From IMG/VR virus record IMGVR_UViG_3300022602_000055: 64,000 nt of DNA. One strand, written 5' to 3'. The stretch comes from an uncultured virus (IMG/VR IMGVR_UViG_3300022602_000055) (Duplodnaviria > Heunggongvirae > Uroviricota > Caudoviricetes). The notes under the pieces were generated by a model. That model made no database searches. It saw only the letters and a program-made list of their open reading frames with translations, and was not told the origin of the DNA. The position numbers and the translations under genes are program-made. Shown here one piece after another: positions 1-64,000 of this stretch (positions within the stretch are counted from its first letter, which is position 1; the number at the start of each line of letters is the position of its first letter).

Positions 1-137
1 GAGAGTTGAAGCAGTTCAAAACGCTGACGCCAGAGCCTACTCTCACTATCAGCCATTGTATAGAGACCTTTTTGTCGTTCAATCTCCGAGTTTAATTCAG
101 CCACCTTCTTGAGATGGGTCTTCTTTAACATAATCAC
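1..137 (-). CDS. Partial hypothetical protein running off the window edge (possibly leaderless)
   Basis: Open frame GTG137/ATG131 MLKKTHLKKVAELNSEIERQKGLY...; TATAGT -10-like hexamer 6 nt upstream of GTG. Confidence 0.4.
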   Translation of the reverse strand, partial: MIMLKKTHLKKVAELNSEIERQKGLYTMADSESRLWRQRFELLQL

Positions 138-247
138 GGCTTTACTATAGCGCACATTGTTTGCAAGCTAAAGCCCGCTAGGTGTAGCCTTTAGGCAACT
201 GTGTCAGCATTTTAGGTGTTACCTACGGGTGAGACTCGGGGGCTTTC

Positions 248-297
248 CTGAGAATTGGCTGAATTAACTCTGGGGGGTGTCTGAGAATTGGCTGTGA
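248..297. repeat. 11-bp-phased CTGAGA-like box array
   Basis: CTG-starting units at 248, 259, 270, 281, 292; CTGAGAATTGGCTG occurs exactly twice. Confidence 0.75.
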
Positions 298-301
298 ATG
301 G

Positions 302-409
302 TTTATAACGATTTCGTTATCTAACCGTTACCGAATCGTTATAACAATCGGTGGCTTTTCGGGAATAAACGGCATAAGGTTCTATTTGTAAGCAAGCAAC
401 ACTGCTTAC
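302..409 (+). promoter_or_regulatory. Repeated early promoter module, copy 1 (GTTAY boxes, GTGG, -10 TAAGGT, 5' leader hairpin)
   Basis: Near-identical to 1984-2095 and 3331-3434; GTTAY at 316/327/338; -10 at 375-380; GTAAGCA/TGCTTAC hairpin. Confidence 0.8.
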
Positions 410-449
410 TTACCGCCTACCTAGTAGGCGTACTGAAAGGGGTAACTAG

Positions 450-707
450 ATGTCACATCTAGTAAATACTCTGTATCTCTTTGACGATACAGACCGTTTT
501 CGCGTCGATGTACAACACCTTGGCAAGGAAACAAACGATAAAGCCTTCTTTGTTACTTTCTATGTAGAAGGCAATAAAGTGTTCGAATTGGTGGATTCGC
601 GAGATGGCAAGGAGTTGCTGAAAGTGGCTGACGCGATTATGACAGCCTTAACTAAGGCTGACAAACTCCACGAAGCGGAACAATTCAATACAGTATCACT
701 AGCCTAG
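450..707 (+). CDS. Hypothetical early protein
   Basis: ORF with strong RBS GAAAGGGG, directly downstream of promoter module. Confidence 0.8.
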   Translation: MSHLVNTLYLFDDTDRFRVDVQHLGKETNDKAFFVTFYVEGNKVFELVDSRDGKELLKVADAIMTALTKADKLHEAEQFNTVSLA

Positions 708-781
708 TGGTTGGCTATCAGGCAGGGGTTCATCCCCTGCCTGGTGGGGAGCAACTAGGCTCCACAGAAAGGGGTAACAGT

Positions 782-943
782 GTGGAAAGCAACGAGTTCT
801 ACGCGGAGTGTAACAAGTGTGGTGACCCTCTCACCATCCATGAGAGTGACCGTGACGAAAACGGTTACTATCTCTGTCGAGACTGTGCTCTATCCAAAGC
901 AGGATACGAGCCTGGAGATGAAATCGGAGGTGAAGCAGCATGA
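782..943 (+). CDS. Small Zn-finger protein (CxxC...CxxC)
   Basis: Start moved to GTG782 after GAAAGGGGTAAC RBS; CNKC and CRDC motifs. Confidence 0.7.
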   Translation: MESNEFYAECNKCGDPLTIHESDRDENGYYLCRDCALSKAGYEPGDEIGGEAA

Positions 944-1206
944 GGGAGCCAATGTATAAGGCAGATTTAGTAAGTCTGCTGGATGTCAAGATTATCAATG
1001 ACACTCAAGAATTCGAGTGTAAGCATTGCGCCGAGTGGAAAGGTGAGGTGGAGTGCTATACCGAACCCGCTACCGAGTATACTGACATGTTCGGTGGCAG
1101 GGGTCACTATCAGGTACCAGTCCATGGCAATTGGTATCAGACGGAGTTTATCTGTCCGAAGTGTGGTCAGCAGAATGACTACGAAGATTTCGTAGCTGAA
1201 GACTAG
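940..1206 (+). CDS. Zn-ribbon hypothetical protein
   Basis: ATGA overlap with upstream gene; CKHC and CPKC. Confidence 0.75.
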   Translation: MREPMYKADLVSLLDVKIINDTQEFECKHCAEWKGEVECYTEPATEYTDMFGGRGHYQVPVHGNWYQTEFICPKCGQQNDYEDFVAED

Positions 1207-1222
1207 AAAGTGAGTTGCCATA

Positions 1223-1555
1223 ATGATTACACAAGAACGCGCAAAAGTTTTACTTGGTGCCTTGCAGATGATTGAGCACCTAGTTACGGCAGACCCTAGC
1301 GATACCCTTTCCATTGACGCATTCTGCCTTGTATGGAATGAAATAGCAGACATAGCCCAGCCTAGTAAGCAACTAGGCTCCAATGAAAGGGGTAACACAA
1401 TGCAGTACAAATTGTATGTGTTTGAAGACTTCGGTCAGGAATACTTGGTCGAGGTTAGTGAGTCAGGTAAGGCGAGCCTCAAGCTCCGTGAGAACGGTAG
1501 CTGGCAGGCTCCTATCTATCCAAAGCGTGTTGAGGAACATGAGTACTCACACTAA
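1223..1555 (+). CDS. Hypothetical protein; probably two in-frame genes (internal start ATG1400)
   Basis: ORF reads through the repeated stem-RBS unit at 1359-1399, which has its own in-frame ATG at 1400. Confidence 0.6.
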   Translation: MITQERAKVLLGALQMIEHLVTADPSDTLSIDAFCLVWNEIADIAQPSKQLGSNERGNTMQYKLYVFEDFGQEYLVEVSESGKASLKLRENGSWQAPIYPKRVEEHEYSH

Positions 1556-1727
1556 GCAGTACTACGCAGTACGCACAGTAGTGCGCTCCATCTTTTGGAG
1601 CGCACTACTCATTGGAACCTTTACTGGTGCAATGGAAGTAAGCCACTATTTAGATAGACACACAAAGCTTGTGCACTGTCATCAAGCTGACCTAGGTTGG
1701 GAGTGTGATACAACATGGAAAAGATAA
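1539..1727 (+). CDS. Small membrane protein
   Basis: GAGG RBS before ATG1539; hydrophobic stretch SIFWSALLIGTFTGAM. Confidence 0.65.
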   Translation: MSTHTKQYYAVRTVVRSIFWSALLIGTFTGAMEVSHYLDRHTKLVHCHQADLGWECDTTWKR

Positions 1728-1852
1728 TCTGGAGTAGCACCGTAACTGCTGACATGATAGGAATGCTTTCTGAAGATGAGAAAGCATCCTTGATTGAAAG
1801 TCTAGATGATGCAGTTATGCAAGTCTGCGAAGACTTCGGAATAGAAGGTTAG
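1715..1852 (+). CDS. Small acidic hypothetical protein (45 aa)
   Basis: Hand-translated MEKIIWSSTVTADMIGMLSEDEKASLIESLDDAVMQVCEDFGIEG; GGGAG RBS. Confidence 0.65.
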   Translation: MEKIIWSSTVTADMIGMLSEDEKASLIESLDDAVMQVCEDFGIEG

Positions 1853-1865
1853 TTACCCCTAACGC

Positions 1866-1897
1866 AATGAGCCCCGCGAGAGCGGGGCTCATTTGTT
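1866..1897 (+). terminator. Intrinsic terminator
   Basis: AATGAGCCCCGC-GAGA-GCGGGGCTCATT followed by TGTTT. Confidence 0.8.
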
Positions 1898-1983
1898 TGG
1901 GTTGGGCTATTGGGCTATGGCTGGCTGGTTATATTAGCTAGGCAACCAGCAAGCTGATAGCTAACAATAGCCCAACCCAAACA
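1894..1983. repeat. Rod hairpin element, copy 1
   Basis: TGTTTGGGTTGGGCTATTG...CAATAGCCCAACCCAAACA inverted repeat with paired interior. Confidence 0.9.
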
Positions 1984-2095
1984 TTTATAACATTTTCGTT
2001 ATCTATTCGTTATCAGTTCGTTACAACAATCGGTGGCTTATCTGTACTGACACGCGTATAGTTCTCTATGTAAGCAAGCGAGAGCGACACTTACA
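1984..2095 (+). promoter_or_regulatory. Repeated early promoter module, copy 2
   Basis: GTTAY at 1998/2009/2020; -10 TATAGT at 2057-2062; TGTAAG/CTTACA leader stem. Confidence 0.8.
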
Positions 2096-2142
2096 CGCGA
2101 GAGAGATGGTCTCTCTCGTTATCTCTGAAAGGAGATGTGCCC

Positions 2143-3189
2143 ATGGCACATGGTCTAGAGGAGCGTGCAGACGGCGGATACGCCTTTGCCCTACGCTCAA
2201 CCCCTGCATGGCATGGTCTAGGTACAGTATTCGACAAGGATGCTGATATCTCTACCTCCGACATGCTTTCAATGGCTCGTTTGGACAATTGGAATGTCCG
2301 CCTGGAGCCTGCCTTAATCCCCGCTGGTTACAATACCACGGGCGATTTGAACATGGTCGTGCGGGATAATCCCGACGGCAATGGTAACGATGTCCTCGCT
2401 GTAGTGGGCGAGCGTTACAATGTCTACCAAAACGAACAATTGTTCGAATTCGGTGACTCTATCCTCGACGGCGGTGCTGCTTGGGAGTCCGCTGGCTCTA
2501 TCAAAGGCGGTCGCCAAGTCTTCGGTTCGCTGGTCGTACCGAAAGAGTTCATTCTCGACCCTAAGGGAGCGAATGACAAGACTGTTACCTATCTCCTCGT
2601 GCATTCCTCGCACGATGGCAGTGCTGCTGTTCAAGCGATGATTACTCCCGTGAGAGTCGTCTGCCAAAACACCCTTGGTCTTGCTATCAATAGCAATAAG
2701 CGTCGCAAAGACGGCACCAAGCAGTCCTTCAAGCTTCGTCACACAAAGACGCTAGCCGCTAACATCGAGGTCGCTCGTACCGCACTTGGTCTCACCATGA
2801 ATTACATGGATGAGTTCGCCAAGCAAGCGCAAGCACTGTTTGAGACTACGGTCACGGACAAGCAGTGGAACGACATCATCACCACTCTCTATCCTCGCCC
2901 TGAGGTTGAGAAGGGTAAGAAATCTGGGGCTCTCACTCTCTGGGAGAACAAGATTGACCTCGTCAATGACTTGTATTTCAAGTCTCCGACCAACGAGAAT
3001 GTCAAAGGCACAGCCTGGGGCGCTCTCAATGCTCTGACTGAGCGCGTGGATTACTTCCGCGCCTCACGCGGTAACGATGGAGCCATCTCTGAGGCTAACA
3101 TCGCTGCTGCATCTGGGTTTGACTCCCAAGTCAATGCTGAGAAGAACCGTATCTTCTCCGCCATCAAGGAACTTACTCTCACTAAGTAA
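2143..3189 (+). CDS. DUF932 (phage/plasmid-like TIGR03299) family protein
   Basis: MAH...PAWHGLG, SHDGS, TPVRVVCQNTL and GTAWGALNALTE motifs; RBS GAAAGGAG. Confidence 0.9.
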   Translation: MAHGLEERADGGYAFALRSTPAWHGLGTVFDKDADISTSDMLSMARLDNWNVRLEPALIPAGYNTTGDLNMVVRDNPDGNGNDVLAVVGERYNVYQNEQLFEFGDSILDGGAAWESAGSIKGGRQVFGSLVVPKEFILDPKGANDKTVTYLLVHSSHDGSAAVQAMITPVRVVCQNTLGLAINSNKRRKDGTKQSFKLRHTKTLAANIEVARTALGLTMNYMDEFAKQAQALFETTVTDKQWNDIITTLYPRPEVEKGKKSGALTLWENKIDLVNDLYFKSPTNENVKGTAWGALNALTERVDYFRASRGNDGAISEANIAAASGFDSQVNAEKNRIFSAIKELTLTK

Positions 3190-3200
3190 GTAATCCTGAT

Positions 3201-3238
3201 AACAAGCAGCCTCGCCTTCGGGCGGGGCTGACTTGTTT
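3201..3238 (+). terminator. Intrinsic terminator (UUCG loop)
   Basis: CAGCCTCGCC-TTCG-GGCGGGGCTG followed by ACTTGTTT. Confidence 0.8.
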
Positions 3239-3328
3239 GGGTTGGGCTGTTATGGCTGTATGGCTGAGGCTGATAAAAAAAATAAAGCCGAAGCCATACA
3301 GCACTATATATAACAGCCCAACCCAAAC
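3235..3328. repeat. Rod hairpin element, copy 2
   Basis: GTTTGGGTTGGGCTGTTAT...ATAACAGCCCAACCCAAAC; inner GCTGTATGGCT/AGCCATACAGC. Confidence 0.9.
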
Positions 3329-3330
3329 CT

Positions 3331-3434
3331 TTTATAACGATTTCGTTATCTAACCGTTACCGTTTTGTTATAACAATCGGTGGAGAACTAGAGAGAAAGA
3401 GCATAAAGTTATCTATGTCAGCAAGTCGCTGGCA
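3331..3434 (+). promoter_or_regulatory. Repeated early promoter module, copy 3
   Basis: GTTAY at 3345/3356/3367; -10 TAAAGT at 3404-3409; TGTCAGC/GCTGGCA leader stem. Confidence 0.8.
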
Positions 3435-3451
3435 CAGTTAAAGGAGAAATT

Positions 3452-3922
3452 ATGACTCTAGTCATAGATGACCTCACTTGGGGTCAAGCCCGTCAAGTAA
3501 TTGACGAGGTAATTGCTAATTATGACGGAAGCGTTGGCAAACGTCAAGCAGAAGTCATTACCTATGCTATTAACCATGAGTTACAACTCAGGGATTATGT
3601 CATGGGTCTGCCTCTAAATTATGACTTAGATACCTGTCTAAGCATGGTTTTCAGTATCGCTGGGCAAGTAGATGAAGCCGAGCGTTACGCACTACTCACT
3701 ATCGCCTCATCTTGGGAGTATGAACTGGGCGATACAAAAGCAGCACTATCTTTACACAGTATTGTTAAGGAAGTAAGTCCTGCTTATAGCCTTAACAACC
3801 TTATTAAGCGAGTCATTGACGCAGGCTGGAGTGGCAATACTTTCACCAGTATGCGGAATGATTGTCACCCGAAAGTTGTTGAAGTTATAGATGAGCGGTT
3901 TGACTCTGTAATCTATCTCTAA
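3452..3922 (+). CDS. DUF4192-like protein
   Basis: LRD motif and C-terminal PAYSLNNLIKRVIDAGW resemble actinobacterial DUF4192. Confidence 0.6.
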   Translation: MTLVIDDLTWGQARQVIDEVIANYDGSVGKRQAEVITYAINHELQLRDYVMGLPLNYDLDTCLSMVFSIAGQVDEAERYALLTIASSWEYELGDTKAALSLHSIVKEVSPAYSLNNLIKRVIDAGWSGNTFTSMRNDCHPKVVEVIDERFDSVIYL

Positions 3923-3931
3923 ACAACACAG

Positions 3932-3962
3932 TTAAGACCTGAGCAAGTCTTAAAAAGGCTCA
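3932..3962 (+). promoter_or_regulatory. H-type pseudoknot leader, copy 1
   Basis: TTAAGAC/GTCTTAA stem; loop TGAGC pairs with GCTCA downstream. Confidence 0.65.
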
Positions 3963-3993
3963 ACACACCTACAACAAAAAGGAGAAGCAACAA

Positions 3994-4389
3994 GTGGAAA
4001 CACAAGACGCAGTACCTACGCAGAATTGCGTATCTGCCGAAGTTCATCAAGAACTTCAATCCCGCTATAACTATATAAACAACACTCTCGAAGCAAGTCG
4101 AGCAAGAATGAGCGACTTCGCTAACAAGGTAGATAACCTAAAAGACTACCTTATCGAGAACCGCGACGACCTCGGAGAACACGCTGAGGCTATCGCAAAC
4201 ATCTTCGATATCAAGATTACTAAGACCTATGATGTCTCGGTAACAGTAATATTTACCGCCACCATCGAGTCTGAGGAAGAGCCTGATGAGTCAGACCTTC
4301 AATACAATGTCACCCCTTCCATGTATTGGGGCTTTGAGGTAATTGAGGATAACTACGAAGTCACCGAAGCCTCGGTAGAAGAGCAGTAA
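3994..4389 (+). CDS. Acidic coiled-coil hypothetical protein
   Basis: ORF with AAGGAG RBS; strongly Asp/Glu-rich C-terminus. Confidence 0.8.
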   Translation: METQDAVPTQNCVSAEVHQELQSRYNYINNTLEASRARMSDFANKVDNLKDYLIENRDDLGEHAEAIANIFDIKITKTYDVSVTVIFTATIESEEEPDESDLQYNVTPSMYWGFEVIEDNYEVTEASVEEQ

Positions 4390-4398
4390 GATAGTTAA

Positions 4399-4427
4399 GC
4401 AACCTGAGCAAGTTGTAAAACTGCTCA
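4399..4427 (+). promoter_or_regulatory. H-type pseudoknot leader, copy 2
   Basis: GCAAC/GTTGT stem; identical loop CTGAGCAA; TGAGCA pairs with TGCTCA. Confidence 0.65.
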
Positions 4428-4460
4428 CCATAACAATACAACTAACAAAGGAGAAACAAA

Positions 4461-5012
4461 ATGGGACTAGATATGTATCTCTACGCAGAGAAGTATGTCA
4501 GTAAGAACGACTATTCCAATGTAAATGGTGAGTACACAAAGACTACTCGACCTGAGTACATGGATATCAAGAACGCCGCAGGTATGGGACACCTTCCTGA
4601 TACTGAGTTCGGTGGTATTACTGTTAAGGCGCAGATTGGGTATTGGCGCAAGGCTAATGCTATTCACGCATGGTTTGTGGATAACTGTGCTAACGGCGTT
4701 GATGAGTGCCAGCCTATCTATGTAGGTTGGGAAAGATTGACAGTATTGTTACAGGTCTGTCAGCAAGAGTTAGCAGTACTGACAGAGGCAGAGGTTGTGC
4801 CTCTAGTTACTGCTACTGCTAGTGCTAAGTCAGCACAATTTGAGAAGGCTCAGCCTGTCAGCACATCATTAGAGCCAAGAGAAGGTTTCTTCTTCGGCAG
4901 TACTGATAAGGACACGTGGTACATTGAAGACCTGAAGCATACAATAGAAATCCTTGAGAACGCTTTGGCGTTAGAGGATGACTACGAGATAACTTACCAA
5001 GCCAGTTGGTAA
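4461..5012 (+). CDS. Conserved phage hypothetical protein (MGLD...YWRKANAIH...YQASW type)
   Basis: Recognisable motif pattern of a widespread phage family; AAGGAG RBS. Confidence 0.8.
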   Translation: MGLDMYLYAEKYVSKNDYSNVNGEYTKTTRPEYMDIKNAAGMGHLPDTEFGGITVKAQIGYWRKANAIHAWFVDNCANGVDECQPIYVGWERLTVLLQVCQQELAVLTEAEVVPLVTATASAKSAQFEKAQPVSTSLEPREGFFFGSTDKDTWYIEDLKHTIEILENALALEDDYEITYQASW

Positions 5013-5029
5013 GATAGTTTTACATGGGA

Positions 5030-5114
5030 AACGGGATAGTTAATCTCCTTTCCTATCCTGTTATGGGCGTCAAGCATGAGGAGTCGGGGACCTCGTGCTT
5101 GGCGCCCTTTTTTT
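5030..5114 (+). ncRNA. Candidate 3'-UTR sRNA with anti-Shine-Dalgarno loop plus terminator
   Basis: 10-bp stem with loop TTAATCTCCTTTC, then a long hairpin and T7 tract. Confidence 0.5.
5065..5114 (+). terminator. Intrinsic terminator
   Basis: GGGCGTCAAGCATGAGG...CCTCGTGCTTGGCGCCC then TTTTTTT. Confidence 0.85.
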
Positions 5115-5139
5115 GTGCCCATTTACGGGTTAACAGTAT

Positions 5140-5223
5140 TGTTTGGGTTGGGCTTGGTTGATAATGGCTATTGAAAGCTTTTGCTTGTACAAGCCGTTTT
5201 TGCAACCAAGCCCAACCCAAACA
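5140..5223. repeat. Rod hairpin element, copy 3
   Basis: TGTTTGGGTTGGGCTTGGTTG...CAACCAAGCCCAACCCAAACA. Confidence 0.9.
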
Positions 5224-5262
5224 TCTCAGCGGACTCTCAGGAAACTCTCAGCCAGCTCACAG
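5224..5262. repeat. 11-bp-phased TCTCAG box array
   Basis: TCTCAG at 5224, 5235, 5246; TCACAG at 5257. Confidence 0.8.
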
Positions 5263-5268
5263 AGAGAT

Positions 5269-5332
5269 GTATAACGATTTGATAACAATTTGGTAACAAA
5301 AGCGTTATCAAAGAGTTATCAAATTGTTATAC
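5269..5332. repeat. Palindromic array of six 11-bp-phased RTAAC/GTTAT boxes
   Basis: ATAAC 5271, ATAAC 5282, GTAAC 5293, GTTAT 5304/5315/5326. Confidence 0.85.
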
Positions 5333-5371
5333 AAAACTATTGACTTTGGGAGAGGACTATGATATAGGGCT

Positions 5372-5642
5372 ACCCCTAGCGGGCTGAAGCCATAACAAGC
5401 CTGATAAGAGCCCGTAATAAGCCTGATAAGCGTGTCCCAGCCAGACCCAGCCGTGCCCGTACTGATAACCTCTCTCGCCTGAGAGATACTAAGACGGGCA
5501 AGGGTTAAAATTGTCGATAAAGAGATATAGCGATTAGTAGTCTTGGCAACTGTATGAGGCATGGTGGGGCTGTGTGTGGGAGAGGCCGAGTCTGGAGATG
5601 GGTTCGGCTGAAGGTATCTGATACGAGTTTGCGCTAGGGGGT
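5372..5642 (+). ncRNA. Candidate ~270-nt structured non-coding RNA (or structured DNA element)
   Basis: No credible ORF; closing helix CCCCTAGCG/CGCTAGGGG plus several internal helices with G-U pairs on the + strand. Confidence 0.45.
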
Positions 5643-5805
5643 GTGATATCTATACAGTTAAGAGATACGCTCCACGCTTAAGAGTTTGTCAGTACTGATA
5701 GCAGGCAGGCAGGAGCAAGGAAGATACTCTCTCTCTATCTATATAGTTAATACAGGAATAAGAAGATACCCTTTCGCGCCGATTATCAGGCTTACTAAGG
5801 CATAT

Positions 5806-5875
5806 ATAACGATTTGGTAACAATGTGCCAAAAGGGACTATTTCGTGTTGTGCTGGATTTGACAGGTGCTAGAGT
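5806..5875 (+). promoter_or_regulatory. Promoter with two RTAAC boxes and -10 TAGAGT
   Basis: ATAAC 5806 and GTAAC 5817; TAGAGT upstream of the GAAAGGGG RBS. Confidence 0.55.
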
Positions 5876-5902
5876 TGGTGTACTCACACGAAAGGGGTGT
5901 TC

Positions 5903-6343
5903 ATGGATACCAACGAGGTACTTCGCGAACTTTCAATGACACAAGGCTTCAATATGCCTGACGAACTGTACAAGTATTATCCCGACAATGTAGAACGAAC
6001 CTACTTCTCTATGCTGGTAAGTGCTATGGCTACTCGCCTGCTGGACTATAACTATGCTGATATGGTGGATGAAAACGCCATAGACGACATGATTAGTCAG
6101 ATTAGTAACCCTGACGATACCGACCCCTACCATGTCAATAAGTGGCGCAATGTAGATACGCTCCGCCTATGGGCTAGTACTGACCTTCAGACAATAGCCG
6201 AGGAGTGGGCGGATGAAAATATCGACCCTCTAGCCGATTATCTATTCCATATCTTGAACGGCTATATCTATGCGGCTAACTATATGGCTACCAATGCTGT
6301 TATCAACTACCTGACCCGTGACCTTATTAAGGCGGATATCTAA
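5903..6343 (+). CDS. Acidic hypothetical protein
   Basis: ORF; ATG5903 follows GAAAGGGG. Confidence 0.8.
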   Translation: MDTNEVLRELSMTQGFNMPDELYKYYPDNVERTYFSMLVSAMATRLLDYNYADMVDENAIDDMISQISNPDDTDPYHVNKWRNVDTLRLWASTDLQTIAEEWADENIDPLADYLFHILNGYIYAANYMATNAVINYLTRDLIKADI

Positions 6344-6501
6344 TGGATAGGTGGCACGCACACGCGCTTATCTGTACTGAGTGCGACTCTAGTTATGACC
6401 TGAACCTTAAGAATACTGAGATGATGGTAAGTATCAAGTGCGCTATCTGTACTGATACCGATTTACTCTATGTACTCCCACCTACCTTTATGGTGGACTA
6501 A
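6343..6501 (+). CDS. Small Zn-finger protein (52 aa)
   Basis: TAATG-coupled at both ends; CTEC and CAIC. Confidence 0.7.
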   Translation: MDRWHAHALICTECDSSYDLNLKNTEMMVSIKCAICTDTDLLYVLPPTFMVD

Positions 6502-6821
6502 TGCCTAAATATCCTAAGAAGTCTGTTCGCCTAGTTGATAATACAGGGAATATATGGGGAGAAGGTATTTTTACCGAAGCCCGAGTGCGCTCCCTTATCA
6601 AGTCCTATAACAAGGCTGGTATCTATCTGATGAACGCTACCGAGAACAAGTGTGTTTGCGAGCATGAATACGAGTCAGGCTGTGCCTGCTGTACGAACGA
6701 GTGCTCCCATTGGTGGGCGTGCGCTGTATGCGAAGAGTACTTCGACCCAGCGCAAGGTAACTTTGTCCGTGACGATATCTATACAGGCTATGTCTTTGTA
6801 TGTAATGGATGTGAGTCATGA
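6501..6821 (+). CDS. Cys-rich hypothetical protein
   Basis: ORF with multiple Cys clusters; coupled to neighbours. Confidence 0.7.
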   Translation: MPKYPKKSVRLVDNTGNIWGEGIFTEARVRSLIKSYNKAGIYLMNATENKCVCEHEYESGCACCTNECSHWWACAVCEEYFDPAQGNFVRDDIYTGYVFVCNGCES

Positions 6822-7114
6822 GCACCCGTGAGCAATACAACGAGCGTGCTAAACAATACTGGCAACGCTACTACTCACAACTAGAGGGAGTCCGTATTGT
6901 TAAGTTTCTAGGGATGAAGTCCGAGGAATACTGCTTCAACCCGTTTCCGACTTTCCTAGTTGAGTACCCTGACGGGGAGCGTTTAACAATACAGGTATCG
7001 CAGGATGAGGAAGGCAATGGTGGGGGATTTCTATTCCTACCCTTTGAGCCCGACTTTGACAGTTACGACAAGGAACACAAGTTGAATAACTACGCTAATA
7101 AGGAGAACAAGTAA
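6818..7114 (+). CDS. Conserved phage hypothetical protein (SQDEEGNGGGFLF motif)
   Basis: ATGA overlap; recognisable motif. Confidence 0.75.
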   Translation: MSTREQYNERAKQYWQRYYSQLEGVRIVKFLGMKSEEYCFNPFPTFLVEYPDGERLTIQVSQDEEGNGGGFLFLPFEPDFDSYDKEHKLNNYANKENK

Positions 7115-7713
7115 TGAACCCAGTAATTGAAACAATCACCCATAACAATCTTATTATTGAAATATGCCAAGATTATGACCCCGAGAACCCTAGAGAGTGG
7201 GAGAACTTAGGGACAATGATTTGTTGGCACAAGCGATACAACTTAGGCGATAGCAATACTGATTACTCGCTGGATGATTACGACTCCGCCGAGGAATTGT
7301 TTAATGCTATTAAGAAGGATAGTTTAGTAGTCCTGCCACTATACCTTTATGACCATAGTGGGATTAGTATGAGTACCTCTACCTATGTGGGTAGGGCTCA
7401 ACACGCTTCATGGGATAGCGGACTCGTTGGCTATATCTATACCACTAAGGAACAAGTGGAACGCGCTGGGGTGACCGAGGAGTCCGATTTGGAGTCAATA
7501 CTCGTCAATGAGGTTGAGATGTATAACCACTACTTAACTGGAGATGTGTACGGCTATCGTGTCTATGACACGCACCAATGCGACTCATGTAAGCACACAG
7601 AAAAGAAACTAATTGACTCATGCTGGGGTTATTACTCACAAGAGGAAGCCCTAAAAACTGCTACTGAACTAATTGAATATAACAACACTATTAAGGAGCA
7701 ACAAAATGCCTAA
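7114..7713 (+). CDS. Conserved mobile-element hypothetical protein (NPREW...LPLYLYDHSG...WDSG)
   Basis: Motif pattern common in phages and ICEs. Confidence 0.8.
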   Translation: MNPVIETITHNNLIIEICQDYDPENPREWENLGTMICWHKRYNLGDSNTDYSLDDYDSAEELFNAIKKDSLVVLPLYLYDHSGISMSTSTYVGRAQHASWDSGLVGYIYTTKEQVERAGVTEESDLESILVNEVEMYNHYLTGDVYGYRVYDTHQCDSCKHTEKKLIDSCWGYYSQEEALKTATELIEYNNTIKEQQNA

Positions 7714-7819
7714 ATATATAGTTGTCCTAGAGGTTGATACTGATAGTAATCCTGAGGACTGGAACTGGGATATGTATAGTGCCACCATAGATGTAGTCTG
7801 CGCTAAAGAGGTATCGTGA
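7706..7819 (+). CDS. Small acidic protein (37 aa)
   Basis: AAGGAG RBS; MPKYIVVLEVDTDSNPEDWNWDMYSATIDVVCAKEVS. Confidence 0.65.
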   Translation: MPKYIVVLEVDTDSNPEDWNWDMYSATIDVVCAKEVS

Positions 7820-7923
7820 GTACCCGTACTGTTAATTGCCCCAAGTGCCACAAAGATATTGAAGTCCGTAGTGGCTTCGCTCATATGACTCTAAATAACC
7901 ATACTACTAAGGAGCACAAGTAA
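7816..7923 (+). CDS. Tiny C2H2 Zn-finger protein (35 aa)
   Basis: GTGA/TAATG coupling; CPKC...H...H. Confidence 0.65.
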   Translation: MSTRTVNCPKCHKDIEVRSGFAHMTLNNHTTKEHK

Positions 7924-8126
7924 TGGATTTCTTTAATGAACTCCCCCAGCATATTAAGGACATAGCCTTCCGCCAACTGGCTGAGGACTTACTAGATAAC
8001 TATCTTATGACCGAGGATGACTCGTACCAAATAGAGCAGACCCTCATGGAAGCACTAGAGAACCAAGAGAACAAGCAATGCCAAGACTACTACCGACAAT
8101 GGAAAGAGGAGCAAGACAATGCCTAA
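7923..8126 (+). CDS. Acidic hypothetical protein
   Basis: Coupled ORF with AAGGAG RBS. Confidence 0.75.
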   Translation: MDFFNELPQHIKDIAFRQLAEDLLDNYLMTEDDSYQIEQTLMEALENQENKQCQDYYRQWKEEQDNA

Positions 8127-8799
8127 CTGGATGACTACTGATTTAACTATTACTGGTAATGCCGAGGATATTAAGGCTATTAAGGAGCAACTCGGCAAGT
8201 CCTACGCCACTAAAGAGGTTGATAGCAAGTGGCTTAAAGATGAAAGCGGAGAGGGTGGAAAGTGGGTTCGCTCTGTTACTGATACAGTTATTGAGAACCC
8301 GATTCTATCGTTTTGGAATATCATCCAACCCAAACCCGAGGAACTAGACGACTACTATCAAGTCGTGGGGAGCAACGGCAAGTCCGTGAACGACTCTACG
8401 GGCTGGTACGGCTGGAATATGGCGAACTGGGGATGTAAGTGGGATGCTAGTGATGTATCTACTTACGAGCATAACAATAATGATACTAAACTCCATTACC
8501 AATTCAATACTCCGTGGGGATTACCTGACCAAGCCTTAACAACACTATCAAGTCAATATCCGAACCTGACCTTCAAGGTTGAATACCAAGAGGAGAACGG
8601 GTGGGGTGGAGAGATTGAGATTAAAGATGGAGAATCTGAGTCACTACTTACCTACGATTCTAAGTGTAATGAGTGTGATGGGCTAGATACTGAGTCGTAC
8701 TGTGACGATTGCGATACCCATATCTGTAATGCTTGCGGATGGCTCAACTGGGAACCTGAGGAGCGTTGTGAGAAGCACCAAGAGGAGATAAAAGCATGA
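8119..8799 (+). CDS. YubB/DUF1281-like ferredoxin-fold protein with C-terminal Cys cluster
   Basis: MPNW...WYGWNMANWGCKWD...FNTPW motifs. Confidence 0.8.
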   Translation: MPNWMTTDLTITGNAEDIKAIKEQLGKSYATKEVDSKWLKDESGEGGKWVRSVTDTVIENPILSFWNIIQPKPEELDDYYQVVGSNGKSVNDSTGWYGWNMANWGCKWDASDVSTYEHNNNDTKLHYQFNTPWGLPDQALTTLSSQYPNLTFKVEYQEENGWGGEIEIKDGESESLLTYDSKCNECDGLDTESYCDDCDTHICNACGWLNWEPEERCEKHQEEIKA

Positions 8800-8927
8800 G
8801 TGACGAGGTAATGTACTGGTCAGACTTAGCCGAACTGACTCACGCTACACAAGTTGAGAAGTTTAACTGGTGTAGTTGTGAGGAGCAGGAATACTTCCCC
8901 TATTCCGATTGCCCGAGGAAAGAGTAA
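8796..8927 (+). CDS. Small hypothetical protein (43 aa)
   Basis: GAGGAG RBS; ATGA/TAATG coupling. Confidence 0.65.
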   Translation: MSDEVMYWSDLAELTHATQVEKFNWCSCEEQEYFPYSDCPRKE

Positions 8928-9070
8928 TGAATAAGATAGTGCTGATACTGGAAGTGGCTGATGATGTCAATTCCTATGATGTAGTTGAATATCTGAATAT
9001 AAACGAACTCTGCCGTATGGAAGAGGACTTAAAACTAATCAAAGGTTGGGAGTGGATTTATGAAGGTTGA
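8927..9070 (+). CDS. Small acidic hypothetical protein (47 aa)
   Basis: TAATG coupling; MNKIVLILEVADD... Confidence 0.65.
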   Translation: MNKIVLILEVADDVNSYDVVEYLNINELCRMEEDLKLIKGWEWIYEG

Positions 9071-9440
9071 TATAAGTGGGTTGGATGTTAGTGGGATTGT
9101 TACCCAGCTTGATAAGACAGTTGAGTCCGTATCGGAAATACCACTAGGACTGCCGTTGGTATGGCTATGGACATGGGACTGTATCTGTAATTTCTACAAA
9201 GATGATGAGTGCCTGATGAAACCTAAAGGGGATGTCCTACGCGCCATGTTGGAGCAAGATGGGGGCGGATTTACCCTTGAATACGGAACCGAACACCACT
9301 ACGAAAGTGTCCGTGACTGGCTTATTACCAATGAACTTATGTTGTATTGCGAGATGTGTGAGAGCAACCCACCACGCAGTATAGATAGCAAGTATTGTGA
9401 AGCGTGTGCGCGAGAGTACAAGGAGTCTGAAAATGAGTAA
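9060..9440 (+). CDS. Hypothetical protein with C-terminal Zn finger
   Basis: ORF; CEMC and CEAC. Confidence 0.75.
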   Translation: MKVDISGLDVSGIVTQLDKTVESVSEIPLGLPLVWLWTWDCICNFYKDDECLMKPKGDVLRAMLEQDGGGFTLEYGTEHHYESVRDWLITNELMLYCEMCESNPPRSIDSKYCEACAREYKESENE

Positions 9441-9621
9441 GCAGTATCACTATATAGTTGTGTGGGATGAGGAAACTAAAGAGTGGAGCGTCGATTTTGA
9501 TGTAGCAATTAACTACGGAGAAGGAGATGTGTGGGATACCAGTACTGAGGAGTGGTCCTTCGCAAGCGAGCATGACGACCATATCCTTAACGAGTTAAAG
9601 GAGAAACTATCTAATGGCTAA
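9433..9621 (+). CDS. Acidic hypothetical protein
   Basis: AAGGAG RBS before ATG9433. Confidence 0.75.
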   Translation: MSKQYHYIVVWDEETKEWSVDFDVAINYGEGDVWDTSTEEWSFASEHDDHILNELKEKLSNG

Positions 9622-9808
9622 AGTAACTGTAATGATTGCGCAGACTTGGGATACCAATGACTTGGCAGACGAGAACACGCCTGCTGATACCAGTATTGAA
9701 ACCCTAATCGACCTTGCGTACAACCGATTCGCTGAGGACATGGACTACCTAGTTAAATATGATGAAGTCCGCGGTTCAATTGTCCATATTGTTGATGAGA
9801 GAGTTTAA
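9614..9808 (+). CDS. Acidic hypothetical protein
   Basis: AAGGAG RBS; overlapping ORF. Confidence 0.75.
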   Translation: MAKVTVMIAQTWDTNDLADENTPADTSIETLIDLAYNRFAEDMDYLVKYDEVRGSIVHIVDERV

Positions 9809-9938
9809 TTGCCCAATGTGCGGTACGCCTACGCACCAACTAAAGAGCGTGTGGGTTACCACTAGCGAAGGCGAGTTAAAGATACCTATGTGCGAGAAAT
9901 GTGAGGAGAAGGCTAGTGTTAAACAAGATGAAGCATAA
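9795..9938 (+). CDS. Small Zn-ribbon protein (47 aa)
   Basis: MREFNCPMC...MCEKC. Confidence 0.6.
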   Translation: MREFNCPMCGTPTHQLKSVWVTTSEGELKIPMCEKCEEKASVKQDEA

Positions 9939-10338
9939 ATTACCTAAGGGGTTTGATATCTATATTGCTAACCCTGATGTCTATAACAAGAGAAGGCAAG
10001 ACCCTGCGTTCTATACGAGAGAACGCTGCTATATCGTAGCCACCATCACTTACAAAGACCATGAGTTTTCTGTCATGTGTAATGGAGAAATGCGTATTGA
10101 GCACCATGATGGCACGATTATCCGATATACCGAGGACTTAGATAGACTAGGTATCACTACTGATAAGAAGCTTTATGCCATACCTGAAGAGTATTGGATT
10201 AACAACTCATGGTTTGAGATATGGGATGAGGTTGATGAGGATTGCTGGGATGGGTGGATTGCCCATACTGTTAGCGATGCTATATCCATGTGCTATGAAG
10301 CAATACAGATAAAAGAAATGGAGATTACCAATGCCTAA
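9916..10338 (+). CDS. Hypothetical protein
   Basis: GAGGAG RBS before GTG9916 (alternative start ATG9928). Confidence 0.7.
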   Translation: MLNKMKHKLPKGFDIYIANPDVYNKRRQDPAFYTRERCYIVATITYKDHEFSVMCNGEMRIEHHDGTIIRYTEDLDRLGITTDKKLYAIPEEYWINNSWFEIWDEVDEDCWDGWIAHTVSDAISMCYEAIQIKEMEITNA

Positions 10339-10510
10339 GTACGAAGTCTATAAGACTGTTGTTATTGACTGGCACACAGTTGTAGAGGCGGATGATAGAG
10401 AGTCCGCTATCAAGCTTGCTACCGAAGGAACCCCGCTATGGGAAGAGGCAGGGGAACGGAGAGATATAGTTTCAGCGTATCTCCGACCCAAACCCGCCGA
10501 GGGCGAGTAA
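10331..10510 (+). CDS. Small hypothetical protein (59 aa)
   Basis: GGAG RBS; MPKYEVYKTVVIDWHTVVEADD... Confidence 0.7.
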   Translation: MPKYEVYKTVVIDWHTVVEADDRESAIKLATEGTPLWEEAGERRDIVSAYLRPKPAEGE

Positions 10511-10671
10511 TGGAGTCAATTTACCCAGCAGACCTGTACGATTACGGGGCTGATGAGTGGATATTGTTTTGCTCTGCGTGTAAGACCACGCTATATTCAC
10601 CAACGAAAAGTATGAATCACTTAATCAGGCTTAAACACACGAAAGGAAATGATTGCCTAAATGGCTACTAA
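10510..10671 (+). CDS. Small Zn-finger protein
   Basis: TAATG coupling; CSAC...H...C. Confidence 0.65.
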   Translation: MESIYPADLYDYGADEWILFCSACKTTLYSPTKSMNHLIRLKHTKGNDCLNGY

Positions 10672-10915
10672 ACGAGTATCGGTATTCTTTAAGACCACGC
10701 TTACAAAGAACCTTAATCAAGGTGGGGCGTGGCTATTAACAGTTAAGAAGTTTAATAGAGAGGGAGAGTTGATTGACTCCCAAAGTTCTGCGTGGAAGTC
10801 ACTTCCAGCGGCAAAGAGAGATGCTACTACCTATATTGGTAAGCGACCAAAGTGGGAGATTAACGAAGAGGTAACAGTATTGACAGCGAACACCGAGGTA
10901 AGAGTAATTGAGTAA
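10661..10915 (+). CDS. Basic hypothetical protein
   Basis: ORF with GAAAGGA RBS. Confidence 0.75.
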   Translation: MATKRVSVFFKTTLTKNLNQGGAWLLTVKKFNREGELIDSQSSAWKSLPAAKRDATTYIGKRPKWEINEEVTVLTANTEVRVIE

Positions 10916-11012
10916 CTTCGGATTCACCAACGGATTGCCTGATTGGCATATTACTAATCCTAATCAAAGTCCTTTTGAGGATGATGAAGAGTTAGAAGAA
11001 GAGGAAGAGTAA
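10908..11012 (+). CDS. Tiny protein with acidic tail (34 aa)
   Basis: TTG start after GAGG; ends EDDEELEEEEE just before the terminator. Confidence 0.5.
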   Translation: MSNFGFTNGLPDWHITNPNQSPFEDDEELEEEEE

Positions 11013-11048
11013 AGAAAGCCCCTAGCTAATATTGCTAGGGGCTTTTTA
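11013..11048. terminator. Bidirectional terminator at the convergence of the + and - transcription blocks
   Basis: AAAGCCCCTAGC-TAATATT-GCTAGGGGCTTTTT. Confidence 0.85.
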
Positions 11049-11069
11049 CTACGAGAGGTGGGTATATCT

Positions 11070-13091
11070 TCACGCTTTTGGAACTTCGCAGTAGTCAGTA
11101 GAGCAATACTTCTCGCCAATAGCATCTTGAGCCATACCAGCATAGACATCCACGAAGTCAATAGGCAAGAGCTTGTAAGTATAGGCTTCGTATTCTTCCT
11201 GAGTAATCTGTGTGTAAGGCATCTGAGGATAGACATCGTTGCCCATAGGTAGGAAAGATACAGTCTTCAACTGACCATCAAACATATGGAGAACCGTGCC
11301 AATAGTATCCTTCTCCTTCTTAGCATCAAAGGATACTGTTACTGATACAGAGTTATCTGACCACTCATACTGAGCCACAGCAGCGAGAGATACCTTTTCG
11401 TAGATGGATACATCCTTCTCAGAACGTAAAGCATCTGACTTGATTGGGAAGTAAACAACACTGGTAACTTCAGGGTCAGAAGCAGAGTCCTCGATAAGAT
11501 AACCTGACACATCAAAGAGTGGGAGCATTGGGTCAGTCTTAGCAAAGCGAATAGAGCGCAAGAAGTATTGACCGCCAACAGTCCAGTGAACCCCTGGAGA
11601 TTCACCAGCTAGGATAGATACGGTTCCTGAAGGCTTAACAGTTGTAGTCTTAATTGACTCACGGATACCAAGCCACTCTGAGTAAGACTTGTCGTATGCC
11701 TGTACTGTTTCGTAGCCCTTGTCCATCCACTCACGCAGTACTGGCAAGCCCTTCAGGTCAGCAAAGTTAGCGATACCTGAGATGGAAGTTCCAATACGGC
11801 GATTGCGTTGCATAATCGCATTAGTTTCTTCCCAGTGCGTAGGCAATAGGGTAACAGTCTTAGCGTAGAGGTAAGCAAATTTCAGAGTTCGCTTGAAGTC
11901 TTCTAGGCTGTCGTGGCGATTGATATAGGTTTCAACTAAAGTACAGCACTCATATGATTCCAAAGATTGTTCGGCGCATGGGTTGTATCCAGCAGCACGC
12001 CAATCCTTATCATTAACGCCATCCTTTAAGCGACCATACTTGCGAGTGGTATCCATCCAGATAACTCCTGGCTCACCATTGAGGGCGATACCTTCAACGA
12101 TACGGGACATATCGGAGCCAACAGATACCTCAACAGAGTTGTTGGACATCCATCCCCAGCCTGGGTTTTTCTTGCTGTACGAGTTACGCTCAGGAAATAC
12201 CTTGCTGTTTTTGAGGTTAAGAAACTCATCGTCATCAAGGCGACCCATTAAAAGTTCCGCCGAACGGCGGACGTTACCGCTAACTACACAGACACCGATA
12301 AGGTTTCCGATATCAGCGATATCTACACGGGTAAGCTTTTGTCCAGCACGCCCCTTAAATATGCGATGGATATGCTCGTGGAGCTTTTCTAGTGGTTCGT
12401 GCCCTGCTGCAAGTCCTCCAAAGGTTTTAATCGGAGTACCTGCTGGACGGATTTCTGAGTAGTCAAAGACAGGGCTTTTCGTATCTGGTCTAAGGTAGCT
12501 ATTGAGGAGGGTTGCGAATGACTCGACCCAGCCCTCACGGGTGTCGGGTATGACATAGGTTTCTCCTTTTTCTGGGGCGTAAATAGTAAAATCTTTATCT
12601 GCGCCTTTTTGGTCAAAGCCGACACCAACTCCCAGCATTGAAGCCTCCATGAGGAAGGCGAAAGGCTTAGCAGGATTGTTTTTGGTCATATCGGCAGTGG
12701 ATACAAAGGAGCAGTTCTGCAGGGCTGCTGAGTTCTTCTGTTCATTGACGAGCGGAGTTCCCATCATCCACAGTCCGCGACCTGGTGGAGTCCACTTAAA
12801 TGTGAACATCCGTTCGAACGCCTCTTTGGCTGAGGATTGGGCTTTAGCATCGTTCCAAGGAAGTCTATTAGTTTTAGCGTGGTCTTTCTGGATGGAGTAC
12901 ATGCCATTGATAACGCGCTCACAGACCTCTACCCAGGTCTCTTTAGTTCCATCAGGCTTTTTTCTGGAATACGTTCTTAGGAAAGTAATCTCTCCTACTG
13001 AGTTACCGCCTGCATCTGAATAGCCCCACGGGACCTTCCTAGAACGATAACTGTTTACAAAATCATCTGCTAACTTGAAGCTCAAAGCCAT
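11070..13091 (-). CDS. nrdJ: Class II (adenosylcobalamin-dependent, monomeric RTPR-type) ribonucleotide reductase
   Basis: RTYSR, PPGRGLW, NPCAEQ, TTVKPSGT motifs and C-terminal CxxxxC; start ATG13091 after GGGAG. Confidence 0.95.
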   Translation of the reverse strand: MALSFKLADDFVNSYRSRKVPWGYSDAGGNSVGEITFLRTYSRKKPDGTKETWVEVCERVINGMYSIQKDHAKTNRLPWNDAKAQSSAKEAFERMFTFKWTPPGRGLWMMGTPLVNEQKNSAALQNCSFVSTADMTKNNPAKPFAFLMEASMLGVGVGFDQKGADKDFTIYAPEKGETYVIPDTREGWVESFATLLNSYLRPDTKSPVFDYSEIRPAGTPIKTFGGLAAGHEPLEKLHEHIHRIFKGRAGQKLTRVDIADIGNLIGVCVVSGNVRRSAELLMGRLDDDEFLNLKNSKVFPERNSYSKKNPGWGWMSNNSVEVSVGSDMSRIVEGIALNGEPGVIWMDTTRKYGRLKDGVNDKDWRAAGYNPCAEQSLESYECCTLVETYINRHDSLEDFKRTLKFAYLYAKTVTLLPTHWEETNAIMQRNRRIGTSISGIANFADLKGLPVLREWMDKGYETVQAYDKSYSEWLGIRESIKTTTVKPSGTVSILAGESPGVHWTVGGQYFLRSIRFAKTDPMLPLFDVSGYLIEDSASDPEVTSVVYFPIKSDALRSEKDVSIYEKVSLAAVAQYEWSDNSVSVTVSFDAKKEKDTIGTVLHMFDGQLKTVSFLPMGNDVYPQMPYTQITQEEYEAYTYKLLPIDFVDVYAGMAQDAIGEKYCSTDYCEVPKA

Positions 13092-13196
13092 TATTACTCC
13101 CTTTTCGTAGTCCAAAAGTTTAACCGAAACACACCTTGTTAATCAGGATTTGCGACTGGGCTGTTCCACCCCCTTTTACAGGAAGGTATATGATAC

Positions 13197-14672
13197 CTAG
13201 CCCTCTGATAAATCTTTAATAATCTTAGTAGTCTGCTCTTCATTTAGACCACCATCAGGCAACTCTTTAAGCGCTTGAGCCCTATCTCCGAAGATAGCAG
13301 ACATCACTCCACCAGCAGATTTCTGCTCAACCGTCATCCTAATGAACGATGAAGTATCGTCCAAATCCTTGACAGTTTTTAGAATCTTAAACAGCCTATC
13401 TATCTCTTGTGAAGTATTAGGGTCCGCGTTTCCACCACTCAATTCTTCAATATAACGCTGAAAACCCACTCTTTGAGCCTGCATTTCAATCATTGCGTTA
13501 ATCAATCCCTTAAGTTGGTCTTTAGTCTTTACCTCTACTGGGATGCTAAAAGCGCACTGATTATCTTGCTTGTAGGCGGGGCAGTTGGCTGCAATATAGC
13601 AGGTATTGCACTGTCGCATACTCCCGCTTTGGGACTGTACGACAGGCACTTGCTTAACTACATCAACGCCATTTTCGCTCTCAATAACCTCTTTAAATTG
13701 GTATCCAAAGACGGGTAAAGCGACATATTCATCGGGGTTTCGTGGCTCTGGATTTCTCGTTCCAACAGGCTTGTTAACAGATACGGCAGGGGCTTCTTCC
13801 GCAGAATTACCATCTACTAAATCTGGCTGGTATATGATACCTTCGTCATCATTATCTAATGGCTTGCCCATGCTTAACCTCAGTTCTAGTTGGTCATATG
13901 ACCACACCGCTAGTTTAGAAATCTCTTTAGGGTCATCTTCCATGACCTTTTCAAAGCTTAGCCCAGCTCTCTCGATTACTCCTTTGTAGCGTGAACGAGC
14001 CTGCTCTTTCATAGATTGTGGGTAGCGAACAATTTTGCGACCATCCCACACTATAGTCTCTCCACGCATCATAGGCGATAGCCACGCAAGGCTACTAGCC
14101 GTCTCTACCTTGACCTGACGCAGGTTATCAGGCTTGGCACAGCCAATAGCGTGGAAGCGGGTCATGTGTTGGTTGTGGTAGGTCTGTGTGAGGCTAGCAA
14201 GGTTGGTTACAGTCTCGATATCTTCGCCCCGTAAACCAATATCTAGGTAGTCATCCACCAACTTCTTCAGTCCACCTACCCCTGTGGCAGATTGCCATAC
14301 TGGTAGAAACTTGCCTGGAGGTACTGACGCCCATACTGTTTTACGCTGGGTCTGGATAAAGTCTGAGGTTAAGTTCTGGTGGTCAAACTCGGTGAACAGG
14401 GTAATCCTGTCCATGTTCTCAAGGATGAAATCTTCGTAGTCAGCGGCAAATTCTTCAAGTTCCGTGCCATTTAACTTGGAGTTTCGTGGCAGACCAGCGT
14501 GTACAAATATACGGACGTTTTCTTGGAAATAGTTTTCTAGCAGGTATTTCTTGGTCTTTGGTAAGCCGCGCTTGGTTAAGCCGTAAAAGCTAACGCCCAT
14601 ATAGGTAGCGCCAGCCTCCTCCAATAGTATTCGGTTAGATGGGGTGTCAGCCCCTAGGTAGATAATGTTCAC
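13197..14672 (-). CDS. TGT/DpdA-like TIM-barrel protein (degenerate motifs) fused to a Cys4 and helical domain
   Basis: FLPVW, FHAIG...ETASSLAW resemble the phage TGT-like HxxG...DSxSW pattern; CNTC-x5-C-x8-C. Confidence 0.5.
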   Translation of the reverse strand: MNIIYLGADTPSNRILLEEAGATYMGVSFYGLTKRGLPKTKKYLLENYFQENVRIFVHAGLPRNSKLNGTELEEFAADYEDFILENMDRITLFTEFDHQNLTSDFIQTQRKTVWASVPPGKFLPVWQSATGVGGLKKLVDDYLDIGLRGEDIETVTNLASLTQTYHNQHMTRFHAIGCAKPDNLRQVKVETASSLAWLSPMMRGETIVWDGRKIVRYPQSMKEQARSRYKGVIERAGLSFEKVMEDDPKEISKLAVWSYDQLELRLSMGKPLDNDDEGIIYQPDLVDGNSAEEAPAVSVNKPVGTRNPEPRNPDEYVALPVFGYQFKEVIESENGVDVVKQVPVVQSQSGSMRQCNTCYIAANCPAYKQDNQCAFSIPVEVKTKDQLKGLINAMIEMQAQRVGFQRYIEELSGGNADPNTSQEIDRLFKILKTVKDLDDTSSFIRMTVEQKSAGGVMSAIFGDRAQALKELPDGGLNEEQTTKIIKDLSEG

Positions 14673-15127
14673 AGACGACCATCTTGGGCTAATAAGTCTT
14701 GTTGGCGCTCAATCTCATCCTGAATCTCTTTCCATGTCTTCTGACCCTCACGACCATCTGGACGAAACTTGGAGTCTAAATAACTTGGAACACAGAAGGC
14801 AAGGGTAGCAATACCAGTATCTAGCAAAGGCGCCACTAGGCTAAGGTTGGCAGTGATTACATAGTCAACTGGACCATTAGCACGACAACGCTTAATCAAT
14901 CTAAGCCAGACATCATCTCCTGGTGCTAGGGACTTTGTCTCTTCAATATGGTCGTACTTCAATACCTTGTTAGTTCTTAAAAAGTAATTTCCCTTTTCTT
15001 TATCCTCGCACAGGAAAGTTACGCGAGTGACGTTCTTAATCATGTTGTATAGAGCAAATCCCTCACGGATTGGGTGATTGGTATATGGGTGGCGCAATAC
15101 GCCATCAATATCAATTAACACGCCCAC
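14669..15127 (-). CDS. HAD-superfamily-like protein
   Basis: N-terminal LIDIDGVL (DxDG) motif I. Confidence 0.6.
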   Translation of the reverse strand: MGVLIDIDGVLRHPYTNHPIREGFALYNMIKNVTRVTFLCEDKEKGNYFLRTNKVLKYDHIEETKSLAPGDDVWLRLIKRCRANGPVDYVITANLSLVAPLLDTGIATLAFCVPSYLDSKFRPDGREGQKTWKEIQDEIERQQDLLAQDGRL

Positions 15128-15149
15128 TTATGCTCCGATACTACAGTTG

Positions 15150-16076
15150 TTATTTAATTGCTCTACGAATTAATACACTAACATCAGGAAGTTCTACACC
15201 GTAAGTAGACACGCTGTATTCTTTCTTTGATGCTGTGGAAATATCCTTTAACTTGCGTAATGCGGGTACAGTACCTAACTGTTTACCAGCCTGCCAGCGG
15301 TAGTTAGCATAGTCTAAATAACCTTCACCTGTAGGGCTAAAGGCTTGCTTTCTACCTTGATGGATTTCATCGAAAAGTGTGCTTCCCTGCTCTACCGCCA
15401 AATTAAGCATACGCTCCGCGCTAATTCTTGCTGCGGTATTGGTTGAAGCAGTAACTTGATTTAATGCTTTTTGGTATCGGTCAATAATTGCAATAGCCAT
15501 TGACTTGTCGTACTCTGCCTTTGTATCCCAGCTTCCTTTATTCTTTGGAAGTTCTGATGCTGGTGCGACAGTCCAATCATCAGTTGTTAGATTGTAGGCA
15601 GCATATGGTTTAATGGCACGGATATCTGAACGAACGTTTACATAAAAGGTAAGTTCAAATGTATCTAGATAGTTGGCTGTATCTTTATTAAGCTCTTCGC
15701 CAAAGGCTTCGTTAAGGGCGCTGGCGATATCTTGGTCGCTAAATCCTACGTACTTGCTGTTTGCTCTACGGAAGTTAACGTAGTCAACGCCTATGAGGCA
15801 ATCTAAATCTGCTGGGGAGCGATGGGCTGCCCATTGGCGGGATACTCCTGAACCCGCTAACCATACTGTTGTCCATGATTCAGCATCATGGAATCTTGTG
15901 GATAAAAATGTATATAAGACTGAAAGGATTGAATCTCTAATTGAAGGTTTTATGCGTTCATTAAGAAATAGTCGTGGGTCTAGCCCTGCTGCAGGTTCGC
16001 TAAAGTAAGACGTCTCGCTTGGTGATAGTTCTACGGGCGTTGCTTTAGATGCTAACACCTCGTAGAAGTTCATCAA
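15150..16076 (-). CDS. Pol-beta superfamily nucleotidyltransferase
   Basis: hGS...DxD signature VWLAGSG...ADLDCLI, third acidic residue near FELTFYV. Confidence 0.75.
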   Translation of the reverse strand: MMNFYEVLASKATPVELSPSETSYFSEPAAGLDPRLFLNERIKPSIRDSILSVLYTFLSTRFHDAESWTTVWLAGSGVSRQWAAHRSPADLDCLIGVDYVNFRRANSKYVGFSDQDIASALNEAFGEELNKDTANYLDTFELTFYVNVRSDIRAIKPYAAYNLTTDDWTVAPASELPKNKGSWDTKAEYDKSMAIAIIDRYQKALNQVTASTNTAARISAERMLNLAVEQGSTLFDEIHQGRKQAFSPTGEGYLDYANYRWQAGKQLGTVPALRKLKDISTASKKEYSVSTYGVELPDVSVLIRRAIK

Positions 16077-16270
16077 TACTCTTTCTCGCGTTTTCCTGTT
16101 GTAATATTATAACTTGATGTGCTGTCATTAACATCGCGAGCGACTTGTGTCATAAAGCCGCACCCGAAGTGTGATGCTGCAAATCTTTCTGCATAAAGCA
16201 TCGTTAGTGATTCTGGTCCGTTTTCGATTTGAAATGCTGCACCGCAACTGCACTGCATATCAATGTGCAT
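16073..16270 (-). CDS. Small Zn-binding protein
   Basis: CSCG...H..C; coupled to the NTase gene. Confidence 0.65.
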   Translation of the reverse strand: MHIDMQCSCGAAFQIENGPESLTMLYAERFAASHFGCGFMTQVARDVNDSTSSYNITTGKREKEY

Positions 16271-16286
16271 AACCGTTCCCCTGACG

Positions 16287-16547
16287 TTAAAGTAGACCTT
16301 TCTCTACCAACGATTCTCTCACGGATTTGGCTACTTTTTGTCCCTCTGTAGCCTGCGATTCTGTAATTACAGCTGAAATAACCCTAGATATGTTCTTTAG
16401 GTGTATCGCATCTAGAAGTTCCTGACACGCCTGCTTGATATCTAGTTCGCTGGCACTACGGGAAAGCTCTGGATTATCGACAATTGGATTGGCGGTTACC
16501 CTGCCGTCTTCATGGATACGGACAGTAAATTCTGTTAAAACCTTCAC
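16287..16547 (-). CDS. Hypothetical protein
   Basis: ORF in operon. Confidence 0.7.
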   Translation of the reverse strand: MKVLTEFTVRIHEDGRVTANPIVDNPELSRSASELDIKQACQELLDAIHLKNISRVISAVITESQATEGQKVAKSVRESLVEKGLL

Positions 16548-17080
16548 TAGTTATACAAGCCCTTAGACTGGAAGGACTTCTTCTGATAGTGCATCTTGGC
16601 TGGGCAGAAGTCGCATAGATAAATCTTTGGTCGTGCGTTGGAATCCATACCAGCAGCTTTACGCTCTACAGCGGTATCTGGTTGAAGCACCTTACGGTCA
16701 CTCTTGTAGTCTGAGCAGCCACTTGAAGGGCGAAGGTGAAGGCTAAAACAGCTCATGGCATCTTCAGCAAAGATGGACTTAGTCTCGTAGAAGTTGGTTC
16801 CAAAGGCGTCAAGACCTGATGAACCGCCTTTAATCTGCTCTACGATGCTCTTCTTGACATCTTCTCTAGCCCAATACTTAAGCGGAAACTTAAGTAGGTT
16901 ACCTAAATGGGGTTCTGGGCGTTGATGACGCTGGGTGGCGATTTCAAGCAAGGTGTCGTACTCTGTAGGACCATCAAAGTCAGGAAGCTCTTCAATAGTC
17001 TTACAGGTACGGCAAACCAATAAACGAATCTGCGGCTCTTCTTGCTCTTTTTGAGCCAGCGCTTTAATGTCTACTGCCAA
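16547..17080 (-). CDS. Cys/His-rich hypothetical protein
   Basis: CRTC, HQ..H, C..H..C, CDFC; AGGAG RBS. Confidence 0.75.
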   Translation of the reverse strand: MAVDIKALAQKEQEEPQIRLLVCRTCKTIEELPDFDGPTEYDTLLEIATQRHQRPEPHLGNLLKFPLKYWAREDVKKSIVEQIKGGSSGLDAFGTNFYETKSIFAEDAMSCFSLHLRPSSGCSDYKSDRKVLQPDTAVERKAAGMDSNARPKIYLCDFCPAKMHYQKKSFQSKGLYN

Positions 17081-17121
17081 TTTATGCTCCTAATTAGTAT
17101 TGGTATTGTATCTTAACAGTA

Positions 17122-17988
17122 TTATTCTCTAGGACGTGATGCGACAGCCATTGCTGGGCTATCAATTTTGCAAGTCCCGTTTGGACAACTACCACCTGTT
17201 TCCGTAGTTCTGGTGCAGTTAGGGGTACTGCAAGGACCTGAAATACTTCCCCCACTACGACCAGACTGCTTCTGCAACTGAGCAACATGGCTGTGGAATT
17301 CTTGACGAACGGATTCTCTAGCAGCCCTATCTCCAGATAGATTAGCAGCTGTAAAACGATTTGCAGCTCCAGTAATTTTATTTCTAATTCCTGCAAAGGT
17401 TCCTGAAGCAACTTCATCGGCATCATGTCCAGGTCTAAAAATTGGATTATCTCTACCGCCTGGCAAGAAACGCTTATACGCACCCTGCTTTTCATCATGG
17501 TCTGCTGGGACTGCTATATTTGACTCAGCACGACGTTCGCCACTGTCAGGAGCAATCGTGGTAGCTCGTGAGCCAGATTTAGCGCCCATTGAATTAGATG
17601 TGTATCTTGGAGCTCTTGCAGCTCCTCCAGCTACCTGACCATTTGGTTTAAAAGTCTCTGTGTCGCGCTCTGCTGCAGCTTTTCTAATGTCTTTTACGAC
17701 TCCAGCTGCCATCATCTTTCTAGCTTCTTTAGAGCCTGGGACTGCAACAGTAACTCTCTTTTTACCAGAAGGTGAGGAAGGTGATTGATTTTGCTTGCGA
17801 CCCTTATTTACTAATGAAAGTGCAGCTTGAGCAGAACCGCCCGCTGGAAGGACTTTCTTAGCACGACTTTTTTTATTAGGGTCGAGCGTTACCTCTGCTT
17901 TTTTATAGCCACCAGGGCGTGAAGCCTTGCTTCCGCGCTCTTCATCGGGTTCATCTCGTTCCCAGCTATATGTAGCTCTCCTTGCCAT
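17122..17988 (-). CDS. Basic low-complexity protein with C-terminal Cys4
   Basis: Arg/Lys/Ala/Ser-rich ORF. Confidence 0.7.
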   Translation of the reverse strand: MARRATYSWERDEPDEERGSKASRPGGYKKAEVTLDPNKKSRAKKVLPAGGSAQAALSLVNKGRKQNQSPSSPSGKKRVTVAVPGSKEARKMMAAGVVKDIRKAAAERDTETFKPNGQVAGGAARAPRYTSNSMGAKSGSRATTIAPDSGERRAESNIAVPADHDEKQGAYKRFLPGGRDNPIFRPGHDADEVASGTFAGIRNKITGAANRFTAANLSGDRAARESVRQEFHSHVAQLQKQSGRSGGSISGPCSTPNCTRTTETGGSCPNGTCKIDSPAMAVASRPRE

Positions 17989-17991
17989 GGT

Positions 17992-18159
17992 TTATCCCTT
18001 CGGGGTTTTTGGAGTCTTAGGGGTATTTGGCTCTTTAGGCTTTACTGCTCTAGTAGTCCACTTACCGCCTGGATGAATCTTGTCTACTCTGTTAAAAAAC
18101 ACATCTTCTTTAAACGCATCAGCGTTTATACCGCCCTTAAATTCTTTAGCGCGTGCCAT
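17992..18159 (-). CDS. Small basic protein (TPK repeats)
   Basis: GGAG RBS before ATG18159. Confidence 0.65.
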   Translation of the reverse strand: MARAKEFKGGINADAFKEDVFFNRVDKIHPGGKWTTRAVKPKEPNTPKTPKTPKG

Positions 18160-18358
18160 TTCTCCGCCATCCAATACGGTGACCAGGACCCGTTGGGTCA
18201 GTGTTGATTTTAATTACTTTAGGCCGAGGGCCATTTGCTTCTTCAGCTGCTTTACTCTGAGGGTACATGACATCTGAGGATGTTGGTATAGGTGACTGAA
18301 TAGAGGTATTAAAAGCTTCTGAACGAGATTCTTTGCTTGCTTTACGACGAATTGCCAT
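18146..18358 (-). CDS. Small basic protein
   Basis: Coupled ORF. Confidence 0.65.
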   Translation of the reverse strand: MAIRRKASKESRSEAFNTSIQSPIPTSSDVMYPQSKAAEEANGPRPKVIKINTDPTGPGHRIGWRRNGTR

Positions 18359-18600
18359 TAGCTGTTACGCTCCTTGTCTGCTTTATGCGCTGCAGTTCTC
18401 TCTGCCTCAGCCTCAGCTGCGTCTGGTCCATGCTTTGCCACAAGCTTTGCATTATTTTCTTCTCGCTCTTCATCACGCATACTTGCAGCAGTCTTTACTT
18501 TTCCTAGAACATCATTAGATAAATTCATAGGAGGAAATGGTGATGGCTGTGGCGCGTAATTAGGAATACGACGAACATCGTGGGCGCGGTCTTTAGCCAT
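18358..18600 (-). CDS. Small protein with DRAHDVRRIP motif
   Basis: Coupled ORF; N-terminus paralogous to the adjacent gene. Confidence 0.7.
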   Translation of the reverse strand: MAKDRAHDVRRIPNYAPQPSPFPPMNLSNDVLGKVKTAASMRDEEREENNAKLVAKHGPDAAEAEAERTAAHKADKERNS

Positions 18601-18602
18601 GA

Positions 18603-18863
18603 TTAATTATCCTCATTAGGCTTAAACGCTCCTTTTACTTCTCCCAAAAGTTTGCCCATGTTTCCAGCCTTGCCCTTACCAGAAAGTGCGGCTTCTACGC
18701 CAGTTCTAGGTCCTGAAGCATACGCATCTGTTCTGCGCGGAATGTATGCAGTGGTGTGTTGGTCTTCAGGAAGTTCCATAAATGTGTATTTTCCTGTAAC
18801 CCCAGAAGGAATACTTGGAACTCTTCTAGGGTCGTTAGCTCTATCGTTTTTAATAATTGCCAT
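18603..18863 (-). CDS. Small protein with DRANDPRRVP motif
   Basis: ORF in operon. Confidence 0.7.
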   Translation of the reverse strand: MAIIKNDRANDPRRVPSIPSGVTGKYTFMELPEDQHTTAYIPRRTDAYASGPRTGVEAALSGKGKAGNMGKLLGEVKGAFKPNEDN

Positions 18864-18865
18864 GA

Positions 18866-19072
18866 TTAAGCCCCTGGATTTACTTTGTTAGGCTCTTCGC
18901 TGTTGATAAAGCCATAGTTCCAATAAGGATGTAGACCAGCACGGTTTTGAATAACCTTTTGGTCGCCCATACCTGGAGCTACCTCTGTATTTGGACGACG
19001 CTTACGGTATTTGCCGTCTGTTGCTCCTTCAGCGAGCGAAGCGTTCTCAGAACGTACCTTGCGAACTGTCAT
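18866..19072 (-). CDS. Conserved small hypothetical protein (EGATDGKYRK)
   Basis: ORF in operon. Confidence 0.7.
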   Translation of the reverse strand: MTVRKVRSENASLAEGATDGKYRKRRPNTEVAPGMGDQKVIQNRAGLHPYWNYGFINSEEPNKVNPGA

Positions 19073-19302
19073 GCCATTCCACCTTCTACTTGTTTACGGG
19101 ACTCTCTTCTCTTGCAATGTGGGCAAAGCTCACCGTACAAGGCTTGCAAAGGATTCAATGTGTAGACTCCGCAACTTTTACAGGTGCGTGAACCGTTATA
19201 CGTTGTTTCCTTTAATTCTTGTTGTGTGGAATACTGAACATCATGTGCGCCAGCCATTCCATCTCCAGCAGAATCAGTCATCAATCCTGGGTCGTTTCGC
19301 AT
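19069..19302 (-). CDS. Small Zn-ribbon protein
   Basis: CKSC and CPHC; AGGAG RBS. Confidence 0.7.
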   Translation of the reverse strand: MRNDPGLMTDSAGDGMAGAHDVQYSTQQELKETTYNGSRTCKSCGVYTLNPLQALYGELCPHCKRRESRKQVEGGMA

Positions 19303-19694
19303 CAGACGTTATCTCCTAACGCATTTCGGCTTGATGATTGCGTCGAGTTAGGTGTCTGGCTGTAGTCAGACTCAACACGTTGCTGCGACGGCATTCTTCC
19401 TGGTGCATCAATTATGTCTGTTAATTCGTACTCTGTATTGACATACCCATAACGAGCTGGAAATAGTTGTACTTGAGGAAGTGGTGGGCGTACATACTCC
19501 TGAAGCTCTGCTCTATCCATCGTATGGGAAGCCATAGCCTGCGACAGCAAACGCTCTTGATTAGACGCAAATGGTCCTATGTATTGTTGTGGAGGATAAG
19601 CAGCCTCTGGTGGGGCTTGCCAAGGTTTGCGGGAGTAAACACCGTCTGACATTCTTCCTGGCATTATGCCCAGCTTGGACGCATGCGTGACCAT
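19302..19694 (-). CDS. Pro-rich hypothetical protein
   Basis: ORF in operon; start uncertain. Confidence 0.65.
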   Translation of the reverse strand: MVTHASKLGIMPGRMSDGVYSRKPWQAPPEAAYPPQQYIGPFASNQERLLSQAMASHTMDRAELQEYVRPPLPQVQLFPARYGYVNTEYELTDIIDAPGRMPSQQRVESDYSQTPNSTQSSSRNALGDNV

Positions 19695-20191
19695 TGGTCA
19701 ACGCGACGCTGATTGATTTCCATTGGCGATGTGCTCTGCGTATTTGTCTTACCATCATTAGGAAGGTGAGGAGCAGGAGCAAGTAAAGGATTTACGCCGA
19801 AACGTTTTGGAGCTTGACCTCTGCGAGCAGCAGCCATCTGACGTTTGATTCCTTGGTCAGCTCTCATTGACGAATTCCAGAAGTAATCTGATTGGTCTAC
19901 ACGCTCACCACGGTGAACACCACGTTGATAAGAACGCTGAGTAACGCGTTGCTTAGTACCATCAAGCACGCGTTCTGATGTTGAACCTGGACGTCCGCGG
20001 TCATCGCGACGTGTGCGAATAGTTCCTAAATAACCATCAGGATATTCGGCTTGTGGGGTGCGACCAACGCCAAGGCGTAAAAAGTCAAGCTCGGAACGAG
20101 CGACTGGTACACCACCGCCACCATAGTTAGTGTTGGTGCCATACATGCCACCCGCGCCAAGATTCTGCAAGTTTTGATGTGTACTTGGCAT
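19664..20191 (-). CDS. Arg-rich hypothetical protein (AEYPDGYLGTI motif)
   Basis: AAGGA RBS; ORF. Confidence 0.75.
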   Translation of the reverse strand: MPSTHQNLQNLGAGGMYGTNTNYGGGGVPVARSELDFLRLGVGRTPQAEYPDGYLGTIRTRRDDRGRPGSTSERVLDGTKQRVTQRSYQRGVHRGERVDQSDYFWNSSMRADQGIKRQMAAARRGQAPKRFGVNPLLAPAPHLPNDGKTNTQSTSPMEINQRRVDQWSRMRPSWA

Positions 20192-20201
20192 TTGTTATTC
20201 C

Positions 20202-20519
20202 TTAACGGGCGTTGTCGGCGGTCACTCCATCGTAGAAATTAGGCTTTGTGCGATTTACTGCTGGTGCAATAATGCGACCATTAGCTTGAGTAGCTCCAGC
20301 TTCTGGTGATGTTCCACCAGACAATTTAACGCTTACTCCGTAACGAGCACCCATTGATTCGATTGAACTCTTTGCAGCTAAACGAGGAACATACTTACCT
20401 GTTGCTCCGCCTGCAGCTGGGTTGCCTTTCTTAACAAGCTTGCCCTTTTCAGGAGCCTCTGTCTGAGCCTTGGTGTTTCCAGGCTTAGTAAACTTGTTGT
20501 CTGCTGAACTCTTTTTCAT
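20202..20519 (-). CDS. Basic hypothetical protein
   Basis: GGAG RBS; ORF. Confidence 0.7.
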   Translation of the reverse strand: MKKSSADNKFTKPGNTKAQTEAPEKGKLVKKGNPAAGGATGKYVPRLAAKSSIESMGARYGVSVKLSGGTSPEAGATQANGRIIAPAVNRTKPNFYDGVTADNAR

Positions 20520-20579
20520 TATTTCTCCATAGCGCTAGGATTAATTACAGGATACGAGTAATAAGCCTTTTTTTCAGGC

Positions 20580-20855
20580 TTAACGTACTTCTACTGTAAT
20601 TATGATTGCGCTGATATCGCCGTCATGGCTTTTAATCGTGGTAAATCCTGGGATAAAGACCAGGTCCATGCCTCTAGGGGCGGTATATCCACGGGCGATG
20701 GCGATTGCCTTAACGGCTTGGTTTGTTGCTCCTGCGCCTACTGCACGAATACTGCAGGTTCTATTTTCATAGATGGCGTGGGCGATTGCTGATGCTAGGG
20801 ATTGTGGGCTTGTCCCCGCCCCAGCGCGAAGTGGTTCGTTTTTGTCTGTAGTCAT
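20580..20855 (-). CDS. spoVS: SpoVS family protein (Alba-like fold)
   Basis: IRAVGAGATNQAVKAIAIARG closely matches the SpoVS signature IQAIGAGALNQAVKAVAIARG. Confidence 0.9.
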   Translation of the reverse strand: MTTDKNEPLRAGAGTSPQSLASAIAHAIYENRTCSIRAVGAGATNQAVKAIAIARGYTAPRGMDLVFIPGFTTIKSHDGDISAIIITVEVR

Positions 20856-20923
20856 TTGTACCTTCTTGTAGTCCTAATAAGACTATAAGTATCGCAATCA
20901 GGTACCTAAGCTGTCAGGACAAA

Positions 20924-21136
20924 CTAAGGTTTATCTAAAGGAGTTGGAGCTAGGGCATATGAGCCACATATAGCGCACTCCATCTCAAGCAAATACTGGG
21001 AAATTTCATAGTCCTCAAAGGACACTTTTAATAGCCACAGATTACTTTCACACTTAGGACACTCATGGAGCACGGTATTTGCGTACTCCATGGTGCCTGT
21101 GTAATCTGGCTTTAGTTCTCTAATTGATTTTGCCAT
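20924..21136 (-). CDS. Zn-ribbon protein
   Basis: CPKC and CAIC. Confidence 0.7.
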   Translation of the reverse strand: MAKSIRELKPDYTGTMEYANTVLHECPKCESNLWLLKVSFEDYEISQYLLEMECAICGSYALAPTPLDKP

Positions 21137-21342
21137 TGTGTTATTAAACTAGAAATTACTCTAAAAGAAACATCAAAATAAATTGACGCGTGCGTTGCTA
21201 AGTCTTCTGGGTGATGGACGACATCACGGCTGAAAGTGTCATTTAAATAATCTATGAGACCTGGGCTAATCATTTTGACGAACTCCTCATTGGTCATGTA
21301 CCCACGGGAACGCTTCTCTGACTCACTCATCTTCTGCCTCAA
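21112..21342 (-). CDS. Hypothetical protein
   Basis: ORF in operon. Confidence 0.65.
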   Translation of the reverse strand: MRQKMSESEKRSRGYMTNEEFVKMISPGLIDYLNDTFSRDVVHHPEDLATHASIYFDVSFRVISSLITQWQNQLEN

Positions 21343-21646
21343 AATCTAAATCGTCATCAAGCTCTACTTTGTCTACGCAATCACAGTCCCCGTCACAACC
21401 TTCGCAACCACACTCTGGGTCTTCACAGATAAAGTTGTCCTCGTCCACTTTTCTTACTCCTATCTCTTCGCATATGTAGTAGGTATAGTCGTCGATGGTC
21501 TCCACCGCACGACGAAATTTATCAGGAAAATCTGATTGTTGCAGGAGCCACGTTATTAAACCTCGAACGTGTTTTGCATAGTAGGCGTTTTGTTCTGTAC
21601 GGGTCATCTCGTAAAAGTTAACGCTATCAGGCCTAGGAAGCTCCAC
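21323..21646 (-). CDS. Hypothetical protein with acidic Cys-rich tail
   Basis: CEDPECGCEGCDGDCDC. Confidence 0.65.
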   Translation of the reverse strand: MELPRPDSVNFYEMTRTEQNAYYAKHVRGLITWLLQQSDFPDKFRRAVETIDDYTYYICEEIGVRKVDEDNFICEDPECGCEGCDGDCDCVDKVELDDDLDFEAEDE

Positions 21647-21647
21647 A

Positions 21648-22190
21648 TTAACCTCTAAACTTAGGGTCGCTTAACTTATCTAAAACCTCTTTATGGTAAG
21701 CATACTTAACAGTACCCTTTACCATCTGAGCCAGCACATACGAATCAGCAGCATTATCATCCGTAAACTCAACGCCAAAAGTTTTATAAACCTGTAAAAG
21801 GACTTGACTCTTGCTAACACCGTTACCCTTTCCAGCAATATATTTCTTAAGGTTGGTAGGTGGGATGATTAAAGGGTAGATACCAAACTCTAATAAAGTT
21901 AACTTAACCATTCCGCCAAGCTCGCCTAGGTTGTAAACCTGACCAGCTCCAGCATAGGCATAACCTTCCATGGCAACATCTTTTATATGGTCAAACTCAT
22001 GTAACCAATTCATAATGTAAGCCTGAATGTCGCGCAGTCTATCTGTGCCACGCTTATCTGATGAATAGACCTCGGTATAAAAACCTCCGTCACCTACAGC
22101 AGTTATGGCAAACCCACTGTAAGACTGGTCAATACCTAGCCATACAGGTTCGCCTGAAATTATTCCGTCTTGAAATACTTTAAGACTCAT
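21648..22190 (-). CDS. ruvC: RuvC-like Holliday junction resolvase
   Basis: LGIDQS, VAMEGY, DDNAADS catalytic motifs. Confidence 0.85.
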   Translation of the reverse strand: MSLKVFQDGIISGEPVWLGIDQSYSGFAITAVGDGGFYTEVYSSDKRGTDRLRDIQAYIMNWLHEFDHIKDVAMEGYAYAGAGQVYNLGELGGMVKLTLLEFGIYPLIIPPTNLKKYIAGKGNGVSKSQVLLQVYKTFGVEFTDDNAADSYVLAQMVKGTVKYAYHKEVLDKLSDPKFRG

Positions 22191-22663
22191 GTGGTAAATC
22201 TATTGTTAGAGTTAAAGTTATTATTACGGCGAGTAATCTCACGGCTTGCTACTTTGGTGCTCTCTTCTACACCTTTTTGCATATTTTCAATAAGCACTCT
22301 GTAGTGACCAGCTACAGCAGCAGCATCGGCAAGCTTCTCTATCTCAGGGTCGAGAAGTATCTTGGCTCTAGTCTTGGCAACTGTTTCACCTTTGGGGGCT
22401 TCAATTAAATATTTTGCCTCCGCCTTTTCCAAAACCTTATTTAGGCGCTCTTCGTCAATCTTGGCAAAAGCAATCTGCATCAACAAGAAGGTGTTGTACT
22501 CGGTCATCAAACTGAATAGGGACATTAAATCTGTGCTGTCCATCTCAGTAATATCCTCGGGCAACTTTGGAGGTGTAAAGCCAAAGTTGTTGATACGCAT
22601 ACCCTGATTTCTCAGGGCTTTTAAAAGCTCGTCTGTATATGGTGTAACTGATAACTCAATCAC
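22187..22663 (-). CDS. Helical protein, possibly a UvsY-like recombination mediator
   Basis: Coiled-coil ending SREITRR; located in the recombination cluster. Confidence 0.4.
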   Translation of the reverse strand: MIELSVTPYTDELLKALRNQGMRINNFGFTPPKLPEDITEMDSTDLMSLFSLMTEYNTFLLMQIAFAKIDEERLNKVLEKAEAKYLIEAPKGETVAKTRAKILLDPEIEKLADAAAVAGHYRVLIENMQKGVEESTKVASREITRRNNNFNSNNRFTT

Positions 22664-23519
22664 TGTATCCCTCGCAACTCTTGCAGTTCTTAAACCCTAC
22701 ATTACATACAGGTGCTTTACCCTTTTCAATACAATCCAAGATTTTATATACGGCATCAAACTTCTCTGAGATGCCAAAGTCGCTCTTAGGAATAACAAAC
22801 TCTTTAGCAGTCTGGTCAGCCTTCTTCTCATACAGGAATAGAATCTCTTGCGGACATTCCTTTTCATTACCAATTAACTCAATAAGTTTTAGGTAAATCT
22901 GAGCCTGCATGATGTGGGATTGGAAAGGTGTATCTAACTTCTTCCACGCCTCTTCAAAGGTATTCTCCATAAGCATTTCTGGAGCTTCCCAACGAAATGT
23001 ACCTTCACCAACCGTCTTAATCTCAAGTAGTAATGGGTTTCCATAACCAATAAGCCAACCATCGGCGTGACCACCAAATCGGAGTTCTTTGTGTACTAGC
23101 GGAACTTCTGCGTAGGTTTCCATCAGTCCATGACCTGCAGGACACTCTGGATACGGCATACCCCATACGCGCTCTCTGCAACCTTTAACCCAGCAACTCC
23201 AAGTGCCGTACAAAGTGCCATGTTGAGCAAACCAATTCTGCCAGCGTGCGTGGGCAGCGTGACCATTGGCAAATACATTCTCTGTGCTCAAACCATTTCG
23301 GGTTTCTGCCTTTAAGGGCTTGTGACCTTTTAGATGGAAATAAGATGCACGATGGCACCAAGTTTCTTTAGACATCTCTGATGGATGGAATACGTCTGTA
23401 CGACGTGACTCATCTCTTGGTCTAGATATTACATAACGTTCTAGTGGACCTAGAACTCTAGTGTCCGCCTTTCCAGCTTCAGCAAATTTCTTGAAGCCTG
23501 GCGACAACTTTTGATTCAT
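22656..23519 (-). CDS. Cas4/RecB-like PD-(D/E)xK exonuclease
   Basis: HPS..WC, GHADG, EIKT, QAQIY and C-terminal Cys cluster. Confidence 0.85.
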   Translation of the reverse strand: MNQKLSPGFKKFAEAGKADTRVLGPLERYVISRPRDESRRTDVFHPSEMSKETWCHRASYFHLKGHKPLKAETRNGLSTENVFANGHAAHARWQNWFAQHGTLYGTWSCWVKGCRERVWGMPYPECPAGHGLMETYAEVPLVHKELRFGGHADGWLIGYGNPLLLEIKTVGEGTFRWEAPEMLMENTFEEAWKKLDTPFQSHIMQAQIYLKLIELIGNEKECPQEILFLYEKKADQTAKEFVIPKSDFGISEKFDAVYKILDCIEKGKAPVCNVGFKNCKSCEGYSD

Positions 23520-23521
23520 AC

Positions 23522-23839
23522 TTACCCCTTTTGATTTAGCAACTCCTCAACGGTCATCTTATTACTATAAGCCTTGCGTTGTAAAGCGTTGCGTTCACGG
23601 TGGGACTTTCCGCCCCAGATGCCGTGCTGTTCATCAATCTCTATCGCTGATAATAGACACTCTATCCTAACAGGGCAAACTGGTTTACCATCCTTACCAA
23701 GACAGACAGCCTTGGCACGGTCAGCAATATCTTTATAGTTATTTTTATCTCTTGGTGGGAACCACAACTCAGTATCCATGCCCTTACATTTGGCATGATT
23801 GTCCCAATGGTCTAGCTCGTCGCCTTTGTACAAGTGCAA
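23522..23839 (-). CDS. whiB: WhiB family transcription factor
   Basis: Four Cys (AKC, AVC, CPVRIEC) and GIWGG turn. Confidence 0.9.
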   Translation of the reverse strand: MHLYKGDELDHWDNHAKCKGMDTELWFPPRDKNNYKDIADRAKAVCLGKDGKPVCPVRIECLLSAIEIDEQHGIWGGKSHRERNALQRKAYSNKMTVEELLNQKG

Positions 23840-24150
23840 TCCTTTAGCTCATAGCAGAGCTCAAGGAAGTCGTCCTCAGTCAGGCAAACATAGTTTTCGC
23901 CATTTAAATGAAATCCAAGGACAGGTACTCGACTGTCAAGAATAGCTTCCTTAACAATCTTCTCAAGCACTGCTGCTTTGACAGTGATTTGAGTTTTGCC
24001 CGTCCACTTGTGCTCAATTAAAAGCTCAGGAGTCCGAACATCACCCTTCCGCTGCCAGAAACTTCCGCTCCCCGCGTTACGTTTCCCGCCAAAGGTCTTG
24101 GCTAGTCGGTCCTCGTGTTTCTTAGACTCCTTCTGTCCCTTAGTTCTCAT
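23812..24150 (-). CDS. PD-(D/E)xK nuclease / Hjc-like resolvase
   Basis: E...GSGS...KGDV...IEHK motif. Confidence 0.75.
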   Translation of the reverse strand: MRTKGQKESKKHEDRLAKTFGGKRNAGSGSFWQRKGDVRTPELLIEHKWTGKTQITVKAAVLEKIVKEAILDSRVPVLGFHLNGENYVCLTEDDFLELCYELKDCTCTKATS

Positions 24151-25195
24151 CGGACTCTGGGACATACTTGGAACTAATCTTGACGGCTTCACGAACCTCT
24201 TTATCGAGCATTTCTTGAAGGTCAAGTTCTTCTCTCAGTGAGGCAATAATAGCATCCTCGCCTTGCCACTGACGCTCGGCATACCGATAGTAGGCGCCAG
24301 CTCTTTTAACAACCTTAAATAACTTAGCTAAAGCCATTAACTCCTTGATGTAGTCAATCTCTCCAGCCTTAAAGTGCTCCCCATCATCAAAGTAGAAGTC
24401 AAAGCTGGCTACCTGTGCAGGTACCGCAGTCTTATTCTTAATAACCCTGACCTTGATGGTCTGACCTACTTTGTGCTTGTCCTGACCAGAGCCTTCTTCA
24501 ATCCAATCGTCACGCTTCAACTCCAATCGAGTTGAGAAGTGGTAGTTCTTTCCTTCCCCGCCTGGGGTTGTCCTTGGGTCGCCATACATCACACCAATCT
24601 TTGAGCGGAACTGGTTAATGACCAATCCTAGGAATGGTCGCTCTCCGCCTAGCAAACTACGCCGTGATGCAAACGTAATTTTGCGCCAAAACTTATTAAG
24701 TTGAAGGGCAGTTTTACCTACTACTGCTTCTCCCATTTCTTTCTCTGACTCCAGAGTAGTGAGTAGAGCAGGCAAAGAATCAATGACGATACAATCAATG
24801 TCTTTAGTTTCTGTGATTTCCAGAACTGCATCTAAAGCCTCCTCAAGGATATTTGTTGAAATTACATATACTCTATCGGTATCAACTCCGCACATCTTTG
24901 CGTGAGAAGGAACCCAGTCCTCAGCAGCTACCCACACAGTTGTAAAGTCTGGGTCAAGTGCTTGATTAGTAGCAATAGTTTTTAGCGCAAGTGCGGTCTT
25001 ACCATTACTTTGTTCACCAATAATTTCGTGCCACTTATTAAGTGACCATCCTCCACCTAAAGCAATGTCTAATGCTATAGAACCTGTAGGGATGCGACCG
25101 TAATCAACAACTTCTGAAGCCGATACAATCGTATCTGCTCCTAACTTTTTGTTAACCTTGTTAATTGCTTTTTCTAGTGCGCCTGTTGTTTTCAT
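24140..25195 (-). CDS. recA: RecA-like recombinase
   Basis: PTGSIALDIALGGG, Walker A GEQSNGKT, IVIDSL, INQFRSKIGVMYGDP. Confidence 0.95.
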   Translation of the reverse strand: MKTTGALEKAINKVNKKLGADTIVSASEVVDYGRIPTGSIALDIALGGGWSLNKWHEIIGEQSNGKTALALKTIATNQALDPDFTTVWVAAEDWVPSHAKMCGVDTDRVYVISTNILEEALDAVLEITETKDIDCIVIDSLPALLTTLESEKEMGEAVVGKTALQLNKFWRKITFASRRSLLGGERPFLGLVINQFRSKIGVMYGDPRTTPGGEGKNYHFSTRLELKRDDWIEEGSGQDKHKVGQTIKVRVIKNKTAVPAQVASFDFYFDDGEHFKAGEIDYIKELMALAKLFKVVKRAGAYYRYAERQWQGEDAIIASLREELDLQEMLDKEVREAVKISSKYVPESDEN

Positions 25196-25207
25196 ATGCC
25201 TATCCTA

Positions 25208-25804
25208 CTAGATACGACCGATAATCCCTTGCGGGTTCCATCCGCCTGTCGCGACCTGTATTGCCTTTCCTACAGGACCACCTTGGTTACCGCGGGATAT
25301 TCCAGACATACCGCTAGTGGTTTGCTTAACAGGATAACCACAGTCGTAACAACGGAAAACATCTTGACCTGGACCTGCCTGTGATGGCGGAGTCTTTCCA
25401 GTCTTTACATAGTTACCGCTACTGCATTCAGGGCAACGGTCATGTGCTGAATAACTTGCTGGCGGTTTATTTTCAAAACCCTGAACTTCAGAAAGTTTTT
25501 GTCCAGGCACCCCAGGATAAGGCTGTGGGGGATACGCCTGAGGTGGGTATGGCTGTTGATACTGTTGTGGTGGGTACGCCTGTGGTGGATAAGGTTGTGG
25601 TGGATACTGCTGTGGAGGGTACACGGGTGGTTGCTGAAATTGTGGTGGTGGATAAACAGGTGGCTGTTGTGGGTATTGAGGTGGATACGGCTGATACTGC
25701 TGTGGTGGTTGTGGATATTGAGGAGGCTGTGGCTGATATTGCTGAGGAGGTTGTTGCGGTCTATTCCCCAGTTGGCGTGACCACCAATCGCTATTGTTGC
25801 TCAT
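25208..25804 (-). CDS. Pro/Gln/Tyr-repeat protein with C-terminal Zn ribbon
   Basis: Tandem (Y)PPQ repeats; CPEC and CYDC. Confidence 0.75.
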   Translation of the reverse strand: MSNNSDWWSRQLGNRPQQPPQQYQPQPPQYPQPPQQYQPYPPQYPQQPPVYPPPQFQQPPVYPPQQYPPQPYPPQAYPPQQYQQPYPPQAYPPQPYPGVPGQKLSEVQGFENKPPASYSAHDRCPECSSGNYVKTGKTPPSQAGPGQDVFRCYDCGYPVKQTTSGMSGISRGNQGGPVGKAIQVATGGWNPQGIIGRI

Positions 25805-26297
25805 CTGTTATCTCTCTATTTGCTTCGGCGTAGCCTTCTTGAAACAATCCTATCGCAAATCCTGCTGATAAAGTAAATAGCGAAGCAGCAAGGCTAATCT
25901 GGTTAAATAGCACAATGCTGTCCTCGATTATGGAGTCAATAGCCTCTGATTCATCATCGTCTAGAGACTCTCTTAATTCTTCAAATCGCTTCTCATAATT
26001 CTTCATTTGAATGCTATTGATGACATAGCTGTTGATTTCAGATATCCCGCTAACAAAGTCTTCGTATGGAGCAACCCTAGCCATGCGAATCTCGCTATCT
26101 CGCTGTTCCATCTCCACGCCTTCTTGGCTGATGGGAGGGATATCTAGTTCTTGAGCCAGCTCTTCTCCATTAGTTACCTGCATGTCGTACAGATACCAGC
26201 GAACTAAAGTGGACATAGGTATGTAGCCGATATCTCCAGGCTCTTTAGTGAAAGCCTCTTCGTCTTTATCGCCACGAAACTTGTCGAAAAAACTCAC
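25791..26297 (-). CDS. Hypothetical protein
   Basis: ORF coupled to polA. Confidence 0.7.
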   Translation of the reverse strand: MSFFDKFRGDKDEEAFTKEPGDIGYIPMSTLVRWYLYDMQVTNGEELAQELDIPPISQEGVEMEQRDSEIRMARVAPYEDFVSGISEINSYVINSIQMKNYEKRFEELRESLDDDESEAIDSIIEDSIVLFNQISLAASLFTLSAGFAIGLFQEGYAEANREITDEQQ

Positions 26298-28243
26298 TTC
26301 TTACCATCACCCCACTTATCCACAATCTTAATATCCGCAATAAGCGGAACTCGAATAGTCTTAACGCCCTTCATAACGTTCTCCATGGCATCCCTAATAG
26401 CCTCAGCAGTTTCCTCAGCCAAATGATTAGGAGCCAAAGTCACTAGTTCGTCGTGAACCGTTAGTAGAAGCTTAGACCCTTGAGGAATCTTTCTGTATGC
26501 GCCACACATGGCTAGTTTCATAATATCTGCAGCCGAACCTTGAATCTTGGTGTTAAAGGCTTGTCGCTCGGCAGAGCTACGCTTCTCTCTAATATCTGAG
26601 TTAATATCAGGCAAATAGCGACGGCGGTCACAAATGGTGGTCACATACCCGTTTTTACGGGTGCTGGCAATAACCTTACTGCGGTAGTTATTGATTTCCT
26701 TAAACTCCTTGGCGAAATTGTCTAGGAGCTCTTTAGCCTCTGCAAGCTTAATTCCAAGGGTCTTTGCTACCTTGTCAGGACCTACGCCATAGGACATGGA
26801 TAGGTTGAGGACTTTACCCGCTGAGCGGTCTTTACCTACTTTGGAAGCAATAGCAGTATAGATATCTTTACCAGTATTAAAAGCCTCAAGCATGGTCGGG
26901 TCTTGGGAAAAGGAAGCAATCAATCTAGGCTCAATTTGGGCATAGTCAGCGACAACTAACTTATAACCTTCAGGAGCGATAAACAGGTTGCGAATCTTCT
27001 TACCTATTTCGCTCTTCTCAGGGTTAGGGATGTTCTGTAGGTTAGGGTTTTTACTGGAGAATCGCCCTGTTTCCGCGCCGTTCTGAAGGAAGTCACAGTG
27101 GATACGCCCACTTATGAGCAGGCTGGTCTTCTCCTCATCTCCCAAGTAAGGGATGATGTAGGTAGTTAGCAATTTGTTAAGGTCCGAGTAGGCAGATAGC
27201 AACTTACCCAGTGGGTCATGGACAAGTTCCTTAAGAGCTTCTTCTGAAGTTGAGTAGTCTAAGTAAGTCAATTCCTCATTGTTCATGCTTTTATTCTTAC
27301 CTTTGGTGGTTAAGACCTTAGTCTTTAATCCCCTACCGCCCTCAGATTTAGGGGCATAAAGAATAAATTGCTTCTCTGGAACTGAGTTGATATTAAACTT
27401 TTGATTTGCTTCCTGATAAATCTTGGTACGCAATTCATCAATGTCTCGCTCTAAATCTACCTTCAACTGAGCCAAAGCTTCAGTATCAATAGGTGCGCCA
27501 GCTAACTTCATGTCACAAAGAACACGAAGAACTTCCATCTCTAAGTTCATAACTTTTACAACATTAGCCTCTTCAACCTTTTCTTTAAGTTTTCCCCAAA
27601 GAAGCCATGTGTATTTAGCATCAAGCTCTGCGTAAGTAGCGACATCATCAAATGTGTGAACAGAAATATCTTTACCAACACCTTTGACCATGTGGTAACC
27701 AAGCTCTCTTTCAACGCAATCGTCTAGAGAGCACTTGCCCTTATTACGGTTATCATAAAGAAAGGATGCAAGCATGGTGTCAAAGTAAGGTCCTGGAGCG
27801 ACTTCGTTATTGCAGTATTTTGCAATAGAAGTTAAGTCAAAAATTAAGTTGTGACCAATCTTTAGTTTGTCACTAAAAAGAAGCGGTCTAAGTGCCTCAA
27901 ACACTTCGTCTGGGAATAGTTGTGCTGGAGGCTCAGTAAAGACTTTGGTGGCTTTGCGGTCATCTCTAGAGTAATCACTGGGACGGACTACTAGACCAGT
28001 ATCTAGTCTTTTTTGTCCTTGTCCAGTAAGAGGTCTAACAAGCTCGATAAAGTCACCATTGGGATGACCCATAGGAATAGAATCAACTCGACCATAGGTA
28101 GCAAGACTTATCCAAACTACTTGATTTACAGGAGTAAGAACCCTTTGCTCTCCCATAGTTTCAACGTCAAAAGCAAACGCATCTTGTTTTAAATAATACT
28201 CAACCAACTCATTAAGTTGGTCCTTGTTCAGAATAACGCTCAT
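26294..28243 (-). CDS. polA: Family A DNA polymerase (3'-5' exonuclease plus polymerase)
   Basis: FDVET, TGRFSSKNPNLQNIP, ADYAQIE, KVLNLSMSYG, VHDE. Confidence 0.95.
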   Translation of the reverse strand: MSVILNKDQLNELVEYYLKQDAFAFDVETMGEQRVLTPVNQVVWISLATYGRVDSIPMGHPNGDFIELVRPLTGQGQKRLDTGLVVRPSDYSRDDRKATKVFTEPPAQLFPDEVFEALRPLLFSDKLKIGHNLIFDLTSIAKYCNNEVAPGPYFDTMLASFLYDNRNKGKCSLDDCVERELGYHMVKGVGKDISVHTFDDVATYAELDAKYTWLLWGKLKEKVEEANVVKVMNLEMEVLRVLCDMKLAGAPIDTEALAQLKVDLERDIDELRTKIYQEANQKFNINSVPEKQFILYAPKSEGGRGLKTKVLTTKGKNKSMNNEELTYLDYSTSEEALKELVHDPLGKLLSAYSDLNKLLTTYIIPYLGDEEKTSLLISGRIHCDFLQNGAETGRFSSKNPNLQNIPNPEKSEIGKKIRNLFIAPEGYKLVVADYAQIEPRLIASFSQDPTMLEAFNTGKDIYTAIASKVGKDRSAGKVLNLSMSYGVGPDKVAKTLGIKLAEAKELLDNFAKEFKEINNYRSKVIASTRKNGYVTTICDRRRYLPDINSDIREKRSSAERQAFNTKIQGSAADIMKLAMCGAYRKIPQGSKLLLTVHDELVTLAPNHLAEETAEAIRDAMENVMKGVKTIRVPLIADIKIVDKWGDGKK

Positions 28244-28257
28244 ATCTCCCCTTATAT

Positions 28258-28319
28258 GCTTGCAGGGACAGGATGAAAGGGGTGCTGTGAACTCAGCGTG
28301 AACATCCTGCCCCTGAAGC
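28258..28319 (-). promoter_or_regulatory. Structured intergenic RNA element with anti-SD loop upstream of polA
   Basis: GCTTCAGGGGCAGGATG/CATCCTGTCCCTGCAAGC stem with a G-U pair on the - strand; loop contains ACCCCTTT. Confidence 0.55.
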
Positions 28320-28330
28320 GACCTAGTGTG

Positions 28331-29023
28331 TTAGTTACCCATCATTTCTTGAGCAATCTCCATGAGTTCCGCGTAAGAGTTTTGGCGGTATAGAGACGAT
28401 TCGAAAGGAGTAGTGGCACTAACTAGTTCCTCTGCCTTAGCCTCATTGATACCCCAATCTTCAAAGAGGTCACGAGCCTTAACAGCCTGAAGGTGATAAA
28501 CAGTTGTCTGCTTCTCTCCTGTACGGCTAAGAGCCCAGTATGGCTTGGTCAAAGGACCTTGTGGGGAGAAGTGTGCATTGTGCAGTGACTTCCAAAAACG
28601 AGCGGTAGCAATGAGAATCTGCTTCTCAGGCTTTCCGTCTTCAGTTGAAAAGTTAACGATAGTGAATATGCGCTTCTCTTCAGCCTTGTTATGTAGAACA
28701 GTGCAGAGAGGGCAATCATTGTCACTATTAGAATTCAAGCAAATGTAAGACTTCTTTCCTGGCTTTCCAGTAATGAAGTGTTGCTTGAAAGCAGCAAACG
28801 GACCATTCTCTCCAATAAACTTTACGACCTGTGGGGTTTCCTTCTGCTTAAATTCAGTTGGAAATCCAGTGCTTTCAGTCTTGGCAGTGAGTCCTTCTGC
28901 AGCATCCCAACCAGAAACAATCAATGATGAAGCTGATTGAACTGGACGGTCATTGATAGAAAAATCTTCCTCTTCTGTAACAAACTCAGAAGCGATGAAG
29001 TCTGGTGTTGATTCTTTAGCCAT
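28331..29023 (-). CDS. Single-stranded DNA-binding protein (gp32-like)
   Basis: VKF...QHF...YICL...CPLC Zn motif; next to polA. Confidence 0.7.
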   Translation of the reverse strand: MAKESTPDFIASEFVTEEEDFSINDRPVQSASSLIVSGWDAAEGLTAKTESTGFPTEFKQKETPQVVKFIGENGPFAAFKQHFITGKPGKKSYICLNSNSDNDCPLCTVLHNKAEEKRIFTIVNFSTEDGKPEKQILIATARFWKSLHNAHFSPQGPLTKPYWALSRTGEKQTTVYHLQAVKARDLFEDWGINEAKAEELVSATTPFESSLYRQNSYAELMEIAQEMMGN

Positions 29024-29492
29024 TTTTATTTCCTTCATTTGTGGTGTTATCACGTAGCAACTTTTGCCACGTCTCGTTTAGTTCTTTATAAACTGAACGG
29101 TGTTGAGTCCAATCTATACGAGATTTGTTCATAAGTCCATTTCTCGTAAAGATTTCGACTGCGGAGTCAATCATAGCCCTTGTGTAGAGTCTACGACCTT
29201 TATGCTCCTCCCCGTTTTTATCTTTTTTAGTCGGTAAGCGGTAAAAGGATTGTGGAACATGACCTTCCCTCATCCACTTACGAACTGTTATAACTGGGCG
29301 ACCTACAGCGCCTGCAAAAGCGCCTATGGTAAACATCTCAACCTCTACACCATTGATGTATTTTTTATAAGGTTTTGCATCCCAGTTTTCGTCAGGTACT
29401 ACCTCAGGAGGTAGAGCCTCACGACGTTTCCTCTTGCTTCCTGGATAGTAGGTATCCAGTTCTGCAAACTGTTCCATAAAATCTTCTTGCAT
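29016..29492 (-). CDS. MerR-like HTH DNA-binding protein
   Basis: FTIGAFAGAVGRPVITVRKW...GRRLYT. Confidence 0.75.
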   Translation of the reverse strand: MQEDFMEQFAELDTYYPGSKRKRREALPPEVVPDENWDAKPYKKYINGVEVEMFTIGAFAGAVGRPVITVRKWMREGHVPQSFYRLPTKKDKNGEEHKGRRLYTRAMIDSAVEIFTRNGLMNKSRIDWTQHRSVYKELNETWQKLLRDNTTNEGNKNG

Positions 29493-29493
29493 G

Positions 29494-29898
29494 TCAACCC
29501 TTGTTTACAAAGAAGGCGTATGAAACTTTTTTAGGAACAATGGTGTTCATATCTTCTTCAGAGATTTCGCCCTCATAGTAAGCAGCCATAAGCGCATCTT
29601 CTTCAACCATCTTTACTTGCTTGATGCACTTATCTAAGCCCTTCTCTTCCAAGAATGGGATAGCGGAGTCTGTATTAATCTCCATGCTAGTGCGCTTGCG
29701 CTTTGTAATAGAGACGACGCCAATAGTCTCATCACCAATGTCTAGAGTGATGTTTCCTTTGGAGTCTTCTTCACCATGCTTATCAATGGCATCTGTTAAA
29801 ACTGAGTGTAAAGCTTTCTTGCGCTCAGCTAAAAGCTTCTCTTGTTCTTGAATACCAACGTACTGACGAATGTTACTGCGGATAGCTTCTGCATCCAT
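29494..29898 (-). CDS. Conserved hypothetical (Gam/gp157-like coiled-coil) protein
   Basis: N-terminal coiled coil and beta-rich C-terminus; function inferred weakly. Confidence 0.5.
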   Translation of the reverse strand: MDAEAIRSNIRQYVGIQEQEKLLAERKKALHSVLTDAIDKHGEEDSKGNITLDIGDETIGVVSITKRKRTSMEINTDSAIPFLEEKGLDKCIKQVKMVEEDALMAAYYEGEISEEDMNTIVPKKVSYAFFVNKG

Positions 29899-29925
29899 AA
29901 AAGAACCCCCTTTAGATTCAAGCAG

Positions 29926-29956
29926 AATCTATCGGGGGTCCTGTAGTCGTGTCAAA
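29926..29956 (-). promoter_or_regulatory. Sigma-A-like promoter
   Basis: TTGACA-18 nt-TAGATT on the - strand. Confidence 0.55.
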
Positions 29957-29958
29957 TT

Positions 29959-30102
29959 TTAGTCTTTAATGTATTCCTCAAGGGCTTGGATAATAACGCT
30001 GGTAACGGTCACTTTTTGCTCAGAGGCTTTAATTTGGACGGCTTTCCATAGGTCATCTGCTACGCGGATGGTGCGTGTGGGCGTCTTAGGTGCATTTGGC
30101 AT
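29959..30102 (-). CDS. Ribbon-helix-helix DNA-binding protein (47 aa)
   Basis: MPNAPKTPTRTIRVADDLWKAVQIKASEQKVTVTSVIIQALEEYI, a typical RHH pattern; not in the ORF track. Confidence 0.8.
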   Translation of the reverse strand: MPNAPKTPTRTIRVADDLWKAVQIKASEQKVTVTSVIIQALEEYIKD

Positions 30103-30106
30103 TCCT

Positions 30107-30679
30107 CTAGTCTACCTCTTGCAGTGACATATCGGGGTCTAATTCGGTAACTTCTAAAAGACCTGCCTGCATAACCATATAGGTATCTGTCTTAGGAAAA
30201 TACAGGTAGTAGTCATCCTTAGTTGCAGTGGATGCGTCTATAGCCTTTTCCCGTGCTGTTGCTATCTCTATGCCACCTAGTAAAACTACCTTTTGCGAAT
30301 TTTGGTAGTCCACATAAGCCAGGATAGCGGTCTTGGTAATCTCATCATCCCCACGGATTGAGAGCTGACCATCAATCTCGTTTACTCTTCTAACCTCAAA
30401 ATAGGGCTCTACATCTGGAGCCTTGCGGTTATTGTTGTGCTCTGAAAGCTCCCAGTACTTATCGTTCCACTTAGTGCCGTAGAACTTAGCCACAGCGCAT
30501 TCAGCGACCGCTCCTAGCATATCGCCAGCGATGTCAGGTAGTTGGCGACCTGTACGGAACTTAGTCCCTACTCGCTCACCGTTTGCTTCTCGGTGCTTGA
30601 TGCTACGTTCAAATCCAATATCCAACGCGTGTTTATATTCTTCTCTGGTTAGCCAGACCTCTGCCCGTATTGTTGCCAT
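30107..30679 (-). CDS. Putative PD-(D/E)xK-like nuclease
   Basis: GAVAECAVAK...PDV...EVR. Confidence 0.5.
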   Translation of the reverse strand: MATIRAEVWLTREEYKHALDIGFERSIKHREANGERVGTKFRTGRQLPDIAGDMLGAVAECAVAKFYGTKWNDKYWELSEHNNNRKAPDVEPYFEVRRVNEIDGQLSIRGDDEITKTAILAYVDYQNSQKVVLLGGIEIATAREKAIDASTATKDDYYLYFPKTDTYMVMQAGLLEVTELDPDMSLQEVD

Positions 30680-30688
30680 AAGTGCTCC

Positions 30689-32275
30689 TTATATTGTGGT
30701 TGTTCGTAGAAAACTGCTTAAAGATGCCAAGGTAAGTTCAACCCCACCTTTATCATCTATGCCTTTGCCATCAATCACAGCTGAGGCAACGGAAGATTTA
30801 AATTGAAGCGCATCATACTGACGTACTTCCAAAGACCCCGCTACAAGGATGTCTTGTATAACGGCGGCTTGAAATTTGGAAGAGGCTCGGATAATTCGCC
30901 CGTTTCTTTGAGTGGCTGCGCCTGACGACCACGGTAGGTCATAATTGATGAGCAGATTTCCAGCGGGTAAATCAACGCCGTAACCCCCAGCATCGCTAGA
31001 AATAAGTACCCTAATACTTGGGTCATTATTGAAAGCAATTTTGTTCTCCTCTTTTTGTTTGGCGTTTAATTTCCCTGAATACAACTTACAGATATCTTCT
31101 CCGAGTTCTTTCTGAATAATGTCAAGCATGTGCACATGGGTAGCAAATATAACTACCTTGTTATCTTCAGAAATATCCAAGAAATCTTTTACATAGGACA
31201 CTAAAGTACTGAGCTTATCGCACTTAGTAATCCCATCTAACAAACCATCGTCAACGAGTTCTGCAGCATAGGCGGAGCCGTCCCCTTTTTGTTCATGGAA
31301 CTTTTCAGCACTGATGCGTATCAAATCTGGATGGGAGCACAGCATCTTAAGTGCACCGATTTTAGACATAAGCTTTCCACGCAGTTCATCTGCTGGACCG
31401 CCCCACTGTTTCTCTAAACCGTAGTGGGCTAGGAGATTAAAGGATGTGCCAAACAACGCCTCGGCGTCCTCTAAATCCCTTAATAGGTCATTTGCTATCT
31501 TGTTGTACAGCTTGGCTGTTTTCCTGTCTGGGACTACCAGCAGAGGGTCTTTATGGATAGCATCTGGAAGATACGGGGCTACATCAGGGTCTTTTTGAGA
31601 CTTTCGCACGCAAGCTTTTTTAAGCCTCTCGTGTAACGTAGGCAGGTTCCTGTAGCGGGAGACAGCGCCCCAATGGTTTCGGACAATGAAAGTGTGGTCA
31701 AATACGTCAAACTTACCAAGGAGCTGATTGTCAACAAATTGCATAATGCTAAACAGTTCTTCGGGTTTGCCGTTTTCAATAGGAGTACCTGTTAGTGCAA
31801 ATCTATAGGGGGCATCAGCAAGGTTTTTAACATGCTTAGAGCGCTTAGAGCGAAATGACTTAATAGCAGTGGCTTCATCAATGACAATAAAACCTCTCGG
31901 GAGCTTGCTTACAAACTTCCAATCATTAACCACTTGCTCGTAGTTAATAATCACATAGTCAGTAGTTTCAATCCCACCATTAATAACGGACATATACTGC
32001 TCAGCTCTTTTAGTAGGAGAGCCGTCAATAACTAAAGCTTTTGAAGTACCTTCTGTAAACTTTTTAATCTGGTTTGCCCATTGGTATTTAAGTGAGGATA
32101 AGCAAATAACAATTCCTGGGGTTACTACTTTTTGCTCTTCTTTCAACCGCTCTAAGGCAGCGATAGTCAATACGGTTTTTCCCAGCCCTAAGTCGTACGC
32201 CACAAGCACTTTGCCTGTTTCGCACATCTTGTCAACCGCCTCAGGTTGATAGGGCAGTAGAGTTCCCTTAAACAT
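30689..32275 (-). CDS. SNF2-family helicase
   Basis: DLGLGKT, IDEA, LTGTPIEN, QRNGRI. Confidence 0.9.
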   Translation of the reverse strand: MFKGTLLPYQPEAVDKMCETGKVLVAYDLGLGKTVLTIAALERLKEEQKVVTPGIVICLSSLKYQWANQIKKFTEGTSKALVIDGSPTKRAEQYMSVINGGIETTDYVIINYEQVVNDWKFVSKLPRGFIVIDEATAIKSFRSKRSKHVKNLADAPYRFALTGTPIENGKPEELFSIMQFVDNQLLGKFDVFDHTFIVRNHWGAVSRYRNLPTLHERLKKACVRKSQKDPDVAPYLPDAIHKDPLLVVPDRKTAKLYNKIANDLLRDLEDAEALFGTSFNLLAHYGLEKQWGGPADELRGKLMSKIGALKMLCSHPDLIRISAEKFHEQKGDGSAYAAELVDDGLLDGITKCDKLSTLVSYVKDFLDISEDNKVVIFATHVHMLDIIQKELGEDICKLYSGKLNAKQKEENKIAFNNDPSIRVLISSDAGGYGVDLPAGNLLINYDLPWSSGAATQRNGRIIRASSKFQAAVIQDILVAGSLEVRQYDALQFKSSVASAVIDGKGIDDKGGVELTLASLSSFLRTTTI

Positions 32276-32810
32276 TTTGCAATCTTATCTTTACAGCATA
32301 AATTAAATCTTCAAGAGAGCCGTCATTTATAAAACGGCAGTCAAAGTCCCAATCATCCATATCTAACTCTGATATGTGGTTGTTTACTGGTCCAACTCCA
32401 GGACGCTCTATTCTCCACACTTGAGCATAGTCTCTACGCTTAATCACCGAAGCTTCATTCTTAAAACGCACATCAGTAATAACAAAATTTCCTGTAAAAG
32501 AAACTTTGTTCAAAGCAATGTTAATCCAAAAAGATTCTCCGAAGCGTGCTCTGGCAGATAGCCCGACGTTCTGTAAAATCTTTCTGACAGTTGGATGTTG
32601 CTTTGCTTTATCCCAACCTTGAGTATCTACTAAATCTTGAAGATTGGTTAACCCGTCATATTCTGAAAAGTCAACAAGTGGATTGATGTCATATGCAAAA
32701 TCTCTAACTGCATCAGCAAATGCCACTCTTGTGTAGCCATGATTGTTAACTAGATACTCTGCAACAGTATCTTTTCCAGATTGTGCGTATCCGCTTAAGC
32801 CAATAATCAT
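32268..32810 (-). CDS. Deoxynucleoside monophosphate kinase
   Basis: IIGLSGYAQSGKDT, FAD, TDVRFKNE, HISE. Confidence 0.9.
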   Translation of the reverse strand: MIIGLSGYAQSGKDTVAEYLVNNHGYTRVAFADAVRDFAYDINPLVDFSEYDGLTNLQDLVDTQGWDKAKQHPTVRKILQNVGLSARARFGESFWINIALNKVSFTGNFVITDVRFKNEASVIKRRDYAQVWRIERPGVGPVNNHISELDMDDWDFDCRFINDGSLEDLIYAVKIRLQNV

Positions 32811-33739
32811 CGAGAAAATGCTCCTTTTCGTAGAGATAGTTTTGCGTTTTGTATTCCTGTGTAGACCTCAAGTTTACTCATACCTCCCACATCCTTCTGG
32901 TCGGTGTGGCTGTAGTCAAAGAACTTGATTGCTTTATTATGGTCATCAGCCCATCTAAGGATTTCATCAGATGAGCGCATCCCTGCCTCATCATTATCCA
33001 TAGCTACGCAAATGCTATCTATGCTCTCAAGCAAGGCATACTGCTCTTTAGTTAACATAGCGCCGTAGACTGCAACAGCACTATGTATGCCTAATGAATG
33101 TAGGCGAACAACATCTAGGGGAGACTCAACGACTATAGTTGGTTCAGATACATCAATCTTATAATAGCCAAATAGTGCCTTACCCTTCTTTATCCCTTCG
33201 GGATAGTTCATAAAATATCTGCCACGATAACCCTTTTCCTGCCAACCCCACAAGGCATTCGTGCGTGGGTCGCGGATAGGGATAATCCAACAGAGCTTTT
33301 TAAGGTCGAACATAAGACCGTAAAACTTTGCACTAGTAGCCAGCAAACCTCTGCTTTTTAAAGCATCAGTAGGAGGTTCTATAAATAAAGCTAATTCAGA
33401 CTCATATAGAACGGTGGGCACTGCCTCTGATTCAGGGGTTTCTCCAAGTTTTTCTAACTGCTTACTTAGATAGTCATCTCTTTCCCTCAGATACTCATCA
33501 ACGTTCTCTAAAGCCACTCCCCCTAGGTATCCAACCAAAAACTGCAGGTTACCTCTGAAATCGCAAGACCAGCAACGAAAGGCACCAGTCGAGGCGTTTA
33601 TAGAGAACGATGGGTGCCTATCTTCTTTGCCAGTTCTCTCCAAGTGAGCAGGACACTTAGCCTTTACTTCACGACCTTGACTTTCAATAACCTCTACGCC
33701 GATTTTCTCCAAAAGTTCAGTCATCTCATCAGTAGTCAT
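32807..33739 (-). CDS. dnaG: DNA primase (CHC2 Zn finger plus TOPRIM)
   Basis: CPAH...CWSC; VESPLD; MDNDEAG. Confidence 0.9.
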   Translation of the reverse strand: MTTDEMTELLEKIGVEVIESQGREVKAKCPAHLERTGKEDRHPSFSINASTGAFRCWSCDFRGNLQFLVGYLGGVALENVDEYLRERDDYLSKQLEKLGETPESEAVPTVLYESELALFIEPPTDALKSRGLLATSAKFYGLMFDLKKLCWIIPIRDPRTNALWGWQEKGYRGRYFMNYPEGIKKGKALFGYYKIDVSEPTIVVESPLDVVRLHSLGIHSAVAVYGAMLTKEQYALLESIDSICVAMDNDEAGMRSSDEILRWADDHNKAIKFFDYSHTDQKDVGGMSKLEVYTGIQNAKLSLRKGAFSR

Positions 33740-34964
33740 CTAAATCACTTGACTCCTGCTCTTTGAATACGCCTCTCTCCCACTCCCATGTCAGGGATAT
33801 CTCTGCTGGGGCAGAGTTACGGCTAGCCATAATCTTTAGGATACGCATATCGTCAACCTCTTCAGACTCTCGCTCTAAACCCATCACAATGTCGGCATCT
33901 TGAGCAAAAGATGAGGCGTAACCAATAGAGTCAATGGTTGCCTTACCTTTGTTGGTCTTATGCGCTAGGTACTGAGTATTAATAATGATTGGTTTATTGA
34001 TACGCAAAGCAAGGTTTTTAAGGCTACGGGTAATTCCAGTAAGCGCTCTTGGAGTCTGTGATTCTCCTGAAAGCTCATCCGTCATCAAATACACACCATC
34101 AATAAAAATAACATCAGGGTTAATGAGTTGAATCTTATTAGCGATTCCAGTAACTGTTCTTAAGCCAGTCTGGTCAGGCAAAATAAAGTCACTCTCTAAT
34201 TGCTTAGTGACATTAAGGCTTGAACGAAAACGACCATACTCTTCATCAATCAAAGAGCCAGTCATCAAACGGAAGTGTGAAATCTTTGCGCGAATAGCAT
34301 CATAACGAGCCTGCTGTTCTAGGTTAGTCATTTCGTATGACTGGAACATAACCTTCTGTCCCTCAAGTTGCATATTAATCCCCATTTGCAGACAAAGAGT
34401 TGACTTACCAGTTTTAGGCAAAGCAGCGACAACAATCAAGTTACCTTTTTGAATACCGCTTGTGCTCTTATCAATAGTTGGGAAACCAGTTCTATATCCG
34501 ATGATTCCGTCAGGAGTACCTTTCCTGCGCTCATACTCTGCTAAACGTTCTTCAGTAGTATCTCTAAGACTGATATCACGGCTAGCGGTAAAGCTCTCCT
34601 CATCAATGCGTACTAGACCGCCCTGTAATGTTAAGAGAGCTTTCTCAGCATCCATCTGCTCATAGACATTAATTGCATCTTTTAGGAGAGAAAATGTAAG
34701 AGCCTTTCGGCGGTCAGATATAAAAGCATCAATAAGATACTCAATAGAATCTTTAGGAGTTTCTAAAGTAAAGTTAGGAAAATTTCTCTTTACTGCTTCT
34801 TCACTTGGGCACTCGGCGTAGTTAACAAAGTGTGCTCTGACAAATTGAAATAGACGCTTATCCTCATCGCTAGCAAACCACTCTTCAGTGATTCCTCTAT
34901 TGAATAGAGGCGACAGGTCTCTGTCAGAGATAGCTTTATGTAAAAGCTTCAGTTCGTTGTTCAA
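33729..34964 (-). CDS. dnaB: Replicative DnaB-like helicase
   Basis: TGFPTID, ALPKTGKS, SYEM, IDGVYLM, QDAD. Confidence 0.9.
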   Translation of the reverse strand: MNNELKLLHKAISDRDLSPLFNRGITEEWFASDEDKRLFQFVRAHFVNYAECPSEEAVKRNFPNFTLETPKDSIEYLIDAFISDRRKALTFSLLKDAINVYEQMDAEKALLTLQGGLVRIDEESFTASRDISLRDTTEERLAEYERRKGTPDGIIGYRTGFPTIDKSTSGIQKGNLIVVAALPKTGKSTLCLQMGINMQLEGQKVMFQSYEMTNLEQQARYDAIRAKISHFRLMTGSLIDEEYGRFRSSLNVTKQLESDFILPDQTGLRTVTGIANKIQLINPDVIFIDGVYLMTDELSGESQTPRALTGITRSLKNLALRINKPIIINTQYLAHKTNKGKATIDSIGYASSFAQDADIVMGLERESEEVDDMRILKIMASRNSAPAEISLTWEWERGVFKEQESSDLDDY

Positions 34965-35383
34965 ATTCTACCGCCAAACAAATCGTTGAAAGATAGTCCC
35001 CAATGCCCATACATTAGCAACCTATTTGGAACATCCACAACTCCTACAACCTCTGGTCTGTAAGGGAGTTCTGCGACGAGATGCTCAATGGATTCATACG
35101 CTGTTGCGTAACGAAATGGGTTAGTTCCGACTTTATCTAGATAGTCAATAATTTCTTGGATAGCTTCTTCAGACCTATCAGTACTTATAAGCTCTAAAGT
35201 ATCGCCAACACGGGAAGCATAAAGATAGAACCTGCTAAGAGCACCCATGTCGTACTTAACGTTATAGGTTATCTGCGGAATTATTTTAAACTTCTTTTTA
35301 ACCTCAGGTGTTGAGGTGGTTATTACATCAAGGTGAACCAGAAATCGCCTAGGTAAGGCGTTACTGATATCCCCATTTTGCAA
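34961..35383 (-). CDS. Hypothetical protein
   Basis: ORF in replication operon. Confidence 0.7.
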   Translation of the reverse strand: MQNGDISNALPRRFLVHLDVITTSTPEVKKKFKIIPQITYNVKYDMGALSRFYLYASRVGDTLELISTDRSEEAIQEIIDYLDKVGTNPFRYATAYESIEHLVAELPYRPEVVGVVDVPNRLLMYGHWGLSFNDLFGGRI

Positions 35384-35680
35384 TTAAAACACCTCTATTT
35401 TTCCAAATCTGATAACAAAGTCCCTCATCGTTTTATTCGATGACTTTGCCATCTCTGAGTCGTATGCTGTCGCTTTATTTGAAATTGCTAGCGGATAGAC
35501 GCCATTGTTCTCGTCCATCCTAGCCTTAACAAAAGTAGTGTGCTTACAGGACTCCCTTGCGGTGAACCCTGGGCAGTTGCAGTGTAACCTATCATGCTCA
35601 TTGATAGATACTTCGAAGATTCCTGGATGGGTCGTAGTCTTGGTACTTAGGAATACCTGTACTAGTCTGTAACCTTTCAC
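35384..35680 (-). CDS. SWIM Zn-finger protein
   Basis: CNCPGF...CKH. Confidence 0.8.
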   Translation of the reverse strand: MKGYRLVQVFLSTKTTTHPGIFEVSINEHDRLHCNCPGFTARESCKHTTFVKARMDENNGVYPLAISNKATAYDSEMAKSSNKTMRDFVIRFGKIEVF

Positions 35681-36372
35681 GACTTTAATCTTAGATTACC
35701 TACCTTACTTTGAACAGGTATATCGGTAAAAGCTTCAAAAAGAAAATTGCGTGTTGCATCACCATAAGCATCTTCCCAGCCTTCTGGGTCAATGTTTGTA
35801 GTGATAATTGTAGGTAGACCGTTTTCGTGCCTTGTTCGTATTACTTCGTGGAACAAGTTAATATTCCAACCGTTCTTACCAGCGTGCTCTCTACCAACGT
35901 CATCTATAACCAAAACTCTAATGTTGTACGCATCGTCAGCACACTCACCTAGCATCCCGTAGTAAAGCTTCTCATCCCAGTCGTTAGATTCGTTTCCAAT
36001 GAGGCGTCCTTTTAAGGAAATAAGTTTTACAAAAGATGTGAAATAGCATGGACGAACCAATACGCCAGTTTCATTCTTAAACTCTTCCAAAGAAAAAGTT
36101 GTAATCATCTCCTGTAAAAGCGCAGAGGCAAGAGTGGACTTTCCATTTCCTGGAGGTCCATACATCAAGATTCCTTTACCGCACATCTTAGAATCATAAC
36201 TTCGTATAACTCTGCCTGCTTTTACATGGCGTATCCAGCCTTGAACAATATCTTTAGATTCAGCTAAGTCAGCGCAATCAGCAGTAGTCCAGCCGATAGA
36301 TGCTGCAGGAATAGATGCAACCTTGAACCACGAGCGACGACGTATCTTTAAATTTTCTACTTTGTACATCAC
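35677..36372 (-). CDS. DnaC/IstB-like AAA+ helicase loader
   Basis: GPPGNGKS, VIDDVGRE, PTIITTN. Confidence 0.85.
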   Translation of the reverse strand: MMYKVENLKIRRRSWFKVASIPAASIGWTTADCADLAESKDIVQGWIRHVKAGRVIRSYDSKMCGKGILMYGPPGNGKSTLASALLQEMITTFSLEEFKNETGVLVRPCYFTSFVKLISLKGRLIGNESNDWDEKLYYGMLGECADDAYNIRVLVIDDVGREHAGKNGWNINLFHEVIRTRHENGLPTIITTNIDPEGWEDAYGDATRNFLFEAFTDIPVQSKVGNLRLKS

Positions 36373-37283
36373 TCCTCCAATAATCTTCTAGCCCGTTCAA
36401 GGCTGTCTTTTGCCGATTGCTCAAACCTATCAGAATCATAGAACTGGCGCGAGGCTTGTTCTTTAAGGTTTGTAAAGTTTGTTAAAAAAGTTTTCCAAAT
36501 TCGGTCGGGGTCAATAACCGTCTTAAGCCATGGCTGGGCTAAATAGATATCAACCATCTTCTTCTCAATAAGCCCGTCAGTTCTAGAAATGCTTCTCTTC
36601 TCAGAGAGTGCTGGTACAAAGCGAGTGTCTTTAACTTCCCAAGGCTTTACATCAAAACGCTTGAGCATCAAAGTATCTTTGAAGTAGTAGGCGACATCTG
36701 AAGGAGTCCAATCCTTTGGATTCAGTCTGTCCCTGTCCCGAAGGCTTACCTTCTTGCGGTGAATCTCTTGGCGCTGGGTATCGCGCTCTCTTTGCTTGCG
36801 CTCACGTTCGGCGGAACGGCGGGCGATAGCCTCTGCCTCGTACTCCCTGTCGTCAGCGGTGTACTCAAAGTCCACAGAGCCCTCTCCAAATTTTAAAATC
36901 GTAACACGCGAATTTTTTCCTTCCGAAATTTTTTTCGGAATAGTTAAGTTCTTAGAGGTATTAGAGATTAAGCCTTTTGGCTTTATGGAATTAGTAGCTA
37001 ATTGACTATATGGGCTATACAACAGTATCAGGAGTTCCTTTTCGGGACTCCCATCTGGGAACTCCCGTAATCGTGAAACTGTCACATATTTGTTGCCTGA
37101 CTTGTCAGTAGCAACTATCTCTCTAGTAGTCTCTATCCCACCAGCATCGCGTATCTCCTTGAGTATCTTCAAGAAATACTTACGCCCGTGGTCGGGAAAA
37201 AGCTCGCTCAGGTTATCCGCGCTAATTCTTGTACCTGTAGCGGTAAGGAACATGTAATAAACAATTGCTTCCAGCGAAATCAC
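36369..37283 (-). CDS. Putative replication initiator (N-terminal wHTH)
   Basis: HTH-like N-terminus; directly upstream of the DnaC-like gene; internal repeats. Confidence 0.55.
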   Translation of the reverse strand: MISLEAIVYYMFLTATGTRISADNLSELFPDHGRKYFLKILKEIRDAGGIETTREIVATDKSGNKYVTVSRLREFPDGSPEKELLILLYSPYSQLATNSIKPKGLISNTSKNLTIPKKISEGKNSRVTILKFGEGSVDFEYTADDREYEAEAIARRSAERERKQRERDTQRQEIHRKKVSLRDRDRLNPKDWTPSDVAYYFKDTLMLKRFDVKPWEVKDTRFVPALSEKRSISRTDGLIEKKMVDIYLAQPWLKTVIDPDRIWKTFLTNFTNLKEQASRQFYDSDRFEQSAKDSLERARRLLEE

Positions 37284-37948
37284 TGGGACTTCTTTACTTC
37301 AGAAACAATCATCTTTGCCATGACCTTTGCGAATTCTAGCATAGAGTCATAGAGGCGAGCCATTAGCTCTTCCTCCTCCTCGGTGTACTCCTCAGAATCC
37401 TCAAAATCGTCCTCTACGCCCTCTAGGAGCCCTTCAGAACCATCTTCTGGTGTATTGACTACTTCAACCTCTTCTACAGGCATCTTAGGGGCTTTTTGAG
37501 CCTTTATTCCTGATACAGGGGTAATATCCAGTAATCCCTTGGTTAGGTCATAGCAGGGTATCCCTTTAGCCGAAAAACTGGCTAGGGCATCTAAACAGCG
37601 TGGGTCTTCGTCATCCCATAGCAGGAATCCATATGCCTTGGAGTCCCCTGCAAAAAGCTTGCTAGCGTCCTTGTAGGGACTCTTAGAAACTGTGAAGGTG
37701 GTTCCCTTAGGTAACCCAACCGCTTTTGACTCGTCGGTCAAATAGGCAAGGATTTGTAGATTTTTCTCTTTGGCGACATTGGCAGCAAACTGCTGACCCT
37801 CTGATGGGTAATCGTCATAGACAAGCGTGATGATTGGCTCTTGCTTTTGTTGCTTGAGCATAATTAAATAATCGTTGAGTAAAGCCTCAACATTGATATT
37901 ACTGGTCTTTCCATTTCCTGCAATTAGCAGGTAAGTTGATTCAGCCAT
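37280..37948 (-). CDS. Hypothetical protein (Rossmann/SLOG-like N-terminus, acidic tail)
   Basis: YLLIAGNG start; AGGAG RBS. Confidence 0.55.
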   Translation of the reverse strand: MAESTYLLIAGNGKTSNINVEALLNDYLIMLKQQKQEPIITLVYDDYPSEGQQFAANVAKEKNLQILAYLTDESKAVGLPKGTTFTVSKSPYKDASKLFAGDSKAYGFLLWDDEDPRCLDALASFSAKGIPCYDLTKGLLDITPVSGIKAQKAPKMPVEEVEVVNTPEDGSEGLLEGVEDDFEDSEEYTEEEEELMARLYDSMLEFAKVMAKMIVSEVKKSQ

Positions 37949-37989
37949 GGCTGCTCCTCTGTTTGAAGGGAGAGCCAGTCTATAACCTC

Positions 37990-38253
37990 TTAGCGGTTTC
38001 TTCCAAGTGGTGTGACAACGGCTTTTGTAAAGGACGCTAACTTGTCAGCGGCAAGTGCTAAAAATGGTGCTAGAAAGCATGATGCGCCTATATAGACAAT
38101 CATTTCTTTTATGGACAAACCACCTAAAAGGGCGCAACCCACCACAGAAAAGACAATTGCGACAAATACCTTCATAACGCCTAGATGAGTAAACCGCTCA
38201 AATAATGCGATGAAGAAAGCAGTAAAACAAGAAATAAGCATGAGTGTTGTCAT
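37990..38253 (-). CDS. Membrane protein, possible holin
   Basis: Three hydrophobic segments in 87 aa. Confidence 0.5.
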   Translation of the reverse strand: MTTLMLISCFTAFFIALFERFTHLGVMKVFVAIVFSVVGCALLGGLSIKEMIVYIGASCFLAPFLALAADKLASFTKAVVTPLGRNR

Positions 38254-38265
38254 AATGTGACAACC

Positions 38266-41061
38266 TTACATCGCTTGATAATAGACTGCAAAGTTGGAGC
38301 CATAAGGCAAGAAACTAGCTAAGTTGTTGTTAAGAACTGCATTAGTTGCAACTTTGTTTTTGTAGTAATAAGAAGCGCTCTGACCAACTGTTCCCGCCCA
38401 TGAGATATCGGTATCTTCTGCGTAGCCCCAGTCTCCATTGAAATAATTGATAAAGAATGGTTGGTTTTCAAAGATAACTCCACCAAATCTCAAACCGTAG
38501 CCAGCTCCTGGAGGTGTCCACAAAATATGTAAATTAGCGTAAACAGCGCTTGCTGGAGATGAGTCTGTTAAATAAAAATATTGAGAGTTCGCTGGGTCCA
38601 TCGGGGTTACCGCTGGTTGCGTGTATGAAGTGCTTATCAAGTTATAGCTGGAGTCGTACCAGTCAATTGCTAATTGAGCTGTAACTCCAACGCTAGGGTT
38701 GTTATCGCTTGAAGTTATTAACTGAGCGCTATACGTATATTGCGAACTTCCATTTACTGGTATGTATTGACCTGTGCTGGATGCGTAGGTGATTGTTACT
38801 TGAGATGTTCCAGTTGAATATGTTTCAGCCATATTTGGGCTAACAAGGGTATTGCCTGAAGTAGGAGAGGCTCCTTCACCAGTTGCAATGTCGATAGTTG
38901 CGTTAGAAGCTGACCAACCACCTAAGATTCCATAGTCAAAATCTGAATAAGCGGCTAAATTAATTCGGTTAGGTTGTACGTAAACTTGAATTTGTCGGGC
39001 ATCCTGATAATACGTTGCAGAAGAGGATTGCTCTAATTGGCAAGCATCAACATAATGAACGTGTGTTGAAGTATCTGTAAGAGAAATGTTTGGGACAGCA
39101 AAGTAAGCGTTTGATGGGGCGGTTGCTGATACAGATACTTTAGTCCAAGCAGTTTTAGAAGAGGTAGTTCCAGTAGAGGTATTAGTAGAAATAAAGTTTC
39201 CTCGGTAGTCATACCAAGAAATACCAGCAAAAAATGAGTTAGTCGCAGTCACAGAATAGACTTGATAACTAAATGTGTACGAAAGACTTGATGTTACTGG
39301 AATTCCCTGTCCTACAGCATTTGATGCTCCGCAAGATGCTGAAACAACTCCATTAGATGTGGTTAATATTCCCAACCCTTGTATTGCATTCGCAACTCCC
39401 ATAGGGTTTCCTGTTTCAGAATATGGCAATACAGGTTGAGCATACAGATACCCAGTAGTTCCAGATGCTGTAGGGTTTCCCGTCACTGTTGTTATAGTTA
39501 CTGTAAGCGTGTTTACTTGTTGAATTGTGTTAGTAACAGTTGATACAACTACTCCAGAGGTATAAGCGCCATCAATAGATGGGCTTCCTTTAATATACAC
39601 AGAGCTTCCAGTTGCAAAAGCAGATGAGTTCTTTGAGTTATAGACGCACGTTACAGTGATAGTGTTTCCAGAGGTGCTCCAAGAAGTTATAGGTACAGCA
39701 ACAGAGCCTGCAAGAGTTCCGTTATTAACTACCCAACGACCTGATGGAGAATCTGTAGAAAGTACCTCAAAAGATGAATCGCTAGAGTCTAGGAACAGAT
39801 TTTTTCCTTGAACTACTTTTGATGAGTTACCTGTTAAGGCTTTTATGTAATCAATAGTTCCTTGGTAACTACCTTTAGATTGATAGATATGAATTGCATT
39901 AGATATTAAAGAACGCATTCTTTTAAAACCAAGCTCAGGCTCATAATTAAAGTTAAACTGCTGTAAAGCTGCTGGTATTAGAGTTCCCGCTAGCTTATCT
40001 ATTTGATTTCTCTTGCCCACTAAATCAGCGTAAGTTTTTAACAAATCGTAATAAAAACCAAACATTCCCAAAAAACTTCGAAGAGTAGAGTTCTCTGGGT
40101 TGTCTATACCAAGCTCTGTATTTGATACTTTGTAAATATTAGGAAGATAGTCATAGAGTTTATACTGAGACCCGTAATCTTTTACAGATAGTCCTGAAGC
40201 ATTTCCAACTCTAACCCATTGAGTGTTGATACCAACAGTTGCTGTAACAGATGATGAGCTTGCAGATGTTCCAGTAGTATTAGAGTAAATAGTAAAGGTG
40301 TACGGAGTTGTTGACACAACTTCTATCCCAAAAAAGTTAAAACTTGGATTTGCCATATTAACAATTCCTACAAAGTTACCTACTGAAAATCCGTGAGGAT
40401 TAGCTGTTGTGTAAGTTATTGACGTGCCATTACCTGTTGCGCTTGTTACGGTAACTGTATTTGTAAGGGTTTTTAAAAATACCGAGTAATAATAAAAACG
40501 ACCTTGAACCAGTTCATTTACATATACATATCCAGAAGTGCCTGATTGACCGTTAAATTCATTTTGAGTGGTGGCAATAGTTATAGTGTTTCCACTGACA
40601 GATGAAACTACCCAAGTGCCGTCAACCGCAGTTTCACCGTAAATGTTAATAGTTGAACCAGTAGCGATGTATGTGGCATCGTTAACTACTACTGTAAAAT
40701 TAGAGATTCCACCAGTCCACGACGAAATGTATCTAACTGAGTTAGGGTCAATCGCTATATTTTGGTGAGGAAGGATTGGGATTTCTGGAGCAGCAGGGTC
40801 GTAGTAAGAGGTAGTTGTTGTGGCGTTGGTGTACCCAACAGTTTGGTCTACTAAAACAGTTCCATCATCAGCTGTTTCTGGAAATCCGTAAATACTTCTT
40901 AGTAATCTTATTCCAGTCCAGTTACCTGTAGGGGCTGACCAACTTAAATATATTTTTGCATAATCTACGGGCGTGGCTGTAAAAGTCCCGATGTTAAAAC
41001 TAGTTACGGAAGGGCTGCCGTATACCCCTTTACCGTAGTAATCAATTCCGTAGCGTGCCAT
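38266..41061 (-). CDS. Baseplate/minor tail protein with carbohydrate-binding-like domains
   Basis: YDYLP...LRSFLGMFG...YQSKGS (P2 gpI-like); beta-rich; follows baseplate J. Confidence 0.75.
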   Translation of the reverse strand: MARYGIDYYGKGVYGSPSVTSFNIGTFTATPVDYAKIYLSWSAPTGNWTGIRLLRSIYGFPETADDGTVLVDQTVGYTNATTTTSYYDPAAPEIPILPHQNIAIDPNSVRYISSWTGGISNFTVVVNDATYIATGSTINIYGETAVDGTWVVSSVSGNTITIATTQNEFNGQSGTSGYVYVNELVQGRFYYYSVFLKTLTNTVTVTSATGNGTSITYTTANPHGFSVGNFVGIVNMANPSFNFFGIEVVSTTPYTFTIYSNTTGTSASSSSVTATVGINTQWVRVGNASGLSVKDYGSQYKLYDYLPNIYKVSNTELGIDNPENSTLRSFLGMFGFYYDLLKTYADLVGKRNQIDKLAGTLIPAALQQFNFNYEPELGFKRMRSLISNAIHIYQSKGSYQGTIDYIKALTGNSSKVVQGKNLFLDSSDSSFEVLSTDSPSGRWVVNNGTLAGSVAVPITSWSTSGNTITVTCVYNSKNSSAFATGSSVYIKGSPSIDGAYTSGVVVSTVTNTIQQVNTLTVTITTVTGNPTASGTTGYLYAQPVLPYSETGNPMGVANAIQGLGILTTSNGVVSASCGASNAVGQGIPVTSSLSYTFSYQVYSVTATNSFFAGISWYDYRGNFISTNTSTGTTSSKTAWTKVSVSATAPSNAYFAVPNISLTDTSTHVHYVDACQLEQSSSATYYQDARQIQVYVQPNRINLAAYSDFDYGILGGWSASNATIDIATGEGASPTSGNTLVSPNMAETYSTGTSQVTITYASSTGQYIPVNGSSQYTYSAQLITSSDNNPSVGVTAQLAIDWYDSSYNLISTSYTQPAVTPMDPANSQYFYLTDSSPASAVYANLHILWTPPGAGYGLRFGGVIFENQPFFINYFNGDWGYAEDTDISWAGTVGQSASYYYKNKVATNAVLNNNLASFLPYGSNFAVYYQAM

Positions 41062-41071
41062 CTATTTAACC

Positions 41072-41473
41072 TTAAAACCCACCCATTGCATCTATGGCAT
41101 AGATGTTATTAATGAGAGCTGTTTGAGCAGTAACAGTAGAGCTAACTCCAACAAATGAGTTAGCTAACGAGTATGCAGTAGCAGCTAAGTTTTCTACGTT
41201 AGTTATTCTGTCCCCCACGTTGTAAAACGTAGTTGCTCCAGTGTAAAGATAGGTGCTAATGACTGGGGAAGTAGACCCTGAAGTGTTTAAAGTTAAGTTA
41301 GTTTTAAACGTTCCAGAGTTTTGAGGAGAAAGTCCCAAAGTTGTCTCAATAGCGTAAACTTCAGCTTGGATTAAGTTAGGATGGGAGGCATCAACAACTT
41401 CGCTTTGGTTTGCGTGCGTAGCAAAGCTAGTTACTGTTGCAGAAGGATACTGAGGCGTCACTCCGTATGGCAT
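41072..41473 (-). CDS. Virion structural protein
   Basis: DASHPNLIQAEVYAIETTLG; baseplate context. Confidence 0.65.
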   Translation of the reverse strand: MPYGVTPQYPSATVTSFATHANQSEVVDASHPNLIQAEVYAIETTLGLSPQNSGTFKTNLTLNTSGSTSPVISTYLYTGATTFYNVGDRITNVENLAATAYSLANSFVGVSSTVTAQTALINNIYAIDAMGGF

Positions 41474-41486
41474 TTTATCTCCTTAA

Positions 41487-42941
41487 TTAAAATCCACCGA
41501 CTGTGTTTACAGTGATGGTAAGTGCCTGAGGAATTTCAAAGTATTGAGTAGTCACATCTACTACACCACTGCTGCCGTCCCTGTTAAGCAGGGTCAGCGT
41601 GGAGCTTGTAACCCCATCTACTGCGTTTACAGCGTTGTAAATATCTGTTTGTCGAATAGTTTCTCCAAAAAATACATTTGTAAAAGACAGTAAATTAGAA
41701 ATAGCGTTTTGAACTGCTAGTTGAACAGTAGAAGCTTTTCTGTTAGAAGGAATAGTAACCAAAATAGTTACGTCTATGTTTACATAGCTTGGAGGCAGCA
41801 CAGTTAGGGATGTGTTTGGAGGAACTATTGGTGCCAAGCCTGTAATGATATTGCTTTGTAGGGTAGTGAAGTTAGATGTAAAGGCACCACTCACTACTCC
41901 TGGGTCTCCAGCTTGAGCTGCATAAATAACAATACTGGAAAACGAATTTCCTACAGCAGTTGCCATATCAGCGCCTAAGTTAGCTCTAACATAATCTGCG
42001 TAGTCTTGAAGAGTAACAATTCTGTTAAGAGTTGAAATTCCCTTTTTAGTGTTGATTCTAATAGAGTCTGTAGATTCTTGGTCAGTTCCTCCATAAGCAG
42101 CACTTGGCTGAGAAACATTTAGACCAGGTTGAGAGTTAATAACCTTAGTAATAGAGCCTGCAGCAATATTTCCTGCTGAACCGCTAGTGACTACATATGA
42201 AAAAATAAGCTGTGCATTAATCGGAGGAATTCTTCCGCTTACACCATCTCCAAAGATTACAAATGTATTTCCTAAATCATCGTAAATTGTAGAAAATACA
42301 GGGTCGTTAGAGCCCGCATCTATAAGATTCTTTACATACGAATACACTGTTGAATCTACAGCAACTGAAAGCGTTTGGTCTGCAATAGGAGATTGCAAAA
42401 GTTGATAGACCTGAGTAGCTAGACCATCAGAGATTTGTACAGGGTCAGTTACAGTAGTTCCTTCCCTTACCTGCACAAGAGTTCCAGTGCTTCCAGCTGG
42501 AATACTGGTGCTGGTCAATACTTCAAATATAACCTGTTGATTGCTGCTGTTTACTACAGTTGTAGTTGAAACTTGGGTGCCTGAAGCAACTAAGATTGGT
42601 GAGCTAGTACTATTAGAAAAAGCAACTGTTGCTACCGCTGCTCTAGCGTTTTTAGGAAAATAATTAAGCGTGCTTGCAATATCTAAAATACTGCTTCGTT
42701 GGCTGGCTGTAGTAAGAAACGATTCATTTGCCGCTCTATCAATAAAAAAGCTTAAGTTATCTGCAGCTGAAGCAAAAAGCTCAAGCAAGGTAATTCCAAA
42801 ATCAGAGGGGTCTCTGTTAGTCCATGTTGGTAAGAAGTACTGAATTAATCCCTCTAAATCAGCTTTTATAGATATAAAATCTCGACTTGTGTAGTCCTGT
42901 TGAGGTACAAAGTTGCTATATACGGGGTATGAATTAGCCAT
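41487..42941 (-). CDS. Baseplate J / gp6-like wedge protein
   Basis: DYTSRDF, DFGITLLE, FGDGVSGRIP, GGTDQES, RIVTLQDY. Confidence 0.9.
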   Translation of the reverse strand: MANSYPVYSNFVPQQDYTSRDFISIKADLEGLIQYFLPTWTNRDPSDFGITLLELFASAADNLSFFIDRAANESFLTTASQRSSILDIASTLNYFPKNARAAVATVAFSNSTSSPILVASGTQVSTTTVVNSSNQQVIFEVLTSTSIPAGSTGTLVQVREGTTVTDPVQISDGLATQVYQLLQSPIADQTLSVAVDSTVYSYVKNLIDAGSNDPVFSTIYDDLGNTFVIFGDGVSGRIPPINAQLIFSYVVTSGSAGNIAAGSITKVINSQPGLNVSQPSAAYGGTDQESTDSIRINTKKGISTLNRIVTLQDYADYVRANLGADMATAVGNSFSSIVIYAAQAGDPGVVSGAFTSNFTTLQSNIITGLAPIVPPNTSLTVLPPSYVNIDVTILVTIPSNRKASTVQLAVQNAISNLLSFTNVFFGETIRQTDIYNAVNAVDGVTSSTLTLLNRDGSSGVVDVTTQYFEIPQALTITVNTVGGF

Positions 42942-42942
42942 C

Positions 42943-43353
42943 TTATCCTCCTTGGACTATATCGCCGTAGCGGTTGAGTGAAGCAGTTTGGGCAGACATA
43001 GTCTGTGTAATGCCATTAGGTAAAGTATAGTCAATTTCAACGTTTATTCCGCCGTGTAAGTCATCAAGAGTTGTAGTTACTCTATTTAAAGTTAGATTTG
43101 GCAACCATTTAGCAAACGCTGTAGAGACTATGCCTTCAGCTAGGGTAGTCACTGACCAACTTCCTTCAAATACTAATGAGTTAATGTCTGAACCAAAGTC
43201 TGGACGCATGACTCTTTCAGACAGCTGAGTAAGGACTACAAACCTAACTCTGTCTCTCCAAATAGTTTCGTCATCATTTTCCACGTAGTTGATAGAACCA
43301 GATGAGTTGATAGAAAATGGAAAGGCTATAGCCTTTCCCTCAGTGTTATACAT
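42943..43353 (-). CDS. gp25/GPW-like baseplate wedge protein
   Basis: LTQLSERVMRPDFGS. Confidence 0.9.
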   Translation of the reverse strand: MYNTEGKAIAFPFSINSSGSINYVENDDETIWRDRVRFVVLTQLSERVMRPDFGSDINSLVFEGSWSVTTLAEGIVSTAFAKWLPNLTLNRVTTTLDDLHGGINVEIDYTLPNGITQTMSAQTASLNRYGDIVQGG

Positions 43354-43733
43354 TAGATATATGCCCCCATCCAGACAGGAAAGTTAGGGTCGCCTTTTTC
43401 AAACATAATCCAGACGACTTGGTTGATATTGGGAACACTTATATGGGCGCTATGAGATGAGTTCAGGGTTACATAGTGGGAGTGAGACGACGACCCCGTA
43501 CCCCCATCGTTTACCGAACTGGTTGTATAAGTATCTGTGTGGTTTGAATGAGTGCTGTTGTCCACTACAGGCATACATCCTGGAATCCAGTCTGTAACTG
43601 CTTGAGAGTTTAGAGACGGGTCACCCAGTAAATCAGGTATAGATACTTTAATCCTGTTATGTTGTGTAGGGTCTTGATTATCGTAGCAAATCCCACGATA
43701 TAGACCGTAGTAGCGATTATCTGACACCCGCAC
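43353..43733 (-). CDS. Baseplate spike (gp5/gpV OB-fold)
   Basis: YRG...DP...RIKV.IP...VWIMFEKGDPNFPVWMG. Confidence 0.85.
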   Translation of the reverse strand: MRVSDNRYYGLYRGICYDNQDPTQHNRIKVSIPDLLGDPSLNSQAVTDWIPGCMPVVDNSTHSNHTDTYTTSSVNDGGTGSSSHSHYVTLNSSHSAHISVPNINQVVWIMFEKGDPNFPVWMGAYI

Positions 43734-45033
43734 TCCTAAGCTTATTTACAGTGGCTGCCGTAGCGTTAGATTTTGGCACAGATGTTCTTATATCTCCCGC
43801 TGTATTAACCCATTTAGGAGAGGTAGCTTTTGAAGACCTAACTGATACAGGTTGTTTTCTGTTAGTAGCTAATCCAAAACCAGTGCTTTTAGATGAGTTA
43901 TTTATGGTCGGGGTATTTATAGAAAGTTTTGAGGGAACAGGTTTAGTTCTAGATGGAGTTGCTGGGTTAATAACTCTTACAGCGGTAGGTCCTGGAATAG
44001 CTGTTCCAGAGGAGACCTGACCTAATGAATCTGTTCCAAGTACCATCTCAACGGTATAAAGGTGCTCTTTAAATATGTGGGTACATTCAAGAACAGTCCA
44101 ATAACCAGAATAATCTTTACCCACTCCATCTATAAATACAGGTAAGTCTGGTCTAATTCTTGCATCACCTAGAACCTCAGCTTTTCCTCGGTAAGGAAAT
44201 TTATTTCTCTCATCTGCAGCAATTGCTTCATATAAAGCTACCGTGGAGTTTGGTATAACAGCATTGGTATGAAACCTGTCAAAGAACTCTGGTTGAGAGC
44301 TTGCTTTACTTGTAGAAGGTCTTGTTTGATTGGTGTTAACAATAGAACTACCGCTAGTTAAATCAATTCCACCAACTGCTGTAGCAGCCTTCATGTAGCC
44401 TTCATGTTCATTAGCTTCGCTTATTTCAGGAGTAAAGTGAAATAAGTTGTAGCCTAGGGGGTCGTTTGTAGCTCTCATAATAAAGTAAGGCGCACTTGCT
44501 TGATAATCTGTAAAATCTTTATTTACAGGGTCAAAGTAGAGAGTTGTTCCATCAGCTCTAAGCGTATACCCCGAACGAATTGCTAAAGAACATGCAAATT
44601 CCCAGTCAGTTTCCCCCACCTGCAAAAGGTTGTCGTAAACACGCCCATGGGGAGTACTGTGATATGCAAATTGATGTTTCTTTGCTATTTGAGTTATTAC
44701 TTGGTCAGCTGTAACTTTAGACCAAGCGTTTTGAGATGCTTGTTTCATAGTGTACGAAGCGCCTACAGCTGTTATTTCTACAAAATGCTTATTAGTGGCT
44801 AAATCTGGAGTAACGGAGTGAATGTATCCGACAAATTCTTGAGAACCGTTTGCGGAAGAGTATGTTACTTTTACAGGAGAGCCTGTCTTAATATCTGAAT
44901 AGTTTAATCCCCAGTTTTTTACATACATGGTCAAGTGTTGATGTTGATATCTGCCCATGGTTAAAACAGTCCTGTACGACAAAATAGTCTTAGTCTCGGA
45001 CTGTGGAAGCTGAATATCTATAAAGTTATACAT
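43717..45033 (-). CDS. Baseplate hub (gpD/VgrG-like)
   Basis: QVGETDWEF, GDARIRP, YSGYWTV. Confidence 0.8.
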   Translation of the reverse strand: MYNFIDIQLPQSETKTILSYRTVLTMGRYQHQHLTMYVKNWGLNYSDIKTGSPVKVTYSSANGSQEFVGYIHSVTPDLATNKHFVEITAVGASYTMKQASQNAWSKVTADQVITQIAKKHQFAYHSTPHGRVYDNLLQVGETDWEFACSLAIRSGYTLRADGTTLYFDPVNKDFTDYQASAPYFIMRATNDPLGYNLFHFTPEISEANEHEGYMKAATAVGGIDLTSGSSIVNTNQTRPSTSKASSQPEFFDRFHTNAVIPNSTVALYEAIAADERNKFPYRGKAEVLGDARIRPDLPVFIDGVGKDYSGYWTVLECTHIFKEHLYTVEMVLGTDSLGQVSSGTAIPGPTAVRVINPATPSRTKPVPSKLSINTPTINNSSKSTGFGLATNRKQPVSVRSSKATSPKWVNTAGDIRTSVPKSNATAATVNKLRSAGVR

Positions 45034-45316
45034 GAGGAATTATCAACTTTGTTCCTGGTGCAATGTTCATAGGGTCTTTTATTTGAGGATTAAACTCAGC
45101 AATAACCCACCAAAGGCTAGGTCTGTTGTAGTAATTAAAAGCTATTTGGTCTAGCCGTTGACCTTCTACATAGGTGTGAACATCATATGTAATGTTACCT
45201 AAGTTAGAAAACTTGTAGGTTACAAAAGGAAGTTGCTCACCGCCTTCTTTTAACTGTATGAACTCTATTACAGACTCAATGTATCTAGAATTATTATTAA
45301 TCGCCACGAGCACCAC
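45026..45316 (-). CDS. LysM / tail-X baseplate protein
   Basis: EGQRLDQIAFNYY...WWVIAEFNP...GTKLIIP. Confidence 0.85.
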   Translation of the reverse strand: MVLVAINNNSRYIESVIEFIQLKEGGEQLPFVTYKFSNLGNITYDVHTYVEGQRLDQIAFNYYNRPSLWWVIAEFNPQIKDPMNIAPGTKLIIPHV

Positions 45317-47144
45317 CTCCAGTCAATCCTGAGATTCCCGTTAATTTTTTAGGAGATGTAGTTGAAGTATTTCCTACTCCATTTTGTTGAGAAACAGATG
45401 CAGTAGACATCAAAACAAATGACAAATCAACCTGAGTAGTAATAGGAATCATGTCTTGAGTAAACTTTTCATGCGTTATATTTAGAGAGTTTAAATACCC
45501 TAAATACTTTTTAGGACCAATTTGAATTTGTACTAAAGTCATAGATAGGAAGCCAATATCTGAAGTATTTCCAGATATAGGGTTACTCCATCCATCTCCA
45601 TTTATGGTTTTGTATAGATATTCTAAATCAGCAATGGTTCCGTACTTCATTAGATTAAGAATCTTTTGGTCAACAGTGTTTGTTGAGTTTATTCCTTTGG
45701 AATCTTGCGTCCAATCTGCTCCACCCGCAGTTTGAACGTTGTAGTAGCTCTTTATTTTTGATAGGTCATTTCCAGCGGCTTTGTAGGTAGCAAAATCATT
45801 TGTTCTATCTAAAATAACGCTAACAGCTAATGATTCCCAGCTAGGGTACACAGGAATAGCTGTAGCCCAAAACATTTGTGAGTTTGGAGTAGCGTCCTGA
45901 TTAATTTGAACAGATACGCTATAAGATTCTGGGTTCCATAAGAATTGAAAACCATATTTGTTATTTCCAGCAACAGCCCCTTTTTTTGCAGATGCTGTTG
46001 AGTAGGTAGCATTTGTAAAGCTTTGATTACTATCTGCGTAGTACCAAAACCTCCCTCTTCTTTCTAAATCATCTGTACCTTTGTGCACATAGTCACCGCT
46101 AGTATTAGTAGGAATAGGCAGACTAGAGTTGTGTGGTGGAAGATTAAAATCACAGTCTTTAGGTTGTATAGGTATAAATGTAAAGTCTCCACCGCCTAAA
46201 GGATTTTTTGTGTTCTTATTATTAGCAGCTGAGCTTGTAGTGGATATGGTAGATGTAGGGGAAGGTGCTGTAAATGATTGACCAGTTATGCTATTAATAG
46301 TACTTACATAGGTAGCTATGGCGTTTGTGTAAGCTGCTTTTCCATTATTTATTTGTGAAGCTAAGCTAGCGTATTTTGCTACTATTTCTTTAAAATTTGT
46401 TTGATAGTCAGTCAATTGCGCGTATACATCATTTTTTTGCTGTTGTGTAGCATCAGGGCTTGTTACAACCGCGTTATACATCGCCTTCAAGTAGTTTAAT
46501 ACAGCACTATCTTGATAGTAGTCATACGCCCATTTTAAAGGAACTGTTACTGTAAGGCTTCCTCCGTATACAGGAGTTCCCCCTCCAACTTTTGTTGCAC
46601 CTGCACTTGACCACGGATTAGTTATATTGCCAATAATAGTGGAGTTGTAACTAAAATCATGTACATGTCTTGCAGCGTATGTATCAAACAAGCCACTTGC
46701 ATTTCCAGCAAAACCCGTATACCCAGTCCAAGCTTCTGTGTGAGAAGCGTTGTAGTAAAGACCGCCATAAAAAGTTATGGTAACTTCATTAGCAGCGGAA
46801 GCTCCTTGATACCAAACTGAAGAATCTGGATACTTCACAGAAGGTGCTACAGTTCCATTATTGTAACTTGAAGTCGCCCCACCAGTATTAAATGTAATAT
46901 ACGCACTAGGTCCGTTAATTAAGGTAGGAACGTTAGGATAACTATTTGGAAGAATAGTTGGTGAATACACAATAGCATTTTGAACATTTATCGCAGAGGC
47001 AATCATTTTTTGCGCGTCTTGTGTTTGCGAGTTTAATGTGTTGTTTGCATTCTTTACAGCAGTAAAATCTTTAGGGTTTAGGACTAACCATGTGCTTAAA
47101 AAGCTTTTAATTACTGGTATAGAGGTATATGTAGGGGTTGTCAT
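45297..47144 (-). CDS. Tail tube initiator-like structural protein
   Basis: GFQFLWNP...LDRTND...FTQDMIP; between tape measure and LysM genes. Confidence 0.65.
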   Translation of the reverse strand: MTTPTYTSIPVIKSFLSTWLVLNPKDFTAVKNANNTLNSQTQDAQKMIASAINVQNAIVYSPTILPNSYPNVPTLINGPSAYITFNTGGATSSYNNGTVAPSVKYPDSSVWYQGASAANEVTITFYGGLYYNASHTEAWTGYTGFAGNASGLFDTYAARHVHDFSYNSTIIGNITNPWSSAGATKVGGGTPVYGGSLTVTVPLKWAYDYYQDSAVLNYLKAMYNAVVTSPDATQQQKNDVYAQLTDYQTNFKEIVAKYASLASQINNGKAAYTNAIATYVSTINSITGQSFTAPSPTSTISTTSSAANNKNTKNPLGGGDFTFIPIQPKDCDFNLPPHNSSLPIPTNTSGDYVHKGTDDLERRGRFWYYADSNQSFTNATYSTASAKKGAVAGNNKYGFQFLWNPESYSVSVQINQDATPNSQMFWATAIPVYPSWESLAVSVILDRTNDFATYKAAGNDLSKIKSYYNVQTAGGADWTQDSKGINSTNTVDQKILNLMKYGTIADLEYLYKTINGDGWSNPISGNTSDIGFLSMTLVQIQIGPKKYLGYLNSLNITHEKFTQDMIPITTQVDLSFVLMSTASVSQQNGVGNTSTTSPKKLTGISGLTGGGARGD

Positions 47145-49210
47145 TTCTTAGTAACTCCTGCCTGTTTTAAAGCTTTGGTAACTGCTTCTTGAACAATCTG
47201 TGCTGTCTTAGAGGCTGCGTGTGGGTCTGTTCCAGCAGGTACATTTACCGCAATGTTTACTACTGGGGCTCCCGTACTTCCAGTCTGACTATTATTTAAC
47301 CACGAATATCCTGAACCACTGTAGAGTCCGTTTACTCCTAAGTTGGAGTCAGATGAAGAAGAAGATGCCATACCACCCTTATAGCGACCAGCATCCCAAG
47401 ATGAGCTTTGAAGAGCTTTTAGGAAATCAGCCTGTGACATATTTCCAGAGCGCAACGCATTAACTATGTTTGTATACCCTCTAGATGAGGCGTTAGCCCC
47501 AGTAAGCGTACCTACTGTAGCTTGAAGACCCTGTTGCCAAGAGTTATAGGCTTGGACCCCTGACCCAGACTTGCCAGTATTGAAATTTACAGAGTCAGCA
47601 AATTGATAAGAAGTGTTAAGGGGATTGTATTTGGCTGTGTTGTGCCAGTTTCCACCCTCCATGTTTTCCCACATGGTTAAATCAGCAATGTTTTGAGAGG
47701 TTAGTGGCGCTCCTAAAGCGCCCAGCAACATAGAGGCAAACCCACCTTGGGTTACCCCCCCGCCACCAGACCGACCAATGATGTGGTTAGGAATAATTGT
47801 TCCATTGCTTTCAGGAACAAAGAGCTCTGGACCTTTTTCACCAACGATGTAAGGAACTTTACCACCTACTGGACCACCCGCTGCCTTTCCAGTTAGAATG
47901 CTTGTTATAGTACGCATGGTTGCAGAGTCTATACCACTGGTAAGAGCCCCATCTGCAAGTAAACCACCGCCTAGAGGGTCGAGCAGTTCTCCACCTAAAA
48001 AAGTAGCGATTTTTTCTGTGTCGGAGAGAGCACCGCCTTTAAAAAATCCTTTAATAAGACTTCCAGCTTTTGATAAGAGACTTCCCCCCACTACGCCAGC
48101 AGCCGTACCTAAAGCACTACTAGCTCCTGTACCAATACCGCCCATTAAAGTACTTCCAAAGCCGTATGCCTTTAACTCTGGTCCAAGATTTTTTGCAACT
48201 TTAGCAAACTCATTAGCAGCTCCAGTTAACGTCTTAAGAGCAGCAGCAGTTCCAGCATTTATATCTGCTTGACTTGCTTGAGTAACTCCAAGTAATGATG
48301 TGTTGTAGGCGCTTTGCGCGTTAGTAACTGCAGTAAGAAGACCTGCGTTTGTAAGTTGAGACTTAGTTGCGTTTGCGGGAAGTCCTTTTGCTTTAGCAAA
48401 AAGTTTAGCAATAATGATTTGCTTTAAACCGTCATCTTGAATATAAGACTGAAGGATGTAATAAAGTTGGTTTCCTGGTTGCAAAGAACCCATCAAATAC
48501 GCCATTGCTTCAGAGGAGCTTCCCTGTAATGGCGGGGTTTCTTGCCAGATTTTTTCTACAAAGTCATTTGCAATAGATTGAGGGTCATTCATCAAACCAT
48601 TTGAGCCTCGAACATTGATTCCAATTTGCTTTAAACGATTTACGCTCATACCTTGGTCTAATGAGGCTGCAGCCTGTGCTGTTCCAGCAAGACCAAGTCC
48701 TGGAGCATAGTTAGATAAAGATGCTACTCCACGACCTACTTGGTTGATGTTATATACACCAGAACCTTGTAGAGCAGATATTGCTTGTACAGCATCTTGA
48801 GAATTTAGTGCAGTTCCACCAGCAGAGATTGTTCGTTGTAGATTTCCTGTTTGACCAAAGCTCATTCCGCTAAAGAAACCTTGGCGTGAAGTAGAGAGTT
48901 GGTATGCAGCAGCGGCGGCTGGGCTCGGCAGCATGTTTGCTGCTGCGCTGACTCCTGCTACACCTAAGGAACCAAGTACTTCACCTACAGTACTAAGAAT
49001 TCCTCCGCCATTAAACTTTGGGTAAGCGACAGTGCCATTAGCGCCACCGCCTGGGTTTGACATACTTCCACCCGTAGCGGTACCAGCAGCTTGATTGGCT
49101 CCTGCAATGCCTGTGTGAATTGAGTTAGCGTATTTTCCAGCTGCTTCGAGATTTTTGGCAAGCTTGTCTGTAAGGGCGACTAAGTCAACAAGGTCTTGAC
49201 GCTTTGCCAT
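47141..49210 (-). CDS. Tape measure protein with C-terminal lysozyme-like domain
   Basis: Ala/Gly-rich; YIVGEKGPELFVP; WENMEGG...YNPLNT. Confidence 0.8.
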   Translation of the reverse strand: MAKRQDLVDLVALTDKLAKNLEAAGKYANSIHTGIAGANQAAGTATGGSMSNPGGGANGTVAYPKFNGGGILSTVGEVLGSLGVAGVSAAANMLPSPAAAAAYQLSTSRQGFFSGMSFGQTGNLQRTISAGGTALNSQDAVQAISALQGSGVYNINQVGRGVASLSNYAPGLGLAGTAQAAASLDQGMSVNRLKQIGINVRGSNGLMNDPQSIANDFVEKIWQETPPLQGSSSEAMAYLMGSLQPGNQLYYILQSYIQDDGLKQIIIAKLFAKAKGLPANATKSQLTNAGLLTAVTNAQSAYNTSLLGVTQASQADINAGTAAALKTLTGAANEFAKVAKNLGPELKAYGFGSTLMGGIGTGASSALGTAAGVVGGSLLSKAGSLIKGFFKGGALSDTEKIATFLGGELLDPLGGGLLADGALTSGIDSATMRTITSILTGKAAGGPVGGKVPYIVGEKGPELFVPESNGTIIPNHIIGRSGGGGVTQGGFASMLLGALGAPLTSQNIADLTMWENMEGGNWHNTAKYNPLNTSYQFADSVNFNTGKSGSGVQAYNSWQQGLQATVGTLTGANASSRGYTNIVNALRSGNMSQADFLKALQSSSWDAGRYKGGMASSSSSDSNLGVNGLYSGSGYSWLNNSQTGSTGAPVVNIAVNVPAGTDPHAASKTAQIVQEAVTKALKQAGVTKK

Positions 49211-49357
49211 TTACATACCTCTCCTAGAACGTTCTAACCAATTTTTTCTTTCCCTAAAGGAAAGACTTCGTAAATCGCTTAGGCTCCAGTGAAATGCTCG
49301 TGTGAGTACTTCATACTGGTCCATAAGGTTTTCGTAGTCAGTTTCCTTATAGTCGAA
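49211..49357 (-). CDS. Tail assembly chaperone C-terminal (GT-like) segment, likely expressed by frameshift
   Basis: +1 frame open from TTT CGA: DYKETDYENLMDQYEVLTRAFHWSLSDLRSLSFRERKNW. Confidence 0.6.
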   Translation of the reverse strand, partial: FDYKETDYENLMDQYEVLTRAFHWSLSDLRSLSFRERKNWLERSRRGM

Positions 49358-50138
49358 ACAAGGAGGCGAGACTTAGTGGCAAATCAACTTCTGTGCCACA
49401 TGCCTCGCAAGCCTTGGTCACCTCCCCGAGGCGCGGACCTGGGTTGTGCTCGACTATCTCTCTAATAAGAGTTTCGCGGTCTAGTATTCCGAGTTCTAAG
49501 ACGGTGTTCGGTGTTGTAGGGGAGTCGTTTAAACTAACAACGCATCCCGCAAGAATCATTGTATTCAATTCTGCCAAAGATTTGTCGGAATTATCCATAA
49601 CTTTTCTTTGGGTAATGCCATTAGGTAGAGCTACTTGAGCTCTTCCAGCTTTAATCGGGACTGTCCAAACCCTATCGGCTTGGTTTTCAAGTTCCCGTAC
49701 TTCAACATCTTTATCTAGGTCAATGGTAAATTCTTGAGGCTTTTCACATCCAGAGCAGTAAGCTGTGAATTCAGCGTCCTTTCCAAATGTTACTTTCCTA
49801 ATACCTAGCAAGATAGCGTCTCTGTCTCCAGAAAGCATTACGTCAAAATCTTCTTTTACAGGGGTTCTCTCCCCTAAAGTTACTAACCCTCTTTGAAGGA
49901 TAGTTAAAAGAGCCTTTGATGTACTACCTGACTTAGCAATAGCCTCTTCATCTAAACCATTTAGTTCTCTGACTTCAGCGGTTTTAATTACGCTTCCGTC
50001 TTTATTGAGAATTCCTCCTGGCAGATTTACGAGAGTATCAGCTGGTGCCTCAGTAGCAATATTAAGTTGCTCTTGAGGACCAGCTGTTAGCTCTTCTGCA
50101 AGTTTATTGATTACTCGTGGGTCCGAAGTTTGTGGCAC
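49347..50138 (-). CDS. Tail assembly chaperone / T4 gp26-like baseplate hub assembly protein
   Basis: VRELNGLDEE, GDRDAILLGIR, two CxxC; between tube and tape measure. Confidence 0.75.
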   Translation of the reverse strand: MPQTSDPRVINKLAEELTAGPQEQLNIATEAPADTLVNLPGGILNKDGSVIKTAEVRELNGLDEEAIAKSGSTSKALLTILQRGLVTLGERTPVKEDFDVMLSGDRDAILLGIRKVTFGKDAEFTAYCSGCEKPQEFTIDLDKDVEVRELENQADRVWTVPIKAGRAQVALPNGITQRKVMDNSDKSLAELNTMILAGCVVSLNDSPTTPNTVLELGILDRETLIREIVEHNPGPRLGEVTKACEACGTEVDLPLSLASLFRL

Positions 50139-50159
50139 GAATTATGCTCCTTTAGTTAA

Positions 50160-50786
50160 TTATAAAGTTGTTGAGTATCCCGATGTCAGCGCATTGGTCG
50201 CACCATCAGTAAAGAAAACATCCAGACCTTCGTGAACAAGGGTAATTTGTTCGAAAAGAATGTTGTTATCAGTACCGTTAAGGTCTGTGTAGTTTAGCGA
50301 AGTAATCCAAGCATTGTGTGCTGTAAAGACAACGCGAGATGTCTGTCCACCAGGTCCAGTTGAATTTGTTGTTGTGGATGGGTGGTCTAGTACATAGATT
50401 TTTACATCTAAACGGAAGTCTGCTCCAGCAACTGAAATACCAGAACCAGCTGCAGCAGCAAAAAGACCGCGCATCCAGTTAATGGCTTGGTCCTGTCCAT
50501 AAATCATTCCTCGGTTAAAAACAAGTGGTTGGAAAGAAGTTGTTCCAGGAATCTGGTGAACAGTGGTGTTGTACCCACCCTCACGATAAGCAATAGCTTG
50601 GGTATTAATCGTCAATCCAGTAACGCTGGTAAAACCACCGCTGAAGCTGGTCAACGCATTAGAGCCAGTAGTAAAGACCGTACCACCATTAAGTGATGGA
50701 CTAAACTCTACGAAATATTTAAAATTGCGTAGCGGGTCTGTAGCTCTGGCACTCCAGTTGTTAGTAATTGCTGAATTAGTTGCCAT
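50160..50786 (-). CDS. Tail tube protein (T4 gp19-like)
   Basis: DPLRNFKY, YREGG, NAW, EQITLVHEG. Confidence 0.9.
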   Translation of the reverse strand: MATNSAITNNWSARATDPLRNFKYFVEFSPSLNGGTVFTTGSNALTSFSGGFTSVTGLTINTQAIAYREGGYNTTVHQIPGTTSFQPLVFNRGMIYGQDQAINWMRGLFAAAAGSGISVAGADFRLDVKIYVLDHPSTTTNSTGPGGQTSRVVFTAHNAWITSLNYTDLNGTDNNILFEQITLVHEGLDVFFTDGATNALTSGYSTTL

Positions 50787-50797
50787 TATTTATCTCC

Positions 50798-52384
50798 TCA
50801 GGATGTCGTGATTACTGTGCCACCATCATATTGAGCAATATTGATGACAACATATTCGGCTGGACGTTGCAGTGCTACACCAACGTTGATATTGACAGTT
50901 CCGCTATCAATAGTCTGAATGGTGTTATTTGTTGAGTCACAAACTACATAGAAGGCTTGAGCAGGAGTATCTCCACGCAAACCACCTTGACGCCAGAATT
51001 GGTTCAAGAAGTTTGCGACAGTTGCGTTGATGCTGCGCCATAGCTTAGGGTCGTTTGGCTCAAAGATGGCATACTTGGTAAGGTCGTTAAGAGCCTTTTC
51101 CAAATAGATAAGGGTACGGCGAATTGGGATGTATCGGTCTACATAACCTTGCTTAATGGTACGAGCACCCATGATTACAATTCCAGCACCATTTACATAA
51201 CGAATGGCATTTACTGGAACACCAGCAGTTCCACCACTCGCTAGCAAGTCTAGGTCTGCGTTTGTAATGTTTTGAACCGATACTGCTCCACCAATGCGGG
51301 TTTGAGTACCTGCAGGAGCTTTAAATACTCCTGGGTTACCGCGAGACTTATCGGTAGCAAGATACTGAGCAATTACAGCAGCGCCTGGTGCAATGTTCTT
51401 TGTAGCACCTGCAGCGTTAGATGTTGGGTCTGCAATCGTGATGTATGGGTAGTAGATAGCTGCAAAAGATGTAATTGGGCTGTATGCAGAGGCAAGAGAA
51501 AGAGTATCCGCTACGTCTGTTGTCTGAGTTGTTGAGTTAAAGTATGGGTCAATAACCAAGAAACAGTCTGTACGAGCAGAAGTTGTTCCAGCGTTTACAT
51601 AGTTAAGCATAGTGTTAACCGCTGAGTTATCTCCTGAAGATGCGCCAATTCCTGGGGCGTTGATGATAAGGCTTTGAGCGATGGAGTCAAAGTTAGTAAT
51701 AGCGGTAGCAACTGCTGAACTTGTTTGTCCACCAGAGCCGTTTGTTCCGCCAGATAGTTGTTGACCAGACACTGCATATGGAGCTTTTCCTGGCTCACCG
51801 CTAGTATCACCGTCATCAACTACAGTAATCCAAGGAGATACCCCATTGATTACCTGTGGAGCATAGCGTGAATTAGTAGCATCCATAGAGAGGTCTGTGT
51901 ATTTTTCTACAGTGCTGTTTTGAGCTGAGCTACCGTAGTAAACAACGAGAGTGAATGTTGTTGAAGTAGTACTTTGCTTTAGGACATCAACATAGAGATT
52001 GTTTCCCCATGAGCCTGAGCTAAGAGCATTAATCTTTAAAGTATACGTGGAGCCTTGGCTATTGCCAGCTCCGCTTGAGTCATAAAGCTGTGCATAGGCG
52101 GTAGTGGCGCCAGATGCAGCTACGCGTTGAATGTAGCAAGCTCCTCCACCATTTCCTACCAAGAATGAGTTTACAGCAAGGCGAAGGGTATCTGTTGAGT
52201 CGTATGCCCAGTTGCCATAAAGTTGAGTGAACTGAGTCCAAGATGTAACAAGTGTCGGTGTGGTTGGACCTTGGTTGATTGCACCTAGAAACGCAGCGTA
52301 AGTGTTTGTTGTTGCGCCTAGCGATGGTGGTGTTGGATTCAGTGTTTCTGAAATATACACACCAGGGCGTTGGTAAACTGCCAT
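50798..52384 (-). CDS. Tail sheath protein
   Basis: RPGVYISE, FKAPAG, GART, FEPND, RPAEYV. Confidence 0.95.
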   Translation of the reverse strand: MAVYQRPGVYISETLNPTPPSLGATTNTYAAFLGAINQGPTTPTLVTSWTQFTQLYGNWAYDSTDTLRLAVNSFLVGNGGGACYIQRVAASGATTAYAQLYDSSGAGNSQGSTYTLKINALSSGSWGNNLYVDVLKQSTTSTTFTLVVYYGSSAQNSTVEKYTDLSMDATNSRYAPQVINGVSPWITVVDDGDTSGEPGKAPYAVSGQQLSGGTNGSGGQTSSAVATAITNFDSIAQSLIINAPGIGASSGDNSAVNTMLNYVNAGTTSARTDCFLVIDPYFNSTTQTTDVADTLSLASAYSPITSFAAIYYPYITIADPTSNAAGATKNIAPGAAVIAQYLATDKSRGNPGVFKAPAGTQTRIGGAVSVQNITNADLDLLASGGTAGVPVNAIRYVNGAGIVIMGARTIKQGYVDRYIPIRRTLIYLEKALNDLTKYAIFEPNDPKLWRSINATVANFLNQFWRQGGLRGDTPAQAFYVVCDSTNNTIQTIDSGTVNINVGVALQRPAEYVVINIAQYDGGTVITTS

Positions 52385-52395
52385 TGGTTATCTCC

Positions 52396-53058
52396 TTAAC
52401 CTATTGAAGTGGATGTGACCGTCTGTTGAATCGGAGTGAAGCCCGTAGGTATCGTTGTTGGGTCCGTAGTAATATTGACGGTCTGGACAAGTGCCAAAGC
52501 CGCTGCTGTAGATGCGTCTTGAGTCATTTCTGTCAAAACACGCACAGTAATGATATTCCTATAGAGACGACGATTGTCCGCAATCGTGTCCCTTTTTGCA
52601 TAACTCTCCATAAACATATGACGCCATTCGTATACGCTTCCATCTGAGTTAGGCAAAGGTAGAAAGCCCCATTTACCTGGGGTATAGGTCTGAAGCATTT
52701 GCTTCATAATCTCTCGGTCATGGCGAGGATGGCGTGAGTAAGTGCTGATTTGATAATAAAGGTCCCAAGCAACAGGGGCATCGTAGCTATAGACAATGTT
52801 TGGGTTGGCAACAACTTGACCGCCTAAGTCATTACTGTAGATAGTTCCGCCACCAACTTGGCGTTCTTTAGACTGAACCATGTCAATAAGTTCAAGCGTA
52901 ATGAAGGGGAACGTCATGCTCTGAAGTTCGATATCAGGCATGGTGAACCATGTCTTTACGGAACGAGCTGAGCTTTTTCCATCAGATACTGTGATTCCGC
53001 TAATCCAGTTTTTAAGAGCTTCATCTTCTCTTAAAAGGAATGTAGTCTCTATGCTCAT
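52396..53058 (-). CDS. Tail terminator / Pvc16-like protein
   Basis: FPFITL, DLYYQISTYSRHPRHD; upstream of sheath. Confidence 0.6.
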   Translation of the reverse strand: MSIETTFLLREDEALKNWISGITVSDGKSSARSVKTWFTMPDIELQSMTFPFITLELIDMVQSKERQVGGGTIYSNDLGGQVVANPNIVYSYDAPVAWDLYYQISTYSRHPRHDREIMKQMLQTYTPGKWGFLPLPNSDGSVYEWRHMFMESYAKRDTIADNRRLYRNIITVRVLTEMTQDASTAAALALVQTVNITTDPTTIPTGFTPIQQTVTSTSIG

Positions 53059-53384
53059 TCAAACACATCCGACTTCATAAGAGATGCGATAATAGCGTCT
53101 TCGACAATGTCGTGGATTTTATCTATGATGGCTGTTTTAAAAGTACGTTGAGCTGGTTGAGAGGGTTTTCCTACATAACCGTTTTCAAGATTAAAAACTT
53201 GCTCATCCAAAGAAACTGGGTAGTCATAACCGTATCCGCCTTCTTCAAAGACTACGGAGATTTCTTTTGCGGTTTTTTCGCCCCACCCATGCTTAAGAGC
53301 ATGGAGTCTGAACATATCGGTAAGCTCTGGAAGAGACTTAGTTACCAGCTTTTCTTGTTCTTCTTTGTAGTTAACGGCGCCCAC
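53055..53384 (-). CDS. Hypothetical (neck/tail completion-like) protein
   Basis: ORF in tail operon. Confidence 0.55.
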   Translation of the reverse strand: MGAVNYKEEQEKLVTKSLPELTDMFRLHALKHGWGEKTAKEISVVFEEGGYGYDYPVSLDEQVFNLENGYVGKPSQPAQRTFKTAIIDKIHDIVEDAIIASLMKSDVFE

Positions 53385-53526
53385 GTTTAGCGATAGCCCT
53401 TCCCAAAAGAACAGCTGCTGTAACCGCTAGCCAGTTATTACGATTTTCCCTTGCGTCAGGAAGATTTTGGAAAATGGTGTTCTCAAAGTCATCTTTATCT
53501 AGACGAGAAATCTTTGGGTTTGCCAC
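53371..53526 (-). CDS. Small hypothetical protein
   Basis: AGGAG RBS before GTG53526. Confidence 0.6.
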   Translation of the reverse strand: MANPKISRLDKDDFENTIFQNLPDARENRNNWLAVTAAVLLGRAIAKRGRR

Positions 53527-53603
53527 TGTAATAACTCCTAAGGAAAGCAGGTGTTCGCAAGGGTAGAGCCGTAACCACCGCACGGTGAATACTCTTTAAG
53601 TAT

Positions 53604-53632
53604 AAAGAAAAAGCCCCGATTTCTCGGGGCTA
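53604..53632 (-). terminator. Intrinsic terminator
   Basis: AGCCCCGAG-AAA-TCGGGGCT TTTTCTTT on the - strand. Confidence 0.8.
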
Positions 53633-53636
53633 ACTC

Positions 53637-53825
53637 TTACTTCTTTTTCTTATTTTTAGTGACAATCTTCTTGACAAGAGCTTTATCCATGCTCTTATCT
53701 CTAGCACGAGATGGCTTCTTCTTGTCCATCTTCTTATCGTCTTTATCAAACTCTTTCTTTTCAGCAGGGCTTAGCTTTTTAGTGAGCTCTGCATCCTGCT
53801 CTTTATCTGACATTTTCTTAGCCAT
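53637..53825 (-). CDS. Lys-rich small protein
   Basis: 62 aa, extremely Lys/Asp-rich. Confidence 0.7.
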   Translation of the reverse strand: MAKKMSDKEQDAELTKKLSPAEKKEFDKDDKKMDKKKPSRARDKSMDKALVKKIVTKNKKKK

Positions 53826-53959
53826 TACTTCTTCTTACCCATTTTCTTCATCCCTGAGGTGGCTTTTGAGCCCATCTTAGGAGTAGCCTTAGAAGCCTTA
53901 CCCTTGCCATAGCCAGGAGCCTTCTTATCCTTCATCCCACATCCGCATGTAGCGCACAT
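53825..53959 (-). CDS. Lys-rich microprotein MCATCGC...
   Basis: Hand-translated 44 aa; TAATG coupling. Confidence 0.7.
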   Translation of the reverse strand: MCATCGCGMKDKKAPGYGKGKASKATPKMGSKATSGMKKMGKKK

Positions 53960-53961
53960 AG

Positions 53962-54141
53962 TTACTTACCCTTCTTTTCGTCACGCTTGCCCTTTTGAGC
54001 AAGCTTTTCCATTTTCTTTACGCCGTATTTCTTCATACCTGCAGCAGCAGCTACTGCAGCTGGGTTCTTTGCTCCAGAAGCTTTAGCTTCCTTTTTAACT
54101 TTTTTAAACTTGGCGCCAGAGCCTAGTTTAGCCTTTGCCAC
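53962..54141 (-). CDS. Lys/Ala-rich microprotein MAKAKLGSG...
   Basis: Hand-translated 59 aa; AGGAG RBS. Confidence 0.75.
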   Translation of the reverse strand: MAKAKLGSGAKFKKVKKEAKASGAKNPAAVAAAAGMKKYGVKKMEKLAQKGKRDEKKGK

Positions 54142-54142
54142 T

Positions 54143-54265
54143 TTATTTCTCCTTCTTTACTGTCTCAGGCAACTTGCCCTTGGAGGTCTTATCTTCCCAT
54201 TCCCGCGCCATCTCAGGATGGGTAGCTCACATGAATTCACGCTGTCGTTGGGATTTAAACGGCAT
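54143..54265 (-). pseudogene. MPFKS-type microprotein gene with in-frame TGA at codon 13
   Basis: MPFKSQRQREFM*ATHPEMAREWEDKTSKGKLPETVKRRK. Confidence 0.6.
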
Positions 54266-54354
54266 TATGACTTCTTTGTTATGCTCTTTGAACTCTTAGA
54301 TGAGGTTGTTGAGATACTAATAGTCTGACCAGATTTAGCTACGCGGATACTCAC
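54265..54354 (-). CDS. 29-aa Ser/Lys-rich microprotein
   Basis: GTGA and TAATG overlaps at the two ends. Confidence 0.5.
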   Translation of the reverse strand: MSIRVAKSGQTISISTTSSKSSKSITKKS

Positions 54355-54659
54355 GCTGATGTAACTTTCAGAAGAGCTACCTTAGGAGAGCCAGAAGCAG
54401 CGATGGCGTATACAACTTCGTTAGGTCCAAGGCTGTCAATAGTAGCTGATTGACCCGCAGACAAAGAGATTCCGTAAGAGGTTGAAGTTACTCCAGCGCC
54501 TCCGATGTATACAACAATAGAGGCGTCAGTATTTTGAATTGCGATGCTTCCATATTGCCACGCATTGCGAATTTCTACTCCCGTATAAACAGGTGCGTCT
54601 GTATTAAGAGCAGTGGCGGTTGAGCTGTTAAGCGTAACAACCGAGTGTGTAAGTGCCAT
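54351..54659 (-). CDS. Virion structural (beta-rich) protein
   Basis: AAGGA RBS; jelly-roll-like composition. Confidence 0.65.
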   Translation of the reverse strand: MALTHSVVTLNSSTATALNTDAPVYTGVEIRNAWQYGSIAIQNTDASIVVYIGGAGVTSTSYGISLSAGQSATIDSLGPNEVVYAIAASGSPKVALLKVTSA

Positions 54660-54668
54660 GAGTTTCCT

Positions 54669-55202
54669 TTACTGGTCGAAAGTATCTGGTACGTTGGATG
54701 AATATGCAGCAAACTGAGGGTCATTGACCATTTCATCTGGCATTACCTGTAAACAGTCTACGGCAAGTAAGCTAAATTTTTCACCGATAATGCCCTTTTG
54801 TTGTGCGAGGGTAGGTCTAAAAACTTCGCCTTTATAGATAAGGCGACCACGGTCTTGAGGGTCAGGGTTAGTTAAAACGCCTGGGATTAATTTTTCAATA
54901 ACATTGGCGTCTAAAGTTAAGTGTAGGGCGTCAGTGTTATAGAAACCTTGGTCAGATTGAAGAGTTTGTCCTTGTGTAATTACAGCTCTAACAACTGGAA
55001 CTGTGTACGGACCTTTCCATCTACGACCTGAACCAACAGCACCTACATCATAAATAGGGTCCAAGCTGGAGTCAGCCAAATCAAAAAGCCACCATTGAAC
55101 TGTAGTTCCTACCGAGTTCTGGAGTTCTGAGATTATGCCTGTGCGAACGTCGTTAGATTCAAAATCTTTTTCAAACCGACCGCCTGGGCTATATGAACGC
55201 AT
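54669..55202 (-). CDS. Putative head-closure/neck protein
   Basis: DPIYDVG...DQGFYNTDALHLT; context. Confidence 0.5.
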   Translation of the reverse strand: MRSYSPGGRFEKDFESNDVRTGIISELQNSVGTTVQWWLFDLADSSLDPIYDVGAVGSGRRWKGPYTVPVVRAVITQGQTLQSDQGFYNTDALHLTLDANVIEKLIPGVLTNPDPQDRGRLIYKGEVFRPTLAQQKGIIGEKFSLLAVDCLQVMPDEMVNDPQFAAYSSNVPDTFDQ

Positions 55203-55211
55203 TAACCTAGT

Positions 55212-55775
55212 TTATCCCCGTACAAGCTTTAAATTGTTCTCAACAGATTCTTTATATTGCGGGGCAAGGTCCATACCCTCTAACTCTTCTAAAAGCTGTA
55301 TGGATTCAATTTGCCTTCCAATCCACCAAGAACTTATGGCTAATTCATACTTAATTCCGTAATCTCCTGGGTATTTGACGTCATATTTTAGCGGTTCATA
55401 GCCATGAGTCTCTAAAGAGTTTTTACCTAAAGACGCCCAAGTGTATGCTTCTTGCCAATGACCTTTCCACTCTTCCTGTTGAGCTAAAAGGAAAAAAGCT
55501 TCGGGTCTTCTTGGACATACGGTTACCGCCTGTAATAGCGCATGAACTACTGAGTGCTCTCTATCAACTTGGTCAGCTAAACAATGAGCCATTTTAAGAA
55601 GAGAGACGTAGACGATTACAGAGTTATCTTCTTTAGAGTATTCCGCTGTTCGCAGGAAAAACGAGATAGCCGAAGCAGTCTGAGATAACCTTTCATACTC
55701 CAGCGCCACCTGAAAGTTTTTTTCTGGATTAAATGGGTCTTGTGACAACTCCCAAATAAGCTTGTCTAGTTCCAT
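55212..55775 (-). CDS. TPR-repeat protein
   Basis: Helical repeats; PRRPEAFFLLA. Confidence 0.75.
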   Translation of the reverse strand: MELDKLIWELSQDPFNPEKNFQVALEYERLSQTASAISFFLRTAEYSKEDNSVIVYVSLLKMAHCLADQVDREHSVVHALLQAVTVCPRRPEAFFLLAQQEEWKGHWQEAYTWASLGKNSLETHGYEPLKYDVKYPGDYGIKYELAISSWWIGRQIESIQLLEELEGMDLAPQYKESVENNLKLVRG

Positions 55776-56785
55776 GTTCCAGCACCCTTTGCTTCTATGG
55801 CTTTGTTAATAAGATAGTCAACGACATCCTTAGGAGTACGGAGGATAAATGCTGCATTGTCTTGAAAACTAAATGTTATTAATAGGTCGCCTTCGTATAC
55901 AGCAGCGCCAACGCAAAATTCAATATGTGCGTCTAAAAACTTAAACTGTGGGGTAAGCCCAAGCATATTAAAGTCTTTGTCCCATACAGCTACTCGGTGG
56001 TAGTACTGCCCATCTTTTTGATTTAGATAATTAAAAAACAAAGAGGTATCGTGAGTAATTGACACATAGTAGTCGCCCCAGTTAAATACATGGGAGCTTC
56101 CTCTTTGGTCAGCTGGAGCTGGGAAAGGTGGTTCTATTAAACTCACTTGTGTTGTTCCTACGTTTACATCTGGAGTGGATGTTACTATCTCCGTAGGAAT
56201 AGTCCACTTAATAAAGTGGAAGGGTTTATCTAAAATAGGGACCCAATTCTTTTCACAGTATGATAAATCTTCTCCAGGAGCAGCTAAACGTTTTCTAGCA
56301 ACTTCTTTAACTTCCCACTTAGATTTATTTAAACTAATGGTGCTGTACTCCATGCGACCTTGACCATTGGGAGTATTATCTCTGCGTACACCTACTAAAT
56401 AGTAAACTCCTTGCCATTGAACAAGGCGAGCATCTTCTAATCCGTGAAAGTCCCACATAGGCTCATGCAAAGAAAGCATATCTACATGCGCATAGTCGGT
56501 TAGTTCAAGGTTTGAATTTAACCTGCACAGGTAGTTTTCAGTAACTAAGTGCATATCTTTTTCTGGGTGAAGGTAAGCGAGAGGACCCCATTTAGATGGA
56601 AACCGTTGCGAGTTCTCTGAGTGATACAGAGAGTAGTTAACATGACGTAAGTTAACTAAAATATCACCGTCATCATCGACAAAGACAGATGGGTTCATTA
56701 ACCCTGTACCCGCCGTAAACTGTTTAGGGATAACTAGAGGGGCAAGCTTGCCACCATTTGTAACTGCTAGTTCTACAAGATTCAC
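55766..56785 (-). CDS. Five-bladed beta-propeller glycoside hydrolase/phosphorylase-like (GH130/GH43 clan)
   Basis: MNPSV, GLEDARL, CEKNWVP, RGSS, IEFCVG. Confidence 0.7.
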   Translation of the reverse strand: MNLVELAVTNGGKLAPLVIPKQFTAGTGLMNPSVFVDDDGDILVNLRHVNYSLYHSENSQRFPSKWGPLAYLHPEKDMHLVTENYLCRLNSNLELTDYAHVDMLSLHEPMWDFHGLEDARLVQWQGVYYLVGVRRDNTPNGQGRMEYSTISLNKSKWEVKEVARKRLAAPGEDLSYCEKNWVPILDKPFHFIKWTIPTEIVTSTPDVNVGTTQVSLIEPPFPAPADQRGSSHVFNWGDYYVSITHDTSLFFNYLNQKDGQYYHRVAVWDKDFNMLGLTPQFKFLDAHIEFCVGAAVYEGDLLITFSFQDNAAFILRTPKDVVDYLINKAIEAKGAGTWN

Positions 56786-56794
56786 TAAACAAGT

Positions 56795-56822
56795 CTACCC
56801 CACCAGTTGCCTGATGGGGTAG
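56795..56822 (-). terminator. Hairpin / possible terminator
   Basis: CTACCCCA...TGGGGTAG followed by ACTTGTTT on the - strand. Confidence 0.45.
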
Positions 56823-56843
56823 TGCTTGTAAGCAGTGTTGGAA

Positions 56844-59800
56844 TTAAGCTTGAGCTTCAGTCCACGAGATACGACCAAGTACTGGTTGAGCAGTTGCTGA
56901 AACGTTAGTTACAACAATTGTCAAGGTATCTGGACCATCTGGGAAGATGGAGTTGTTTGAGTAAGCAGAGCCACCACCAAGGATAGCGTTACCAAGGTCA
57001 CGAACCTGGGAGATATCCTGAGTACCAGTTGCGTTAGTCAAGAATCCACCAGTTGCTTCTCCACCCTGTAGGAGCATCTGAGAACCAGTTGCACCCATTG
57101 AGGAGTAGTCAGCGATTTGAGCTAGTGAAGAGTTTGGAGTTACAGTCTTGTTGTTAATGACGTTTGTCCAAGCAACGTTAGTGTTAGAACCTGTTGGGTT
57201 ATACACTGAACCGTTCAAGAACGCCTGAACAAGTACGTTACCTGTAGTAGTTCCGTACAAACTGATGTCCAAAGTGTTAAGAGTCAACTGCATTCGGTTA
57301 AGAACTTCACGGTATCCGAAGGCAGCAGCAACTGAGTTATCCACAGAAGGAGCTACGCGGATTGAGAAGAGAGCCTTAGACGCTGCACCGAAGAATGTCA
57401 ACGATGTAGCAGACAAGGTGACCGCGTTGCTAAGAACGATGACTGTTGATGAAGTTACTGAGACGACATAGGTTCCACGAGGGACTGCTGTTCCAGAGTC
57501 AACAACGAACATACCAGGAACGATGTTGGTATTTGCTGTACCAAGAGTTACTGTTGCTGAAGATGACGCCGTACCTGTAGCAGTTGTGCCGCTTTGAGGA
57601 GCCAAGTATGAAGTGGTTGTCTGACCGTAGGTAAAGAGCAAGCTCTTATCTGGTGTGAACAAACCATCCATAACAACCGAAGTACCCCAGTGAGAGATAG
57701 TTGGTGCGAATGTGGGAAATGCTTGCTCGACAACTACAGGAGCAGTGGCTGAGTAAGTGAACGCCTGACCAGATGTTGCGCCCAATGGAGGCACGATAAC
57801 TGTTGGGTTAGCGGTTGCTGGAGCAGATGAAAGGATGAGCGTAAGAGCGGCTGCAAAGATGTATTCAATCTTTGTGCCGTCTGGGAACGCTGGGCTAACA
57901 ATACGTTGACCTACTTGAAGACCTGATACTGAAGATACAGTAGCAATGTTAGAACCTACAGCAATTGTCAACGCCAATGAAGCAACACCTGCAGCACCAC
58001 GAGTAACACCTGTAAGGGTGTTAGAGGTGACGCCTGTATAGTTAACAACTTCGTAAGTTGAGCCAGAACGAATTGTTGCGCTTCCTGGGTAGGTAGCGAA
58101 TGTGATGGAACCAGAAACGGTACCAGCATTAGCCTGTGTCAAGGTAATTGTTGTTCCTGAAACAGAGTTAACAATCGCACCTGCGTTAATGTTTGTTGCA
58201 GTAACGAACATGCCTGGCAAGATACCTGTAGCACTAGCGACTGAAACTGTATAGGCACCTGAAGTACCTGTAGCGGTTGTGCTAACAGTGCTTGGTGCGT
58301 AGAAACCACTTGTGTTACCAACGTTAAGTGTGGTATCGCTGGTACCTACTGAAGCAGTGATTGTAGTCGTAGGTGGAATAGCTGATGTTTCATAGCGACC
58401 TGGCAAGTTACCTGAACGCATGAACGCGGTGGCATTTTGGTTATTGTTTGCCATCTTGTGTGCGTAAAGGATGTTACCGTGAGCAGATGCGCGGAAGCCC
58501 CAACGAATAGCACCTGAGCCGTACCATGAGTAATCGATGAAGAACATCTGTGTCTTGGTAAGGTCGATGTTGTATTCAGATGGACCTGTTCCGTTCATTG
58601 GGTCAAGGTTCCATTGTGATTGTGGAACACGAGTCTCTTGTGTAAGAGATACAACCACGTTAGAGGCTGTAAGACCACGGTAGGCAGGTTGAATTGTAAG
58701 AGAAGTGTCTGATGCAATATCTGTTACACGGTATGACTGACCACGAAGAACAATGTACTGACCAACTTGAATTTGCTTGTTAAATACAGTTGGATAGTTT
58801 GTGGACGCAGTAATTGTGTTAGAACCGTTAGTTACAGACACACGTCCAGCAATTTGGAAGATAGAGGAGCGACGAACTGCCCAAAGGGTAGCGCCGTCGT
58901 ACTCAAAGAAAACACCGTTCTGGTTGTCGTAAATACCAAGGCGGTTAACAGCACCGCTCCAAGCATTGACAGACACGTAGTAGGAACCTGATGCAGTAGC
59001 TACGCCAGGAGCATTGAGCGGAACATAGGTAAAGCTGTTAAGACCTGTTACCTGAGCAACGGCAAAGGTACCGCTGTAACCGTATTCGTTTGCGCCATAT
59101 ACGGTGACTTGGTAACCAGGCTGTAGACCGTGCTTTTCCTTTGTAATTACAGTTACATAGGGAGCTGAGTATGTAAGAGAATCTACTCCGTAAGTAGGCT
59201 TGAGTGCTGTACCAGAAGACATCTGGACACCCTTACCTGACTGGTAGTGGAAGTATCGACGTGTTTGACGAATTAACTGTGAGTTGTTAGAGCCAGAGTT
59301 TGATGTGAAGATAACACCACCATCAAACGCACGCTGTAAAACTTGTCCTTGTGGACGACCAAAGATTGCTGTGTAGAAAGTAATTGACGTTGTAGAAAGT
59401 GCTGCAGTCAAGTTCTGTGAAAGAGTGACGACAGTTCCTTGAACAGTTGTCACATAAGTACCTGCAGAAATACCGACAGCTGAAACAACCATACCTACAG
59501 TAATGTTAGTTGCAGAGGCAACAGTGATGATGTTAGTTGCAGCAGCACCTGTTGCTGTTGTAGCAGTGAGGTTAGCGGTAATTGTTCCTGTTGGGGCAGC
59601 AGACGCATAGTAAACGAATACTGTTGGTGAAGTCACCTGAGATACATAGAAGTTACCGTTAGGTGCGTTCGTTGTAGCGGTTGAACCAATAACAGCAATT
59701 TCGTTACCAACAGACAAGCCGTGAGGGTTTGTAGTTGTAACAGTAACTGCTTGACCTGAGTTAGTGATTGATGATGCAGTAATAGCAGATTGTGCATAAA

Positions 59801-61010
59801 AGCTACCAAAAGCAACCACAGTCTTGTTAGGGTCAAAGACAGTCTGAGATGCCCAAGCTGTAGGTGTTGAACCCTTAGCTGAGAATGTGAATGAAGTTTC
59901 GCCAGGACGGGTTTCAATTACATAGTTACCTGGAATATGCTGGGCATATGTATCCACGATTGTAAATGGAGTGTTAACAGGAGGAGCAACGTTAGAGGTA
60001 ACAGTACCTGCACCAGTTGATTGACCTGTTGTTGAGTTGGCGATAATGAAGGTTGTTGTTGAAGGAACAGCAAGAATCTGAGCTGGGATACCAGAGGTTG
60101 TGTTGTAGCCAGATGCTGTGATACCAGTAACGGTAACGAACTGACTAACGTTCAAACCGTGAGCAGATGCTGTTGTGTATAGCGCAGTTGTACCGTTACC
60201 TTGAACGCCTGTAGCAGTTGTTGCTACTGTGGTGTTTGTAAGAGAAACAGTAATTGTCTTTGTACCAGCGGTTGATGTCTGGATATCAGTAACAGTAATT
60301 GCGTTATAAAGAGGAGTAACCGCAAATGGACGGTTGTTTATCAACGCAATAGACTCCCATTTAGAGTCCTGACGGCTGTATTCAAAGTCAGTATCGATAA
60401 GTGATTGTGGAGAAGATGTACGCATCTTGCCCACTGGGTCCATAAGTTCTTCTGATGGGCGGAAACGCTCGTCAAATTCATCAAAGACAACTTGGACATT
60501 GTCTGTAGAAGCAAGACCTACTGTGCTTGCATAAAGGGTTGCGACTGTACATTCAGAGTTCCACAAAGTACCGCCAGATACAAAAGTACCTGTAACAGTA
60601 GAGGCAACAGTGATGGTGTTAGATGTAACAGCGGTAACTCGGTAGTAGCCGTTAAACGCTGCAGGGGTAACACCGCTGACATAGATGAACATACCAGGTT
60701 GGTAAGCACCGATGGTATTAGTAGAACCTGTAGCAACAGTGCTCGCAAGGTTAGCAAAAGTAAATGTTACGGCTGAACCTGTTGAGGTTGCACCTGTAAT
60801 GTTTGCGGACAACTGTCCGTCGTTGTATTGGGCTACGCTTGAAAAGCGAAGTGAGGGGTCGGAGAAGTTGTAAATAACTTTTCCAGCGGTTACGTCAGTA
60901 ATAAGGACAAACCGCTCAAAAGGAAGCGCCTTTCCAATGACGATGTTACCGACGCCAGAGGCGCCAGGGTTTAATTGATAACTACCTTCCAGTAGTACTT
61001 TGCGTGACAT
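56844..61010 (-). CDS. Large virion/tail fibre-like protein with repeated beta modules
   Basis: 1388 aa, Thr/Ala/Ser-rich; PQSLIDTDFEY, RQTRRYF.YQSGKG; repeated HGL..G..V.V.G modules. Confidence 0.8.
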   Translation of the reverse strand: MSRKVLLEGSYQLNPGASGVGNIVIGKALPFERFVLITDVTAGKVIYNFSDPSLRFSSVAQYNDGQLSANITGATSTGSAVTFTFANLASTVATGSTNTIGAYQPGMFIYVSGVTPAAFNGYYRVTAVTSNTITVASTVTGTFVSGGTLWNSECTVATLYASTVGLASTDNVQVVFDEFDERFRPSEELMDPVGKMRTSSPQSLIDTDFEYSRQDSKWESIALINNRPFAVTPLYNAITVTDIQTSTAGTKTITVSLTNTTVATTATGVQGNGTTALYTTASAHGLNVSQFVTVTGITASGYNTTSGIPAQILAVPSTTTFIIANSTTGQSTGAGTVTSNVAPPVNTPFTIVDTYAQHIPGNYVIETRPGETSFTFSAKGSTPTAWASQTVFDPNKTVVAFGSFYAQSAITASSITNSGQAVTVTTTNPHGLSVGNEIAVIGSTATTNAPNGNFYVSQVTSPTVFVYYASAAPTGTITANLTATTATGAAATNIITVASATNITVGMVVSAVGISAGTYVTTVQGTVVTLSQNLTAALSTTSITFYTAIFGRPQGQVLQRAFDGGVIFTSNSGSNNSQLIRQTRRYFHYQSGKGVQMSSGTALKPTYGVDSLTYSAPYVTVITKEKHGLQPGYQVTVYGANEYGYSGTFAVAQVTGLNSFTYVPLNAPGVATASGSYYVSVNAWSGAVNRLGIYDNQNGVFFEYDGATLWAVRRSSIFQIAGRVSVTNGSNTITASTNYPTVFNKQIQVGQYIVLRGQSYRVTDIASDTSLTIQPAYRGLTASNVVVSLTQETRVPQSQWNLDPMNGTGPSEYNIDLTKTQMFFIDYSWYGSGAIRWGFRASAHGNILYAHKMANNNQNATAFMRSGNLPGRYETSAIPPTTTITASVGTSDTTLNVGNTSGFYAPSTVSTTATGTSGAYTVSVASATGILPGMFVTATNINAGAIVNSVSGTTITLTQANAGTVSGSITFATYPGSATIRSGSTYEVVNYTGVTSNTLTGVTRGAAGVASLALTIAVGSNIATVSSVSGLQVGQRIVSPAFPDGTKIEYIFAAALTLILSSAPATANPTVIVPPLGATSGQAFTYSATAPVVVEQAFPTFAPTISHWGTSVVMDGLFTPDKSLLFTYGQTTTSYLAPQSGTTATGTASSSATVTLGTANTNIVPGMFVVDSGTAVPRGTYVVSVTSSTVIVLSNAVTLSATSLTFFGAASKALFSIRVAPSVDNSVAAAFGYREVLNRMQLTLNTLDISLYGTTTGNVLVQAFLNGSVYNPTGSNTNVAWTNVINNKTVTPNSSLAQIADYSSMGATGSQMLLQGGEATGGFLTNATGTQDISQVRDLGNAILGGGSAYSNNSIFPDGPDTLTIVVTNVSATAQPVLGRISWTEAQA

Positions 61011-61013
61011 TTC

Positions 61014-61511
61014 TTAAAGGGCTCCCATCATAAGGTCCATTGGCGCAAATGGATAGTTTGTTGTGTTGCTTGTTGTTGAAGTTCCTAAAACAACTCTTCC
61101 CTCAAACACCGAGCCTGCTGCTGGTGCTGTGGAAAAAACAATGTTTCCATCATTATTGATAGCTATTGTAGCTGGTTCTAAGACTACTGGGCTGAGCCAA
61201 GTAGGGGTGGCTACAAGAACTTTTTGCTTAACGCCGTTAAGGTAAAGTTCTAGTCTTTCAGGGTTAGTAATAGTTACCGTTACCCCCTGGTAAGTTGGCT
61301 TAAACACGACATCTCTGCCGTTAAATTGGTTTCGGATATTATCCAAAATCGCAATATCGATGATTCCAGAGGCGCCTTGAATACCCTGAAGACCTTGCGG
61401 TCCTGTAGAGGAAGACGTGGCTTGCCAACCATAGCCAGTCCATGTCCACGTACGGTTTCCATAGGTATAGGTCTGATTTACTGTTGGGCTAAGCGGGAAG
61501 TTAATTGCCAT
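61014..61511 (-). CDS. Tail fibre-associated protein
   Basis: MAINFP.SPTVNQ...WTWTG.W; short collagen-like GXY. Confidence 0.7.
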   Translation of the reverse strand: MAINFPLSPTVNQTYTYGNRTWTWTGYGWQATSSSTGPQGLQGIQGASGIIDIAILDNIRNQFNGRDVVFKPTYQGVTVTITNPERLELYLNGVKQKVLVATPTWLSPVVLEPATIAINNDGNIVFSTAPAAGSVFEGRVVLGTSTTSNTTNYPFAPMDLMMGAL

Positions 61512-61605
61512 ATTGGACAGAACCCACCCTTTCTTTTGTATCAGTTCTCAGTATAGGGTTCTTAATGCCTAATTCTGAGGTAAAAAAACTTTTAACATAA
61601 GCAAT

Positions 61606-61812
61606 TTAACAAAAAGCCAAAAAGTTTCCAGGAGCAGAGGACGAAGTTATAGCATCTATCACCACGTAGTCATTGTTTCCAGCATAAGTTGTAGCAAGAG
61701 AGCCAATTCCCCACGTAACTCCAGATTGAACAGAGGTATTTATTCCAGAGCCTACATAAGCTACGTTTTCCCACCGACCTCCAGTATTGCTGTTAACTGC
61801 TAGCTCTTTCTG
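61606..61812 (-). pseudogene. 5'-truncated remnant of a tail-fibre-type gene
   Basis: 68-codon open frame without a start codon, ending ...SSSAPGNFLAFC. Confidence 0.45.
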
Positions 61813-61881
61813 TTAGTTAGTACGGTGGATACTACTTGGTTGTTTTCGGGGATTACGCTTTAGCGGTAGTTAGCCATTGGG

Positions 61882-62115
61882 TTAGCCTACCAATGCGGCG
61901 ATTTCCTCATCAGTCAAACCCAACTTAGCCAACTTAGAAATTGCACTTGATTTAGCGGCTTGTGCATCGGCTTCAGCCTTAGCCTTAGCATCCGCCTGCG
62001 CCTGTGCCGTTTGTGCCGCAGCCTCTTGAGCCGCAATCTCATCTGTCGTGAGGGGAACCATTGTTGTCTCCCCCGTCACGCAATCAACGATTAGGTGCAT
62101 AGGTGTATCTGTCAT
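61882..62115 (-). CDS. Small tail fibre chaperone-like protein
   Basis: LTTDEI...KLAKLGLTDEEIAAL. Confidence 0.7.
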   Translation of the reverse strand: MTDTPMHLIVDCVTGETTMVPLTTDEIAAQEAAAQTAQAQADAKAKAEADAQAAKSSAISKLAKLGLTDEEIAALVG

Positions 62116-62127
62116 TTGCTTCCCCTT

Positions 62128-62652
62128 CTAGGAATTTTTGATGCCGTATAAATAAAAATTGCTGTACTGAACAAAGTTGCCACTTGAAGGTGTCAAATCA
62201 ATTCTTGTAATGCCAGATGCACCCCTATAAAGATGGGCATTGACTTGAATGTTGGCGTGTGCGGCAGTCGTGTCATTGGTTTCTGCAATGTTTGTCGCAA
62301 AATAAGGCTTATTACCAGTGGATTGGTAATTAGGGATGTAAATTTCCATTGAACCAAAAGCGTTAGCAGTAGCGTTGGCACCAGTTACATAGTCATAACC
62401 ACCAATACCATTTCCGTCCCGTAATGAAGAAACAGAAAATGAGTTACCAAGAAGTGATGTATAAGAATAGTTTGTTCCAGTATCGCTATTGAGTTTTACT
62501 GTTACAAAAATTGCGTAGTTTGCATCATCCCCCCTCGCGCTCACAACCAACTTCAAGTCGTTATACGAGGTAGGAATCGAGGAGAAAGTTACGCTGGCAG
62601 TTGTACCGCCGAGGGTTTGGGATGAGATGAGGGTCATTGTTGCGTTAGCCAT
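62128..62652 (-). CDS. Tail fibre-associated paralog 3
   Basis: SVTFSSIP.SYNDL...FYLYGI. Confidence 0.75.
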   Translation of the reverse strand: MANATMTLISSQTLGGTTASVTFSSIPTSYNDLKLVVSARGDDANYAIFVTVKLNSDTGTNYSYTSLLGNSFSVSSLRDGNGIGGYDYVTGANATANAFGSMEIYIPNYQSTGNKPYFATNIAETNDTTAAHANIQVNAHLYRGASGITRIDLTPSSGNFVQYSNFYLYGIKNS

Positions 62653-62662
62653 TTTTTACCGC

Positions 62663-63157
62663 CTAAATTCCGAAGAGTGTGGCGATAGTGCCAGTTGAAT
62701 AAGTACCAGTAGATACAGTTATGGTTATTGAAGTAATTGCGGCGGTACTTCTCCAAAGACCAATTTCGACACCTACACGACCAGAGCCGTTGTAATCTTC
62801 CGATGCGCTAGAAAGCATTACTTTATTAGTTGAGCCAGCATAAGACTGGACATCAATAATAAACATTGATGGAATTGTGGTTGAAGAACCTGCAAAGTCT
62901 AAAGGAATGTTGTTTTGTGAAACTGGTGCGCCAGAGATAGCAGATGAACCTAGTCCAATTAAGTAGATTCGGGAATAATTTGTTCCAGTATCCCCATTGA
63001 ATGTTAAGTTTGAATCAGAAGATGCTCCACTTGTAATGATATTACTAATTACCAACCTCAAATCCGTATAAGTGCCAGGGATTGATGAGAAGGTGATAGA
63101 GGCGGCAGCAGAGCCGAGTGTTTGAGTGGCGATAGGAATGTAGGTTGCTGTTGCCAT
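62663..63157 (-). CDS. Tail fibre-associated paralog 2
   Basis: SITFSSIPGTYTDL...WRSTAAITS...LFGI. Confidence 0.75.
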   Translation of the reverse strand: MATATYIPIATQTLGSAAASITFSSIPGTYTDLRLVISNIITSGASSDSNLTFNGDTGTNYSRIYLIGLGSSAISGAPVSQNNIPLDFAGSSTTIPSMFIIDVQSYAGSTNKVMLSSASEDYNGSGRVGVEIGLWRSTAAITSITITVSTGTYSTGTIATLFGI

Positions 63158-63160
63158 GAG

Positions 63161-63715
63161 TTAATTACTCCCATACAAGGTTATGGTTCCCGTATAAGTT
63201 CCGCTTAGGACTAAGAGAGTTAATGAAGTAATCGCGGCAGTATTCATCCAAAGTCCCGAATCTAATTCGATTGTTCCTGCCGATGTGTTATTGTTTATGC
63301 CAGTAATAGACTTAAGGGTTTTATACTTATTGGTGTTTGCGTAATCAATAATGTCAATTATTCCTACTTCTGGGTAGGTTGGATAAGTTGAATTCTGGTT
63401 TATGTAAATGAATGCTTGGTTCGCGCCCCCACCATTTGCAGAAGTTGCAGTACCAGAACCAACGAGATTATGAAAAGCATAATTTGAACCAGTATCGCCA
63501 TTGAATTGAACTTTAAATATTGTGTTCGTTGATACAATTAAATTAAATCTCACCTGCAATGATTTGTAGGTGGAAGGGATACTAGAGAAGGTGACGGTGG
63601 AAACGGCAGACGGAGATAGTTGCTGAATTTGGTAGAAGTTACTTGTTGAGGCAGTAGCTCCTAAAAATCCATAACCCCACGCTGAAGCATCCGCTTTTGT
63701 TTGTAGTAATGGCAT
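63161..63715 (-). CDS. Tail fibre-associated paralog 1
   Basis: TVTFSSIPSTYKSL...WMNTAAITS...LYG. Confidence 0.75.
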   Translation of the reverse strand: MPLLQTKADASAWGYGFLGATASTSNFYQIQQLSPSAVSTVTFSSIPSTYKSLQVRFNLIVSTNTIFKVQFNGDTGSNYAFHNLVGSGTATSANGGGANQAFIYINQNSTYPTYPEVGIIDIIDYANTNKYKTLKSITGINNNTSAGTIELDSGLWMNTAAITSLTLLVLSGTYTGTITLYGSN

Positions 63716-63717
63716 TT

Positions 63718-64000
63718 TTACGCAAACTTTGTTTGAGAGGCGAAAATCGTATAAGTTGCTGAGGCGGTCTTGTAAATCGTGTAAGAATAAGCATCAATGG
63801 CTGAGGCGTTGCCAGCGGTAGGTGCGGTTCCACCTTGCCACTTAGGGGTGACTGAGGTTCCGTCAATGGTGATTGCTGAAGCGTAGTAAGGCGTTGCGCC
63901 GTTAGTGTTGAGAAATACGCAGGTGACTGATTGGTTATTAGCAAGAAGCGTGTTAAGGGTTGTTCCTGAGTTGCCTCGAAAGTTAAGTGTGAAGTTAGCG
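63718..64000 (-). CDS. Partial tail fibre protein (C-terminus)
   Basis: ...NFRGNSGTTLN...PKWQGGTAPTAGNASAIDAYSYTIYKT...ASQTKFA. Confidence 0.75.
   Translation of the reverse strand, partial: ANFTLNFRGNSGTTLNTLLANNQSVTCVFLNTNGATPYYASAITIDGTSVTPKWQGGTAPTAGNASAIDAYSYTIYKTASATYTIFASQTKFA

Follow-up and report, generated by a model that had tools for sequence, protein, structure and literature searches.

An uncultured virus carries, directly behind one of its early gene cassettes, a hairpin whose loop is complementary to Shine-Dalgarno (SD) sequences. This raises the question of which RNAs such a loop could address, i.e., the SDs of host and phage mRNAs in general, as proposed by the first-pass annotation, a restricted set of ribosome-binding sites (RBS), or no RNA at all. 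The window, i.e., the whole stretch of 64,000 nucleotides that was analyzed, belongs to a myovirus: ribonucleotide reductase, DNA polymerase, helicases, primase, sheath and baseplate are encoded on the minus strand, and the small early-type genes form a plus-strand block at 1-11 kb. The nearest cultured relatives of the sheath belong to Streptomyces phages (36-39% amino-acid identity), and the 183-aa protein encoded just upstream of the hairpin, which is without family assignment, finds a relative at 32% in a Lysinibacter MAG. The related contigs were all recovered from metagenomes of lakes or other environments. From sequence comparison an actinobacterial host is plausible. The window has no tRNA gene; on the minus strand, ORF 13197-14672 matches the PHROG «queuine tRNA-ribosyltransferase» (E = 6e-45) and may thus encode a DpdA/Tgt-like enzyme modifying DNA or tRNA.

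Early genes are grouped in cassettes, and between these recurs a module composed of a terminator, a long hairpin, TATAACGATTT / GTTATC repeats and a promoter-like TTGACT. Each cassette is presumably a single transcript, judging solely from terminator positions. The features discussed below are collected in Table 1.

Table 1. Positions of the hairpins, candidate target sites and module parts in the window and, where indicated, in related contigs.
Feature	Position	Strand	Description
Flagged hairpin	5030..5062	+	10-bp stem, 13-nt loop; 3'UTR of cassette C (genes 3452-5012)
Anti-RBS core AUCUCCUUUC	5043..5052	+	UCUCCUUU (5044-5051) is the exact complement of AAAGGAGA
Intrinsic terminator	5066..5114	+	17-bp stem 5066-5107, 9-nt loop, T7/U7 at 5108-5114
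RBS AAAGGAGA, gene 3452-3922	3440..3447	+	Candidate same-cassette target; duplex −10.3 kcal/mol
RBS AAAGGAGA, gene 3994-4389	3978..3985	+	Candidate same-cassette target
RBS AAAGGAGA, gene 4461-5012	4447..4454	+	Candidate target, 558 nt upstream of the 3'UTR
DUF932 RBS GAAAGGAGAT	2127..2136	+	Cassette B, neighbour; 10-nt loop complement; predicted paired with AUCUCU 2120-2125
Second anti-RBS element	1848..1863	+	Cassette A 3'UTR; small hairpin GUUAG / loop UUACCC / CUAAC
RBS GAAAGGGGTAAC, gene 450-707	435..446	+	Cassette A; 11-nt complement to the cassette A 3'UTR
RBS GAAAGGGGTAAC, before GTG 780	767..778	+	Cassette A
RBS GAAAGGGGTAAC, before ATG 1400	1385..1396	+	Cassette A
Terminator-like hairpin	1866..1893	+	Ends cassette A
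Long hairpin/inverted repeat, outer arms GTTTGGGTTGGGC/GCCCAACCCAAAC	1895-1982, 3235-3328, 5141-5222		Window
Long hairpin copies in relatives	L055 841/2142/3622; L121 3807/5333/7439; L163 72/1192/2503		
TATAACGATTT / GTTATC repeats	304-345, 3333-3375, 5270-5335, 5805-5830		Window

Sequence and predicted fold confirm the architecture first described for this locus, i.e., a 10-bp stem with a 13-nt loop, followed by a strong terminator, after the last gene of the cassette. The stem is formed by AACGGGATAG (5030-5039) and CTATCCTGTT (5053-5062), with one G:U (5033-5059) among its 10 pairs; the loop, UUAAUCUCCUUUC, reads TTAATCTCCTTTC over its 13 nt (5040-5052). The hairpin begins 18 nt beyond the stop codon (TAA, 5010-5012) that closes the 183-aa ORF. 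It has no U-tract and is not itself a terminator; a G+C-rich hairpin followed by a U-tract, as expected for an intrinsic terminator, is found at 5066-5114. The C/U-rich motif (5043-5058) thus lies between the stop codon and the terminator starting at 5066, i.e., in the position of the icaR-type motif considered below. The 116 nt of 5010-5125 fold with a predicted −49.9 kcal/mol (z = −5.6; none of 200 shuffles equals this value), and in the predicted fold of the isolated 88-nt RNA (hairpin plus terminator) the loop bases are mostly unpaired.

Rfam returned no family at gathering score for the whole window. For 4000-6500, RF01066 (6C) had no match at E up to 10, and the only matches were sub-threshold, miRNA-like and located on the long inverted repeat. 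Among lake metatranscriptomes, 20 runs contain 5-25% of the words of 3900-5900. RNA contigs from 4 lake libraries cover 3900-5024 (about 95-99% identity) and none covers 5039-5900, contigs being unable to show RNA ends or absence. In the contigs of two runs, 121 bases of 3990-4112 are replaced by 118 different letters; this is a strain-level variable segment, inside or adjoining gene 3994-4389.

Three other uses of this sequence were considered and rejected: (i) the plus-strand ORF 5024-5161 lacks an SD, and a deletion removes its ATG in the related contig L055; (ii) a small ORF on the opposite strand reads GGAG, 19 nt, ATG and at once TAA, this ATG being the only start after GGAG and absent in L055 (the opposite strand indeed has no properly spaced start codon, as had been annotated); (iii) pairing of the loop with GAGGAG of the terminator arm, as an attenuator, does not hold since L055 has no GAGGAG.

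The complementarity of the loop is found first of all in its own cassette. The three genes of cassette C all have the RBS AAAGGAGA, complementary to the loop over 8 nt each, and the same sequence, 5-9 nt 5' of the start, precedes the genes at 3452, 3994, 4461 and 9614, in agreement with the match to neighbouring early RBSs that had been noted. The computed loop-RBS duplexes of cassette C reach −10.3 to −10.5 kcal/mol, for computed opening costs of 0.5-1.3 kcal/mol (SDs) and 2.1 kcal/mol (loop). Upon 93 genes (crude gene calls), 7 have at least 8 nt complementary to the loop, and 4 of these 7 are the four genes immediately upstream. The AGGAGAU-type RBSs announced for late genes are also present: AAGGAGAT at the sheath gene (50798-52384, minus strand) and AGGAGAT at the adjoining gene (50160-50786, minus strand).

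The longest match is with the DUF932 gene of the neighbouring cassette, where the loop complements GAAAGGAGAU. The annotated exact complementarity to this RBS was verified: GAAAGGAGAT occurs once per strand in the window, at 2127-2136 (plus strand) and as the loop complement at 5043-5052. The computed duplex is −14.1 kcal/mol, for what is a single 10-mer match. ATG 2143 is a likelier DUF932 start than GTG 2137. In the DUF932 leader (2100-2145), AUCUCU (2120-2125) is predicted to pair with the SD GGAGAU over a GAAA loop (probability of being unpaired 0.000). Comparable local leader hairpins exist in L121 and L117 and are absent in most of the 15 relatives checked; local sequestering of the SD was thus rejected as a consistent feature of this leader.

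Across early positions 1-11050 the sense strand has a single CTCCTT, the one within the loop beside the terminator. Anti-SD-like pentamers are rarer than expected on this strand (CTCCT, 3 vs. 8.4; CCTCC, 1 vs. 5.7).

Could such a loop arise by chance? The window contains 448 plus-strand and 361 minus-strand hairpins with a stem of at least 8 bp. The probability that at least one plus-strand loop contains CTCCTT is about 0.47, and over 64 kb chance would give the 8-mer CTCCTTTC roughly one occurrence on each strand, so the flagged hairpin by itself is not beyond chance; its weight comes from position, conservation and context. Taken alone, the element gives P = 0.002-0.012 when the whole 3'UTR is shuffled, and P = 0.07 when only its C/U-rich core, a 16-mer facing three identical RBSs, is shuffled. 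The values of 0.47 and 0.07 speak for an ordinary 3' structural hairpin, i.e., an exonuclease barrier or auxiliary terminator element, resembling an anti-SD through chance and composition. Tandem hairpins before terminators are common, no RNA family was matched, and relatives at about 40% identity carry different hairpins at the same position. This explanation is nevertheless judged rather unlikely, for reasons that appear when the other cassettes and lineages are considered: it leaves unexplained (i) a unique GTTACCCCT facing three private RBSs in cassette A, (ii) the matching flavours of L121 and L163 and (iii) the pooled excess of matches, and L055 conserves the sequence of the hairpin and not merely its structure.

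Cassette A has a second element of this kind. Its 3'UTR contains GTTACCCCT, found once on the plus strand, and the 9-mer GUUACCCCU (1852-1860), also a single plus-strand occurrence in the window, lies within a hairpin which overlaps the stop codon (1850-1852). The motif is located between stop codon and terminator, again as in icaR. The hairpin is weak and not part of the minimum free energy fold; its stem covaries in L121 (AUUAG/CUAAU). What it faces is a private 12-nt RBS, GAAAGGGGUAAC, present three times in 64 kb and always in cassette A: the 12-mer GAAAGGGGTAAC has 3 copies in 64 kb vs. 0.25 expected (one mismatch allowed), all three being cassette A RBSs. Upstream complements of at least 7 nt to the cassette A 3'UTR also number three, and all are RBSs (435, 767, 1385). 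The complementarity, GUUACCCCU vs. AGGGGUAAC for three genes, extends over 8-11 nt, the longest (11 nt, first RBS) having P = 0.003. Cassette A alone gives P = 0.002-0.016 (3'UTR shuffled) or 0.01 (core shuffled). The pairing takes in UAAC, i.e., spacer bases lying outside the pairing of the 16S tail. In at least two cassettes, thus, the stretch from the last stop codon to the terminator contains a short C/U-rich sequence displayed in a hairpin loop or around it, and the pairing in cassette C (UCUCCUUU vs. AAAGGAGA) likewise concerns three genes. No such C/U tract was seen in the cassette D 3'UTR examined, nor at the two minus-strand terminators found.

Conservation of the loop in relatives, on which the first-pass annotation made its proposal depend, could be followed in one informative relative of the same flavour. 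L054 (95% protein identity) has near-identical intergenic DNA with an identical hairpin and is uninformative, so that two distinct sequences of the flagged hairpin are available. In L055 the upstream protein is 51% identical. Its coding flank diverges and a different inner stem is found in the terminator, while AAACGGGATAGT (5' arm) and TCTCCTTTCCT (loop core) remain unchanged, as expected for a conserved seed. Three bases differ in the 5' part of the loop and an indel is found in the 3' arm, giving an 8-bp stem and an 18-nt loop in which the core is still presented. In other words, the hairpin is conserved in sequence, and the neighbouring terminator keeps its structure with a changed sequence (outer stem and U-tract are kept in L055 and L121, the inner stem is replaced). 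The RBS spacers of L055 showed no covariation with the 5' portion of its loop. L055 also has an 11-nt gap upstream of the hairpin, so no promoter is conserved there.

More distant lineages carry other sequences in the same relation. In L121, RBSs are of the GGGA/GGGG type, with no AAAGGAG in 9 kb; the 3'UTR corresponding to cassette C reads AAUCCCUUUCG, and its AUCCCUUUCG faces three RBSs, GAAAGGGA(U) twice (5060, 5498) and GAAAGGG once (6138). In L121 module A, the loop GUGCCCCU faces the RBS AGGGGCAC at 2690. In L163, the 3'UTR CCUUCCC faces (U)GGGAAGG at 228 and 1379, and this core has 3 matches to its own RBSs and 0-1 in other lineages. The 9-nt form in other lineages is GAAAGGGAT. The tracts of L121 and L163 lie in no clear loop and are partly paired in predicted folds. 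L055, L121 and L163 are thus three related lineages with 3'UTR tracts matching their own, differing RBS flavours.

Relatives at about 40% identity have other hairpins after the homologous gene, and no anti-SD loop was seen there. A hairpin containing CACUCCUUUC in these relatives was rejected as an exposed anti-SD loop, the motif being predicted paired inside a larger conserved structure. L011 (~895-1030) and, at the corresponding position, some 35 related loci have a conserved and strongly structured element (about 135 nt), which GTTGGGTAGGCG/CGCCTAYTCAAC close and which contains conserved hairpins; in the ~40%-identity relatives this element precedes the 183-aa homologue by about 2 kb, has no Rfam match (L011 800-1150 searched) and may be the counterpart of the long hairpins of the window. 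Outside these contigs, no phage record matches 4400-5400 and the nearest virus record (G001) is without this region. Searches of IMG/VR with exact or gapped hairpin patterns and with a 20-nt arm pattern gave no match; the 87 and 42 matches to shorter patterns mostly had no paired arms of the module and were taken as chance.

The relation between 3'UTR and RBS was then expressed over all cassettes. For the 3'UTRs of 10 cassettes, with the SD left aside in calling gene starts, 20-nt RBS windows and composition-preserving shuffles, there are 11 matches of at least 7 nt vs. 1.24 expected, and 7 matches of 8 nt vs. 0.28 expected; none of 5000 shuffles reaches either count. The window and L055, being homologous, are not independent in this pooled test. 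With only the C/U-rich cores shuffled, 10 matches are obtained vs. 1.69 expected (0 of 5000 shuffles), and 1 with reversed tracts as a control; the core tracts and UTR borders were picked after the data had been seen, the core-only shuffle being otherwise the stricter null. Five of the 10 3'UTRs have no RBS match, namely cassette B of the window, cassettes A and B of L055 (only 791 nt of upstream sequence being available for the former), cassette B of L163 and, at k = 8, cassette A of L121; both DUF932 single-gene cassettes are among the 3'UTRs without match. A cruder test over whole cassettes gives P = 0.003-0.004 for cassette A and P = 0.02 for cassette C of the window, and is not significant for cassette C of L055 and cassettes A and C of L121 (P about 0.45-0.48 for 8-mers).

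The complementarity of loop and SD is probably a selected feature, since a relative with just 51% identity in the upstream protein has the same core, and a second cassette as well as other lineages show the relation again. To this extent the anti-SD interpretation of the first-pass annotation stands; its other part, a general block of SD-led translation, does not. In that reading a 3'UTR-derived sRNA would mimic the 3' end of 16S rRNA and titrate SDs globally, leaderless mRNAs being spared. The loop does share CUCCUUUC with the 16S tail, many phage genes have an SD-like AGGAGA(T), and a hairpin plus terminator is the typical 3' architecture of an sRNA. However, the elements vary with cassette and lineage (UCUCCUUU, GUUACCCCU, UCCCUUUC, CCUUCCC) and follow their own RBS flavour, and the matches reach spacer bases outside the pairing of the 16S tail (...CCUCCUUUCU). 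An invariant CCUCC core, presumably the mark of such a mimic, is absent: the loop reads AUCUCCUUUC. Moreover: (i) for the RBSs of the phage itself, the elements are better pairing partners than the 16S tail; (ii) a global mimic would need to rival ribosomes in number; (iii) the sheath gene of the phage itself and its neighbour would be inhibited too; (iv) no conserved promoter lies upstream of the hairpin; (v) the DUF932 SD is predicted to be locally sequestered. Mimicry of the 16S 3' end is thus highly improbable.

The flagged hairpin abuts the conserved module, and it could be a protein recognition site or a DNA-level part of that module (e.g., the operator of an RNA-binding translational repressor encoded by the phage, or a nuclease site), the RBS match being secondary. 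The adjacency to the GTTATC / TATAACGATTT motifs and long inverted repeats is in favor of this, as is the 5' arm AAACGGGATAGT, invariant in L055 although its pairing partner is lost; anti-RBS pairing gives no account of this arm. On the other side, further close copies of AACGGGATAGT are absent from the window (12 matches with at most 2 mismatches vs. 13.2 expected), L121 keeps the C/U tract and not the arm, and the complementarities of cassette A, L121 and L163 are left unaccounted for. A site of this kind is considered quite improbable as the main function.

The module itself is present in three copies in each of L055, L121 (DUF932 71% identical) and the L163 group. A long hairpin directly follows each early-cassette terminator; its arms GTTTGGGTTGGGC have 8 matches vs. 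0.95 expected, and the inner arms vary among copies and stay complementary, the arm changes of one L121 copy being compensated (GTTTGGGTCGGGC/GCCCGACCCAAAC). Possible roles for this long hairpin are processing of the RNase III type, cruciform formation or a site for a regulator. After each long hairpin come the TATAACGATTT / GTTATC repeats (10 matches vs. 1.3 expected). The corresponding positions of L121 (5285-5330, 5400-5440, 7520-7575) have inverted TTATCCACA/TGTGGATAA, which we take to be the DnaA-box consensus. Repeats of the TATAACGATTT type are candidate operators of an early regulator or candidate DnaA-binding sites. Downstream of the repeats, the promoter-like TTGACT is conserved about 17 nt 5' of a TA-rich hexamer (window 5340-5368, L055 ~3757-3790, L121 ~7586-7615); it is missing from the consensus promoter scan, and about 530 nt, apparently non-coding, separate it from the next gene (start near 5904).

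The reading to which we give a slight preference is that the flagged hairpin is a cassette-specific anti-RBS element, able to pair with the RBSs of its own early genes, either in cis or through stable 3' fragments. It is probably, as far as its sequence tells, one among several cassette-end RNA elements able to pair with same-cassette RBSs. After transcription of the 3'UTR, the element would pair with these RBSs, either inside the polycistronic mRNA itself or in trans, as part of a 3' fragment (hairpin plus terminator) that resists nucleases. This pairing would compete with 30S binding, translation and mRNA stability would fall, and the early genes would be shut off in a self-limiting way. The pattern points to early genes damping their own expression rather than to translation being shut off in general. 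There is one element per mRNA for three RBSs, 0.5-1.6 kb away, and at this distance a weak effect in cis is to be expected; a stable hairpin-terminator fragment acting in trans would resolve this disproportion.

Precedents exist for pairing of this kind. For icaR of Staphylococcus aureus, the original report describes a 3'UTR UCCCCUG which pairs with the SD of its own mRNA, blocks initiation and creates an RNase substrate (PMC3868564). The phage elements are comparable in that their 3'UTR, too, has a C/U-rich anti-SD motif whose complement is the SD region of its own mRNA. They differ in that (i) the cassette is polycistronic, with three identical RBSs facing one element, (ii) the element is placed in a hairpin loop beside the terminator, (iii) at least two cassettes have each a private RBS/anti-RBS pair, and (iv) they are known from sequence. 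In Bacillus subtilis, a recent report states that pyrimidine-rich, anti-SD-like 8-12-mers pair with an RBS hundreds of nt away, so that the mRNA is shorter-lived and less translated, with protein still down 44% at more than 500 nt, and that genes are depleted of such sequences (Gill et al. 2025, PMC12697547). The depletion of anti-SD-like pentamers on the early sense strand of the phage is similar. The B. subtilis case concerns engineered reporter substitutions and avoidance; in the phage, by contrast, the 3' ends of cassettes keep and conserve such sequences, which implies use and not avoidance.

A third comparison is with the 6C sRNA of Actinobacteria, for which C-rich loops binding mRNAs without a chaperone have been described (RF01066; PMC6486639). 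The predicted pairing of a C-rich loop with G-rich sites is alike, and the likely host phylum is the same. However, the phage element does not match the covariance model, has one C/U-rich loop instead of two or more C-rich loops, and is a phage-encoded 3'UTR element with no conserved promoter upstream, not a free-standing gene. Small RNAs derived from mRNA 3' ends have their seed just upstream of the parental terminator and need no promoter of their own. The complementary region of the phage element is likewise just upstream of the cassette terminator; in contrast with these detected RNAs, which act mostly on other mRNAs in trans, the targets predicted here are the RBSs of the same cassette. 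The anti-RBS elements would thus fall, as a variant, within known 3'UTR anti-SD pairing. From the complementarities we infer pairing in vivo, with repression argued from the precedents. A full-text search of the literature, not exhaustive, found no description of cassette-specific anti-RBS 3'UTR elements in phages.

A bolder version may be formulated, and is put forward tentatively as an unlikely one: each early cassette would have a private extended RBS «code», and its 3' fragment would accumulate and act in trans as a cassette-specific anti-RBS sRNA. The mRNA would be degraded from its 5' side, the nuclease-resistant hairpin plus terminator would remain, and the result would be a chaperone-free, self-timed shut-off of individual early gene sets.

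The more dramatic ribosome-mimic reading, with a reprogramming toward leaderless mRNAs, is corrected here, being unsupported by these data. If cassette-specific anti-RBS pairing is true, its meaning for these phages would be the following: (i) paired sequence «addresses», i.e., a private RBS and its 3'UTR complement, would control phage early genes post-transcriptionally; (ii) this would be a natural and conserved use of a long-range anti-SD folding otherwise avoided by bacteria; (iii) it would provide a simple RNA-only timer in a host group lacking Hfq (likely Actinobacteria); (iv) it would give a rule for the annotation of phage 3'UTRs.
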